The notes under the pieces: generated by a model
Seen by the model: only the letters and a program-made list of their open reading frames with translations
Told to the model about the DNA's origin: nothing
Database searches by the model: none
Shown here: one piece after another, positions 1 to 59,466 of the stretch
Layout: each line of letters opens with the position of its first letter
Position numbering within the stretch: the stretch's first letter is position 1
Assembly (NCBI GenBank): GCA_002633005.1
Contig: NMRA01000048.1
Location: forward strand, 501,745-561,210
Length of the DNA stretch: 59,466 nucleotides
Reading direction: 5' to 3'
Source of the DNA: Phoronis australis
Taxonomy: Eukaryota > Animalia > Phoronida
Program-made: the position numbers and the translations under genes

Positions 1-533
1 GTGTTGCTTTTGACACGATAAAACCATTGACCAAATGGAGTTCACTGATTGCTGCATTACAAACGTGATTAAAAACATGACAGTTCCACACCTTGATACA
101 CACTTGCTCTTATTCTCTGAAATTTGGAATCTTCCCGAGTGAAGTTGTAAAGCAAATTGACCTATCACAAGCTCCGCCACAACAAACAAACAATAAGTTT
201 TACCCGGCAATGTGTTGTTTGTTGGGTAAGATGGTGGATAGGAAACGAATGTGTGTCAAGAATGCTGCATTAGGATTGGTCATTTAAGCCGTCATTCAAA
301 ATGCTGGGGATAGGTCAGTTGCCAATAGACATAACAAACAACCAAGTTATACTTATAGTAGCTATATTTGTAGAGCACAAGTCTCATCCTCATGCACATG
401 GCAAAATGGTGGCAGAGGTTTAATTTCAATTTGCGATGATTTCGGTTAACCTAATTAGCATTGTGTAGGTCTTTAAAACCATTTTGTATCGAGGTCCAAA
501 GTGATTGATGACATTGACTGAAGTATACTAGCT

Positions 534-655
534 CATGGGCGGCACAGCCCTGAAAAAGTGGGGGGCTTAAGCCCCCTTAGTCCCCCTGTGCGGCGTAGCA
601 CTGAAAAAAGAGGAGGGGCTATAGCCCCCCAGCCTCCTATGGTGCGCCACCCATG
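534..655. mobile_element. Short GC-rich hAT5-like MITE
   Basis: TIRs CATGGGCGGCAC / GTGCGCCACCCATG with a 5-bp TSD TAGCT. Related copies at 32902-32968 and 38338-38408. Confidence 0.6.
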
Positions 656-734
656 TAGCTTCTTCTGTTGGCCTCTTTATGTTTTAGGAAGTACCCCCCC
701 ANCTACACTTTTATCTCTTGATCTTGTTTTCCAG

Positions 735-3700
735 ACGGCCGCAGTTTGGATATGTGTAGAAACCCACAAGACATGTTCCACATCAGTTCTGCCACACAAG
801 GATAACTGCAAACTGTTATCTACGTGTATCCAGTCATTAGCGACGAATGTCAAACTGTTCACTTTATGTAAGCTTCAGGACTTTTTTCAATTGATTAAAA
901 GACTACTCTACTTCAAATACGACAGTTTTTTCAATCGACTGATATTCTTGTTGTCAACACCCATCACTGCGCGCATTACCCGTTTCCCTTTCCCAAATTT
1001 CTGCTCGTTTTTATTTTTACTCGTGATGTCAAGTGGTCATGTTCAGTGCGTTGTTGCACTGAGAGACAAGCAAATATACAGTTGTTTTAAAGGCGAAGGC
1101 AACCTTTTTGCATGTCATTTTTAGCAAAAATAAGGGTCGTTGATTATCCCAGACATATTTTTTCACCTAATTACAGCTTTTCGTTATCTAATTAATTACT
1201 CGTTCTCTACTCCGGAAGTGAAGTTTTGGGAGGCAAGAATTTCACGCCAATTTCTTTTCATATAGTCCTACTATGAGAGCTGTCAAGTCAGTCATTGTTC
1301 TACCTCGGTTGTGATAAGTTCAGTCGTCGTTTGCTGTTGTTTACGAGTCAGTCAACATGCCACACTGTTTCTGCATACCGGGATGTACTCATTATTGCTC
1401 AAATCCTGTAAGCAGCCATGCTGCGATGTTGAGTAGTGGTAGTGAATACAGGCCCATTTCGACACCCAGTGAACAGGACAGTTCGTCATTCAATGAACAG
1501 ATCGGTGAGCCAAACTTTGATAAGTTTATTGTGGGCATGTCTAGAGTATTGGAGCTATTTAGAAGGTGCCAGATGTGTGGCAAAGGAGTCACACGATGGG
1601 ATGTAAGCAGTTTGTGTGCTCAGGTCACTATCCAGTGGGAATGTGTCGCGGGACACTCGGGCAAGTGAGACAGTTTCTCTGCCGTGAGACGATAATGAGT
1701 ACCCATCGGCTATTACGCATCTACAGTGTGGCATGGTGACTGACTCGAAAACAAAAGCAAACGACGACCGAACTTATCACAACCAAGATAGAACAATAAT
1801 TAACTCGGCAGCTCTCACAGTGAGACTGTATAAAAAGAATTGGCGCGAAATTCTTGCCTCCCAAAACGTCACTTCCGGAGTAAAAGGCGAGGAATTGTTT
1901 AAATTACCAAAAAGCTGTAATTAACTGAAAAATATGTCTGGGATAATCAACGAACCTTATTTTTGCTAGAAATGACATGAAAAAAGGTGTTGCCTTCGCC
2001 TTTAAATTATTTTCATTTTTTATGCTAGTCACTGTTGAGGCATTCCTTCGTCGTTTGGAAACCTTGTAATATTATTCCACTATTTTCATGACGCTTCATA
2101 TCCGGAACAACCAGGCACACAGCAACGCATCATCATACAACCAGGCACACAGCAACGCATCATCATACAACCAGGCACACAGCAACGCATCATCATACAA
2201 CCAGGCACACAGCAACGCATCATCATACAACCAGGCACACAGCAACGCATCATCATACAACCAGGCACACAGCAATGCATCATCATACAACAGACTGACA
2301 CACATGACATCGGCATAGGTCACTGGTCCAAATTATGTTTGCACATTTATTGACAATTGCACCTCTTGTTATAGCTGACTAAAGCATAGAAGCCATCTTG
2401 ACACACAGTGATCATTTGCAAACTACCAAAGCGATCCCAAAACAGTGGTAGCCCCTTCAAGTTTCATCTTTTTTCTTCAGATTAACGTATAATGTTGACC
2501 ATCCTGTTAAATGACTTCATTTGTGTTCAGTTTTGATGTAATTTTCTCCTGATTTTTATGCGGCTTTAATAAAACAAAGAAGTTCATTACGTATTCTATC
2601 AAAACATTTGTGGCAATTGCTGCATGTTTACTTGAAACAACATGCTGTAACCATTAAACCCATCACCTTTCAGGGTCTGATGGTTTATTAAGGTGTATTA
2701 CATCTGCACCATCTGATTGTCAAGTGAAGAGTGATGTGCACAAAGTTCCAGGGGTCAGGGAGGTTGTTGCCATGGTGTCATGCAGCAAGACACACCTTGC
2801 ATTTTGCGGATTAAAAACTGGAAAGGATTCGTCTGGTAAAAGTCAATTTTTTTTGCAACTTTGCTTCAAAATTCTCTCTTATGGTCACAGTTCTGAGGTT
2901 ATGTTTGGGATTTGATTTTAATTATTTATTTAATATTAAAAAACAAATCCCACATTGAGCTATTGGAATAAAGCAGAAATCACAACTTCGAATTAGCATT
3001 GATGACATTTCCCATTGAAACAATCATCAGTGTTTAAGAATGGGAACTTGCAGCTGTGAAGAATTAAAATAAAAACAAAGGGTTGCAGGCTTTCAGATGT
3101 GTCGCTAAATTTGGCTTTAATATGGTACTATTTGGGTTGTTTGCTTGATGATAAACTAGTTTCTTTCTTTTACACTTTACAGAAAGTGTTGTTATCTGGG
3201 ATACAAAGTTTGCCACATGTCAAGCAAGTTTACCATTGTCGACAAACGTTTCTGCATGTAGAAGAGTAAGTTTGTGTATCAGTAAAATTGTACTTGGTTA
3301 TACCAAAGTTCTGTTGGACATATGTTCAACATGAAATGATTGTTCACAACATTTCAATTATCTGGCCACAGATTTGTAGTCGGGATAACATATTATGCTT
3401 GCGAATAGTTCGCAGTCACAACATTTGTAAATATGAGATAATGAAAAATACTATAATCAACATCATGTTTGTCAGTAATGTCTTTCATAACATGTGAATA
3501 TTGTCAATTCCATGCCAGAACAGTGTTCTTCTGTCTATGCGTCATGACTGATAATTATGTGGTAATTGATTTTGTACAGAACAATTTTAGATCCAGTCTG
3601 AATGACTCTGACATTTAAAGCTGCATCTTGCTCTGTTTAGATGCTTAAAAACAAAATCGAATTAATCCTTTTACTCTCTTTAAATTGGTCTCTTAACATA

Positions 3701-6700
3701 TCTTACTGTGATAGGATTCTACTTCTATACTGTCTTACAAAAACATAGAAATCATCAGGTTCTCATGGAGTGGCTTGAGAGTTTATTGGTGTGGGCTAAC
3801 TCTAAAATTGCAAATTCGAAAATGACCCGTCTATGGATTGCCTGTGATTTAAATTGATTAAATAGAATCCTATCATGATAAGAAACATTGTGAGACCGAT
3901 TTGATGAGAGTAAAAAACCCTAATTCAATGTTCGGTTTTTACCAAGTCAAACATGGCAAAATCGCGCTATAAGTGATTGTGTTTGATCACTGTAAACAAA
4001 ATGGAGGCTTACAGCCCATGAATTCTTTCAGATATACTGGGTAGGTGACAAGTTATTTATTCCTCACAAGACATCGTTGCAAGTTTACCCATTTACAACG
4101 AGGCCTTCTACATTGAGTGCAGTGCTGGGCTCAATTCAAAATGTAGATCTCGAGCAGGTGAGCGATTTATGTATTCAATCTTGATGACAAGGACAACTGC
4201 ACGAGGGAAGTATATATCCTTATAGATATGCCATAACAAAATTATAGTAGTAATATTTTTGAACACGTAAGTGAAAGCTCTCGCCTCAAATGTGCAAGCA
4301 GTAAAACTATCTTTCACAAATGTGCATTTTGGCAAACTTTTTTTCCTTTCTGAGGTTGGTTACCCAAAGTGACTTAGTGTTCAGATTGTCCTGTTTTTGC
4401 TATGTGAAAGTCGAATAATTGCATTTTGTTTATGAAATCAAAGCTGTGAACACAGTGTTGAGCTTCTCAGATGCAACAAATAATTCTAGATCCTGCAAAC
4501 GGTTTAGGAGATAAGCCATAGGCACAAAAAAAACTGCTACTAGGAGGTGCCACAATAGTCAAAGTCATCGGAAAATCATCATGAGTCGTCCTCTTCATAG
4601 TAAGAACATACAAGCTAATTTTTACAATCGTCCTTAGAGCAATTTGGTTGATAGAAGAGTGGATGCCCAAAAATGGTAAAAGTGGCCACTAGGTGGTACA
4701 AACTGTGTCGAAGCCATCCGAAAACGGGAGGATAGCGTCATCTCACTAATAGATGCCTATATTCCAAATTTTATGAAAATACTTTGAGGACTTTTGATGA
4801 TACAGTGGTAAACGTAAAAAACTAAATTGCCATTAGGGCACACACCAGTAGTCAGATCCGTCCGAAAGTTCGCTCATGCTGTCCTGTACAGGGGGTCCTG
4901 CGTTTTGAGAACCAGTTTTCTCCACTGAATAACTAGCATCAAACTGGTTCTCAATATCTATGGCTATTGCCCAAATATCAATGAAACTGAGCTTGAAATA
5001 ACTCTTTACTTAATTTAGCAGGTTTATTTATATGATGTCCCCAGCGGATGACAACGAGTTTCAGATGGATCTGAATACCGGTGTGCTCCCTAGTGGCAAT
5101 TTTAGTTTTTTTGGTTTACCTCTGTATCTTCAAAGATACTCAACGGATTTTCATAAAATTTAGCACATAGGAATCTATCAGTGAGATGACGCTATCCTCC
5201 TGTTTTCGGATGGCATTGAGATATATTGTGCCACATAGTGGCCATTTTTGCTGTTTTCGAGTGTTTTTTGGCATCCACCCCTCTATCAACCAAACCATTC
5301 TAAGGATGATTTTGAAAATTGGCGTTCTCAGTGTGAAGGAGACGGTTGTCGATGACAACTTCGACTACCCTGGTGCCTCATAGTGGTAGTTTTGTTTTGT
5401 TTTGCGCCTATAGCTTTATCTCCTAAAACCACTGAAGGATGTTTATTAATTTTAGTAAGTGTATTTATATGATGCTCACAACAGACGGCGTAACCTTTTA
5501 GGCGGATCCAGCGAACACTGTGCCCCCTAGTGGCAATTTCATTTTTTTCTTTTTCTTTTGTTTCTCTGTGGTTCCTTGACAGATTTTTATGAAATTTGGT
5601 AAATAGCTTTCTATTAAAGAAGCAATTGGATGTTTTTGCGCCTTCTAGTGGCCATTTTATTATAAAACTAAACAATCCTGGAAGCACTCCTTGTGCGGTT
5701 CATTCATGGGTGCATTTCAACATAGGCGGATTTAGTGGGGGCCCGGGGTGCCCGGGCCCCCCCTTGGCTGCCGCAAAAAAATTAAACAGCAAGAGTGTAG
5801 GGAAATGTTGAGTTTATTAATTAACCCGGGTAATTAACATTATTCGGCTAAAACAAGATTTAAATGTGTGCAGTGTGATATGTGTTTGGGGGGGCTCAGA
5901 TTCAATTTCAACTGTCAAATTCGGAACATGGCGCAATCGTAACGGAACTATGGCTAAGTATAGGCTCTTCCGCGATATCCCAGACGACCGATAGTGACGC
6001 TGCGCACTACGAATCTGTTTCCGTCGTCTACTTCACTGTGCAATGAAGAAAATTTGATTTCATTTTATAAAGAAAATGGAATCTGAGTGACGATGAAAAA
6101 ACAGAAGCTGCTGGTAAGATATGAATTTTAATCGAAGCCTTAGTGAATCACTCAGAAACTCATAATTCTCTCTTTGTCAAACCTTAACTTAAGACGATTT
6201 TCAAAGCATTAAGCATTAATGCCAACACAAAAAAATAACGGATTTGGTCTTTTGGGCAATTGAAGAATATTTTAAATACAACAAATTTGTTACGAACTGA
6301 TTTCACAAATTATAAAAGGTGTAATAAGCATTACAAAAAGAAGCAGGTTTCACGCGCAAACGCTGTGGACCATAAACAAGTAAGTTTCTTAGAATCAAAG
6401 TACGAGTGAAATCATGGTGGTGCAGTGGTAAAGCGGCCATGCTTAATCCGCCATGTTGTGAGTTCGAGTCTGTGGTAATTGCAGTTTTTCAAGTTTGACA
6501 CCTTCTCTGTTTTTTTTCTTTGCCTTTTTTCTTCATTTTGGATAATACTTCAGAAATCAAGGAAAATGCTTGATTTTTAGAGCAAAAAACAGGAAAAAAT
6601 TTCCTGGCTTGAGGGGGGCAAACCACCCTACCGACCTCCCCCCATTCGGTGTTATGCGCGTCTACAATAATCGTGCTTTGCACAAATGTTTACAGACAAA

Positions 6701-9700
6701 ATGTTGGGCCCCCCTTGTGATATCCTAAATTCACCACCGTTCAACACTTCACGTTGCTCTTGTTAGTGATATTTGGGTAGATGAATTAATATAGTCTTGA
6801 TTTTTATGGTTGTAGAATGAACAAGTAAATGGAGTTGATTTGTTTCGCCAACTAATATCTCAGGAAAAGGTATGTAATCAGTAACGTATCTTATAAATTT
6901 TTCAACTGATTTTAACCATGCAGTATTCTAATTAACCTTGTATCAAAATAATCTTAATGAATTGTGATAGATTTTGTAGTCATTGCTGTGTTGACCTGTG
7001 TTCATGAATGCATTGTTGGCAAATTCGAGATTTTTTGATTGGCTGTTGTCTCTTTTCTGTTAGACCCCAAACAAGACCAAGTTTCACGCGGTGTTCAACA
7101 AGTTCCTCAATCTGTCCAAAACCATAGAAGGCCAACATCTTCTCCAGTCTAACTACAGCACACCTATAATGGAGCGCTGTCTTGCTGAAGAGTCATTCTG
7201 GCCTCGGGATGATGTGGAACAGCTTTTACTTACAGGTCGTGTGTCTCCTAGGTAAGACATTCAGTGTGTCTCCCAGGTGAGACATTCAGTGTGTCTCCCA
7301 GGTAAGACATTCAGTCCCCTGCACTGTACGGGTCTGTTTCATGAAAAGTGACTAAAAACTTAAATCAGAATTTGGTCTTACACTCCACACAACTGGTCTC
7401 TAGAATAAATAATTTAATCTCACAATTACTTGACTAAACCTTCTTGTGAAGTGGGAGTGTAAGACCAAATTTTTTCTGTCTCGCGTGTTAAGTCACTTTC
7501 ATGAAACAGTGAAACAGACCCCTGAGATGCTATTTCTGTCTCATGTGTTAAGTCACTTTCATGAAACAGTGAAACAGACCCCTGAGATGCTATTTCTGTC
7601 TCACATGTTAAGTCACTTTCATGAAACAGTGAAACAGACCCCTGAGATGCTATTTCTGTCTTATGTGTTAAGTCACTTTCATGAAACAGTGAAACAGACC
7701 CCTGAGATGCTATTTCTGTCTCACGTGTTAAGTCACTTTCATGAAACAGTGAAACAGACCCCTGAGATGCTATTTCTGTCTCATGTGTTAAGTCACTTTC
7801 ATGAAACAGTGAAACAGACCCCTGAGATGCTATTTCTGTCTCACGTGTTAAGTCACTTTCATGAAACAGTGAAACAGACCCCTGAGATGCTATTTCTGTC
7901 TCATGTGTTAAGTCACTTTCATGAAACAGTGAAACAGACCCCTGAGATGCTATTTCTGTCTCATGTGTTAAGTCACTTTCATGAAACAGTGAAACAGACC
8001 CCTGAGATGCTATTTCTGTCTCACGTGTTAAGTCACTTTCATGAAACAGTGAAACAGACCCCTGAGATGCTATTTCTGTCTTATGTGTTAAGTCACTTTC
8101 ATGAAACAGTGAAACAGACCCCTGAGATGCTATTTCTGTCTCACGTGTTAAGTCACTTTCATGAAACAGTGAAACAGACCCCTGAGATGCTATTTCTGTC
8201 TCATGTGTTAAGTCACTTTCATGAAACAGTGAAACAGACCCCTGAGATGCTATTTCTGTCTCACGTGTTAAGTCACTTTCATGAAACAGTGAAACAGACC
8301 CCTGAGATGTTATTTCTGTCTCATTTGTTAAGTCACTTTCATGAAACAGAGAAACAGACCCCTGAGATGCAAATTCTGTCTCACGTGTTAAGTCACTTTC
8401 ATGAAACAGTGAAACAGACCCCTGAGATGCTATTTCGGTGTTGAGTAATTTTTTAATTTTATTTCAAATTTCATCTTTTTTGTCAAATGAAGCCAAAATT
8501 TCATTGCTCACTGTTGCAGCAACAAGACACTGTGTCATCTTAGTGTTGGCCTACCAGTCTGTTGCAGCACTGACCAAGACACTGTGTCATCTTAGTGTTG
8601 GCCTACCAGTTTGAGATATAGTGATATGTTAGAAGGTTACAAACTAAATCTTGTGCTCACACTTTGATGTTGGGAGTTGTTGTTGAGTCACTATTCAGTT
8701 GCTCAAGACATCTAGTCTGTCTTTCAATCTGTACATAGTTGCTGTATGAAGTTATTACAATCAGCGAGATGCCGCAAAGATGTCTCCTTGGTTCATACCA
8801 TGCTACACCATGTCCCAGATGTTTCAGAAGATGTCGTCATGCAAGCATTGATGTTCTTCTTTGGGTGAGTCATGTCAGTATGTACTCCATGGTTGATGTT
8901 GGGTGCTCAGTATGTTCTCAGTGGTTGATGTAGGGTGCTTCAGTATGTACTCAATAGTTGATGTTGGGTGCTTCAGTAAGTACTCAATGGTTGATGTAGG
9001 GTGCTTCAGTATGTACTCAATGGTTGATGTAGGGTACTTCAGTGTGTACTCAATGGTTGAAGCACTCTGTTGTGAGGCTGTAACTTCAACTCCTCTTGTT
9101 TGGTTAACTAACTACTGTTTCTGGTGTCATTGCTCAAGTTAAATGGCAAATTGCTATGTACTAGGTTTAGTTTGAAAATCAGCATGTGCCTTGGCTGTTT
9201 ACCAGTTATTACATCATACTTGTGAGAGAACACAGCTTTCTGACATTTTTGGAACGTAGTTACTGCGCCTAACTTCCAGTTTTAGGAATTGTCCTTTTTA
9301 TTTAATTTCATTTTTGGTAATTGCCTGAAAAGCTTTAAAATACCTATTGTTGTATTATTAAAGTAAAATGTGCCAAATTAAACTGAGACGCCTTTTAAAA
9401 CAAGTGTTAGCAAAGGCATCCTGCGTATCACCTGACGAGTAATTAAGATATCAGGATAATATTAATATGCAAAATGCTAATATTCTGACCAATCTTGTAC
9501 GATCACCTTGGTGGAACAGAGCATTACTACAAATCACGTCATTAGAATATTGACTTCTTAGGTAATAAGACAGATCTGCTGTCTGATTTGGAGTCCAAGG
9601 ACAAAAACTTGGTAGTTTGACATCTTAATGTGCATCCACAAGTTAGTGCAGACGATAGATCAGACCTCTGATTTGTCATCAGATGGCACTGTAAGTGAAT

Positions 9701-12700
9701 GCTGTATCAGTTTCATTTTGATTTCCCTCATTGTAGGTGCGATGACGCAGATTGCACAAAAGCCTTGACAAGGATGAAGGTCAAGATGGATGAATTACAA
9801 GACGTGGCTGACATAGACGTTAAATGTCCATTTTCGCTGGCAAAGTGCTACTTCATGTATCCTCAGTAACTGCTAATGGCTGACTAAGGGTTTATTGGAT
9901 GACTAAGGGTTTATTGGCTCACTAAGGGTTTATTGGCTCACTAAGGGTTTATTGGCTCACTAAGGGTTTATTGCCTAACTAAGGGTTTATTGCCTCACTA
10001 CGGGTTCATTGGCTCACTAAGGGTTTGTTGGCTCACTAAGGGCCTATTGGCTCACTAAGGGTCTATTGGCTCACTAAGGGTTTATTGGCTCACTAAGGGT
10101 TCAATGGCTCATTAATATTTAAGAGTTCATTGGCTCACTAAGGGTTCATTGGCTCACTAAGGGTACATTGGCTCACTAAGGGTTTATTGGCATTTTTAAG
10201 TGTTAGTGAAATTCATTACTTCCCTTTTATGTGAGTTAATAATATCCAGGTTAGCTAATTAACCAGTTTTTGTATGGGAGATAAATTTTGACTGAATTTT
10301 GCAATGAAATTGTGAAAATGTGGGGATCTTATTAAGATTTTATTAATAATTCTGTGCAGTGGTTATTTGGCATAATTTAAGGTTAATATGTAGACCTTAT
10401 CGATAAGTCTGTATAGGTTAGCTAAATAATTTAAGGTTATGTAGACCTTATCGATAAGTCTGTATAGTTTTGCTAAACAATTTAAGGTTATGTAGACCTT
10501 ATCGATAAGTCTGTATAGTTTAGCTAAATAATTTAAGGTTAATATGTAGGACCTTATCGATAAATCTGTATAGGTTAGCTAAATAATTTAAGGTTATGTA
10601 TACCTTATCGATAAGTCTGTATAGTTTTGCTAAATAATTTAAGGTTATATGTAGACCTTATCGATAAGTCTGTATAGTTTAGCTAAATAACAAAAAAATA
10701 TAACCCAGTTAACAATATTTTCTAAAATTAGAAAGCTTGCAGACTTCAATTTTTGACTTTTTGCAATCTGACATTCATTGGGGGTACATGACCATGTCTT
10801 TTTAGTAAAATTGAGAAAAAATGAAATGTACATCTATTGCAGAAAAACAGTATCAAAAACATGACAAAATTTTGTTTAATAAAAATGTCTAAGGTGAAAC
10901 CTTAAAAATAATGTTAAGTTTTCTAGATTATCTTTTCATTTTCATTTTGCACTTTTTAAGTTTTTCATTATAATAAATTCTATTTGTGATAGCCCTCATG
11001 CAAATGTGGAAAATTTTAAAAACAATTCCTTTTAAACAGTATTTTTGGAGAACCGAACAAATTATGTTGTCTGAAAGTTTCACATAAATCGGACGGTTTA
11101 TTTCTAAGATGTGATGTTCCAAAATTTGCCAATTTTTGACCATTTTCAAAAGTCCTCCATAACCTTAGGCAGTTTGGGATCAACTTAGATTTCATTTCTG
11201 ATCTAAATGTTATTTTGAACTTAATTCACATTTTATTTAAAAATTGTTGTTGTAATGTTGTCTTAACTTGGCCATCAGTAACCAGGTACTGGTCTTACCT
11301 TACAACGATGTCTTCTTACTAGAAAGTCTACGCAAACTCGACTTCCCATCAGTTTTGGTAAGAATTAAAACAGCATTTTTTGTTTCAATCTCTGCATAGA
11401 ATTTGACTTTTGTTCAAATGAAGTTATATGGTGTTGTACAAAAATGTCCTCTTGCCACAATTTAGCATGGCTTACCATCTTTGAGGCATTTGAAGAAAAC
11501 TTGGTTTAGTTTGAAATCTGCTGTTTCTGAACAATTGATGCCAAATTTTTGCTTCAATTAAGTGGTATCTGCAGTTGCCTACGTCTTTCTGAAGGCATCA
11601 ATGAGAAAGTTATTTTGCTCGTGGGAATTATCTTAGATTCTTAATTGGTTTTCCTATTTCAGTCAATACTCGGGTACCAGCACTACTTGCTCAGTTCCCT
11701 GTCTGCAGTGTTAACCAATCACAAGACATCTACATGGCCTTCCCTTCTTTGTGTAAGTACACATATCCAACTGTTGATCATAATTTGATTGACGTTAAAC
11801 ATGAATATCATTGGACTGCAAATGGAATGAGTGAAGGTATTTTAGTGTATTTACTCTTTTATTGTGCTGCCATGTCCATTGAATGGGTTTTAATGAAGAT
11901 AACTTTTAGGACAGTGAATGCAGTTAATATTGTGGCTGTCATCCTGATGGGGAATAGGTTGGTTCCATTCATAACCAGCAGATGGAGTAACTGCTAATAT
12001 ACAATTCCACATGCTTTATACGATTGATTTCTTTCCTTAAGCAGCTTTAAATTTACTGGAGGTGAGGATGTTTTATACATTAAGAAGTTGCTTGTTTATT
12101 TCAATGCAGGCAGTTGATTGGACATGCCTGATCTGTGACGCCCACATGACCCAGCTTATACTATCTCCTGATGCTAGAGAGGTTCTATTAAATCTGCACT
12201 GTATTGTTACCTCACAGGTAGGTAGACAAGTCATGGACAGTGCAGAGAAAGTACTTAGTTGCTGAAACCAAAATCTCATTGATTGCAAATTTAAATCCAG
12301 CATTCTGACTCTTTAAACACTATAACTGAAGGTCAAATTCAGCACTTCGACGTATTACAGCAATTATCCAGTTATTACGCACAAAAATAATTGCCAAAAT
12401 TGTAATTTTTTTCCAGTTAAAGGAGAATGCCACCCAATTTAATTAGTCTTTTTTAATGTCTTAATTGGTCTATATCCACATCGCCTCTTATATAGTTGAC
12501 CTCACCTAGCCGAGAGGTGTCGCGTTAACCTGTTAGGTAGGTGCGAAACGACGCAGCAACGTGTATTGGTTCATCTACAGAGTGAATGACGCTATATTGT
12601 GATGCTTCGTTCGTGCTTTTCCGAACTATGAAGCTGCGGGTATATCATTTTTTCAACTTCCTCAAGAGCCTGAAATGCTTAGGAAGTGGCTGGCGGTAGT

Positions 12701-14674
12701 GAAGAAAGAAAAGTACACTGTTAATAGCAAGTATGAGGCCGTGAAACATCTCTGTGTCTGTGGCCGGCATTTTTTCGACTGAGTTCTCCGACGAATTCCG
12801 GCTTACCAAAGAACTATCCATACGTTCCGTTGCCTGTGCATGTTGTCACGGCGCCTCTCTAGTATTTCTTGATCAGTGTATTCCGGTTTGAACTGATAGC
12901 CTGTAAAACCTAACGATCGATCCGACCCGTGAAGTCTTTGCCGGATGAGCTCTCGACTAAGTCGGGATTGGCGCCATGCAGACGTTTATTATTGTGCTTT
13001 CTGTTTCAAAATGAATTATTCTCACCCCAACCAATGCTTATATAAAACTGAAACCGTCTGTCTCATTAGATACAATTTGTAATGCCTTTGGCTGTAGTAT
13101 TCATGAGTGCAAGTTTTTTGAGAAGCCAGCAATGAATAAACCACTGCGTTACCGGCTTTAGTTGCAGTAAAGGTAATTGACTGGGCACCTAGGCCGTGTG
13201 AGCGCATGCTAATTCAGTGTTTGCTGATAGAAAGCTGTTGTGAAACAATAACTCTATTTTAAATGCCAATTCACCTAAATAATTACGTGCACATTATTTC
13301 TGTGGCTCACTGTTAGTCTTTTCGTGATTGGAGGCTTAGTTTCCAACTTGAGCTGATTTATGTTCGTGATGTCCAGTCCCAGCACCCGCGACGGGCCTGC
13401 TGATCGGGTTCCAAGCCACTGGCGGGGAGTAACAAGCGTTTTGTGTATTTAGAACGGAAAGAATGGCAAGTCTAAAAGTACAACCCCTGTCTATATTTCA
13501 CGGAAGAATGATTCGAATTTATCACCAAACAGACCCAAACTCCTGCGATCGACCATGGTAAATTGGCCTACCCGGCACTATGTAGGCTATGGTATGTTGA
13601 AATACCTATAAATCTGTAACAGTGAAATAAAACAACACGTTTGTTCAAGAACTCGAATTTTGATGATTTATTGGTGTAAAACAATGAATTCGACAAGCGA
13701 TAAGTTGACACCAGTATGCGTGTTGTGAATGGCTGAACAGACTGCATTCGAACCATTTACGTCATTTGTTAATTTCAACACCTCCGTCTGCCGTTAGGTG
13801 TCAGATAAAACAACTGAACTTGCTGTTATCGAGTGGAACTACTCGATCTAAATTGATACAAAATAGGTTGTTTTTGGGTGTCATTCTCCTTAAATTGCAC
13901 TAGTGAGTGGTATAGTATCTACACTGTACAAACTAGAAATAGACTAAATGTTTTCATAATCTGTAGTTTTGCAGAGAAATTTGACAAATTGAAATTCACG
14001 TCGGCCGTATTTTGTGCTGAACAAGTGAAGAATTACTGTCGTGAGTTTAGCCAGTCATTTCTTTCTCATACGTTATGGCAATTGTATGTAGACACGGTTA
14101 AAGAACCATGTGCTCTCTTATTTTTGTACGTAGAACTTACGAAACATTGTGGTCAAAGTAATGGCTGAAGTGCTGAACCAAACAAGGGGAAATTTATTAA
14201 AAAATCAGTCAGCAATTGGTTAGATTTTTGTTAAATAGATACGTACGTTGGCGAAAAGGCATCTCAGTTGATCAGCATCGGCCGAACACATCAAAACCAG
14301 AATACCAGCAGCATCTTCTTATTTGGAAAACATTTCCAACAATTGTTTCAAGTTTTAATCTTCCCAAAACTCAAAATGTGTCTCGTCTTGAAAACCTTTC
14401 GTAATTCAGCTGGAATTCAGATATTTACATCACATTAAGAAACAAAAGGTTGAAATGGAAAGAGATTTTTTATCTGTGATGATACTGTTTCTCTTTACTT
14501 TCCCAGTGTTGTACCCACTGCCAGGTTATAAATTTTATATTGCTTTTTCAGACCCAATTTTATGACGAACTGGTCAGTTTAGAAGGGATTCTGTCACAGC
14601 TGAAAGAAAAGTGTGAGGTGACCCAAAAACAAAATCCTGGACTTTACAACATCCATGTTTTAACACTGCGGTGA
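735..14674 (+). CDS. NOL11: Nucleolar protein 11 (NOL11), 5'-incomplete; 11 coding exons
   Basis: Exons 735-867, 2674-2835, 3183-3265, 4032-4157, 7064-7251, 8739-8864, 9737-9856, 11279-11357, 11663-11752, 12110-12217, 14552-14674. All introns are GT-AG and phase-compatible (1338 nt, 445 aa + stop). Peptides SVVIWDTKFATCQ, ERCLAEESFWPRD, KDVSLVHTMLHHVPDVSE, VDWTCLICDAHMTQLILSPDAREVLLNL and GLYNIHVLTL* match recalled vertebrate NOL11 (SVWNIKFQTLQ, ERCKAEPSFYPRN, KDVQLLQLCLQQFPDIPE, MDWICLLLDANFT, GLYSIEVLELF). An extra exon between 4157 and 7064 cannot be excluded. Confidence 0.88.
1091..2001. mobile_element. Non-autonomous Kolobok-type DNA transposon with long TIRs and transposase fragment
   Basis: TTAA|AGGCGAAGGCAAC...GTTGCCTTCGCCT|TTAA, with ~300-bp inverted arms. 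Internal ORF 1357-1668 carries a THAP start (MPHCFCIPGC) and a KFIVxxxxxLELFxxCxxCG...WECVAGH motif typical of Kolobok transposases. Confidence 0.75.
2107..2291. repeat. 30-bp minisatellite, ~6 copies
   Basis: Unit ACAACCAGGCACACAGCAACGCATCATCAT; the minus strand reads MMMRCCVPGC. Confidence 0.95.
3619..3970. mobile_element. Degenerate MITE (inverted arms)
   Basis: TTACTCTC..AAATTGGTCTC..CTTACTGTGATAGGATTCTA is mirrored by TAGAATCCTATCATGATAAG..GAGACCGATTT..GAGAGTAA; flanks are TTAA-like. Confidence 0.45.
4485..5440. mobile_element. Foldback-like inverted repeat element (~450-bp diverged arms)
   Basis: TTTAGGAGATAAGCCATAGGC...CCATCCGAAAACGGGAGGATAGCGTCATCTCACT is mirrored by AGTGAGATGACGCTATCCTCCTGTTTTCGGATGG...GCCTATAGCTTTATCTCCTAAAA. 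Confidence 0.7.
5721..6739. mobile_element. Non-autonomous hAT5-like element
   Basis: TIRs CATAGGCGGATTTAG / CTAAATTCACCACCG, 5-bp TSD TTCAA, G/C-run subterminal blocks; internal tRNA-like segment ~6414-6475. Confidence 0.6.
7330..7523. mobile_element. Harbinger-like MITE whose right end seeds the 60-bp array
   Basis: GGGTCTGTTTCATGAAAAGTGACT...ATTTGGTCTTACACTCC is mirrored by GGAGTGTAAGACCAAAT...AGTCACTTTCATGAAACAG(TGAAACAG)ACCCCTG. Confidence 0.6.
7470..8436. repeat. 60-bp minisatellite, ~16 copies
   Basis: Near-identical unit TATTTCTGTCTCA(C/T)GTGTTAAGTCACTTTCATGAAACAGTGAAACAGACCCCTGAGATGC in a NOL11 intron. Confidence 0.97.
8876..9060. repeat. 33-bp minisatellite, ~5.5 copies
   Basis: Unit CAGTATGTACTCAATGGTTGATGTAGGGTGCTT, immediately after a NOL11 donor site. 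Confidence 0.9.
9878..10191. repeat. 19-bp minisatellite, ~16 copies
   Basis: Unit GGCTCACTAAGGGTTTATT, starting ~20 nt into the U12 intron. Confidence 0.92.
10372..10690. repeat. ~52-bp tandem repeat, ~6 copies, from a MITE terminus
   Basis: Unit TAATTTAAGGTTATGTAGACCTTATCGATAAGTCTGTATAGTTTAGCTAAA with an internal palindrome CTTATCGATAAG. Confidence 0.88.
10643..11167 (+). mobile_element. TTAA-flanked MITE (Kolobok-like termini)
   Basis: TTAAGGTTATATGTAGAC...GTCCTCCATAACCTTAG. A diverged inverted copy of the same family lies at ~51550-52058. Confidence 0.5.
12421..13890 (+). mobile_element. Kolobok-type element with decayed THAP domain
   Basis: TTAA|AGGAGAATGCCACCCAA...TTGGGTGTCATTCTCCT|TAAA. 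Frameshifted THAP relic ~12586-12782 (GISFFQLPQEPEMLRKWLAVVKK...LCVCGRHF). Confidence 0.72.
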
Positions 14675-14806
14675 TATGTGACATTGTGTAGTCTACTGAC
14701 TGGATGATATGTGACATTGTGTAGTCTACTGACTGGATGATATGTGACATTGTGTAGTCTACTGACTGGATGATATGTGGCATTGTGTAGTCTACTGACT
14801 GGATGA
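14673..14806. repeat. 33-bp minisatellite, 4 copies, starting at the NOL11 stop codon
   Basis: Unit GATATGTGACATTGTGTAGTCTACTGACTGGAT; AATAAA follows at ~14826. Confidence 0.92.
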
Positions 14807-16115
14807 TAATAATACGTAAATGGAAAATAAACAGTGTGAAGCATTTTTATCGTATGAAGTTTCCCTTCAGTGAGACAAGTTGTTGTTAAAGACTATTAGG
14901 AATAATTCTTAGTTCATTTATCACCTTAACTCATTGTTAAATCACCTCTCAAGTTCCCACTCAACCTAATGGGACAAAATTTTGTTACCGTCATGACTAC
15001 ATTACCTGATTGTAATGATCCGTCAGTCATGACTGGACATTTCCCATTATGATAATGATCTGTCATTTGGGACTAATCACATATTACATCATCACTGGTG
15101 GAAGAGAGGGGTGTGGAAAGGTGGCAATTAATAACAGGGAGGTGGGGTCAACTTCTGGTAACGTCATCACATGATATATTAAATGTAAAAGATAACATCC
15201 CTGAATGAGAACTGTTTCTAATTACTCTTTTAGTAGGAATAGGTTCCAAAATGGGTCTCATTTTATGCCACATTTCAGTAGTTTCATGACTATTATGCAA
15301 AATGTGATCGCACTACCTACAATGGACAGCCATTCTGGCCACAGCCAGTGAACCTGGGTCATACTCAGTGGAGACTGTCGTAAGTCATCAATGCAGACGT
15401 TCAATGTCACATTTTATAATAAAAAAATATTTGCAGGCGATCTGGAATACGTTTTACCATACAATTTAACCAAATTAACAGTCAGTTTGAAAATCAGGTC
15501 TTTATATTCACACCAGCAAGTTAAAGTTCATTCTTTCCTTGTGAAAAGATGGTAATTAATGGTAAAAAGCAGTCTAGCAAAACTCAACTTTGTACCAAAA
15601 CAATGGTAAATGATAGTTCATAATGTTTACGTTAAAATCTCACCAATTTAGGACACAATATGGCGGACAATAACAATTTTTTCATAAAAGAGCATCAACT
15701 TTATGCTTTACCATGTTCAAGTTAAGTACCATAGCTACCACTGTAAAATATTTTAAAAAATTGTGAGCATTCAAAATGTTAGATGACCTTGAACAGTGAA
15801 AAAAGGGTAGTTTTGGAATTACTTTTGTCCGAAATTGGTGAGATTTCATAAATTTTAGGATTAACTATTCAAACATTTCATTGAAAAGACGTTTTAACTC
15901 TTAAGGAACTTCTAATAAAATTCCAATTCTTGGCTTCTCATTTTTGACAACAAATGATAATCATCCTTCGTGCACCACGCAGGCCTCTTGTAACCAGCAT
16001 TTTCTTTTACACGATAATCTCATCGGCAACTCCTAAAACAATTTCTTGAAACCGCAATCAGAAATCCACATAATTCTGCACGTGATCTCAGAATAAGGCA
16101 ATGAACATTTTCTTT

Positions 16116-17906
16116 TTAGTCATCACATAATTTGTTAACAAAACTATTGAGCACATCGTCGTCCAGGTTACCAATAAACTCATCAACTTTTTTACCATCC
16201 TTGATCGCAATTACTGTTGGAACTGCCCTGACCTGGAAATACAAAGCATCTTATGTCACGGCATCGAAATGGCCAAGTTCATGATTATTATCCTCAAGAC
16301 TAGTACAACTCTAAGCAGCAAGTCTGAATTTCCATGAGTTTATGAAAGTGACATATCTCGGAGAAACAATGGCTATCTTGGCCTACCTGACAAAAAGGAC
16401 AACTGTAGTTTTGGGCATAACACCAAAAGGGCACTGTCTGAGGGGAGACACTTAAGGCTACAGTAGACACACAGGAAAACCATTCTATATAGATGCACGC
16501 CACGTCACAAGGTTTCACTCGCATGTAAACAATGCATCGGCGATATTTACAATTCCAAGACGATTGAGCAAAACCACTTGACATGTCATGTCACATGTTG
16601 GATGCTCCCTATGAGTGTATCTTTCATGTCCATATTTCCATCAATCATAGTTCAACCACAAGTCTACTGTTACAATTTCCATGTACAACCAGGTGGCAAC
16701 ATGGGTATCCAGAATGCCAGAAAGTGTATCATTGGTATCTGATTCTGGTTTGACAAAGTTCAAGCAGGTACATGGAAAACTATTGATTGATAACACTATT
16801 AACTTCAACTTGCACAGAATATACATACATTTGGCAAGTTTAGCAAAAAATAATAACATTAAAGAATAACTAGAATAAATATGTTAAATCTATGATCGTA
16901 AGTGTAATTACTAATTGATTTATTAATAAAGCACCATAATTTTGTAAACCTTACTCCATAATGAATGGCCAGTTCTGACAAATGGTCAATGTCAACTTTT
17001 GCTAACAGCACTTTTCCGTTCTTGGAATCTACAAGTTTTTGAATTCTTGGACCTAGTGTCTTGCAAGGTCCACACCACCTGAAAAAATGGCAAAACATGG
17101 ATTGCTGCTGAGGCAGACATGTCAAGCTGGGCAAAAAAACTCAGTCACATTCCAAAGAATTTGAAAATCTGGACAAGATTAATGCAGAACATTAGCATGC
17201 ACCTTTTGCTTCACAAATGGCAAGTGGCAGCTTGGGATTTTTTTCCAGATCACCGAACAAAATCTGAAGTCACATTGGTGACCTGTAGGTAAGCAAATCG
17301 AGAACTGCAATGGTTTAGACATAAAACAGTTCTGACTCAAGAAGGCCTGCGAAGGACGAATTCCTAATGAAAACTAATTACTTCGTTACCAAGGCTTGTA
17401 CAACCAAGGGTTGGAATGACCAATCACAAGAGAAAAAATTTGCAGGTGACGTATCGTTCCAAAAATAAATAGGTTTGTGGGATAAAAATATTTTAATGTT
17501 GTAAAGTTATGTGAAATAAATGTTTTTTCATTGATAAAGTGAAAATAATGATAAAAATGAGACAAAAAACAGGAAATTGGAAATCAAATAAGAGGAAAGC
17601 GAAACCAAAAGAGGAAATTTCTAAGCCCTGTACAACTTACGTAGCATGAAAGTCCACTACAATGGGAATATCACTCTTCACCACCCTTTGTTGGAAATCT
17701 TCTTTGTCTTGAACATTAAAGACAACTCCCGATTCATTACGATTCAATGCAGTTGTACTGAATGAACTTGCAGTTACTCTGCATTGGGGGGGTGTTATGC
17801 TATTCTTTGTGATAATACTCTGCAGAGCTGGCCTTACACTTGAGGTGACTACAAGTCGTTGACTACACGAGACAATACTCTGAAGCACTCTCCTACAACT
17901 GGCCAT
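16116..17906 (-). CDS. TXN2: Mitochondrial thioredoxin (thioredoxin 2), 168 aa
   Basis: Exons 17906-17641, 17078-16955, 16232-16116. Arg/Ser-rich presequence, [14 protein letters not shown] active site, LAKVDID, cis-Pro motif [17 protein letters not shown]. An acceptor just upstream of the ATG (~17919) implies a non-coding first exon. Confidence 0.95.
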
Positions 17907-20431
17907 GGCAGTTTACAACTGAAAGTAGAATATAAGTATTGAGTAGTGCGAAAGCCAATGAGCTATAAAAAGCTACCAATCCAGCACACCTTTTAAGTTG
18001 CTACAAACACATCCTCTTTTGAAAAATATTCATTTTGGCTTTTGATTTCAGTCACTTTTTGGTATTATTGTTATTAGTTTCACCTACATGAATCTTGATG
18101 CTGCTCTCCACTTTCAGTAAGTACGCTTCAGCTTCAGTGCAACCCACCTGAATCTAGCTACAAATATTTTACTATATGGATGGCCTCATACATCTAGTAT
18201 AGTGAAAAATCACCAAGCCAAGTCGACCAGTCAGCCAAACAACAATTGGCAACAGTGATTTAGAGGTTTTTATATTACCACACTCTACCCCCATCCAATG
18301 AAACAGAAAGCGGTTATGCTGCCTGGCTTTCACATCAGATCGGCACCCTCTGCGTCTGCCTCTTCTAAAAAGTCAGTCTTGCGTACCTAGCTTGCTAGCT
18401 GTACATGACTGAATGTCAAAACACACCAGTCAACGATGTGGATAAAAATTTAGAAATGTAAGCTAAATTCACCACAACTCTGTAGTCCTCTCGCAATGAA
18501 AGTTACATTGAAATCCACTATGTCCAAGCACGTGGAAGTTTTTACCACTCAGACATACAAATGAAATCTACCTGGTCCGTTACAGCCGTTTAAATCAACG
18601 CCGTTCCCTTACATCACTCTCCCACTTTTGTAACAAAGATAAGTTGGGCGTCGATTTTTAAAAAAACAGTACAATCATGACATGCACCATTTGCTCGAGT
18701 TTTGGTTTGGTAAAGTGACATCTTTTGGGAGATGACAACAACCTCGCGGATGCAAAATTTCCTCAGAATTTCGTGTCGTTGATTATTAAGAATAGTGAAT
18801 TGAATCGGCAAACACTGAGATCCGGCAAACAGATAGTGCTCAATTTCATGGGCCTTGTGACAGATTGATCACTCCACAAACTCAATGGCATTGTTTTCGC
18901 ATCGGTAACCACGTTAGCTTACTCTAGGTGTGGTTTTTAATAACATTAATTGGAGCAATTGGATTTTACTCACTTTTTAACCAGATCGCTCCAGAGCTGA
19001 GCATTTACAGCTTTGCGCTGACAAGGATAAGTCTCAGGGCGCTACTATATATCGTTAGTCTAAGTACGTGTACCCCCTCTCCTTCCAGTCACACCGACGG
19101 GAGGCAGCACAGACAGGGGAGTTGTCTACTAACCCTCTGCTCTATACACTACCACTGTCTGAACTGGGCCAGCACAGCTGGCACAGACAGTGATTATCAC
19201 ATAGTCTCGCCAAAAGCTGGAAGCTTTTCAGCAAATTATGCCTCACACCGACTAAGCCATCAAAGTCACGTCGTTATTACTTTATGAGCATAGAGGTACA
19301 CCTTAGCAGGCTGTAGATGTCTTCAATTCATTCCAACTTGAACACATATATTGTTCTGTAAATAAAATTTCTTTCCAATACATTTGTTCATTCTTCAATG
19401 ACGCCATTTTGTCATCATGATATAACTGCGACTCTGGCAGCCAAGTTTCAAGCACTAGCAAACTTTGACAGGTCACCACTGTAGTACGTTAGTGATTGGC
19501 TTACTCCTGAGGTGATGGAGGTCAACCTCGATAAGATTAAAACTTTCAATGCTATAGCAGTGATGCAATCAGAACAGAAATGAGTCAGTTGCTAGAAATT
19601 GGTCAGTTTGCAATTTCCGTATTTGAACAAAGGACTATTCAGAAAGAAATGGAGATTGTATGAGTATTTGTTTGAGTTGAAAAATAACGTAGAAAATATA
19701 TCTGAAACTAAATAAGGCGATCCAGATCCTCCCAAGGATACTATTGTTTCATGAAATGAAGAATATAAATCTGTAAATAAAACAACAAGAATGTTGTTTT
19801 ATTTTCCGATTTATATTTTGAGTTGAAAGGAATTAAAAGACATCAACGGCCTCCAAGGTTGTACCTCTATGTCTAAAAGGTACCTATAGTAACGCAAATT
19901 TGATGGTTTAAGTCAGTGTGAAGCATAATCTGCCAGCGTACAGCCTACAGGGCACACTAGGGTGTGCTGCGCCTAACTCTGGCTCGGCTTCAGGTAGAGT
20001 TCAATAATGCAAGGACCTCACTATGAAGGCAAGACTTCGTGAGATATTGCTGTGTACTTTAAATGAGGACGTATGATTTTGGCTAGATTTTTCAAGCCGT
20101 GATACAGCTACTGAACTCTACCCTGGGCCGGCCTCCATTCACTGTCATCTGTAGTTAGTGTAGTACTAGTAGATTCACAACAATGAAGGCACAAGAGTTC
20201 GACCTGTATCAACTATTAAAGCATTTTTCTATTGTTGTAGACGTGCTTCCGAAGAATCATATGACCCTCTGCTAGCCACTTGATACAGGGACAATTACCC
20301 ATTAGTTGAATGGTTAGCACGCTCGCCAGTTTTATGGGGGTCGCTGGGTTGATTTACGGTTCAGGCGATCTCAGCTATTACTACTAATGGCATAGTCGGC
20401 AAACGGATGATCTACCAAATTGAATGAAGCA

Positions 20432-21800
20432 CTGCCAACTAATACCCGTGGACCTTGGAGAGCGCGCATGGTTATGATGATGGTAAAAGTTCCAGGAGCA
20501 GGCCTTTATCCAGGATTTCGAAAATAGGGTGTCCAAAATGGGGTTCCCCATATTCCAGGGCGTCCATGATTCCAACGCGTAACCCCCCACCCCCAGCAAT
20601 CCCCATAAACACGCAGATTTTTTTACAAAAAATGCATAGACCAAGGTTTCTACATCTAAGTTTACAAAACAGCCTTCTGTAGTGAGCATTTTTATTAAAA
20701 AAAACTGTGGAGACCCAAGACTTTTACAGTGTTATCAACCAAGTGTGAGCATAGCAACATTGTATATACTTTGTATATACATTGTATATTTCTTCCTGCT
20801 TTGAAAAAAGAGCCACAACTGTGATCTTCATAGGCTTCCTAGTGATCATTACAATGTATGTATCCAAACTTGAAAGGTTCCTATTCATAGTGGGCCTCCA
20901 AATGATACATTGGGCCTCCAAATGATACATTGGGCCTCCAAATGATACATTGGGCCTCCAAATGATACATTGGGCGTCCAAATGATACATTGGGCGTCCC
21001 TTTCTAGGGCGGCCACATTAGTGCTAGGGCGTCCATTTGGATTCCCAGGACGTACGCTGCATAAAGGCCTGTCCAGGAGTCTAGGACCTGTATGAGAGAC
21101 AACCTTGTGTTCACCTGTGCTGTGGTGGTAAAGATACCTAGGGAAATTGATGACCCCTATGCGAGACAACCTGATGTTCACCTTCCTGGTGGCGTGACTG
21201 TTCTACAGGAAAGGGGGGGATGTTGTAGACGTGCTTCCAGTGAATCATATGAGCCTCTGTTAGCCACTCACTAGGGGGCAATTACCTATTAGTTGAATGC
21301 TTAGCACGCTTGCTGGTTTTATGGGGGACGCTGGTTGGGGTCGCTGGTTTGATTCCCAGGTCAGTAATCTCGGCTAGTACTACATTGAATTAACTGGGTG
21401 TGCCCCACCCTAGAATCTGTTGTACCGTACTTATTGTAGTAATAGCCGAGATTATCCAACCTGGGAATTGAATCAGCGAACCCCCATAAAACCAGCAAGT
21501 GTGCTAATCATTTAGCTAATAGGCAATGCCCGTTAGAAAGTGGCTTACAGAGGCTCATATGATTCCACACATCTACAACATTCCCCTCTCTCCTACCGAA
21601 CAGGTGCGCCAGCAGGAAGGTGAACATCAGGTTATGTCGCATACAGGTCATGAACTTCCCTTGATACCTTTACCACCACAATACAGGTGAACACAAGGTC
21701 ACACGGTTATCTCTCATACAGCCACAGGTCCTTGACTCCTGGAACTTTTACTATCATCATGACCATGCACGCTGTCAGAGGTGCGCGGGTACTAGTTGGC
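20432..21800. mobile_element. Foldback element with inverted arms and internal tRNA-like A/B boxes
   Basis: Left arm TGCCAACTAATACCCG...GGTTTTATGGGGG is mirrored by CCCCCATAAAACC...CGGGTACTAGTTGGCA. It is interrupted by the hAT MITE at 20499-21071. Partial copies at ~20233-20400 and ~23915-24048. Confidence 0.65.
20499..21071. mobile_element. hAT MITE with 8-bp TSD
   Basis: TIRs CAGGCCTTTATCCAG / CTGCATAAAGGCCTG; perfect TSD TCCAGGAG (20491-20498, 21072-21079); internal 20-bp repeat TGGGCCTCCAAATGATACAT x5. Confidence 0.8.
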
Positions 21801-22059
21801 ATAGCCTTGGTACAAAGCTGTATATGTAGTATGCGCCGATGTGGGTAAAAAGTAGTAAGATAAAATCTGACACAAAATTAGTATAATTAAAACTACAATT
21901 TTCCTTGAGTAAACTAAATTATTTAACGGTGCTGAAAAAATGGCGTTCTACCCAGGGCTTCATCTAGGATTTCGAACATAGGGAGTCCAAAATGGGGTTC
22001 CCAATATTCCAGGGCGTCCATGATTCCAACGCCGCATTACCCCCCCCNTTCCTATTGAT

Positions 22060-23064
22060 AGTGGGCGTCCAAATGATACATTGGGCGTCCAAATGATACA
22101 TTGGGTGTCCCTTTCTAGGGCGGCCACATTAGTGCTAGGGCGTCCATTTGGATGCCCAGGACGTACGCTGCATAAAGGCCTGTCCAGGAGTCCAAGACCT
22201 GTATGAGAGACAACCTTGTGTTCACCTGTGCTGTGGTGGTAAAGATACCAAGGGAAATTGATGACCCCTATGCGAGACAACCTGATGTTCACCTTCCTGG
22301 TGGCGTGACTGTTCTACAGGAAAGGGGGGGATGTTGTAGACTTGCTTCCAGTGAATCATATGAGCCTCTGTTAGCCACTCACTAGGGGGCAATTACCTAT
22401 TAGTTGAATGCTTAGCACGCTTGCTGGTTTTATGGGGGACGCTGGTTGGGGTCGCTGGTTTGATTCCCAGGTCAGTAATCTCAGCTATTACTACATTGAA
22501 TTAACTGGGTGTGCCCCACCCAAGAATCTGTTGTACCGTACTTATTGTAGTAATAGCCGAGACTATCCAACCTGGGAATTGAATCAGCGAACCCCCATAA
22601 AACCGGCAAGTGTGCTAATCATTTAGCTAATAGGCAATGCCTGTTAGAAAGTGGCTTACAGAGGCTCATATGATTCCACACATCTACAACATTCCCCTCT
22701 CTCCTACCGAACAGGTGCGCCAGCAGGAAGGTGAACATCAGGTTATCTCGCATACAGGTCATGAACTTCCCTTGATACCTTTACCACCACAATACAGGTG
22801 AACACAAGGTCATACGGTTATCTCTCATACAGCCACAGGTCCTTGACTCCTGGAACTTTTACTATCATCATGACCATGCACGCTGTCAGAGGTGCGCGGG
22901 TACTAGTTGGCATAGCCTTGGTACAAAGCTGTATATGTAGTATGCGCCGATGTGGGTAAAAAGTAGTAAGATAAAATCTGACACAAAATTAGTATAATTA
23001 AAACTACAATTTTCCTTGAGTAAACTAAATTATTTAACGGTGCTGACAAAAATGGCGTTCTACC
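22060..23064 (+). repeat. ~1-kb direct duplicate of ~20950-21952
   Basis: Near-identical sequence with scattered SNPs, beginning just after the N at 22048. Confidence 0.9.
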
Positions 23065-24229
23065 ATTATTCTGCTGCTTAAGTTGTGGAGCGATCTTCAA
23101 CGTCGGCTTTCGGTGCTGTAGAAAATTTCATGATGACCGCGACTTGAACCCGGGTTGCACGAGCGACAGTCAAGCATCTAAACCATTCCGCCAAGAGGCA
23201 ATTGCCACTTGGCAAGTGGCTTAGAGAGGCTTTTTATCTGTACGTGTCGTGACAACCGGAAGTTACGCTTCACAACAGCGCCATGAAATATTGCGTCACC
23301 TATAGGCCAGTTTCTTTTTTTTTCGCCGATACTTCAACTAGCTTGGAACTGGTTTCACTTCATTATAAGTTTTTAGAATTTCAATACCAAATTTTGCTGC
23401 TGTGAAGTTGTCGCAAAAATTAGGAAATGGCGGATGCGCGTGTCACGAGCGTACTGTTTTCAATGCGATGACGTAACTTTTTCTGTTAGAAAAGGCGCAG
23501 GATTACGCAAGAAAATGACGTTTATTAGATTGTTTTCCACTTAAACGGCTGTAACTGGCAAGGTGTCGTTTGATTCCCACATTTTGCATACACCCCGGCC
23601 AGTCTTTAGCTCTACATGTTGATACAGGTTTCACGGCGAGTTGACGAGCAGAACTACCATGGCTGTGTGCAATTTCGGGGTCTACAGAAGAAATACACAC
23701 AGTGGTACCTAGGCCTAGCTGTATTTTGACGATAGTGCATACAGCCATACAGCTAGCTGGCTGGCTATACTAGTTGGCAGTGCTTCATCGGTATAGATCC
23801 AACAACGCCATTTGTAGCACAGGTGTCCTCAGATTCTGATCGTCCCCAATACACTATATAGAATGGGGACGATCAGAAGCTGAGGACACCTGTGATTTGT
23901 AGTGGCCAAGATTATCGAACCAGCGACCCCCATGATTGAATTTAAATGAAACCGGCGAGCGTGCAAACCATCCAGAAAAGAGACAATTGCCTGATAGCAA
24001 GTGGATAACAAAGGCTCATATGATTTACCGGAACCACATCTACAACATAATTGTTTTCTTTTTGTCCCCTATAGTGATAAGCAGGTTACTAGTAAGACCT
24101 ACCAAAGACGAATGTCCTTGCTGGCAAGATATTCGATATTCACCAAAATACACTTTCGTAGTTCCGGTTGTGCACTACGTCACAAAAAGCTAGTATTGCC
24201 TACGTCATCAAATGTCGTCCACATTCTGT

Positions 24230-24243
24230 GATTCCCCGGCAAC
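24230..24243. promoter_or_regulatory. Degenerate RFX X-box (GATTCCCCGGCAAC) in TEX33 promoter region
   Basis: Intact GGCAAC half-site just before the probable non-coding first exon; CpG-richer context with a CCGGAA/ETS-like site at ~24163. Confidence 0.35.
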
Positions 24244-25754
24244 GCAAATCAAAAATCAAAGGACTCGGGTCGCTTTGATGTTGTTGTTAGAGACGAGCAG
24301 TGCTGTCACTGATAGCGAACAGGGAGTTAGTTTTGTCGCGCAATAAATGAATTATTTGCGCCCAGTTTGGTAAGTAACTCCTTAAAACCCGATGTATAGT
24401 TTTGTTTTGACTAACTTAAACGATTTATGTTCGTCCTGAACTGGTGCAAGCGATGGTCGGACATCGAGCTCACTGGAAATCGTTGTATGGATTTTTGATG
24501 ATTGTCATACAGCCCATAAGTAATCAATAAGGTGGTGTGGGTTAATGCTTAACTATTTTTTTTTTTTGCTTGCTGGAAGGAACCCGGCTTGTTGATAGTT
24601 TGAAATTGAACTGGAAAACAGTCCAACTCCAAGCCAGAGTGATTTCACTGTATAAATAATTAAATTGGCAAAAGTTGTATAAATCATGTTTAATTGTTCC
24701 ATTTGAAATTCTTGCCTTGTCTAAGAAAGCCAGGATTTCTGAAGAAATTTTGTTTTTTGCTTTGTTCACACAAAATTTCATAATTAAGTAAGCCCTAAGA
24801 CTTTTATAAATTAAATTTTGTTCTTCAATTGTTGAGGCCAGAAATCAACACACAAACAAACAAGAAACCAATATTAACTATGGATTGTGCCACGTCTTGA
24901 CTGGCCCCAGTAGAGTACTGGAGATGGAGCTTCATATGATGGAAACTTTTTGGCAAATCATACCTCGCACTGATCATTAAAATATCAAAGTCACGCTGCT
25001 TATGCACATAGACAGACCCCTTAGGAGGCAGTTGAACAAATATTCCCATAATCAAACTTTCTCTTTGAGCAATCCTTCGTTCAGTTGCCCAAATTGGCAA
25101 CTGGCCATTTCTTCACTGTGCGCACCAGGGGATATGGAACCACGTCATCTTGAGTTGGAAGGAATTAAACATTGACGGCCTCCTAAGGTGTCCCTCTATG
25201 TGGAAAAGCTACTTAATGTGACTTTGATGTTTTAATCAGTGTGATCCATAATTCACTGAAAAGTTTCCAGCTTATGAAGCTCTTATATCATCTTCACCGT
25301 CTCTACTCAGGGCCATTCAAGGCTAGGCGCAGTCTATATTAACTGGTGAGTGACATAAATACACATATCAACCTAATGCACCTAAGATGAATAACATTTC
25401 TTTAAAAAATTCTGATTATTTAGGATATGTGGGCCTAATTTGCCTTGGTACAAAGCTGTTTTCATACAGCTAGCTGGCTAGCTAGGGCCTAAAGTGCTCA
25501 TGTGGTAAGTTACTGGCAAGATGCAATCACCATGAAATTGAGGATCTACAAAATGTTCCATTGTGACCATATGCCCTTAAGGGTTTTCTTGACAGCCTGG
25601 CTTGCGTTGAGTAAATGTTTTCCAAGTTAGCTGACTTTGCAGCCACTTTTGGCAGTAGTAATTGCACAACACATAACCCATCCTTTTCTGTTTTGCAGTT
25701 CGAAAACACTTGTGTATGACTGACCAGAATCACCTACCCCTTACTAACAATTAA

Positions 25755-28700
25755 ATGGCAAAAATTGGTGACCATGCTTTGGGAAACTGGGGCAAGGCAT
25801 ATGTTACAGAGAGGACAAAGGCTATGCCTAAGAACTCCCTGTTTGGCTCAGTTCTTGAAAAAAAGACCCAAGATGATTATCTAAATATGGGTGAAATTGA
25901 CGTGGAGAGGAGAAAGCAACAAGAGCTTGAAAAACGTTTGCCAAGGAAACGTCATATTCCAACTCGGCTTCGTGATAAACTTCCAGGTTAGCTTCAAGTT
26001 TGTAATATTTGTGTGGCTATACCAGAATTTTTTTGGTTTTCAACCTTAACTGTTCCTACAAAAAGGATTTTTTTAAAACCAACTCAGTACTGGCTAGTGT
26101 GTACTGCAACCAGTGTGATAGATATCTTCTCACCAGCAAGTCTGTGGAACTTTTTCAGATAGTTCCTTGGTAATTTTATCCTGATTTCTTATGCAATTTT
26201 ACCATAATGTCAGTGAGACATGTTAGGGAGATTTTGTAATTTTGGAAACTACAATTAATTATAAACCATGTAATACTTTTTATTGAGATGTAGCATAAAC
26301 CTATGGTATGCATAAAAACATGTTGAATATTGACAGTACACACACATTTTAAAAACCGAATTTTCCAATCGATATGCTCTTTGTCAGCAGTGGGTGTAAT
26401 ACTACACAGACGGGAGGAAGAAATATAGACCAAGAATAACACTTTTAAAATGCTTAAAAAAGCATGAGAATGAAATATAAGATCCTCACAAAGAAAGGCA
26501 CTTGTAGTCGCTTGACCACCAGCTGGGGATAAAACAAACTATAGAAAGGATAGATACATGCAAGTCAAGATAATGAGTTAAAACCTTGGAAAATCATGTG
26601 ATGTAAGAAATAAAATACAGTATGAAATGTCCAGGTATACGGTTAGTTGTGTAAAGTAGATCTAAAATGACAGGATCCCAGTGTCTGTTGAGATTGTGGT
26701 TGTAAGTATTAAATTTGGCAATCATTTCAGATTCAACCTTCCATCTGATAGGAATCATAGTCATAATGAAGGTTGTCTCTAACACGTAAACCACTGACAA
26801 AGAGTTCACTCAGCACTTGGAACGTTCGTTTTTACACGTGTGCTGTATCTTTATCTATGTTACCCATATAATGCAGTACCTCTTTGCATCCTTATCGTAA
26901 ATCAATAATGTCTGTTGAAATAACAAATGCCAAATTTATTTTGCACCATTTTTCTCTTCTAAATTGTTGTTTGTAAAGCGTTTGATGATGAACGTATTAA
27001 TTGCTCTTTTCAGTGTTCAAGTGTACTTCCATGATCCTTTTTAATTCTTGTAGATATGTAGCCTTTTTTCATTCATTTGTTGCTATAGATCCATGGTTTC
27101 TGTGCTATACGTCTGTTGTTGATGCAGTGAATGCAAGGAGATTTCTAACCTTTGACCTGATACAATAAGGTCCATGCTTTTTGCCAAGTGAATTTGAAAA
27201 AACTCTATGAATTTTGAGTTTCGGCCCACTTCATGTAGGTGGATGGACGGCGATATCATTCTATACCATGCCCCCCCCCCGCCATCCAGTAAAGTAAAGC
27301 GGGATGACTATGTTTTTACATAGATTGAAATATACTATATCATTATATACCATGCCCCCCTGCCATTCAGTAAAGAGGGATGACTATGTTTTTACATAGA
27401 TTGAAATGTTCTATATCATTCTATATCATGCCCCCCCCTGCCATCCAGTAAAGTAAAGACGCATGACCATGTTTTTACATAGATTGAAATATTCCATAAA
27501 GAACTGAGGTTAATCATGTGACTATGTTTGTCGGATTTCGAAAATGTTGGGATCAATTTTGGCAAAACTCCTCGATATCTGACTGATATTTCCTATTCCC
27601 TTCCGTGAGCCAAATCTCATCACAAGGTTGCTGGGATATTCCTGGACTGTGCATTTGCACTATTAGCACATGAAAAATAAAACCTGGGCACAAAAAGTAC
27701 ATTGTAGCAGTACGCCCCCTGGGCGCATCTTTTAAAACGCAACTCTCTTCCAAAAATACAAGATTCTAGTCAACTTACAGCCAATCGGGTAAAACATGAC
27801 TTTGTTCTTTAACCACTTCAATTATGTGTGTTGTGAAGCGTGACTTCTGGTTGTCATGCAGATAAAGCCTCTCTAAGCCACTTTCCAAACAGCAATTGCC
27901 TGGTGGCCGAATGGTTTAGATGCTTTACCTTTGCTTGTGCAATCTGGGTTCAAGTCCCAACGGAGACACTGAAATTTTCTACAGAAGCTAGTCATGAGTA
28001 AATTGGTTTGCCGTCTCAAAGTTCTTTTAATGAAAAAACTAAAACTGCCTTTCATTTCCAATGTCCTTTAAAATTGTTCAAGGTTTCACATGTTATCAAC
28101 CATATCCTAACGCACTTCACTCAGAGGATTAGGGTAGTTTAATAACTCAGTGTCATGTATACACCAGCATGACATCATCCATTATAATTTCAATAGAATG
28201 ACTCCTACATGGTCATGGTATATTATGAGTCCTTCTGTAGAGAAAGGGTTAACAGAAGTTGATCGGCGTCGCTTGCACTATTGGTTGAATACACATTACA
28301 AGAAACCTGTCATGCTGCAGTATCCATATCGTCCATATGGACCAGGTCCTAATAAACTGTTGCGTATGTTGAATATGTTGATGTTTTTGTCATAGACATA
28401 CATGTCACAGATCAGACATGTGTGACTGTTGCGTGGTCCAATCCTAAATGTTCAAGGTTAGATCTCAAAAACACTGTTGCAGTTTTCTAAATATCATTTT
28501 GTTTTCATTTTATGCAATTTAAGAGTTTTTTCTTGAAAATAATAAGAAGTTAGACTATTTTTTCATCATAGAAAAGTTGAACATTTTAAAAACACTGAAT
28601 TCCAAGCAATATATTGGAGAACAGTGTACAAAGCATAGTGTTTGAAAGTTTAAATGTATCCAATCTGCCGTTTGTGAGATATGGTGTTGTTTGTGAGATA

Positions 28701-31700
28701 TGGTATTGTTTGTGAGATATGGTGTTGTTTGTGAGATATGGTGTTGTTTGTGAGATATGGTGTTGTTTGTGAGATATGGTGTTGTTTGTGAGATATGGTG
28801 TTGCCAAGTTTGGATGTGTTTCTAGAATCCTACATACCCTTAATCAATGTTTTCACTTATCTGTGTCACAACTATGCAAATTTTGCTGTACTCCTATTGT
28901 AATAGTGACATACTTTTTTGCTTTTCATGTATGCCACAATTTTGACCAAACTTCATGCCAAAGAGTAAATAAATGGCATGAGCTTGCATGTGTGCTTTTA
29001 GGTTGGTCACATCCTACTTGCACAAATCAGTCCTAACCTTTTGTTTTGCAGTCCTGAAATCACTTTCAAGTAGCAGGGCTCAGTTTTGTAACATCAATAG
29101 GTGACAAGTTTTAAAATTGCCAAGAAAGCTGTGTGTTCATTGTTGTTTTGTTTGAGTGTTTCTGTTACTTTGTCAGGTCCTGAGGTAATTGAGCACACAA
29201 AAGAACAAATTAGCAACCAAANGTCACAACTATGCAAATTTTGCTGTACTCCTATTGTAATAGTGACATACTTTTTTGCTTTTCATGTATGCCACAATTT
29301 TGACCAAACTTCATGTCAAATAGTAAATAAATGGCATGAGCTTGCATGTGTGCTTTTAGGTTGGTCACATCCTACTTGCACAAATCAGTCCTAACCTTTT
29401 GTTTTGCAGTCCTGAAATCACTTTCAAGTAGCAGGGCTCAGTTTTGTAACATCAATAGGTGACAAGTTTTAAAATTGCCAAGAAAGCTGTGTGTTCATTG
29501 TTGTTTTGTTTGAGTGTTTCTGTTACTTTGTCAGGTCCTGAGGTAATTGAGCACACAAAAGAACAAATTAGCAACCAAAGAGCAAGGACTGAAAACATTG
29601 CGAAATATATACAGTCAGCTCAAGAGAGGGCATTGTATTTCAACAAAGGACATCCCATAACCAAGCCTGACATTGGCCCCAGTACTTCAATTCGTGAACC
29701 TTGGATCACAGAAAATGATGTTATCGGTGCTAAGGAAATTAATGATCTTGGTTTAAATGAGTATAATAATTATGATAGAGATCGTTATCGAGTGAAACCG
29801 CCTGTTCACCAGTATGCTTTGATTGGCGATGTTTTGAGGACAGGGATGGATTTCACTGGAAAAAGGTATACTCCTAGTGTTGGCTCTCGTAGTCGGACAT
29901 ATCGAAGGAGACAAACACCACCTACCAGTAGTTGTGCTGGTTATCAGGGTGGCATTGTATTGGATCAGACACCATCTCGAATAGAAGTGGCAGGAAAAGA
30001 AGTGCCAGAAAATATTAAGCACAAGTTTGGAACCAAAATATGTGCCCAAGTTTTGAAGGATAACAATAAAGTAATTGACACAATCAATGAACAAGATCGC
30101 TTGAAGCTGGCAGCCCATCGTGCTTATCACCGTCAAGAGATTCGCCAAATGCCATTGGTCGATCATCCAGACTATCGTGACCTTGGCAACAGTCTTCGCA
30201 GCAATATATTACCTGGATTTCACTTTCATAATCCTACTTTAGCAAAGGATACCTATACTCAGGCTGTGTTTGATAATCGCTTCCAAGATCCTGACAAGTT
30301 CAGATACCAAATAGACGAGCTTGGTACGTTATCATATTTTTTGTTTTTTGTGTTGCTAATCTGTCTTTTCAGTACTACAAACCTTAAAAAATTGACAGTT
30401 CTGTGGCCATGCATAATAATGTGAAAACTTTTATGAAGCAATTGGCAACTCATGTGACTGTTTGATTGTACTGGCATTTCATTGAATAAAGCTCTTTCAC
30501 AGCTAAATGGCAACATGAACATTGGTACATCATGACCAGTTGCTAAATTGCTTTTGGAGGGGGGCTGTTTGAGTTTAATATTATAACTTTTTACAGGTCT
30601 ACATGGAGACTTGCGGCTCCATGTAAGTTTTTGCGCAGGTCTACATTTAGACTTAATGTAAAAAACATTGCAGTGTTGCGACACTTTAGTGAAACAGGAC
30701 ACCCTGAAGTGTTGTTATTTTTTCAAACATTAATATTCCAAAACACTATTTTGAGTATTGGCATACTCATGGTCATGGGTCTAAGTGCTCGTGTGTATTC
30801 GCTATGTTTCATTGGTAAATTCTAGACATGTTTTTTTGGACATGGCTTACCCAACCAGTCTTCATCATAATTGAAAACACATCATCAATAGATGCCACAG
30901 CTTCAACTAATCTAATTAAAGGTAACATCTCACCAATTTTGGACAAAAATAATTGGCAACAAAAATTTTCAAGGTCTTGTAACGTCATTGTGAATGCCCA
31001 CAATTATTCAAGACTTGGTTTGGTGGCAGCTGTGGTACAAAACTTTAACATGGACAAGCATGTAATTTGGCACTATATATGTTGCATTGAAAAAATGATA
31101 AAACATAATTTCACTTGTCCGCCATATTGTGTACTAAATTTAAGACTTTACCTACCTTTTGGAAAAATTGTATTAGCTCAAGGCTTTCTTGTTTCATTTG
31201 ATCACCGTTAAAAACTACTGCTTGAAAATCTTTGTGAACTAAAAGTTTCTATTGGTGATGTGAAAGTTTGTTCAAAATTATTTTTTTAAAGTTTTGTTCA
31301 TTTTATGGAAGTCTTGAGGTTTAGTTGTGTTTTGTTATAGGCACTTGGGCTGAGCAAGATGTTTTGCGTGATCGAATGAAAAAAGCTTGGGTGGAATACA
31401 CAACTGAGCGACAAACCAAAAATGCTGTATAAGTTTTTGTAATGGTATGTTTTATGTCATGCTTCTGTTGTCTTGAATTTACTATAATTCCAATTTTGTT
31501 CTTACGTTGCTTGCTAATGTGTTGTTCCTTTTTGTTTTTGTGTTATAACTGTTAAAAAAAGTATGTGCCATTAATTTCCATATCCTTAAGGCCTTTCTTC
31601 AAATTTCAGTGAAATTGTTCTGTTACAAAATTATTTTTGTTTATGTGTTTTAAATACTTAATGCATAGTTAAGTGTTTGTCTCATTCCCGCCATTCTTCA

Positions 31701-32173
31701 TATTGATAAGTAAATAGTTCTGGTATTGTTATGCTCAATTTGTGATTATTTGGTGATTTTTTGCAATTTCAATTTAATAAGTAAATAGCATTCTGAGTCT
31801 GAGTTAATTTTAAGATTTTATTTTATTTACAGGTCAGTGGTCAGAATATGAATCAATACGACAGAGGGTACAGAAAAAATGGAATGAATATATGGAATCC
31901 AAACCCAAGCCTACTGTCAACTGGGACAGAAATGCAAAACGACCTAAGCCTGAACCCCCACCACCTCCTGAGGCAAAAACCAAACCGAAACCAAAGAAGC
32001 CAAAAGCTGATAACCAACCTCAACCTAGTGAAGAGCCAGTCTTTGAACCTGTGGAGTTCAAGACACCGCCTTTGACTCCTCTTGCTCTAGCTCCTGAAAA
32101 ACCATTGACTGTTACTGCAGATTTCAAGCCAGATGATGATTTCTGGGATTTTTACAATCAAGATGTTCCATGA
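25755..32173 (+). CDS. TEX33: TEX33 / CIMIP4-like ciliary microtubule inner protein, two alternative last exons
   Basis: Exons 25755-25986 (acceptor at 25698), 29535-30323, then either 31341-31432 (370 aa) or 31833-32173 (453 aa). VPENIKHKFG...DYRDLGNSLRSNILPG...TLAKDTYT...IDELGxW matches recalled TEX33 IPENIRHKFG...DYYDLGYNMRSNLFRG...SLMKASYT...TDDLGRW. Probable non-coding exon ending at donor GGTAAGT ~24369. Confidence 0.8.
27253..27492. repeat. ~85-bp tandem repeat, 3 copies
   Basis: TATCATTCTATACCATGCCCCCC..GCCATCCAGTAAAG..GATGACTATGTTTTTACATAGATTGAAAT repeated. Confidence 0.85.
28670..28803. repeat. 19-bp minisatellite, 7 copies
   Basis: Unit GTTTGTGAGATATGGTGTT. Confidence 0.93.
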
Positions 32174-33323
32174 GTGTCTCCATAGAGTTTCTTTTGATTT
32201 TGTTGTCATCTGTTCATTTATTCATTTTGACTGATATTAAAAAATACAGAACACTTAATGAAAAGTCACGTTTATAAGTTAGTTACATGACTGCAGTTCC
32301 TTGAAATGTTTTTACTGTACAAATTTCACAGGTAAAATATCAAAATATCACTTCCCAGATTCATATTCTACAACCTTGTTCATTTGGAAGACGATATGTA
32401 AACTTTACAACCAAGTCACATTCACGTTCAAGTTCAGTCAAAATCGTCTTCTTCTGGCAGACTGGAGTTATAGTATTTAAATGCATTTTTATCAAATTAA
32501 ATTGGCTAAACCCACCTCCCTGTTTCAAAAACTAACTTTTGGTTTAGACCACTTACTTTTGTGAAATTGATCTCAAATTATTCCTCAGTCAATTTGGATA
32601 TGATTTCAGGGCTTCTAAGGAACTGGCAGTTCATTTTTGCCGAGGATATGGTGCCGTGGCGACATGCTGTTTTATGCACCAAGCATGAGGTCACCCCATA
32701 GGGAACTGTCAGTTCTTGGCAAATCTAGTACAGAAATCACATCTGGTGTGGGTAAAAGAGTTGAGACCAATTGGTCTAAATCAAAAGTTCGCTTCTCTGA
32801 TGGACGGAACACAGGTTTATGAACGATTTAAGGGTTACACAATATTCACAAATGTATGCACATCGGACATCTGAACCCTGTCTGGAAGATATTACAGATG
32901 TCATGGGCACTGAAAAAAGTGGGGGTCTATAGCCCCCCCCCCCAGCCCCCTATGCTGCGCCCCTCATGCATGTGAACGCTGGGCAGATGCCTGAACTTTC
33001 TTATCGTCTGCTCCCAAATCTGAAGGCTGACCTGCCTGCTTATCCCAGGTTCTTTATTGGCAGGCAACTTATGGCTAGCCCAGCTGGTGACTGAGATGGC
33101 AGACAGGAAGCCATCGTGACGCATTTTACGTTTGTAGTACCTTATCCTTTAGACAAATATCTACAAATTTATAAATTTTAAGTCTGTAAAGGTGCATATT
33201 TTGTGAAAGTAGAGAGCCTTTAAAGATTTCTGACTTCATACTAAACTGCGATCAAAAGCGTAAGCCTAACCTGGGTAGAGTTCAGTGGCTGTCTCGCGAC
33301 TAGAAAAATCACGTTTTCTCATT

Positions 33324-33685
33324 CACGGGTGAACAACATGACCGCCGGTCCTCTAAATCGTACTGACTCACCCAAAACAGGACCTTCGGGGATCAAATGG
33401 GACCGTCGCACCAGAAAATGGGACTGACGCACCTAAAAACATGACCGCCCCACCAGAAAAAAGGACCGCCGGGGACTGAACATGACCGCCGGACAATATG
33501 CGGTTTCAATCCCCGGCGGTCATGTTCAGTCCCCGGCGGTCCTGTTTTCTGGTGGGGCGGTCATGTTTTTAGGTGCGTCAGTCCCATTTTCTGGTGCGAC
33601 GGTCCCATTTGATCCCCGGAGGTCCTGTTTTGGGTGGGTCGGTCCGATTTAAGATGACCGGCGGTCATGTTGTTTCTCACCCGTG
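33324..33685. mobile_element. Fully palindromic MITE, CAC termini, 5-bp TSD
   Basis: TCATT|CACGGGTGA...TCACCCGTG|TCATT; ~170-bp arms with reiterated GACCGCCGG motifs. Confidence 0.8.
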
Positions 33686-33803
33686 TCATTTGAAATACAA
33701 GACAATATCTCACGTAATCTCGCGAAGTCTTCCTTTTTAGCGAGATCCTATCGTAGGTCCTGAACTCTACACAGGTGTTTTTAGTATAATTTAGCAAAAA
33801 AGG

Positions 33804-33934
33804 TAAATAGCGAACAGCAGCATCTAACGACCAAAGTAAATAGCGAACAGCAGCATCTAACGACCAAAGTAAATAGCGAACAGCAGCAGCTAACGACCAA
33901 AGTAAATAGCGAACAGCAGCATCAGTAACGACCA
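33804..33934. repeat. 33-bp minisatellite, ~4 copies
   Basis: Unit AAATAGCGAACAGCAGCATCTAACGACCAAAGT. Confidence 0.9.
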
Positions 33935-35245
33935 AATTTCCGATGGATATTATCCTCAAGATGAAGTCTAAGAAGCTTTATGCAAATCTTAAGTCATATT
34001 TTTGTTAACTCCTCGTACACATGTGGAACATTTCAAGAACAATTTCTAGCAGAAGTTCGGTGAACGGTGCATCTGCATCCGAATGTATATGAATCCAACC
34101 ATCCACTTCTGACATGTGATTTTTCCGACGAAGTTAGCCAAATTTGGGTATTTTTAGGATCTTTCATATTCTTAGGCCGATAATTTGCCTTCTTGGTGAT
34201 CAAACGTCTTGTTCGCCTTCTAAATTACTTACTTATTTGAGCGCTGCCTAAGGAAGCTTTTCGAAAATTATGAAGATCAGAAATGTTTTATCATAAAAAT
34301 GATCAATCAAACTATTTGATCACCTTTTCCGTTCGTTTCTTCAAAACCCAATTTCTTTTGTCTGACATGCCGTATCAGGATGAACTTTCATTACGATTTA
34401 AACTTGCAGTGAACAATGAAAATTGAGAACCAGCGCATTATACCTTATTCAGTGCACACGACAAACTTAAAGTGGTTAGTACGAATTAAAGTAACCTAAT
34501 TTACTTCATACGCAAGACAAAACGTGCTTAAACTCGAGACAAATTTAAATAAGAGTAAATCCACAGACGTAATGTTATGCATCGACGACTATTTGCATCA
34601 CACTTGCGTCACAAAACTGCTTACGAATTCATACGGTGGAAATCCGACCGAAGGTAAGGTCAGAAATCAAGTGAAATGTCATTTTTTTCACAAACAGGCG
34701 AAAACATACGTGAGCAATTTTATTGACAGTGCTTATCTCCAATCATTGAACACGTTCGTAATTTGTTCATTTCAAGTTACGGGGATTGCGGTCCTCAAAG
34801 TCGCAAACGAACCTCTCGCAAGCACCTGTTCTCTGCCCGAGGCACTCCGACGACTTAACTTCCTTTGTGGTGAGCTGTGATTAGAGCTCCTTTGTACCAA
34901 TTAGTGATACCGTAAAGGCCTACTGAAAAACTGGAGCCGTAAACTGTAATTTTCCATCTCTATGGGTAGGCTATCACTTACATAGAAGAGACACAGGCTT
35001 ACGGGACGTGGTGCAATGATGGGTCCAACTTTTTCATTAACATATTCTGTAAGAAAGGCTGCCGTTTTAGATTTTACTAAGGTTTGCTCCTTTTTTATTC
35101 TTTCGAAGATTTAATTGTTAAGTTTTAAACCCCTATATAAGGGTAGGAAAAGCCCTTTTTATACGGGAGTGGTTTCATGTCGCTGACTGTAAAATGGTGG
35201 GTATTCTAATTCTTCTGCAGTGCAGCCTGTCAAAATGTCAGGTAA

Positions 35246-36579
35246 AGGCGAAGGCAACCTTTTTTCATGTCATTTTTATCAAAAATGAGGTTCGTTGATT
35301 ATCCCAGAAATATTTTTCACTTATTTACTGCTTTTCGTAATTTAATTAAGTACTCGTCGTCTACTCCGTGAGTGACGTTTTGGGAGGCAAGAATTTCGCG
35401 CCAATTTCTTTTCATATAGTCTGACTGTGAGAGCAGTCGAGTCAGTCATTGTTCTACCTCGGTTGTGATAAGTTCGGTCTTCGTTTGCTTTTGCTTACGA
35501 GTCAGTCAACATGCCACGCTGTTGCTGCGTACTGGGGTGTACTCATTATCGTCTCACGTACAGAGGAAGAACTGTCCCACTTGCCCGAGTGTCCCGCAAC
35601 ACACTCCCACTGGAGGGTGATCTGAGCACCCAAACTGCTTAGATCCCGCCGTGTGACTCCCTCGCCCCACACCTGTCACCTTCTAAATAGCTCCAATAGA
35701 AGTCCACAATAAACTTATCAAACTTAGGCTCACCGATCTGTTCATTGGATGACGAACTGTCCTCTTCACTGGGTGTCGAACTGGGCCTGTATTCACTCCC
35801 ACTACTCAACATCGCTGCAGGGATGCTTACAGGCTCTGGGCTAGAGACAACAGCACAGGGCGAATCACTGCTAGTTCCCGGAATTGCACGCAATAGGGTA
35901 CATTCGGAGGCACGGGTGACAGTAGATGAAGTGCCCCAGTCACTGTATATAGTGGCCACAGCTCGCGAGGCTTCTCGCTTCAAAAACGCGCTTCTTGGAG
36001 TTGGCGACGGAGCATTGCCGGGAATCAACAGCGACGGTATGGTACCCTTCTTCAGGCGTTGTTTCGCAGGGACCTTCATCAATTCAGCGTACATATGTCT
36101 GTCGTAATCTGACGGCAGAAAATGCTTGCCACACACTCGGTAGCCCTCCACTGCTTTGTACGTTGCGTGGACGGGTAGCGCTGCGTTATTCACATGAACG
36201 AGCTAGCCAAGTACGGCGAAGTGTGTCATCCTTCGGAAAGCGACACAAGGTACCCAAAGCGCGTGTGAGACGATAATGAGTACATCCCGGCACGCAGCAA
36301 CAGCGTGGCATGTTGACTGACTTGTAAACAAAAGCAAACGACGACTGAACTTATCACAACCGAGGTAGAACAATGAGTGACTCGACAGCCCTCACAGTCA
36401 GACTATCATATGAAAAGAAATTGGCGCGAAACTCTTGCCTCCCAAAACGTCACTTCCGGAGTAGAAGACGAGAAATTAATCAAATTACGAAAAGCTGTAA
36501 TTAAGTGAAAAATGTGTCTGGGATAATCAACGAACCTTATGTTTGCTAAAAGTGACATCAAAAAAGATTGCCTTAGCCT
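35246..36579 (-). mobile_element. Kolobok-type element (longer relative of 1091-2001) with frameshifted THAP-transposase N-terminus
   Basis: Same TIRs AGGCGAAGGCAAC. The minus strand from ATG 36311 gives MPRCCCVPGC...RFPKDDTLRRTWL/..RVCGKHF...LKKGTIPSL (complete C2CH THAP with AVPT-like box), then EPKFDKFIV. The DDE core is absent. Confidence 0.8.
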
Positions 36580-37102
36580 TTATGAACCCCCGAGGCTTCA
36601 TCGTTGACCTACTGGGCGCGTCTTATTATGTTGTCCGGTTGTATCGACACCGACAAATGATTCGTAACCGCATTGTGAACCTTTAACATATTGTTCAACT
36701 TGGCCGCCGTCGTGAACATCTTGCTGCGCTATCTACATAAACTATATGATTTCTCCTGTTGTGGCGGGTTGAAAACTGCGGATGATAATTGCATACGCAC
36801 CCGTTACAAGCGGTAAAGTTCTGTTTACGAAACGAGAGTAAACCACCAAAAATTCAATCTGCCTGATAATGCTATATTTGTTACTCTCTGAGTACGGTGT
36901 GCTAGTATGAAATCGCCCTGCATAGTGGAGATAGCAAGGCGACAGTCACCGAGCTGTAGTCGTGACTTTTTTATTTCACAATTATGGCTGGAATAATTAA
37001 TTGTAGTTAAACGTACCACATGTTTCCATGGCAATCTCCACAACATTGCACACTACCATTAAAAAATAAATCACAAGAGACATGAGTTAGTGGCTTGAAA
37101 AC

Positions 37103-37116
37103 GTTACCATAGTAAC
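37103..37116. promoter_or_regulatory. RFX X-box (GTTACCATAGTAAC)
   Basis: Perfect X-box consensus 65 nt upstream of the ATG at 37181. A second near-consensus GTTTCCATGGCAAT lies at 37022-37035. Confidence 0.65.
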
Positions 37117-37180
37117 TACAGGTGACTTAACCATCATCACAGGTTGGCATCGGTGTAGATTCTCCAGAGAATAGTTCACG

Positions 37181-40100
37181 ATGTCAAAATTTCACAGCAA
37201 GGCGCCAGGCCACCACGGTGCCCACGGTCGATGGAACACCAGTTCCAACAAAGGGAAAGGGTTGGGTTACCAATTGATGAGCAAAGAGGAACACGAATGG
37301 TATAAACAAATGATTCATGTGAGTAATGTTTTGAATGAGTGAAGGGACGTTTTCGATTTTACGAGCGAAAAACGTATTTTTGGATTGTTATTGGATACAA
37401 TGAGCCTCTTGACATTATTAGCTTTCACCGTTGTGTTTTGAGACTTTATTACAAGTCGCCAATTCTCGCCGTTGTCTGCAAAACATTCGCTGAAATCAGA
37501 ACTGGTGCCATTACCATTTAAAAACGTTTAGAGTTAATCTGCTGTATAACGTGACGTGATATTTGGCTCAGTGGCAGAGCTTTCGGTTGCTTCTGCGGAA
37601 TTACAGGGTTAGATTCCATGCTACTGTTAATTTCTGTAAAAATTACTTTTCTCGCTGAGAATGTCCCTTTAATCAAATAGTAATATATTTAATATCACTG
37701 AGCTTCTAGAATGTTTACGATTTTCACAAATCCCTGAGGCACTCGTCCCAGGTTGGATTTGTCGTTGGAGATGTGAGATATAGGCCTGCGGTAAGTAAAA
37801 TAATGTTTTCAATGGATTCATTCCTATTTCAAGTCGAAAAATTTGAGATTGAAAGGGATTTAAATGCTGAGTGTTTTAAAAATATTATCAATTGGCTTGT
37901 TTTGGAGGGAGTCGGGTTGTAAAATAGCAAGTAACGTGATTTTGTATTGATTTTATAATTTCGTTTATACAATTTAACTATTTCTTTTGTTATATGGCAA
38001 ATGAAACTTGAATGCTTTGAGTCGCAAATCTAATATACCCTCATTCGAAGATGGGGAAATAAACTTTTAAATCAAAAATGAATTTTCGATGTATGCCCAT
38101 CACTATTTTTTGTTTCTGGTCTTTGTGCCCATAGGAAAATTTAAAAAACGTGAAAACAAATTCAGTGGTAATTCATGGTCTATGTGTTGAGCTTCTGACT
38201 GTTTCTTTTTCTATGTTTACTAACTAAAAGGTTAGCTGCTTTTTATCTCAGGGTCTGAAATTCCCAGAATGGCAAACATAATCTCTTTCCAAGGGCTAAA
38301 GCCCCACTAGTTCCCCTGTGGTGCACCGCTAATAGACCATGGGCGCACTGAAAAAAGTGAAGGCTATAGCACCCCTGCCCACCAGCCCCCTATGGTGCGC
38401 CGCCTATGCTTTACATTCGAGTTATCCACCTTGCAGGGTTTTCCTCCCACAAAATTTATTTCTCCAGTCGTCACCAGTAAACACATGACCCTAATGTATA
38501 TCTTTTATGAGCGTTTGACCTTATCTATGGTATATGTCCCCATATTAGGCCAACAGCATACATTCGGTTGGTTCTGGTCCCTATTTATTACTTGGTGAAG
38601 TAAATTTCGCCAAGTATGTTGGTCTTCCATCAAGTTTGCAGTTTTTTTTTGTTTCTTCGCTGGATACAGGTCGCAATTTTCGTCTGATCATCACGAAATT
38701 TACACATAACACGTAGTTCCGGATGTACTGGAAGCCTATTGTTTTTCGTCGTAATCGGATCCAAGATTGCGGATGTGGCGGCCATTTTGTTTTCGAATAA
38801 AGGTTCAAATGCTTCTGGAGGCTCCAATTTTTTACGTAAAAGGCTAAGAAAAGGCACAGTGAATGGACCGGAAGTGTGCTACGAGTATACGGGAAATTGT
38901 TTACTTCCGGTTAAAGATAGTGGAAATATTGGCGATCGCGCATGCGCACCTCGATTTTGGCCTAAAAACGTTTTATCCTGTAGAGGGCGCATTATATGGC
39001 CAATTTCTTCGAATTTTTGCAGGTGTTAGTTTCTTATGACATGCTATTATACAAAGCCAATCAACCGGAAGTTGCTTTCAAGATGGCGGATCTGGCGCAT
39101 GTTGACTTTTCAGTCGTGCTGGAGAGCGATTTTAAACGGGAAGAGAAAAAGACGTGATTTTTTGCATGTGGATTGTTTGAGGTATACTCTTTCAAATGAC
39201 CTGTAACAATTTTTTGTCAGACTTACCGTTTTTGAGTTATTTGACTTTGAAATTCTTTTAAAAAAACCCAAAATTTCATTTTTTTCGAAAAATTTACGGA
39301 ATTTAACAATACCATCAGTTTAGATAGAGTTTTGAACTGGCTTTCAGAAGATGTTTTCTATTTTTCGCTAGGACGTCTACTTTTTGAGTTATTTGAGATT
39401 TTCTGATAGCGCTGTTCCTTTGTTGAACGCTCTTGCTGCATTGATGTTGGTTTAGCATCTATTGAACTAGACTGTAGCCTATTTCTTATTGATTTATGAC
39501 ATCTAAGTTCGTCATATGAATGTTATGATGTTGTTCATAATCGCCACCACCATCATCATATTCGTCATCTTCGTCATCATCTCCGACGTCGTCTTTTCTT
39601 CAGTTAATTTTGCCAAGTGTCGCTCAAGACTGTAGCCTATTTCTTAGTGATTTCTGACCTCTACGTTCGTCATATGAATGATATCATAACTTGCATTGTC
39701 CATCATCGCCACCATCGTCGTCATAGCTGTCATCTTCGTCTTCATCTCTGTCGTCGTCTTTTCTCGTCATCTCTAACGTGTTTTTTTTTTCTTTTTTCTT
39801 TTATTTTTGAAAATCGAGTCGATGGTGGCTGTATTTCTAGTTGTTCATTTTTTTAAAAAAGAAAATCTACGTGAGAAGAGCAAAAATCATGCAGGATTTT
39901 CTTTTGTTTACTCATAGCTTGGCAAATCATGACGTTTGGCAAATCATGGCGTTTGGCAAATCGTGGCGTTTGGCAAATCATGGCGTTTCAAATCTTGGTT
40001 TCGTGCCTTCTGTGCAGCTTTTCAAAAAAAAATTGGCTGAAATTCATGGGGGGCAGTGGGTGTGTTTTGTTGTTTTTAGTGGCTGAACGCGGGTCTCAAT

Positions 40101-43100
40101 ATGAGTTTGGGTAGAAACCCGGCAAAGCCAACTACGTTTTTTGAATAATCCGTTTTCAGTTGTGGCATGCACTTCCAATTCATAAAGTCATTGAATCAGA
40201 TGAGCAAAACTTCGATCATATGCCGTTTTAAAAACTTTCTCCTTGGTTTTATCCAAGTGTTTCGTGTATAGCAACGGGTTTTATATTCGAATTATAATGC
40301 TTGCTGCTTAAATGTTTTTAAACAGGCCCAAGTATCTTTTGTTGCACTTTATCCATTCTTTGTACTTTCATTATAATAAGTTGCTCTTTAAGTTATTGCT
40401 CCAGTGTTTGACATTGGTCGGGTAAATTCACATGAATACACGGGTCGTGATCCCAGCACACGTATACAAAGATCTAAGACGAGTACCTCCCGTTGACCAA
40501 GAACGCCTAATTGATTGGGTACTTTCTGCGTATCATTAGCCTCAGGTTTTCTCGTGCTATTTGACGGAAGCGTACGGTAGCTCTTCGCTTATTTAGCTCA
40601 CGCTACGGCCGACAATTGAAAGTCTATTTTCTCAAATATTCTCCGAAAGAAGATGACTAACACTTTAGTGTATTACCAACGTGGTTTGTATTGTATGGAT
40701 GTCGTAAAACAATATTTGGTAAAGTTTCCATTATTTGTAGCAAGGAAATCATTTTTGGATGATTATTTTGACAGTTATTTTTGTGCATAATAAGTGGAGA
40801 AGTACCGTTTCAGTAGTCGTCTATTTGCTTAACGTGTGCCAAGATTTGGATATGAAATACTTGAACCATTTGGCGAAGTGTACAAAAAGGTCCGCCTTAG
40901 ATAAACATGAAGTCCTAGAAAACGAGACAAAAGTCCAATGAAAAAGCACAGACGCACAGTGAAGGTGGTACCCTGTTTTTTTTAGTCCTCCCTCTTTTTT
41001 GTCAGCAAAAGGTCCACATCAGAAATGCGAGCCCCCCGCCCTCCATATTAAAGGCTGGGTGCGCGCATGGAGTAATTTTGTCATGTGTAAATGTGTTTCA
41101 AAATGGCACCAAAAGACCAGGGGTCTGTTTCATGAAAGGGACCGAACGCTCCCACTTCACAGTTGCTCAAAATAGTATAACCAAGTAGTTATGAGCACGT
41201 GTAACCAAGTAGTTATGAGCACGTGTAACCAAGTAGTTATGAGCACGTGTAACCAAGTAGTTATGAGCACGTGTAACCAAGTAGTTATGAGCACGTGTAA
41301 CCAAGTAGTTATGAGCACGTGTAACCAAGTAGTTATGAGCACGTGTAACCAAGTAGTTATGAGCACGTGTAACCAAGTAGTTATGAGCACGTGTAACCAA
41401 GTAGTTATGAGCACGTGTAACCAAGTAGTTATGAGCACGTGTAACCAAGTAGTTATGAGCACGTGTAACCAAGTAGTTATGAGCACGTGTAACCAAGTAG
41501 TTATGAGCACGTGTAACCAAGTAGTTATGAGCACGTGTAACCAAGTAGTTATGAGCACGTGTAACCAAGTAGTTATGAGCACATGACAGCCATAAATAAG
41601 TTATTGAAATTATCTCGGTAACAAGGATTTCCGTGCATACTCTCAAAGACAACTCTTTTGCTCACATGAGATCGATGTTTTTTTCTAAAATAGTTGTGTG
41701 GAGAATAAGAGCAAATTTCTGATCAAAGTATTTTTAGTCTCTTTTCATGAAACAGGACCCTGGTCTTCAAAGCTAGTTTTCTGCAAGACGAATACCAAAC
41801 TTTTGTTGGTAAAAATATTTCCATGCTTTCCTCACAAGATTAGTGTGAATGCTTTCCATACCGACAAAACAACGTGCAGACATAAATATATTCCGAGAGA
41901 AATTAATCCGTTGGCGTTTAGGCTAGATATTTTTAGAACCAAAAGCTCTTCCAACTTTTAACGTTGCTTTCACGCTATCATCATCACCAGGTGAACAGTC
42001 CAATCAGGAAGAGACTGCGACGCAGTCGGTTTAAGCATGAATACGACACTACCTACGAAACGTACGGCGAATGGTATGACCCGGATGTGTGGTGTCGTGC
42101 TCCAAGAGCCGACACGGGACTAAGTTGGAACTACCATGAGGAACGGCAACTGAACGACATCACACCGACGGGAAACGTCGAGTATGGGAATTTCTACAAC
42201 AGTAAGCAAAAGAAGTGCCATGGTTCCACTGTAATTGTAATTCATTTATCTCTGGTGTGCACGTCGTAGTACCAATTATATACTTGAGTGGAGTAAGCAC
42301 TAGGACTTCATTGCTACAGGCATCACTCATTCGAACAAAAAAGTAACTGTGTGCAGAAACAACGACAGATCCCTAATAACTCTCGGATCTTCAATCGAAA
42401 TTGGAGAATGCTTGACCTGCAGTGAAGCATTTCTCATATGTGACTATGACCAATCGTCATTCACAAAGCTTTTTCATACTGCTGACCCCTGATTTCGTGT
42501 TTCTATGGCCGCTTGCAAAAAGCAGTCACAATAGGTACTCAATCCTTCCTAAATTTTCAGCGCATTGATTGCCCTTTCTTCTGCTATGCACCGGGAATAA
42601 ATTATGTATTGAATTCTTTATATTACTTGAAATATTGAGGGACCTTTTCGTGTAACGCCTCCTAACTTAATGATTTAACCCCTATTTATTTTAATGGAAA
42701 TATATGGCCTATTGTTATTAGAAAATGTCAATTATAAATGAATAATTCGCGGTAAAGTAAAATGACAAAATATGAAAGACAAGAGAAAAAACAAGCAATG
42801 TCCACAAATGCGCTGAAAGTTTAGGGAACTGTTTCATGCAAACAGACACGTCTGTTACTTTAACCAATTCGTTGTCAGAAACGTTTATTAATGGCATTTG
42901 TCATGCTCAATCTGGCCAATCTGTCCACGAACAGTGAGGCATGCAGTGTCCACTGTTGTGACCATTGAAGTGGGCGTAGTACAATTCACTCCCGTCAGTC
43001 ATGGACTGAATACAAACGGCGATTGTACAGTGTTTCGATCATGTGGCTTATGTTTGAACATAGAACTACAGTTCTATGGTTTGATTCACTGCAATTACTG

Positions 43101-43770
43101 TTTCATAGGCTGTGTTTTTGCCTGTGTCCGAGGAGCGGCGTTGTTAGCGTTCACCTCACAGACAGGCAGTTTATTGCTCACGGCTTGCTATTACAAAAAA
43201 GGAGATTTTTATCAAAACCTCTGGATGATTTTTTAATTCCAGTGATTGATGTGCGTTTTGTAGGTTGCGTATTGTATCAGAGGTTGTTTTTCAGAATTAA
43301 CAAACGATCGCCTGAGAGCTTATACTCATATCAAAAGGTTTCCTCGGCATACCGCTTTGACTGAAGGAAGAGAGGAGGAAAGTGCTAGAAAAGCCAAAGT
43401 GTCTGCGGGCCAAAAAACGGAAGAAGTGCTTCCAGATGAGGCACCCGAACCCATTATTAAACCCTCGCCACCAAAAACGAAACGCCGCAAATGGACAGTT
43501 GTTGAAACCAACCCTCTTCGAAAGAACAAGTTGCCCCCTGTACAAGAAGCTAAAGGATGCGCCGGGAAGTGCAACTGTGAGTGTAAGGGAAAACAGGGAG
43601 CGGACAAAAAATCGAAAACACCTGCAAAGTCACCTCCAAGGGAAGGTGTTGTCAAGAAAGAATCAAAATTGCCGCAGATTGAAAAAATACATATTGGCAT
43701 GACATTAAAGAATGGCGGAGTACTCAACATCAACGCTCAACCTGAAAAGATGATGTTGGTTGCTAAATAA
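37181..43770 (+). CDS. Uncharacterised protein (~301 aa), candidate ciliary/axonemal protein
   Basis: Exons 37181-37318, 37710-37790, 41991-42201, 43295-43770, all with canonical AG/GT and compatible phases (906 nt). MSKFHSKAPG...YDTTYETYGEWY...PTGNVEYGNFYN, followed by a Lys/Pro-rich C-terminus. Confidence 0.72.
37341..37670. mobile_element. Small MITE with internal tRNA-like segment
   Basis: AAGGGACGTTTTC...GAGAATGTCCCTTTAA termini; internal TGGCTCAGTGG...GGGTTAGATTCC (A/B-box-like) at ~37564-37618. Confidence 0.45.
38440..39910 (-). mobile_element. Probable Helentron/DINE-like non-autonomous repeat
   Basis: Intronic block with repeated TTTTTGAGTTATTTGA and GGCGGCCATTTT motifs, CAT/CGT microsatellite-like duplicated units (39470-39770) and an AACAAAAGAAAATCC end. 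Family assignment is inferred. Confidence 0.35.
41118..41762. mobile_element. Harbinger-like MITE carrying a 24-bp minisatellite
   Basis: CAG|GGGTCTGTTTCATGAAA...TTTCATGAAACAGGACC|CTG (CWG-type flanks); same TIR family as 7330. Confidence 0.62.
41178..41582. repeat. 24-bp perfect minisatellite, ~17 copies
   Basis: Unit TAACCAAGTAGTTATGAGCACGTG with no visible variants. Confidence 0.97.
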
Positions 43771-45164
43771 GAGCACGAGAAAATATTGTGCAAAGTCCAT
43801 CATTTTTAGGCGCATCTCTATGATTAAAAAACGTGTGATCCAATTAATTTACAAGGCGACAAGGTAACTCGTTTCATCATGGAGACGTTATTCATAAAAA
43901 AGCCAAGATTTAATTTTCTCCTCTAGCCAACGTCCTTCTATGTGTAGGGGTAGCTTATATGTACTTTGATGCAGAAAACTTGACATCTATTTCCTCTGCT
44001 AGTGCTTCTGATAGTTGACGCTTACGTAATCCTTCATTTCCGTCGAAGCCGTTCTTGGCAATGTAGGTGGAAATGAAAATGTCAAACAAAAGACATACAG
44101 TTTACACATGTATATTGGTGATTTTGAGTAATTTATTACAGACTTGCCCTCATACACGGGTCACCGTAGATTCTTGTATACCAATCCGAAAGGATACACT
44201 TATTTCCATGGAAACGGTGAAGTCAAGGGCAAACTGTTAACACAGCAATCTTATTGCAACTGTGTGGAAAACTATGGATATTGAACGTAGCCTTCAACGC
44301 CAGATATCGATAGCGAGTAGACAGTAATCAAAGGAACAGCGCATAATTTTAATAAATCGAACCTATAAACATTAAATTATTGTTTATTACATACCATTTT
44401 CTCCGCATCAACTCATTTCGGTTAGCATTAAGATTAAATGCAAATACGCGATTGATTTTTCTTTTTTAAAGTGCCAAATGCACATCTGTATTTTAAAACA
44501 CCATAACATATTTTTGGACCAGAGTATTCACTCACGTAAACATACAGATAAAACGAAGAATAAATACAACAAGATAGGTATAAATAAAATAAAATAAAAC
44601 ACATCTAACAATAGGTAGTAAATAGACTTACACTTGAAAATGGTTGACCTGGTATACGCAAACATGACCATTTATGTTGCAAATGTATACTTTCCGTGAT
44701 TGCTAAGTATTCGGTCAATGGAAGTTTGAAGGAACATATTCAAGTTCCCTTTTTGTATCTGCGACATAAGATATATTAATTGATTGTTATTCAAAACATT
44801 AAGTACTTAGATTTGTCAACAAAATTATCCTACAAGTAAAGTCTTCAACTGAATCAAGCAAGTAACAGAGTTTCACATTGACCCGAAAAATGTTAAAACT
44901 AAAATTTACAACACTCATCCCTAAGGCCAAAAATGCATGCGGATTTTTTGATTGCTGTAATGAAAGCTTGAATTTCGAAAATGTGAGTCAACTAGCGTGA
45001 ATCTATCCTTTGATGCAAAATGGCGCACGAGCGTTTGGCTAATTAAAATGACAGAAACGTCCATGGAGACATGGCACTACATTCAAATTCAACATCAGTC
45101 ATAACATATTGCGATTAATCTTGAAATAAACACTTATACATTTGGGACATCATCTGAAGAGAGG

Positions 45165-45336
45165 CAATAATAAACACTGATTCAATTGGTAGACACGATA
45201 CCCAGTTCAATAATAAACACTGATTCAATTGGTAGACACGATACCCAGTTCAATAATAAACACTGATTCAATTGGTAGACACGATACCCAGTTCAATAAT
45301 AAACACTGATTCAATTGGTAGACACGATACCCAGTC
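45165..45336. repeat. 43-bp tandem repeat, 4 copies (3' UTR of the phosphoesterase gene)
   Basis: Unit CAATAATAAACACTGATTCAATTGGTAGACACGATACCCAGTT. Confidence 0.93.
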
Positions 45337-45361
45337 CATGAAAAACATCGATGCCACTCGA

Positions 45362-48300
45362 TTATTCAAGGTTTTCTAATTCGTCTTCCACCTCGGCCTG
45401 TCCTTCCGTCTTCAAAAAGACTGGCTTTTGTTTCTCAGAATTCGATTGTGACAACTGTTTGCAATCAAGCGTCACTCTTCCATTTCCTATGTTCTTCTTT
45501 GGAGGATGTATTGTTACTGTGGAAAACTGTAAAACACGAAAGTTATTTGCATACTTTATTCCCAGCCAAACATTTATGCCTCGTCGACAGGCCTAACCGT
45601 CATCACAGACGCACGAAATCTTTGTACGTGTACACACGTCATTCCGTTTAGGTCATTCACACAAAACGAGCTTATAAGCTCCGGGCACTGAACTTTAAGT
45701 CTCGGTCATAAAGCTTACCTAAGAAAAGAAATAAATCTTCTTATCACATATTCAACTAGTAAACTTTTTATTAGCCTGGGAGCTTTAAGTTAAGTATATG
45801 GCCTGGGGACCAAATTGTCTTTATGCATTGTCGGACTATGGGGAACAATTGGCTAAAACTACATATACGAGTACCCAATCGCTCAAGAAAAAGTTCTAAA
45901 AGTCATTTTTTTGAAAGTGTGCATATTGGGTAAAAATTGTCAGCCCAACAGATGCAACACTATTCACCTCTTCTCAAGAAATTACACATAATTTTTCGCC
46001 ATTATAGACCTACCTCTTTTTCATTAGTCCAAGAGCCACAGTTTACGTAAATAACATCATTTCCGTTGTTGGCTTTGTACTTGCGCAGTTGGCCACTGAC
46101 GTCATGAGCTAGGACGACTACATCTTCGTCGCACTGTTTTACAAACCAACAATAGTCTCCGGCGGTAGCTTTCATCATGTTAAGAACGTAATCCTCACCG
46201 TGCTGGAATAGATGCCAATTTCATGAGGGTGGACAGATTCTTCAAAATGCATCAAAGCCTAAAAATACTCTCAGTATAGTGTTTTGTTAACCCATTAGTT
46301 ACCGTTGAACAGATCTTTGAATAAAAAATCTTTGCATAAGATATTCACTCTGAAGGGTACAGCTAAAAAAATTCTTAAAAATCTCATTCAGTAAAAGTTG
46401 CCATTCCGAAATGCTCCGTGTGGAACGGGATCTTAAGAGATAACCAATTCGAGGTAATTTTACAACTTGTTTTACAACTGTATTTTAGACGACTGGGTGA
46501 ATACCTGTTCACACAAAAACTGTACGAGTGGATATGACGTCATGCTTCTAAGCGTGATATATTTGCCGTCATCCACGACACATTTTGTGTCAAGGTCGAG
46601 TTTCTGTCCTGGCATTGCTTTCGATAAAAGACATGTCAAGAATCTTTCTTGCACTTGAGGTACACTCAATGCTTTTACAAGATCACGCTCTATCGCTGGC
46701 CCGCATTCTTCCAGAAACGTAGCTGTGAAGTTCTGCAACAGTTTTTCCACTACACCCTCTTTGGCGCCATTAATCGAACACATTGCTCTTGATACGTAAT
46801 ATCCAATTGGTTTTTTGCACAATAGTTGATTTTTACTTTCAAGTGAATACGAAGTAAATAAATCCCACTCATGCCCATGAGAAAATCTAATGCGATACTC
46901 CTTCCCTTGATCTTGGATTCTATACACCAAAGTGCCTTGGATAAAAGTTACACTGTCGCCAAATAAGCGTTCAACATCCGACACGGCAACCTCGTGGTCA
47001 TGGTTACCACGTATGAAGTACACCTTGACTCCACATTCTCTCGATAGTTTTTGGATACAAGAGACAAAGTACTCGCATAATTTGTTCTTCCATTTCACAA
47101 GCGTCTCATTGGGTGTTTGAGCGGAAGCATCAAAAGTATCCAACCACATCTCAAGAATGTCACCCAGCAGAACTACCGTGTGAACTTGGTCAGTTGCCTT
47201 TGTCAGTAAGTCATCCAAAAACTCTCTAACATTAGCTTCTGTTCCAGCTGTTAATGGACGTCCAAAGTGTATTCCACCAAAAGCAAGGATGTCTCTTTTG
47301 TCGCAGTCAGCATCAAGATCAATGCTGACCTCCGTCACCTTTTCCAAGCAGCCATCAGATGGCAGAGTATATCCAGCCTCTTTCTTCCTGCGGGGCACCC
47401 ATTCCGCGACGTTTCCTTTGACAACACCCTCAGCATTAATATTTGCAGCATGCTTTTTATTTGTAATCGGTGAAACTTCTCTCGCCAACAAGTCCGAGAC
47501 GTCGTTTGAGCTGTTCGTGTCCCATTTTATATCGATTTCGGTGAAATATTCCGGAATTGCGGGAAATTCACTAGGGTTCGCTTTAATTCCCGTTTCCGGT
47601 TCCAGCTTTGTTAACGCGTTGTTAATACATTCACCTATTGTAACTGGTGTTTGTTCCTGGAAAAAAGGAACACGTGAATTATCAAAACGATAAAAAATCA
47701 ACCACCATCAACAACGAATGACGACTACTTAATCGAGCTGATAATCCTGAAACCGAACATAGCAGCAATAGCTTCACTGACACGTGCCACACAGATTTCC
47801 TGAAATAATTCATATTATCCGAAGTGTAAAACTGATCATTGTTGGAGAAAAGTTTGATAACATTAAGTTTACTCAGTGTTGGCCTGTCGAGTACCTTTAT
47901 GAATTATTATTTATGAGACTTTCGTGGAATTGATTGTTGTTTCCCAATGTATGGTTGCTGAGTTCTACATCAAGCCAGGGAAACAAAATCACATCGACAG
48001 GAAAACACAATCAACACCAGTGTGTTTACTCCGGTCTATTTTGCCAACCATACAAACATCTTGTGACATTATGTACTTTAAGTATAATGTCGAGAAATCA
48101 CGCCCAATATTTGCAGTAGCTAACACAATGCCAAGTCAACATCAAGTGATGACTCGCGCATACTTGAGCAAACACTAACATTTAAAGTCGTCCTCGTTCG
48201 TGAACAAACTACCTTTCAACTCGGATCTTTTGCAATCTATACATAGACGATAATAGAAATTTTTCTTCAAACACCTCAGTCTTAATTGAATAAGAAACAA

Positions 48301-50330
48301 TTAAACACGGCAATCTGTTTTTCTATTCATACTGTAAAAATCGATCGCATGCAGTTTCGGGACAACAAGCATGCATTTCATGAGTCCCGAATTATCGTGA
48401 GCATCGGTAGTATACAACTATAAGAATTGAGCTAATGAACACAGCGTGATCAATTTATGTACGGATTACAGAAAGGATTTCCTGACATAAACATGTGCGT
48501 CTTCACAGATGTGANAAAATGAAGAGAACGAACGTAGGTCTTGTAGATGACGAGGTAGGTGGCTGAATGAGAGACCACGTTGAACAGAACAAAGGAAATA
48601 TGGGCGTCCAATCAGGAGTTGCGTAGAGAAACGTATGAATACAAAAGTAGGCCCTAGGGCTATAAAAAAGATGAGTAATGCAAAATAAACCCTAAGGACT
48701 GGTCTCAAAATAAAGAGACAATTGTCAAAATAATTACGATAAATGCATTTAACAAGTTAAATTTAATTTATCAAATACTATTCTAATCCATCAACCCTCA
48801 CTGAGAAGTATTTAATCGCTGCAATCATTGAGAAAAATGGGCTGGGTTGCTTAAAACTTCAAAAGTTATCTGAACTCGCATGTCGAAGCATACCTAGCAA
48901 GAGTTTAAAGTCATGTGACTGGCTATTATTACATTTTAGCCTGGTATTCTTTGAGCATAATTTTTGAAACAGTTGTTTAATACCTATTGTGAAAAATACA
49001 ATGTGCAATAATAACAGTTAAGCTAATAAAGCGCTACAAAGCATAATATCTAGGCGTTGAGAACGTTTAAAGTTGCCAAATGCTTGTTTTTTACCATTTT
49101 GGTTGATTTAATAGCCGGTACGGAAAATACACTAGTGGGATTTTAAGAGTTTCCACTAAATTTTGATTTTTTCATCAAACGGGTCTATTGTTACTTGACA
49201 AAGTAAACTTTGACAGAAGTAACCGACAAATCTGGGATACCAATTTTTATCGTTATTAGAGGTACACGCGGCATTGGGGTACTTCTTGGACCTCTATGAA
49301 ACTTCCATGTATTACATACAAACATCTCGTTTAAATTTGTTTTTTAATCGTCATAGACTTTAAGTGCCAGAAAACTCGTGAATGAAATGTAATTGTTTAT
49401 TACCTGACTCAGATACCTGACGCAGAATGTTATGTTTAGTACCATAAAATAATTTCTAGACACTTTTTAAAAAACACGGGAATAACCCTAAAGGAACAAT
49501 ACCATCGGAGCCAAAAATCTGACACACCAATTTCTCATTGCCACAGGAAACTATCATTGTAAAAAATTATCATCAAAGAAAAGTGCTTTTACAAAAACAA
49601 CAATCACGTGATATTTTGGCACACAAGTTAGGGTCGATTTTAAAGGATTCACGAGATACGTTTGTAGCTTTGTGAGTTGAAAATGCTTGAATATGCGAAT
49701 GAAATTTCTCAACCAATTGTCAATAACCATTTAAGTTTTACGAGGAAATGCTACGAGCTTAAAATAATCACCTTGGACAAGTCGGTCTATTCACAAAATC
49801 TCCACCTTTAGAAACAGTTCCTTCATGGCAAAGAACGAGAGAAGTTACGTACTTGAAGACTATAAGTTAGGTACGCATAACGCTTCGAGCTTGCCTCAGG
49901 CCCTTGTTCACATGACTGTCATGTGAACAAGGGCTTGAGCTGCATGCTCGGAACGCTATGCGTACCTAACTTATAGTCTTCCACTAAGAAACTTCTCTCG
50001 TTTTTTATCATCATCACGGAACACAACGATGAATTATGAACAGTTCTGTCATATAGCAGAGAAAATGAACCATCACATGATATCGAAGTGAACGTTTAAC
50101 TTCGAAAGCAATAGGACTTCAGCCTCATCGGTGTTCAGTCAAGCACTCATAGCATTATGACAGTATTACACTCTACACATATTATAACCATGCTTTCTTA
50201 CCTTCTTTTGTTGAGACTTGTTGTTGTTGTTGCTTTTGTTGTTACTGTTGTACTTTGCGGTGCTGCTTACTGTAGGCTGTTTTTTGGGTGTCGAGTTAGA
50301 CGAGGCCGGCTTAGAGCTTCCGCTTCCCAT
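45362..50330 (-). CDS. LpxH/YbbF-like calcineurin-type metallophosphoesterase with N-myristoylation motif (~544 aa)
   Basis: Exons 50330-50202 (MGSGSSK...), 47656-46505, 46202-46014, 45526-45362, all phase-0 GT-AG. Motifs: AFGGIHFG, VLLGDILEMW, YFIRGNHD, FSHGHEWD, VVVLAHDV, YVNCGSW. The N at 48515 lies in intron 1, so small exons could be missing. Confidence 0.82.
49830..50005. repeat. ~175-bp hairpin / palindromic MITE
   Basis: AACGAGAGAAGTT...AAGACTATAAGTTAGGTACGCATA...CCCTTGTTCACATGAC-T-GTCATGTGAACAAGGG...TATGCGTACCTAACTTATAGTCTT...AACTTCTCTCGTT. Confidence 0.85.
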
Positions 50331-50743
50331 TCTGCTACGTTATACTGCAACGAAGATTAAAATTGTTCATCTACAAGAAAATTTCTCTGTTTTTTGAAAC
50401 CATACCTAATTCCAGATAGCGAATACTTTTATTTGGCGGCCCTCATTACTCTACGCGACATATGCAGTTCTACACGTCACGTTTATTTTCCCTTGTACTG
50501 ATCTGTGGTGAACAACAGTGGTGAAGTAGATAGAGACGACGACCACGATGACGACGAAGACGACATATCAACGTTGATAGCGGTGCGGGTAACAACAATA
50601 TAATCACCTACAAAACCGAAAATCTTCCAACTTCCTCAGAACCTTTCGATTGTAGTCTAGGGGCTCTCAGGCAAGTGTGTTAATCTACATTAATATTTTA
50701 GAGCCACCTCGCATAGTTGCGTGTTTCGTGCGAACGACTTTGG

Positions 50744-50757
50744 GTTACCAAGGAAAC
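50744..50757. promoter_or_regulatory. RFX X-box (GTTACCAAGGAAAC)
   Basis: Strong X-box match ~410 nt upstream of the ATG of the minus-strand metallophosphoesterase gene. Confidence 0.5.
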
Positions 50758-53558
50758 CGACAAACTCCAGCAACTCTGTTTTACCTGTTACTCGACACAA
50801 GACCTTTGAAATGCAAGCATCAGACAACGCTAACATTATGTTCATTCCATGTGTAATTTTGTTGGGATTTGTTTGCCAATGCCGGCATTGGCTGACCCGA
50901 GGCGATTTTGTTTGTTCAACCTCAGCCCATTAGTTTAATGGTCTGAGGTTCAGTGAATCTTAATTTGTTTGTGCAAAGGTTAAGGATGTATTGCCGGCTT
51001 TTGAAGAAACGTTCACTGCGTGCTAGTCAGTATGATACCAGTGGGCTGCGAGTGTTTTCAAGAAGAAATGATTAAAGAAGTTAAGTGTTCTTGTGTTCTT
51101 AAAAAGATAACACAAGCATTAAAATTGTATTTCCTCAGAATTTAGCTGCCCTGAAAACAACGAAAAAAACTTAAGCCGTCACAAAATATTCCTTACGATA
51201 GGACTTGACTTGTGTCACCACCACCACCAACATTGCTATTTAGCGACTCAAAAACGCTTCAAAGATTTTCGATGTAGACCAACCATAAAATTGCGAATTC
51301 AAAAATGGCGTATCAGCAAGGTAACTGTTTTCAAACACCACGAGTTTTGGTTTAGAATTGATTGAGCAACAAAGAGTGGCGAAATATACCGCTTTACAGA
51401 GTTAGCAGTAAAACAGTAATCTTTGTTTTGTCAAGACATTGTATGTTAGCTTTCAACATTTACTACAGAATTGCATAAACTTTCCCTATGAAACTGTGTC
51501 CATACGCCTTTGTCCTGAGTGAGCATTCAATAAAATCAGTGCAAAAAATGTTTAGGCTATGCAGAACCCTCAAAAATGGCCACATTTGGCAAACTTCGGA
51601 ACATCAAATCTCAAAAAATGGCTGATCTGATTCATACAAAACTTTCAGACGTCATGCTTTATAAACTGTTCTCTAAAACACCGTTAGGAATTGGCTTTAA
51701 AATTTTCCACTTTTGCATTAGGGGCTAACAAAAGTAGGATTAATAATTTTTGTTAAAAAAATTAAGGTTGAGATTTCACATTGAAGATTGATATCATGTT
51801 CTTGATGGCGTTGTGTTGCTATGGGTGTTCCTTGATGGCGTTGTGTTGCTGTGTGTGTTTCTTTCTTTTAGCTATTTTTTACTAAAATATGGACACATGA
51901 CCCAATTGATAGCAGCTTGATATGAATTTAAAAAAAACAAATTGTACAGGCTTTCTACTTTCAGAAAAATTCAAATTATATACTTTTACTGAGTTAAATG
52001 TATAATTTGGTACTTTGGCAAGATACACCGACAGGTCGATAAGGTCATACATAACTGACTGAACAAAACAAAAAGTTAATACCCCATAAATCGTTAATAT
52101 GCAGCAGCACGTTTCACGATTTTCAGTTTTCATGTCGAAGGCATCTTCTATCGATTTTCATCAATCTCGTGGTCGTCGATGATAAACATCTTAATTTTCA
52201 TCAAAAAATTAAGTCATTTACTGAGTTTTATATAAAATCAAAAATTCATCAATAGCTCTTTCGTTAAGTAAATTCTACGATTAGCAATTTCCGTTTTCAT
52301 AGTGCAGCTCTATCTTTCTCCGTCCGCAAAGTTTAATTCTTTTGAATGTTCTTTACAACCGTCGATCTGAGAGTTTATACAATGAATATACCTGGCGTGT
52401 TTAAACTTGTATGACAGAGATAGGTAATAGTCTGGTGTATCAGACTGAGAGAGTACTTCTGAACATACCATGTAAGGACTATCATACTTACATCAAAATA
52501 AAATAGGTATTATTGTATGAGTCTATCATTGTTTGGATTAGATAGCAAGGCACAAGTAATTTAAAAACTGTGGGTAGACCACGGAGAAACTGTATCAAGA
52601 TCCATGCATGTACCACTAATCAACTGTCCGTAATACTGAAAAAGTGTTTGTGTCCCTATCCTAAGAGCGCAGTGGAGTTGATTGATGTCGACCCGTATTG
52701 AAATTTATACCGCTGTAAAGCTTCAAAATGGTTTCGAATATTCCAGTAGACCAACATGGTGATAGTTTATCGTTATCACTATAGGCGATGAACTGAGGTA
52801 CATTACCGTAAGACGAGAAAAGACTTAAGTTCATACAATTTAATAATGCTATACATAATTATACATCCTTCAATGCCAATAATCATCAACTTCAGAATTA
52901 AATTAGGACGTTTTTGTGAATTACTGAACTTAATCCTCCATGTAATGACCAAATCAGTCGGCGAAAACCAATCACCAGTTTCGACCAGGGCTCTAGTCAG
53001 TTGGTGTCGGTTGTGTTCCCTTAACTTACGGAGATCGACGTATTTTTGCTGTATTCAGGGCCCTGGTGTCCACTCTTCAGACCAGGGGCACGGTCAGTAA
53101 TCCCTGCTATATCCTACCTTTCAACTTTAGCCTTTAAATTTCTGTTGATTGGCAATCTATGTCTTTTTCATTTGTCGAACGATGTTAATGTTTGATGGAG
53201 GCTTATCGCGGTATCTTCATTTGCGAACTGGGTTAAATGCGCACCGGCGATGCCACAGTTGTTTGACCTGTGCCAGGCAACCTTGATAACATGTTAGTAT
53301 GCGAAATAATAAAGGAACCGTTGTTATTTGACAAGGTATTCATTCAAGGGCTGAAAACACAAAGGGTGGGTTCGCCATGTGTAGTTCACACTGATTCTCT
53401 TCTATTGTCAAGTTGGATTTGGCAAGTTGGAAAGAATGCCAGACTACCCTAAGCTTTGAACTATTGAAGCGTTAAATAAAAGAACTAAAATGTTGCAGAA
53501 AAAATACGATAAATTTGACGATCAAGGTTTTTTATATTATTTCATTTTTATTACAAGT

Positions 53559-53600
53559 ACTCGACGTTTCACAGCTTCCACTGAGCTGTATTTTCAAGAG
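53559..53600 (-). ncRNA. Minimal hammerhead-ribozyme-like motif of a Penelope-like element 3' end
   Basis: Minus strand: CTC-TTGAAAA-T-ACAGC(TCAGTGGAA)GCTGT-GAAACGTC-GAG, followed by AATAAA. Confidence 0.55.
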
Positions 53601-54415
53601 AATGAATGCATACAATATGCAATACATGCATATATGACAGAGACTATGTAAGTATACCGGATGTTATGTTAGGGCCAAAATCAAACATAAAACAAAAAAT
53701 CAGATATTTGACTTAAGCGATAAGTGGCTATGTAAAAGCGCTCGAATTTTTGAGAATACAACCTTTTTCTAGGATTCACGGAGTACGTTCAGAGCCGCGT
53801 GAATTGTGCATTCGCCGAACTTTTGGTAGTTCCTGCCTTTTTAGAAGACTTTTGTATCGTTTTCCACTTATTCGGAGGTTTTTTTTCTCTGATGGGACCT
53901 TTTTGTCCACTTCGCCAAATGTGAGAGTTGTAGGGGTTTTTTTTGAGCATGCTCCGAAAAAACCCTATTATACTCGGAAGATCTGCTACTGACTCCGAAA
54001 TTTTATTCACTCCAAAGAATCCACTACTACAAAAATCTCACACCTCTTTGAATAATATGAAAACACTAGTTTGGTTCATTTTGGATACGTTTTTTGGCCA
54101 AGCTAACTTCGAAGAACACAATAAATGAGTCGTTAACAAGTCAGAAGAAACAGCAGAAACAAGTCATTAGACTTCATGGTCAAAATTTTCTTATTTTTGC
54201 GTGGACAGTTTGATACCAATGTAACTTTCAGTTTAGACTAATGTTTTTCAGTTGGAGTCGGTGGTGGGACTAGATGAATCAAGTATCAATATCGTTTTCA
54301 AAATTTGAAAATTGGTCCACTGAGTAGTTTTCTAGTAAAAATCAAAAGACGTAGTAGTAGGCCCTGGTGGGCCTTCAGAGTAGCGGGGCCTTCGGAGCCA
54401 TGACGTAGCTGTTAC

Positions 54416-54704
54416 CAGTGGTGGATTTAGGGTGGGGGAGCAAGGGGGCCATGGCCTCCCTAAAATTCTACCAGATACTATTTGGCAGTTCGGGTGCGAA
54501 TTGCTGACCAGCACATGCGCGCAACCAGGGAGCTCGGGGGTGAATAAACTATGAACAAACCCCGTTTACCGTTTTTTTAGTCAAAAGGTCTGCAGATCAA
54601 CCCCTGCATCCCTATGTTTTAGGCTAGGCACGCATCTACCGAAATTCTGGTTATTCCTGTGCCCTGCCCCCCCCTCCTAAGTCAAAATCCTGGATCCGCC
54701 CCTG
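54416..54704. mobile_element. GC-rich hAT-like MITE
   Basis: TIRs CAGTGGTGGATTTAGG / CCTGGATCCGCCCCTG; GTTAC on both flanks. Confidence 0.65.
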
Positions 54705-55182
54705 GGTTACCCCTCATACATGAAGTTCATGCAGAGCTAGGTCTTGTCAAGTATTTATCATCGAACCAGGGCGAAGTTCTAAGGTATGAAGGCTTGTCAG
54801 CTCTCTTGACACCCGATTTCGTTGCGTGGTTTTGTCTTTTTACGAGTTATGGCCACTCCTTCATTTCGCATGAAAAGAGGCGACTTGAATTTTGGTAGTT
54901 ATGTTTTTGGTTTTTGTTTCCCAACTATAACTTTAGGCAATTACTAACTTTAACAACTAGCTTGAGTTGTATGTGAGGTGTTCGTTTTATTCACGTAGAT
55001 ATGAACCACACGCAGCAACTGTCGCCTCCCATTTACTAGTTAGTACTGCCACGTCTGCTATATTTTTCTTTCTCTGTCCGTAACAGCTGGTTAAAGGTAG
55101 CTGACAGTGCCGCGCTGCCAAGTCCTACTGAACTGCTTACACGGAAAGTGCGCAATGTCAGCTTTCCTAACAAGAAAAAATG

Positions 55183-55253
55183 TGCACTAGCCGGGAATCG
55201 AACCCGGGCCTCCCGCGTGGCAGGCGAGAATTCTACCACTGAACCACCAGTGC
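55183..55253 (-). tRNA. tRNA-Gly(GCC)
   Basis: Minus strand reads GCACTGGTGGTTCAGTGGTAGAATTCTCGCCTGCCACGCGGGAGGCCCGGGTTCGATTCCCGGCTAGTGCA. Full cloverleaf, A and B boxes, followed by a T6 Pol III terminator. Confidence 0.96.
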
Positions 55254-55820
55254 TTACTGAATATCAATGGGAAATTTTATGTATATCTTTCAGTACAAAA
55301 GCTATCTTGACCAAAAGAGGGCATATGCATATATCCGGCTGTCGACGACTAATATAAAACAGCAGGAAAAGATAACCGTGAGTTATCGTTCGTTAAGATT
55401 TTATCACTTTCCATTAACCCTCATTTACACCCTTTATTCTGTTAAAATCATTGACCAGTTACTGAATGACACATCGAGCGCCATGTTTTGAATTTTCGAA
55501 ATCTTGAATTACATTCAGTTCTAAGTTAAAACTTCTACTAGTCGTGATGACAGTTGCTATGCAGTGGCACCGTCCATAGACTATAGATAGGGACTGCCAA
55601 CTCCCGTTAGAGCGCGTTGCGCATGTCGCGGACCACGGGACATAAGCACTAACGATGAGAGGGCGCTGGTGGCACTGACAAGACCATTAGGCATTACCCC
55701 TCATTTACATAGTCACAGGTAGCTCAATAGGCCGTGTATAAGGTACCAATACAGATTTTCCATGTTACTGTTTATGAACAACATTTGTATTGTTTTTGTA
55801 GGCTGGTATAGTTTGAGACC

Positions 55821-56557
55821 ATGGCCTGGCATGGGGTAAGTATTCAAACTATTCAATCCTAGGTTAGGTGATGCTGGAATTCTGTTCTGTGAACCTGACA
55901 TCTAATAAGAAACAATTACGTTTCAAAATTTGTTGAACACAGTTCACGATTAATTTTTTTCAACGATATTCGCTCGAGCTTCCTGTGTCTTTGCCGGTCA
56001 TGCGCAGCACATTACAATAAAGCAGATGACAAGAGACACAAAGAGACTAATGATTGAAATGACAGCTATTTTTTGACTGTCATTTCAATCATTTTGTTTT
56101 TTATGTCTCTTGGCAGTCTACTTTATCATTGCGCTGGGAACTGGACCGTTAAAGGTACAGAGAGCTCGAGCGAATATTGTTGATTATTACTAAATAAATC
56201 AGAAACCTTTGTGTGTTCAAAAACTTTTTCAACAGAAGGGGCTGCTGCCAAATTATTCTAGCAATTATATGTTGTAAAAAAGAAATTGTTGATAGTGCCA
56301 ACCTTTGCCTTGCCACTGTGTATTTATTCAAGAAATCGTTTCTTTCTAGTCAAACCAATTTTCACCTAATATGTTTGGAGGTTTTGGCACAGGAGGGGGC
56401 TACGTCAACGCATATCCCCCTACCACAGGGCCTCCACAACCTGGCGTGTTTGGAGGGTATGGTTATGGATCGGCTTACAACAACCATGTTGCAGTACAAA
56501 ATTACCAAATAGGAGTAGCTCCCCCACCCCCTGGCTTTAGACTACCCAACGAACAAG
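55821..56557 (+). CDS. 5' exons of an unidentified protein with Gly/Pro/Tyr-rich N-terminus (continues beyond the window)
   Basis: Exon 55802-55835 (ATG at 55821, MAWHG|GTAAGT) splices in frame to exon 56350-56557 (SNQFSPNMFGGFGTGGGYVNAYPPTTGPPQPG...PNEQ G|GTGAGT). Downstream exons not identified. Confidence 0.62.
56003..56137. repeat. Imperfect palindrome
   Basis: CAATAAAGCAGA..CAAGAGACA..ATGATTGAAATGACAG is mirrored by CTGTCATTTCAATCAT..TGTCTCTTG..TCTACTTTATCATTG. Confidence 0.7.
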
Positions 56558-59289
56558 GTGAGTTGGAGAATGGCAATTGTTTTCAAAGCTCTACAAATTG
56601 AAAAATTTGATCTTAATCACTCTCATTGAGCTCACGCATGTTGTATTACAATTGTGCTTAAACTAGAATTCTTACGGTGACATTCTCACCCATTGAGTTT
56701 GGGCAACTCAACCTGTACCTGTCCACTACTTACCCTGCTATTTTCAAAGAAACTATCCTGCTTCAGCTGATGTTATCGGAGATTAAGTTTGGTAATCAGT
56801 CACTCAGTTGCCTTTCAACATGGCTGTAAACTCCGGGAGCAACATTTTGAAAGTTTTTAAATAGTACAGTAAAAATTCCCGAATTTAGGACAGTGAAAAA
56901 TGAATGCTTCGAACCTGTCCTAAATTTTAGAAATAGGCAATATTGACTGTCCAAAATTCAAGAAATATGAGTGAGACAGGAAAATTGACCGTGTCCAAAA
57001 TCTTAGAATTTACGGGGATATCGAGTTCTGACAACATTTCGATTTGCAGTTTTATTCAGTTAACATTCGCGCAAATTCACACGATGTCATCAAAAATATA
57101 AACAGTGATGTTACTGACTCTGAACACAATCGACTTACCAAACTTTATGATAGGAAATAGATTTAATTGTCGTGTAACATGCCTTGACTGATTGTTTGTA
57201 ATATCCATTGGTGCTCAATGTCTTCACGTTAAACTATTCGCACATCAAACACAGATGACTTGGCTGCTGTCTATGTAACCCTGGTTTGTTTCTGCGGCAG
57301 CGCGTGTGACATACTTATGAGTCACTTGTCACTCAAACAGACCTTAACAAAACAGCGTTCCTGCCAAGGAGATTGTAAATAAGGACCCTGGGGTATTAGC
57401 TCTATTACGTATCCAGCAGAAGTTTATTTGGCAATTATTGAATTGTTTCTTTGTGCGACTAGAACTGGGGTATATTCAATAAATAAAAGTTTGGAATTGT
57501 ACTTCTGAAACATGCAGTAGGCCAGATCACAATTTAACTGAGGTAGGCTCTACATAGTTCTAACCACAAAACACCACCACACGTAGCTGGCTACAAGTTT
57601 GTTAGCTTCTTCGAAGCTAATTATGGTTTAAAATAAACGTGGTTCATCCTGATAATCTAGGACCTTGCAATCCTGGTACTGCTGTTACTTGTAATAAATT
57701 TTATGTTCTATATTTAATCCAGCCTGATAGCAGTGCCGTCCGCTCGTCATAAATTTAACTTATTTTTTATGCGTGTATGCCCAGGTTTCATTTTACAAAT
57801 CACACGACAAAGACTGCGTGCATGTACGGTTGGGCTACAGCATGGTCGGGCACATGCCCTAGGAGATTTCTCGACTTAGTCGACAGTTCATAGAAACTGG
57901 AGGAATCATAAGCTGTGTTGTGACAGGGAAAAACAAACGAAGCCAGCAAACGGGGGCCTCGATGTTCCTTGTGTATATACTTTTTCTAGGAACCGTAAGA
58001 GAGAAGCAAAGATCTTAAAGGAAAAAGAGTTGATGGGGGCGGGGTAAAAGCCTGATGTGTTAGATCTGTGGTTACATTCTTGTAAATATATGCAGTCTTT
58101 CAAACATTTTATTAATGTTCAATGAAGTCGCGTCACAGTTGGCCTGTTTTCAGATGAAGATGGTACGTTGTATCTTACTATTTTGTGGCTCCTTTTAGAG
58201 GGGCTCAAACATACATGCGTGGAGGAAAGGTGTAACAGTGCTGAGATTGAACCCAGTAACACCAAGCATATCTGAACGAGACATGAAAGGGGCTGGGGAC
58301 AGGTGGAAACATAACAAGTTTGATTTAAGATCAATAGGTTCACACTCTGTTTTAGATGATGTCAAAGTTCTTAACCTTGGTGCGAGAGAGCCCAAACATT
58401 TTGTGTAGAATGTCAGAACGGAAACATAAAGATATATTTGCAACAAGAATTTGTTTAACTTATACTGCACAACAAACTAGGACTAGTCTGTTTTAATTTG
58501 ACTCTGAACTAGACCATTTTGCTGGTTCAGGCACGTATATAAGCATGGCATAGCGAAAGTCAGGGTACCGAGAGGAAGGTAAATGGGCCACAGGTTCGCA
58601 GAAAAAAATGAGGCCGGGGGAATCTGGGATCAGACTTCGTAACACAACGGTCTCATCACATCAGATGTTAATCCAAATACAAAGCGTGACACTGTGGCGA
58701 TTACACAAAAGTCAGAACATCCATTTTATTTGCATAGCGGAACCACAACCAAGCTTTGCGAATATTTTGAGTCCGTGATTACTGTCAAGAAAACGTGCTA
58801 GATATATGCCCAAGCAACCATCCACATCCTTAACTGTAGACTGCGACATCAGTCAATATATTACACCAGCGGCAGTTTTAAACGATGTGTAAATAATCAC
58901 CGTTACTTGATGAACTTCCAGATTTACATTCAGCTCCCGATCATGGGAAAACGTGCACAGTCCAAAATGTGAGAATTACGGCCAATGCTGCTAAAATCGT
59001 CATGTCGGAAATTTGAGAAATATGGTGAATGCTAAATATCAGAATCAAAAACAATTCAGTTTCGGTTTGAATTTAGGTGTGCGATATTCATGAATTTTTA
59101 CTGTTTATTTGAATAGTTTGCGAAAAGTGCACGTGGTTAGGCTTTTGAATTTTGAAAATCGGACAAGAAATGTGACTTTTTGTAACCTAAAACTGGAAAG
59201 TAATGCGCAGCAATATTCTGCTTCTGTCATTAATTCTGCTCGCAACATAATAGGCCAAAAGGTCATAATCCAGCAGTTGGAAATCGAGG

Positions 59290-59466
59290 AATGCCATGTG
59301 TACAATGCCATGTGTACAATGCCATGTGTACAATGCCATGCGTACAATGCCATGCGTACAATGCCATGCGTACAATGCCATGCGTACAATGCCATGCGTA
59401 CAATGCCATGTGTACAATGCCATGTGTACAATGCCATGTGTACAATGCCATGTGTACAATGCCATG
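59290..59466. repeat. 14-bp minisatellite running off the window
   Basis: Unit ATGCCATG(T/C)GTACA, more than 12 copies. Confidence 0.95.

What the first reader, a model, noticed from the sequence alone, without database searches (positions are those of the whole stretch)
45362..50330. Intron-bearing animal gene encoding a prokaryote-type LpxH/YbbF-like phosphoesterase with a myristoylation anchor
Seen: a four-exon spliced gene. Most of the catalytic domain sits in one 1152-bp exon, and a separate first exon adds MGSGSSK plus a Ser/Asn/Lys linker. Established: the spacing GD(IL)xxW...YxxGNHD...HG(H)xxD...YxNxGSW is the signature of the LpxH/YbbF branch of calcineurin-like metallophosphoesterases, which is mainly bacterial/archaeal (LpxH acts in lipid A synthesis), and MGxxxSK is a canonical N-myristoylation signal. 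Inference: a horizontally acquired enzyme domesticated by gain of introns and a membrane anchor.
Basis: partly seen in the sequence, partly recalled or inferred. Interest (0 to 1): 0.8.

Follow-up and report, generated by a model that had tools for sequence, protein, structure and literature searches.

The report
Ancient LpxH-fold membrane enzyme in animals
This spliced, transcribed animal gene belongs to an enzyme family I found no study of, shared by corals, bryozoans, a brachiopod and amphioxus, whose members are predicted to fold like the bacterial lipid A enzyme LpxH and likely act on a membrane lipid; it is an old inheritance rather than a recent bacterial import, and this copy lacks two metal-binding residues, so it is likely weak or inactive.

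Summary
In detail: four exons on the minus strand give 544 aa. RNA reads confirm two of three junctions; the join of the MGSGSSK exon was not seen at about 1x depth. The protein is a calcineurin-like metallophosphoesterase. Models of two homologues match LpxH best, but it is not LpxH: GNHD instead of GNRD, 27.5 bits against a cut-off of 134, and a 142-aa cap against about 65 aa. Orthologues occur in bryozoans, a brachiopod, amphioxus and corals, mostly with the same Gly2/Ser6 start, and bryozoan and amphioxus records break at the same intron position. Trees reject nesting of this gene among bacteria (p-AU 0.00017). Coral proteins and an unnamed sister sequence carry the domain fused behind a cholesterol-oxidase-like enzyme and an alpha/beta hydrolase, which points to lipid processing. 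Protist and bacterial relatives share the long cap, so a very old transfer stays open. Verdict: an old, apparently unstudied animal family, this copy a likely pseudoenzyme; recent domestication is not supported.

The parts
50202..50330 (-). Exon 1 (43 aa): MGSGSSK start (Gly2, Ser6, Lys7; predicted N-myristoylation) and a Ser/Asn/Lys-rich linker
   Evidence: about 1x RNA depth in 3 of 3 RNA runs; joint to exon 2 not listed
47657..50201 (-). Intron 1, 2545 nt, GT-AG, phase 0; holds a multi-copy repeat near 48516-49020
   Evidence: splice sites from sequence only
46505..47656 (-). Exon 2 (384 aa): spacer, motifs I-IV of the metallophosphoesterase core and most of the helical cap
   Evidence: RNA cover that ends in the bin holding 47656
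47267..47278 (-). Motif I, degenerate: G-G-I-H; Gly171 (codon GGA) stands where the metal-1 Asp lies in intact homologues
   Evidence: reads here are all at least 99% alike
46997..47008 (-). Motif III, GNHD (His262 where LpxH has Arg)
46203..46504 (-). Intron 2, 302 nt; position matched by breaks in bryozoan, amphioxus and unnamed homologue records
   Evidence: joint in 5 reads
46014..46202 (-). Exon 3 (63 aa): end of the cap, degenerate motif V (A-H-D-V; Val462 for the metal-1 His), NxGSW motif
45527..46013 (-). Intron 3, 487 nt
   Evidence: joint in 7 reads
45362..45526 (-). Exon 4 (54 aa plus stop): last beta strands and acidic tail
44900..45361 (-). Transcribed 3' UTR (end not mapped), with four perfect 43-bp tandem copies at 45165-45335

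Best explanation
This is a spliced, transcribed animal gene for a predicted myristoylated, membrane-bound member of a long-cap metallophosphoesterase family that is predicted to fold like LpxH, was likely inherited from the cnidarian-bilaterian ancestor, and likely cleaves a phosphate bond of a membrane lipid, while this copy lacks two metal-1 ligands and so likely binds rather than cleaves. Shown: the gene model, two of three joints, the motif changes, the homologues and their domain layouts. Inferred mechanism: myristate on Gly2 plus nearby lysines holds the protein on the cytosolic face of a membrane. The 140-aa helical cap, placed where LpxH has its acyl-chain-binding cap, grips a lipid. 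Intact members hydrolyse its phospho(di)ester or pyrophosphate bond at a two-metal centre. Inferred history: the ancestral animal gene was a three-enzyme fusion (GMC or cholesterol-oxidase-like, alpha/beta hydrolase, phosphoesterase) as in corals. The bilaterian-type genes kept the anchor exon and the phosphoesterase and lost the middle, then duplicated and several times lost metal ligands.
For: Gene and RNA. Named orthologues: Watersipora, Lingula, Branchiostoma, Bugula, Oculina, Stylophora, Porites. Animals plus unnamed sister rows form one branch: 92, 99, 100/100. AU rejects this gene with long-cap bacteria (p 0.00017) or with short LpxH-type proteins (p 0.017), and animals with bacteria to the exclusion of protist-type rows (p 0.019). 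10 of 22 aligned homologues are cut records that leave the alignment at the exon 2-3 boundary, 8 of these 10 continuing with Val, as a GT donor would give. Gly2 plus Ser/Thr6 in 12 of 19 homologues, 4 of them coral fusions. Fold: LpxH is first in Foldseek and VIA-align (Z 17.9, rmsd 3.8, 219 aligned; Z 18.7, rmsd 3.8, 222 aligned; cap-less MJ0936 aligns 162-163). The LpxH cap binds acyl chains, and D8 and H197 are first-metal ligands (PMC6286764, passages); loss of the motif I Asp nearly abolishes LpxG activity (PMC4807358, passages). Lipid-type partners: GMC oxidoreductase plus Abhydrolase_1 fusion in corals and P0029; C1 domain in Pelomyxa P0068; a bacterial GMC-hydrolase 43% identical to the coral one is followed by a PhoD phosphoesterase gene. 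Degenerate motifs recur in other animal copies (P0012, P0014, P0135, P0005, P0010).
Against: No substrate or activity was measured; the lipid reading rests on fold, cap position and fusion partners. The cap has no detectable sequence likeness to the LpxH cap (hhalign 2.8%). The window protein itself was not folded, only the Lingula and amphioxus homologues. Five of seven metal ligands and the motif III His are kept, and Asp461 lies beside the lost His, so some activity may remain. The exon 1-2 joint was not seen. The window protein lacks the Cys at positions 3-5 that 8 bilaterian-type homologues have. Stand-alone amphioxus rows branch outside corals at 87, which needs two fissions or a tree error. 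No remnant of the hydrolase was found in the stand-alone spacers (hhalign 0.2%). Pelomyxa rows group with bacteria (89; 93/90), so the eukaryotic members are not one clean vertical clade. Neighbours of the bacterial long-cap genes show no shared pathway.
Confidence: 0.47

Rival explanations
1. Very old horizontal transfer: a bacterial long-cap phosphoesterase, perhaps with the oxidase-hydrolase module, entered the stem of animals or a unicellular ancestor and gained introns and the anchor there. This concerns origin only and fits with the mechanism above.
For: The long cap is shared with scattered bacteria (hhalign 97.7%; 21 of the 23 loci are long forms, from SAR324, Thermodesulfobacteriota, Myxococcota, Acidobacteriota, Spirochaetota, Nitrospirota and others). 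Under LG+G4 with 106 rows the eukaryote-type rows arise inside the bacterial ones at support 84-86. The coral oxidase-hydrolase part is 43% identical to a bacterial protein over residues 10-1171. No named hit came from vertebrates, insects, nematodes, fungi or plants.
Against: Under the mixture model the long-cap bacteria form their own branch (93) and the base is open. Animals with bacteria but without protist-type rows is rejected (p 0.019). Named protists of two supergroups carry the family (Chilomastix, Pelomyxa). Most hits are unnamed, so absences are not shown.
Confidence: 0.35
2. The window protein is still an active enzyme with a rewired site: Asp461 or water replaces a lost ligand, or it works with one metal.
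For: His173, Asp209, Asn261, His262, His303 and His460 are kept. The frame is intact and transcribed. Its branch (0.47-0.64) is no longer than those of intact orthologues (0.45-0.75), whereas the wholly degenerate copies sit on an extra long stem.
Against: Both lost residues are ligands of the same metal, the one that holds the likely attacking water in LpxH (PMC6286764, passages). Asp-to-Ala at motif I left LpxG near background (PMC4807358, passages).
Confidence: 0.25
3. The family acts on a soluble or protein substrate (nucleotide, sugar phosphate, phosphoprotein) at the membrane, not on a lipid.
For: GNHD is the general superfamily motif (PMC3087551, passages). The next structural neighbours are nucleases and phosphodiesterases. 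Bacterial members lie beside unrelated genes. The cap is no more hydrophobic by composition than any other group tested (0.39-0.40).
Against: LpxH stands about 3 Z above all other folds in two models. The fusion partners are of lipid type.
Confidence: 0.2
4. One reading: a recent, lineage-specific transfer of a prokaryotic LpxH/YbbF gene, domesticated in this animal.
For: One large exon holds most of the domain. LpxH is the best NCBIfam and fold match. CDS GC3 (0.43) is a little above two neighbouring ORFs (0.33, 0.39).
Against: Animal orthologues score 146-273 bits against at most 52 for bacteria. The intron position and anchor are shared across phyla. p-AU 0.00017 and 0.017.
Confidence: 0.02

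Closest known systems
LpxH, UDP-2,3-diacylglucosamine hydrolase (TIGR01854, NF003743; PDB 5B49, 6PIB)
   Same: Calcineurin-like core, a helical insertion between motifs IV and V, and the best structural match for two homologue models.
   Different: GNHD not GNRD; cap about 140 aa not about 65 and not alignable by sequence; 17-28 bits against cut-offs of 190 and 134; N-terminal anchor; two metal-1 ligands lost in this copy; animals are not known to make lipid A (recalled).
LpxH2 and LpxG (GNHD-type relatives of LpxH; PMC3087551, PMC4807358, PMC6286764, passages)
   Same: GNHD motif III, five-block motif in intact homologues, an insertion at a similar place; LpxG is membrane-associated.
   Different: Short LpxH-type proteins form a separate branch (98-100). 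LpxG has a transmembrane helix. LpxG and named LpxH2 sequences were not in my trees.
Unnamed bacterial 350-400 aa long-cap metallophosphoesterases (Atlas clusters led by Thermodesulfobacteriota; loci)
   Same: Same cap length and an alignable cap (hhalign 97.7%); TM 0.71-0.75 to the Lingula model.
   Different: At most 52 bits to the window domain; no anchor; all motifs intact; no conserved neighbours.
Coral GMC oxidoreductase (cholesterol-oxidase-like) + alpha/beta hydrolase + phosphoesterase fusions (Oculina, Stylophora, Porites; uncharacterised)
   Same: Orthologous phosphoesterase domain (228-238 bits); Gly2/Ser6 start in 4 of 8 checked.
   Different: About 1,100 further residues of oxidase and hydrolase, none found in this 59-kb window; metal ligands intact in 6 of 7 checked.
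Vps29 and DNA polymerase B subunits (metallophosphoesterase folds used without catalysis; their inactivity is recalled)
   Same: Same fold (Z 13.5-15.9); precedent for loss of metal ligands.
   Different: No long cap of this kind and no close kinship shown.

Membership tests
Calcineurin-like metallophosphoesterase superfamily (PF00149) | Pfam gathering score | tested here: met
   28.4 bits against 21.5
Calcineurin-like metallophosphoesterase superfamily (PF00149) | Fold | tested here: met
   Tested on homologue models (Lingula, amphioxus), Z 17.9 and 18.7 to 5B49; the window protein was not folded
Active binuclear metallophosphoesterase | All seven metal ligands (D, H, D, N, H, H, H) | tested here: not met
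   5 of 7: Gly171 for Asp and Val462 for His; all seven present in P0001, P0002, P0006, P0015, P0134 and 6 of 7 coral proteins checked
LpxH | Arg in motif III (GNRD) | tested here: not met
   GNHD in the window protein, GNRD in E. coli LpxH; feature from PMC6286764 and PMC3087551 passages
LpxH | NCBIfam cut-offs NF003743 (134) and TIGR01854 (190.35) | tested here: not met
   27.5 and 17.3 bits for exon 2; 20-28 for whole homologues, 363-389 for the E. coli control
LpxH | The LpxH helical cap (about 65 aa) | tested here: not met
   A helical insertion lies at the same place but is 142 aa and aligns at only 2.8% probability; partial structural overlap is suggested by 219-222 aligned residues
LpxH | Mn-dependent hydrolysis of UDP-diacylglucosamine | not testable with these tools
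   needs an assay
Broad YbbF/LpxH-like group (CDD cd07398, recalled) | Best match to that domain model | not testable with these tools
   No CDD library here; LpxH models are the best NCBIfam hits but far below cut-off
N-myristoylated proteins | Gly2 with Ser/Thr6, Lys7 favoured (consensus recalled; two-signal model in PMC13690689 passages) | tested here: met
   MGSGSSK; Gly2 plus Ser/Thr6 in 12 of 19 homologues
N-myristoylated proteins | Exon 1 is the true N-terminus of the mRNA | tested here: inconclusive
   Exon 1 transcribed, strong phase-0 donor, upstream stop, matching homologue starts; joint not listed
N-myristoylated proteins | Myristate attached, membrane location | not testable with these tools
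   needs labelling
Gene acquired from prokaryotes by this lineage | Nested among prokaryotic sequences | tested here: not met
   p-AU 0.00017 and 0.017
Gene acquired from prokaryotes before the animal radiation | Eukaryotic branch nested in bacteria under a stable root | tested here: inconclusive
   nested at 84-86; not nested

The most novel reading that the evidence does not exclude
Early animals carried a membrane-anchored three-enzyme lipid-processing protein (cholesterol-oxidase-like flavoenzyme, cysteine hydrolase, LpxH-fold phosphoesterase) of ultimately bacterial stock, in which this phosphoesterase fills the slot that PhoD fills in bacteria. Bilaterian invertebrates split off the phosphoesterase and repeatedly turned copies into lipid-binding pseudoenzymes. 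These could sense or disarm lipid A-type or other bacterial phospholipids in the cytosol of marine invertebrates.
Probability: 0.12. Interest if true: 0.75.

Novelty: new variant of a known kind. Interest (0 to 1): 0.42.

Why it matters
It outlines a family of animal membrane enzymes and pseudoenzymes with an LpxH-like fold and a distinct long cap, present from corals to amphioxus. The coral fusion ties it to an unnamed oxidase-hydrolase-phosphoesterase lipid pathway that bacteria appear to run with PhoD. Intact and degenerate copies occur in one species (Watersipora), so enzyme and pseudoenzyme can be compared directly. I found no paper on it in five searches aimed at it or; the library lacks most subscription journals, so this is not proof. 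As a case of recent gene transfer it is not of interest.

Tried and rejected
No whole genome is held, so intact paralogues or a separate oxidase-hydrolase gene in this species could not be sought. No RNA holder was listed by index; the runs came by species label. A suspected frameshift at the weak exon 3 acceptor was rejected: reads join 46202 to 46505 and the bryozoan orthologue aligns without a gap. A sequence search of solved structures with exon 2 gave 0 hits; the profile gave only weak SbcD and LpxH hits. The word-based search with a 19-row alignment returned 4 proteins and added little. Neighbours of the bacterial loci showed no shared context (23 loci clustered; 28 ORFs scanned). TIGR01854 found nothing in 5 of 5 genomes that carry the long-cap gene (draft genomes, no proof of absence). 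tblastn of 5 fused proteins found no oxidase or hydrolase match in the window (best other hit E 0.76). No likeness between stand-alone spacers and the coral hydrolase end. The PhoD gene beside the bacterial oxidase-hydrolase is only a distant superfamily relative (hhalign 9.6%). The Atlas could not place P0029 by taxon and gave nothing for the TEX33-like ORF. The careful mixture tree did not finish; one search shows the quick tree. Earlier findings by sequence, by words and in this genome returned nothing on this family. Paper search gave nothing that I read.
Full report
Observation. The region holds four minus-strand exons, 50330-50202, 47656-46505, 46202-46014 and 45526-45362. They join in phase 0 at GT-AG sites into one frame of 544 aa. 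The first ATG follows an in-frame stop and reads MGSGSSK; it is one of two Met-Gly-x-x-x-Ser/Thr starts on that strand upstream of exon 2, the other lying 6 kb further off. Three RNA runs with the same species label, 18-19% of each read, show the exon 2-3 joint in 5 reads and the exon 3-4 joint in 7. All 43 reads laid on 46000-47800 are at least 99% alike and of one orientation, and cover ends at the exon 2 acceptor. Exon 1 is covered at about 1x in each RNA run, but its joint was not listed; the tool needs 3 reads and says reads are cut at the AAC-type repeat in exon 1. That joint therefore rests on sequence and on homologues. A TEX33-like ORF at 29459-30421 (59 bits, cut-off 27) fits an animal genome.

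What the protein is. Exon 2 passes the Pfam Metallophos cut-off. LpxH models are its best NCBIfam hits but at 27.5 and 17.3 bits against cut-offs of 134 and 190; E. coli LpxH scores 363 and 389. Motif III is GNHD, whereas LpxH has Arg there (PMC6286764 and PMC3087551, passages seen). I folded two homologues, not the window protein: Lingula P0002 (pLDDT 84) and amphioxus P0015 (pLDDT 90). Both match LpxH first: Foldseek ranks 1-24 as listed are all LpxH; VIA-align gives Z 17.9 and 18.7 against 14.8 and 15.9 for the next rows. The insertion between motifs IV and V is 136-145 aa in 15 of 15 animal rows, 135-158 in 10 of 12 protist-type rows, 146-175 in 15 of 15 long bacterial rows and 63-67 in 10 of 10 short LpxH-type rows. 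The animal cap aligns to the protist-type (99.2%) and long bacterial caps (97.7%) but not to the short cap (2.8%). So it works like an LpxH-type capped phosphoesterase but belongs to a separate long-cap family.

The damaged site. Motif I reads G-G-I-H and motif V A-H-D-V. In LpxH the matching residues, D8 and H197, both bind the first manganese (PMC6286764, passages). Removing the motif I Asp left LpxG near background (PMC4807358, passages). The Gly codon is two bases away from an Asp codon, and the few reads there (depth about 1 and 2 in two runs) are at least 99% alike, so an assembly error is unlikely (inference). The other five ligands and the motif III His are kept. Intact sites occur in P0001, P0002, P0006, P0015, P0134 and most corals; heavily degenerate sites in P0012, P0014, P0135, P0018, P0019, P0022, P0005, P0132 and P0010. 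Watersipora has one of each.

Relatives. The scan of 1.84 billion representatives gave 130 hits, 30 at E 1e-10 or better. Of 30 clusters looked up, 10 named an organism: Lingula, Branchiostoma (4), Watersipora, Bugula, Chilomastix and Pelomyxa (2). One search added a second Watersipora protein and B. lanceolatum. A search for longer proteins with fragment P0011 returned 11 hits. Eight are 1,488-1,677-aa proteins with GMC oxidoreductase and hydrolase families, six of them named from the corals Oculina, Stylophora and Porites (domains confirmed for three). Unnamed P0029 has the same three domains, and P0027 the end of the hydrolase plus the phosphoesterase. Gly2 with Ser/Thr6 is present in 12 of 19 homologues checked; Stylophora starts MGSGTSK. 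Ten of 22 aligned homologues are cut records that leave the alignment at the exon 2-3 boundary, among them a Bugula-cluster and two amphioxus records. I read this as read-through into a shared intron. Coral-type fragments break at other places inside what is exon 2 here, so the large exon is not a sign of recent arrival and may reflect intron loss (inference). The bacterial long-cap genes come from several phyla and share no neighbours.

Trees. A first tree kept 109 of 141 proteins (domain span of 270 aa or more). I then chose by hand 106, 68 and 42 rows. The labels 'protist-type' and 'bacterial-type' for unnamed rows are mine, from appearance and tree position; only 3 of 33 protist-type rows have an organism name. 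Animals form one branch (87, 86, 92/78) and join the unnamed P0017 and P0027/P0029 (92, 99, 100/100). The window protein groups with the bryozoan and brachiopod rows, which fits another agent's untested note that the genome is a mollusc. AU tests under LG+G4, set up after I had seen the earlier trees, reject this gene with long-cap bacteria (p 0.00017), with short LpxH-type rows (p 0.017), and animals with bacteria without the protist-type rows (p 0.019). Against a simple vertical story: Pelomyxa sides with bacteria, and the eukaryote-type rows arise inside bacteria at 84-86. The deep root, and so the direction of any old transfer, is unresolved.

How it most likely works. Predicted myristate and nearby lysines would hold the protein on a cytosolic membrane face (two-signal model, PMC13690689, two passages). 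The cap would grip a lipid as the LpxH cap does. Intact members would cut its phosphate bond at two metals. Three hints favour a lipid: the fold, the coral fusion to a cholesterol-oxidase-like enzyme and a hydrolase, and a C1 domain on a Pelomyxa member. Two earlier AI notes described a bacterial oxidase-hydrolase travelling with PhoD. I checked one case: the Stylophora protein matches 8 of 201 genomes, best at 43% identity over residues 10-1171, and the next gene there is PhoD, only distantly related to this family. Of three loci read only that one showed PhoD within 1.5 kb. A phosphoesterase of another family thus fills the third place in animals, which suggests a shared chemical job (inference from one locus). 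The fusion occurs in corals and in sister rows, so fission in bilaterian-type genes is the simpler history. The amphioxus position (87), the lack of a hydrolase remnant and the fact that I searched for long forms only with a coral-type query weaken this. This copy is more likely a lipid-binding pseudoenzyme than a normal enzyme, though a rewired site is a fair rival.

Known or new. Searches for a description of the family or of the coral fusion listed nothing on topic (listings only, none of those papers read). It is a new variant within a known superfamily. Interest 0.42: an apparently unstudied, testable invertebrate family with a telling fusion, but no substrate and no resolved origin.

Noticed in passing
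window 48516-49020: Multi-copy repeat in intron 1: RNA depth up to about 280 on both strands, many differing letters and loose ends, so reads come from other copies of an abundantly transcribed element.
   Followed up: no
window 49856-49982: Perfect 25-bp inverted repeat arms about 80 bp apart in intron 1, read directly from the sequence; MITE-like; a few RNA reads with differences.
   Followed up: no
window 45165-45335: Four perfect 43-bp tandem copies in the transcribed 3' UTR.
   Followed up: partly
window 29459-30421 (+): 321-aa ORF with a TEX33 family match (59 bits).
   Followed up: partly
window 35642-36202 (-) and 1318-1665 (+): Two ORFs that share a short stretch; the first has a weak THAP match (E 0.0078, under cut-off); likely transposon remnants.
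   Followed up: no
proteins P0068, P0105, P0108, P0107, P0096, P0110: The long-cap phosphoesterase is fused to varied partners elsewhere: C1 domain (Pelomyxa), multicopper oxidase, caspase-like domain, periplasmic binding protein, tectonin, reverse transcriptase fragment.
   Followed up: partly
L040:18-6426: Bacterial run of an M4 peptidase, a GMC oxidase-hydrolase fusion 43% identical to the coral protein, and a PhoD gene.
   Followed up: partly
proteins P0014, P0135, P0012, P0018, P0019, P0022: A branch of wholly degenerate copies (99-100 support), including Watersipora and Bugula proteins, three of which start with Met-Gly-Cys: a conserved pseudoenzyme subfamily.
   Followed up: partly
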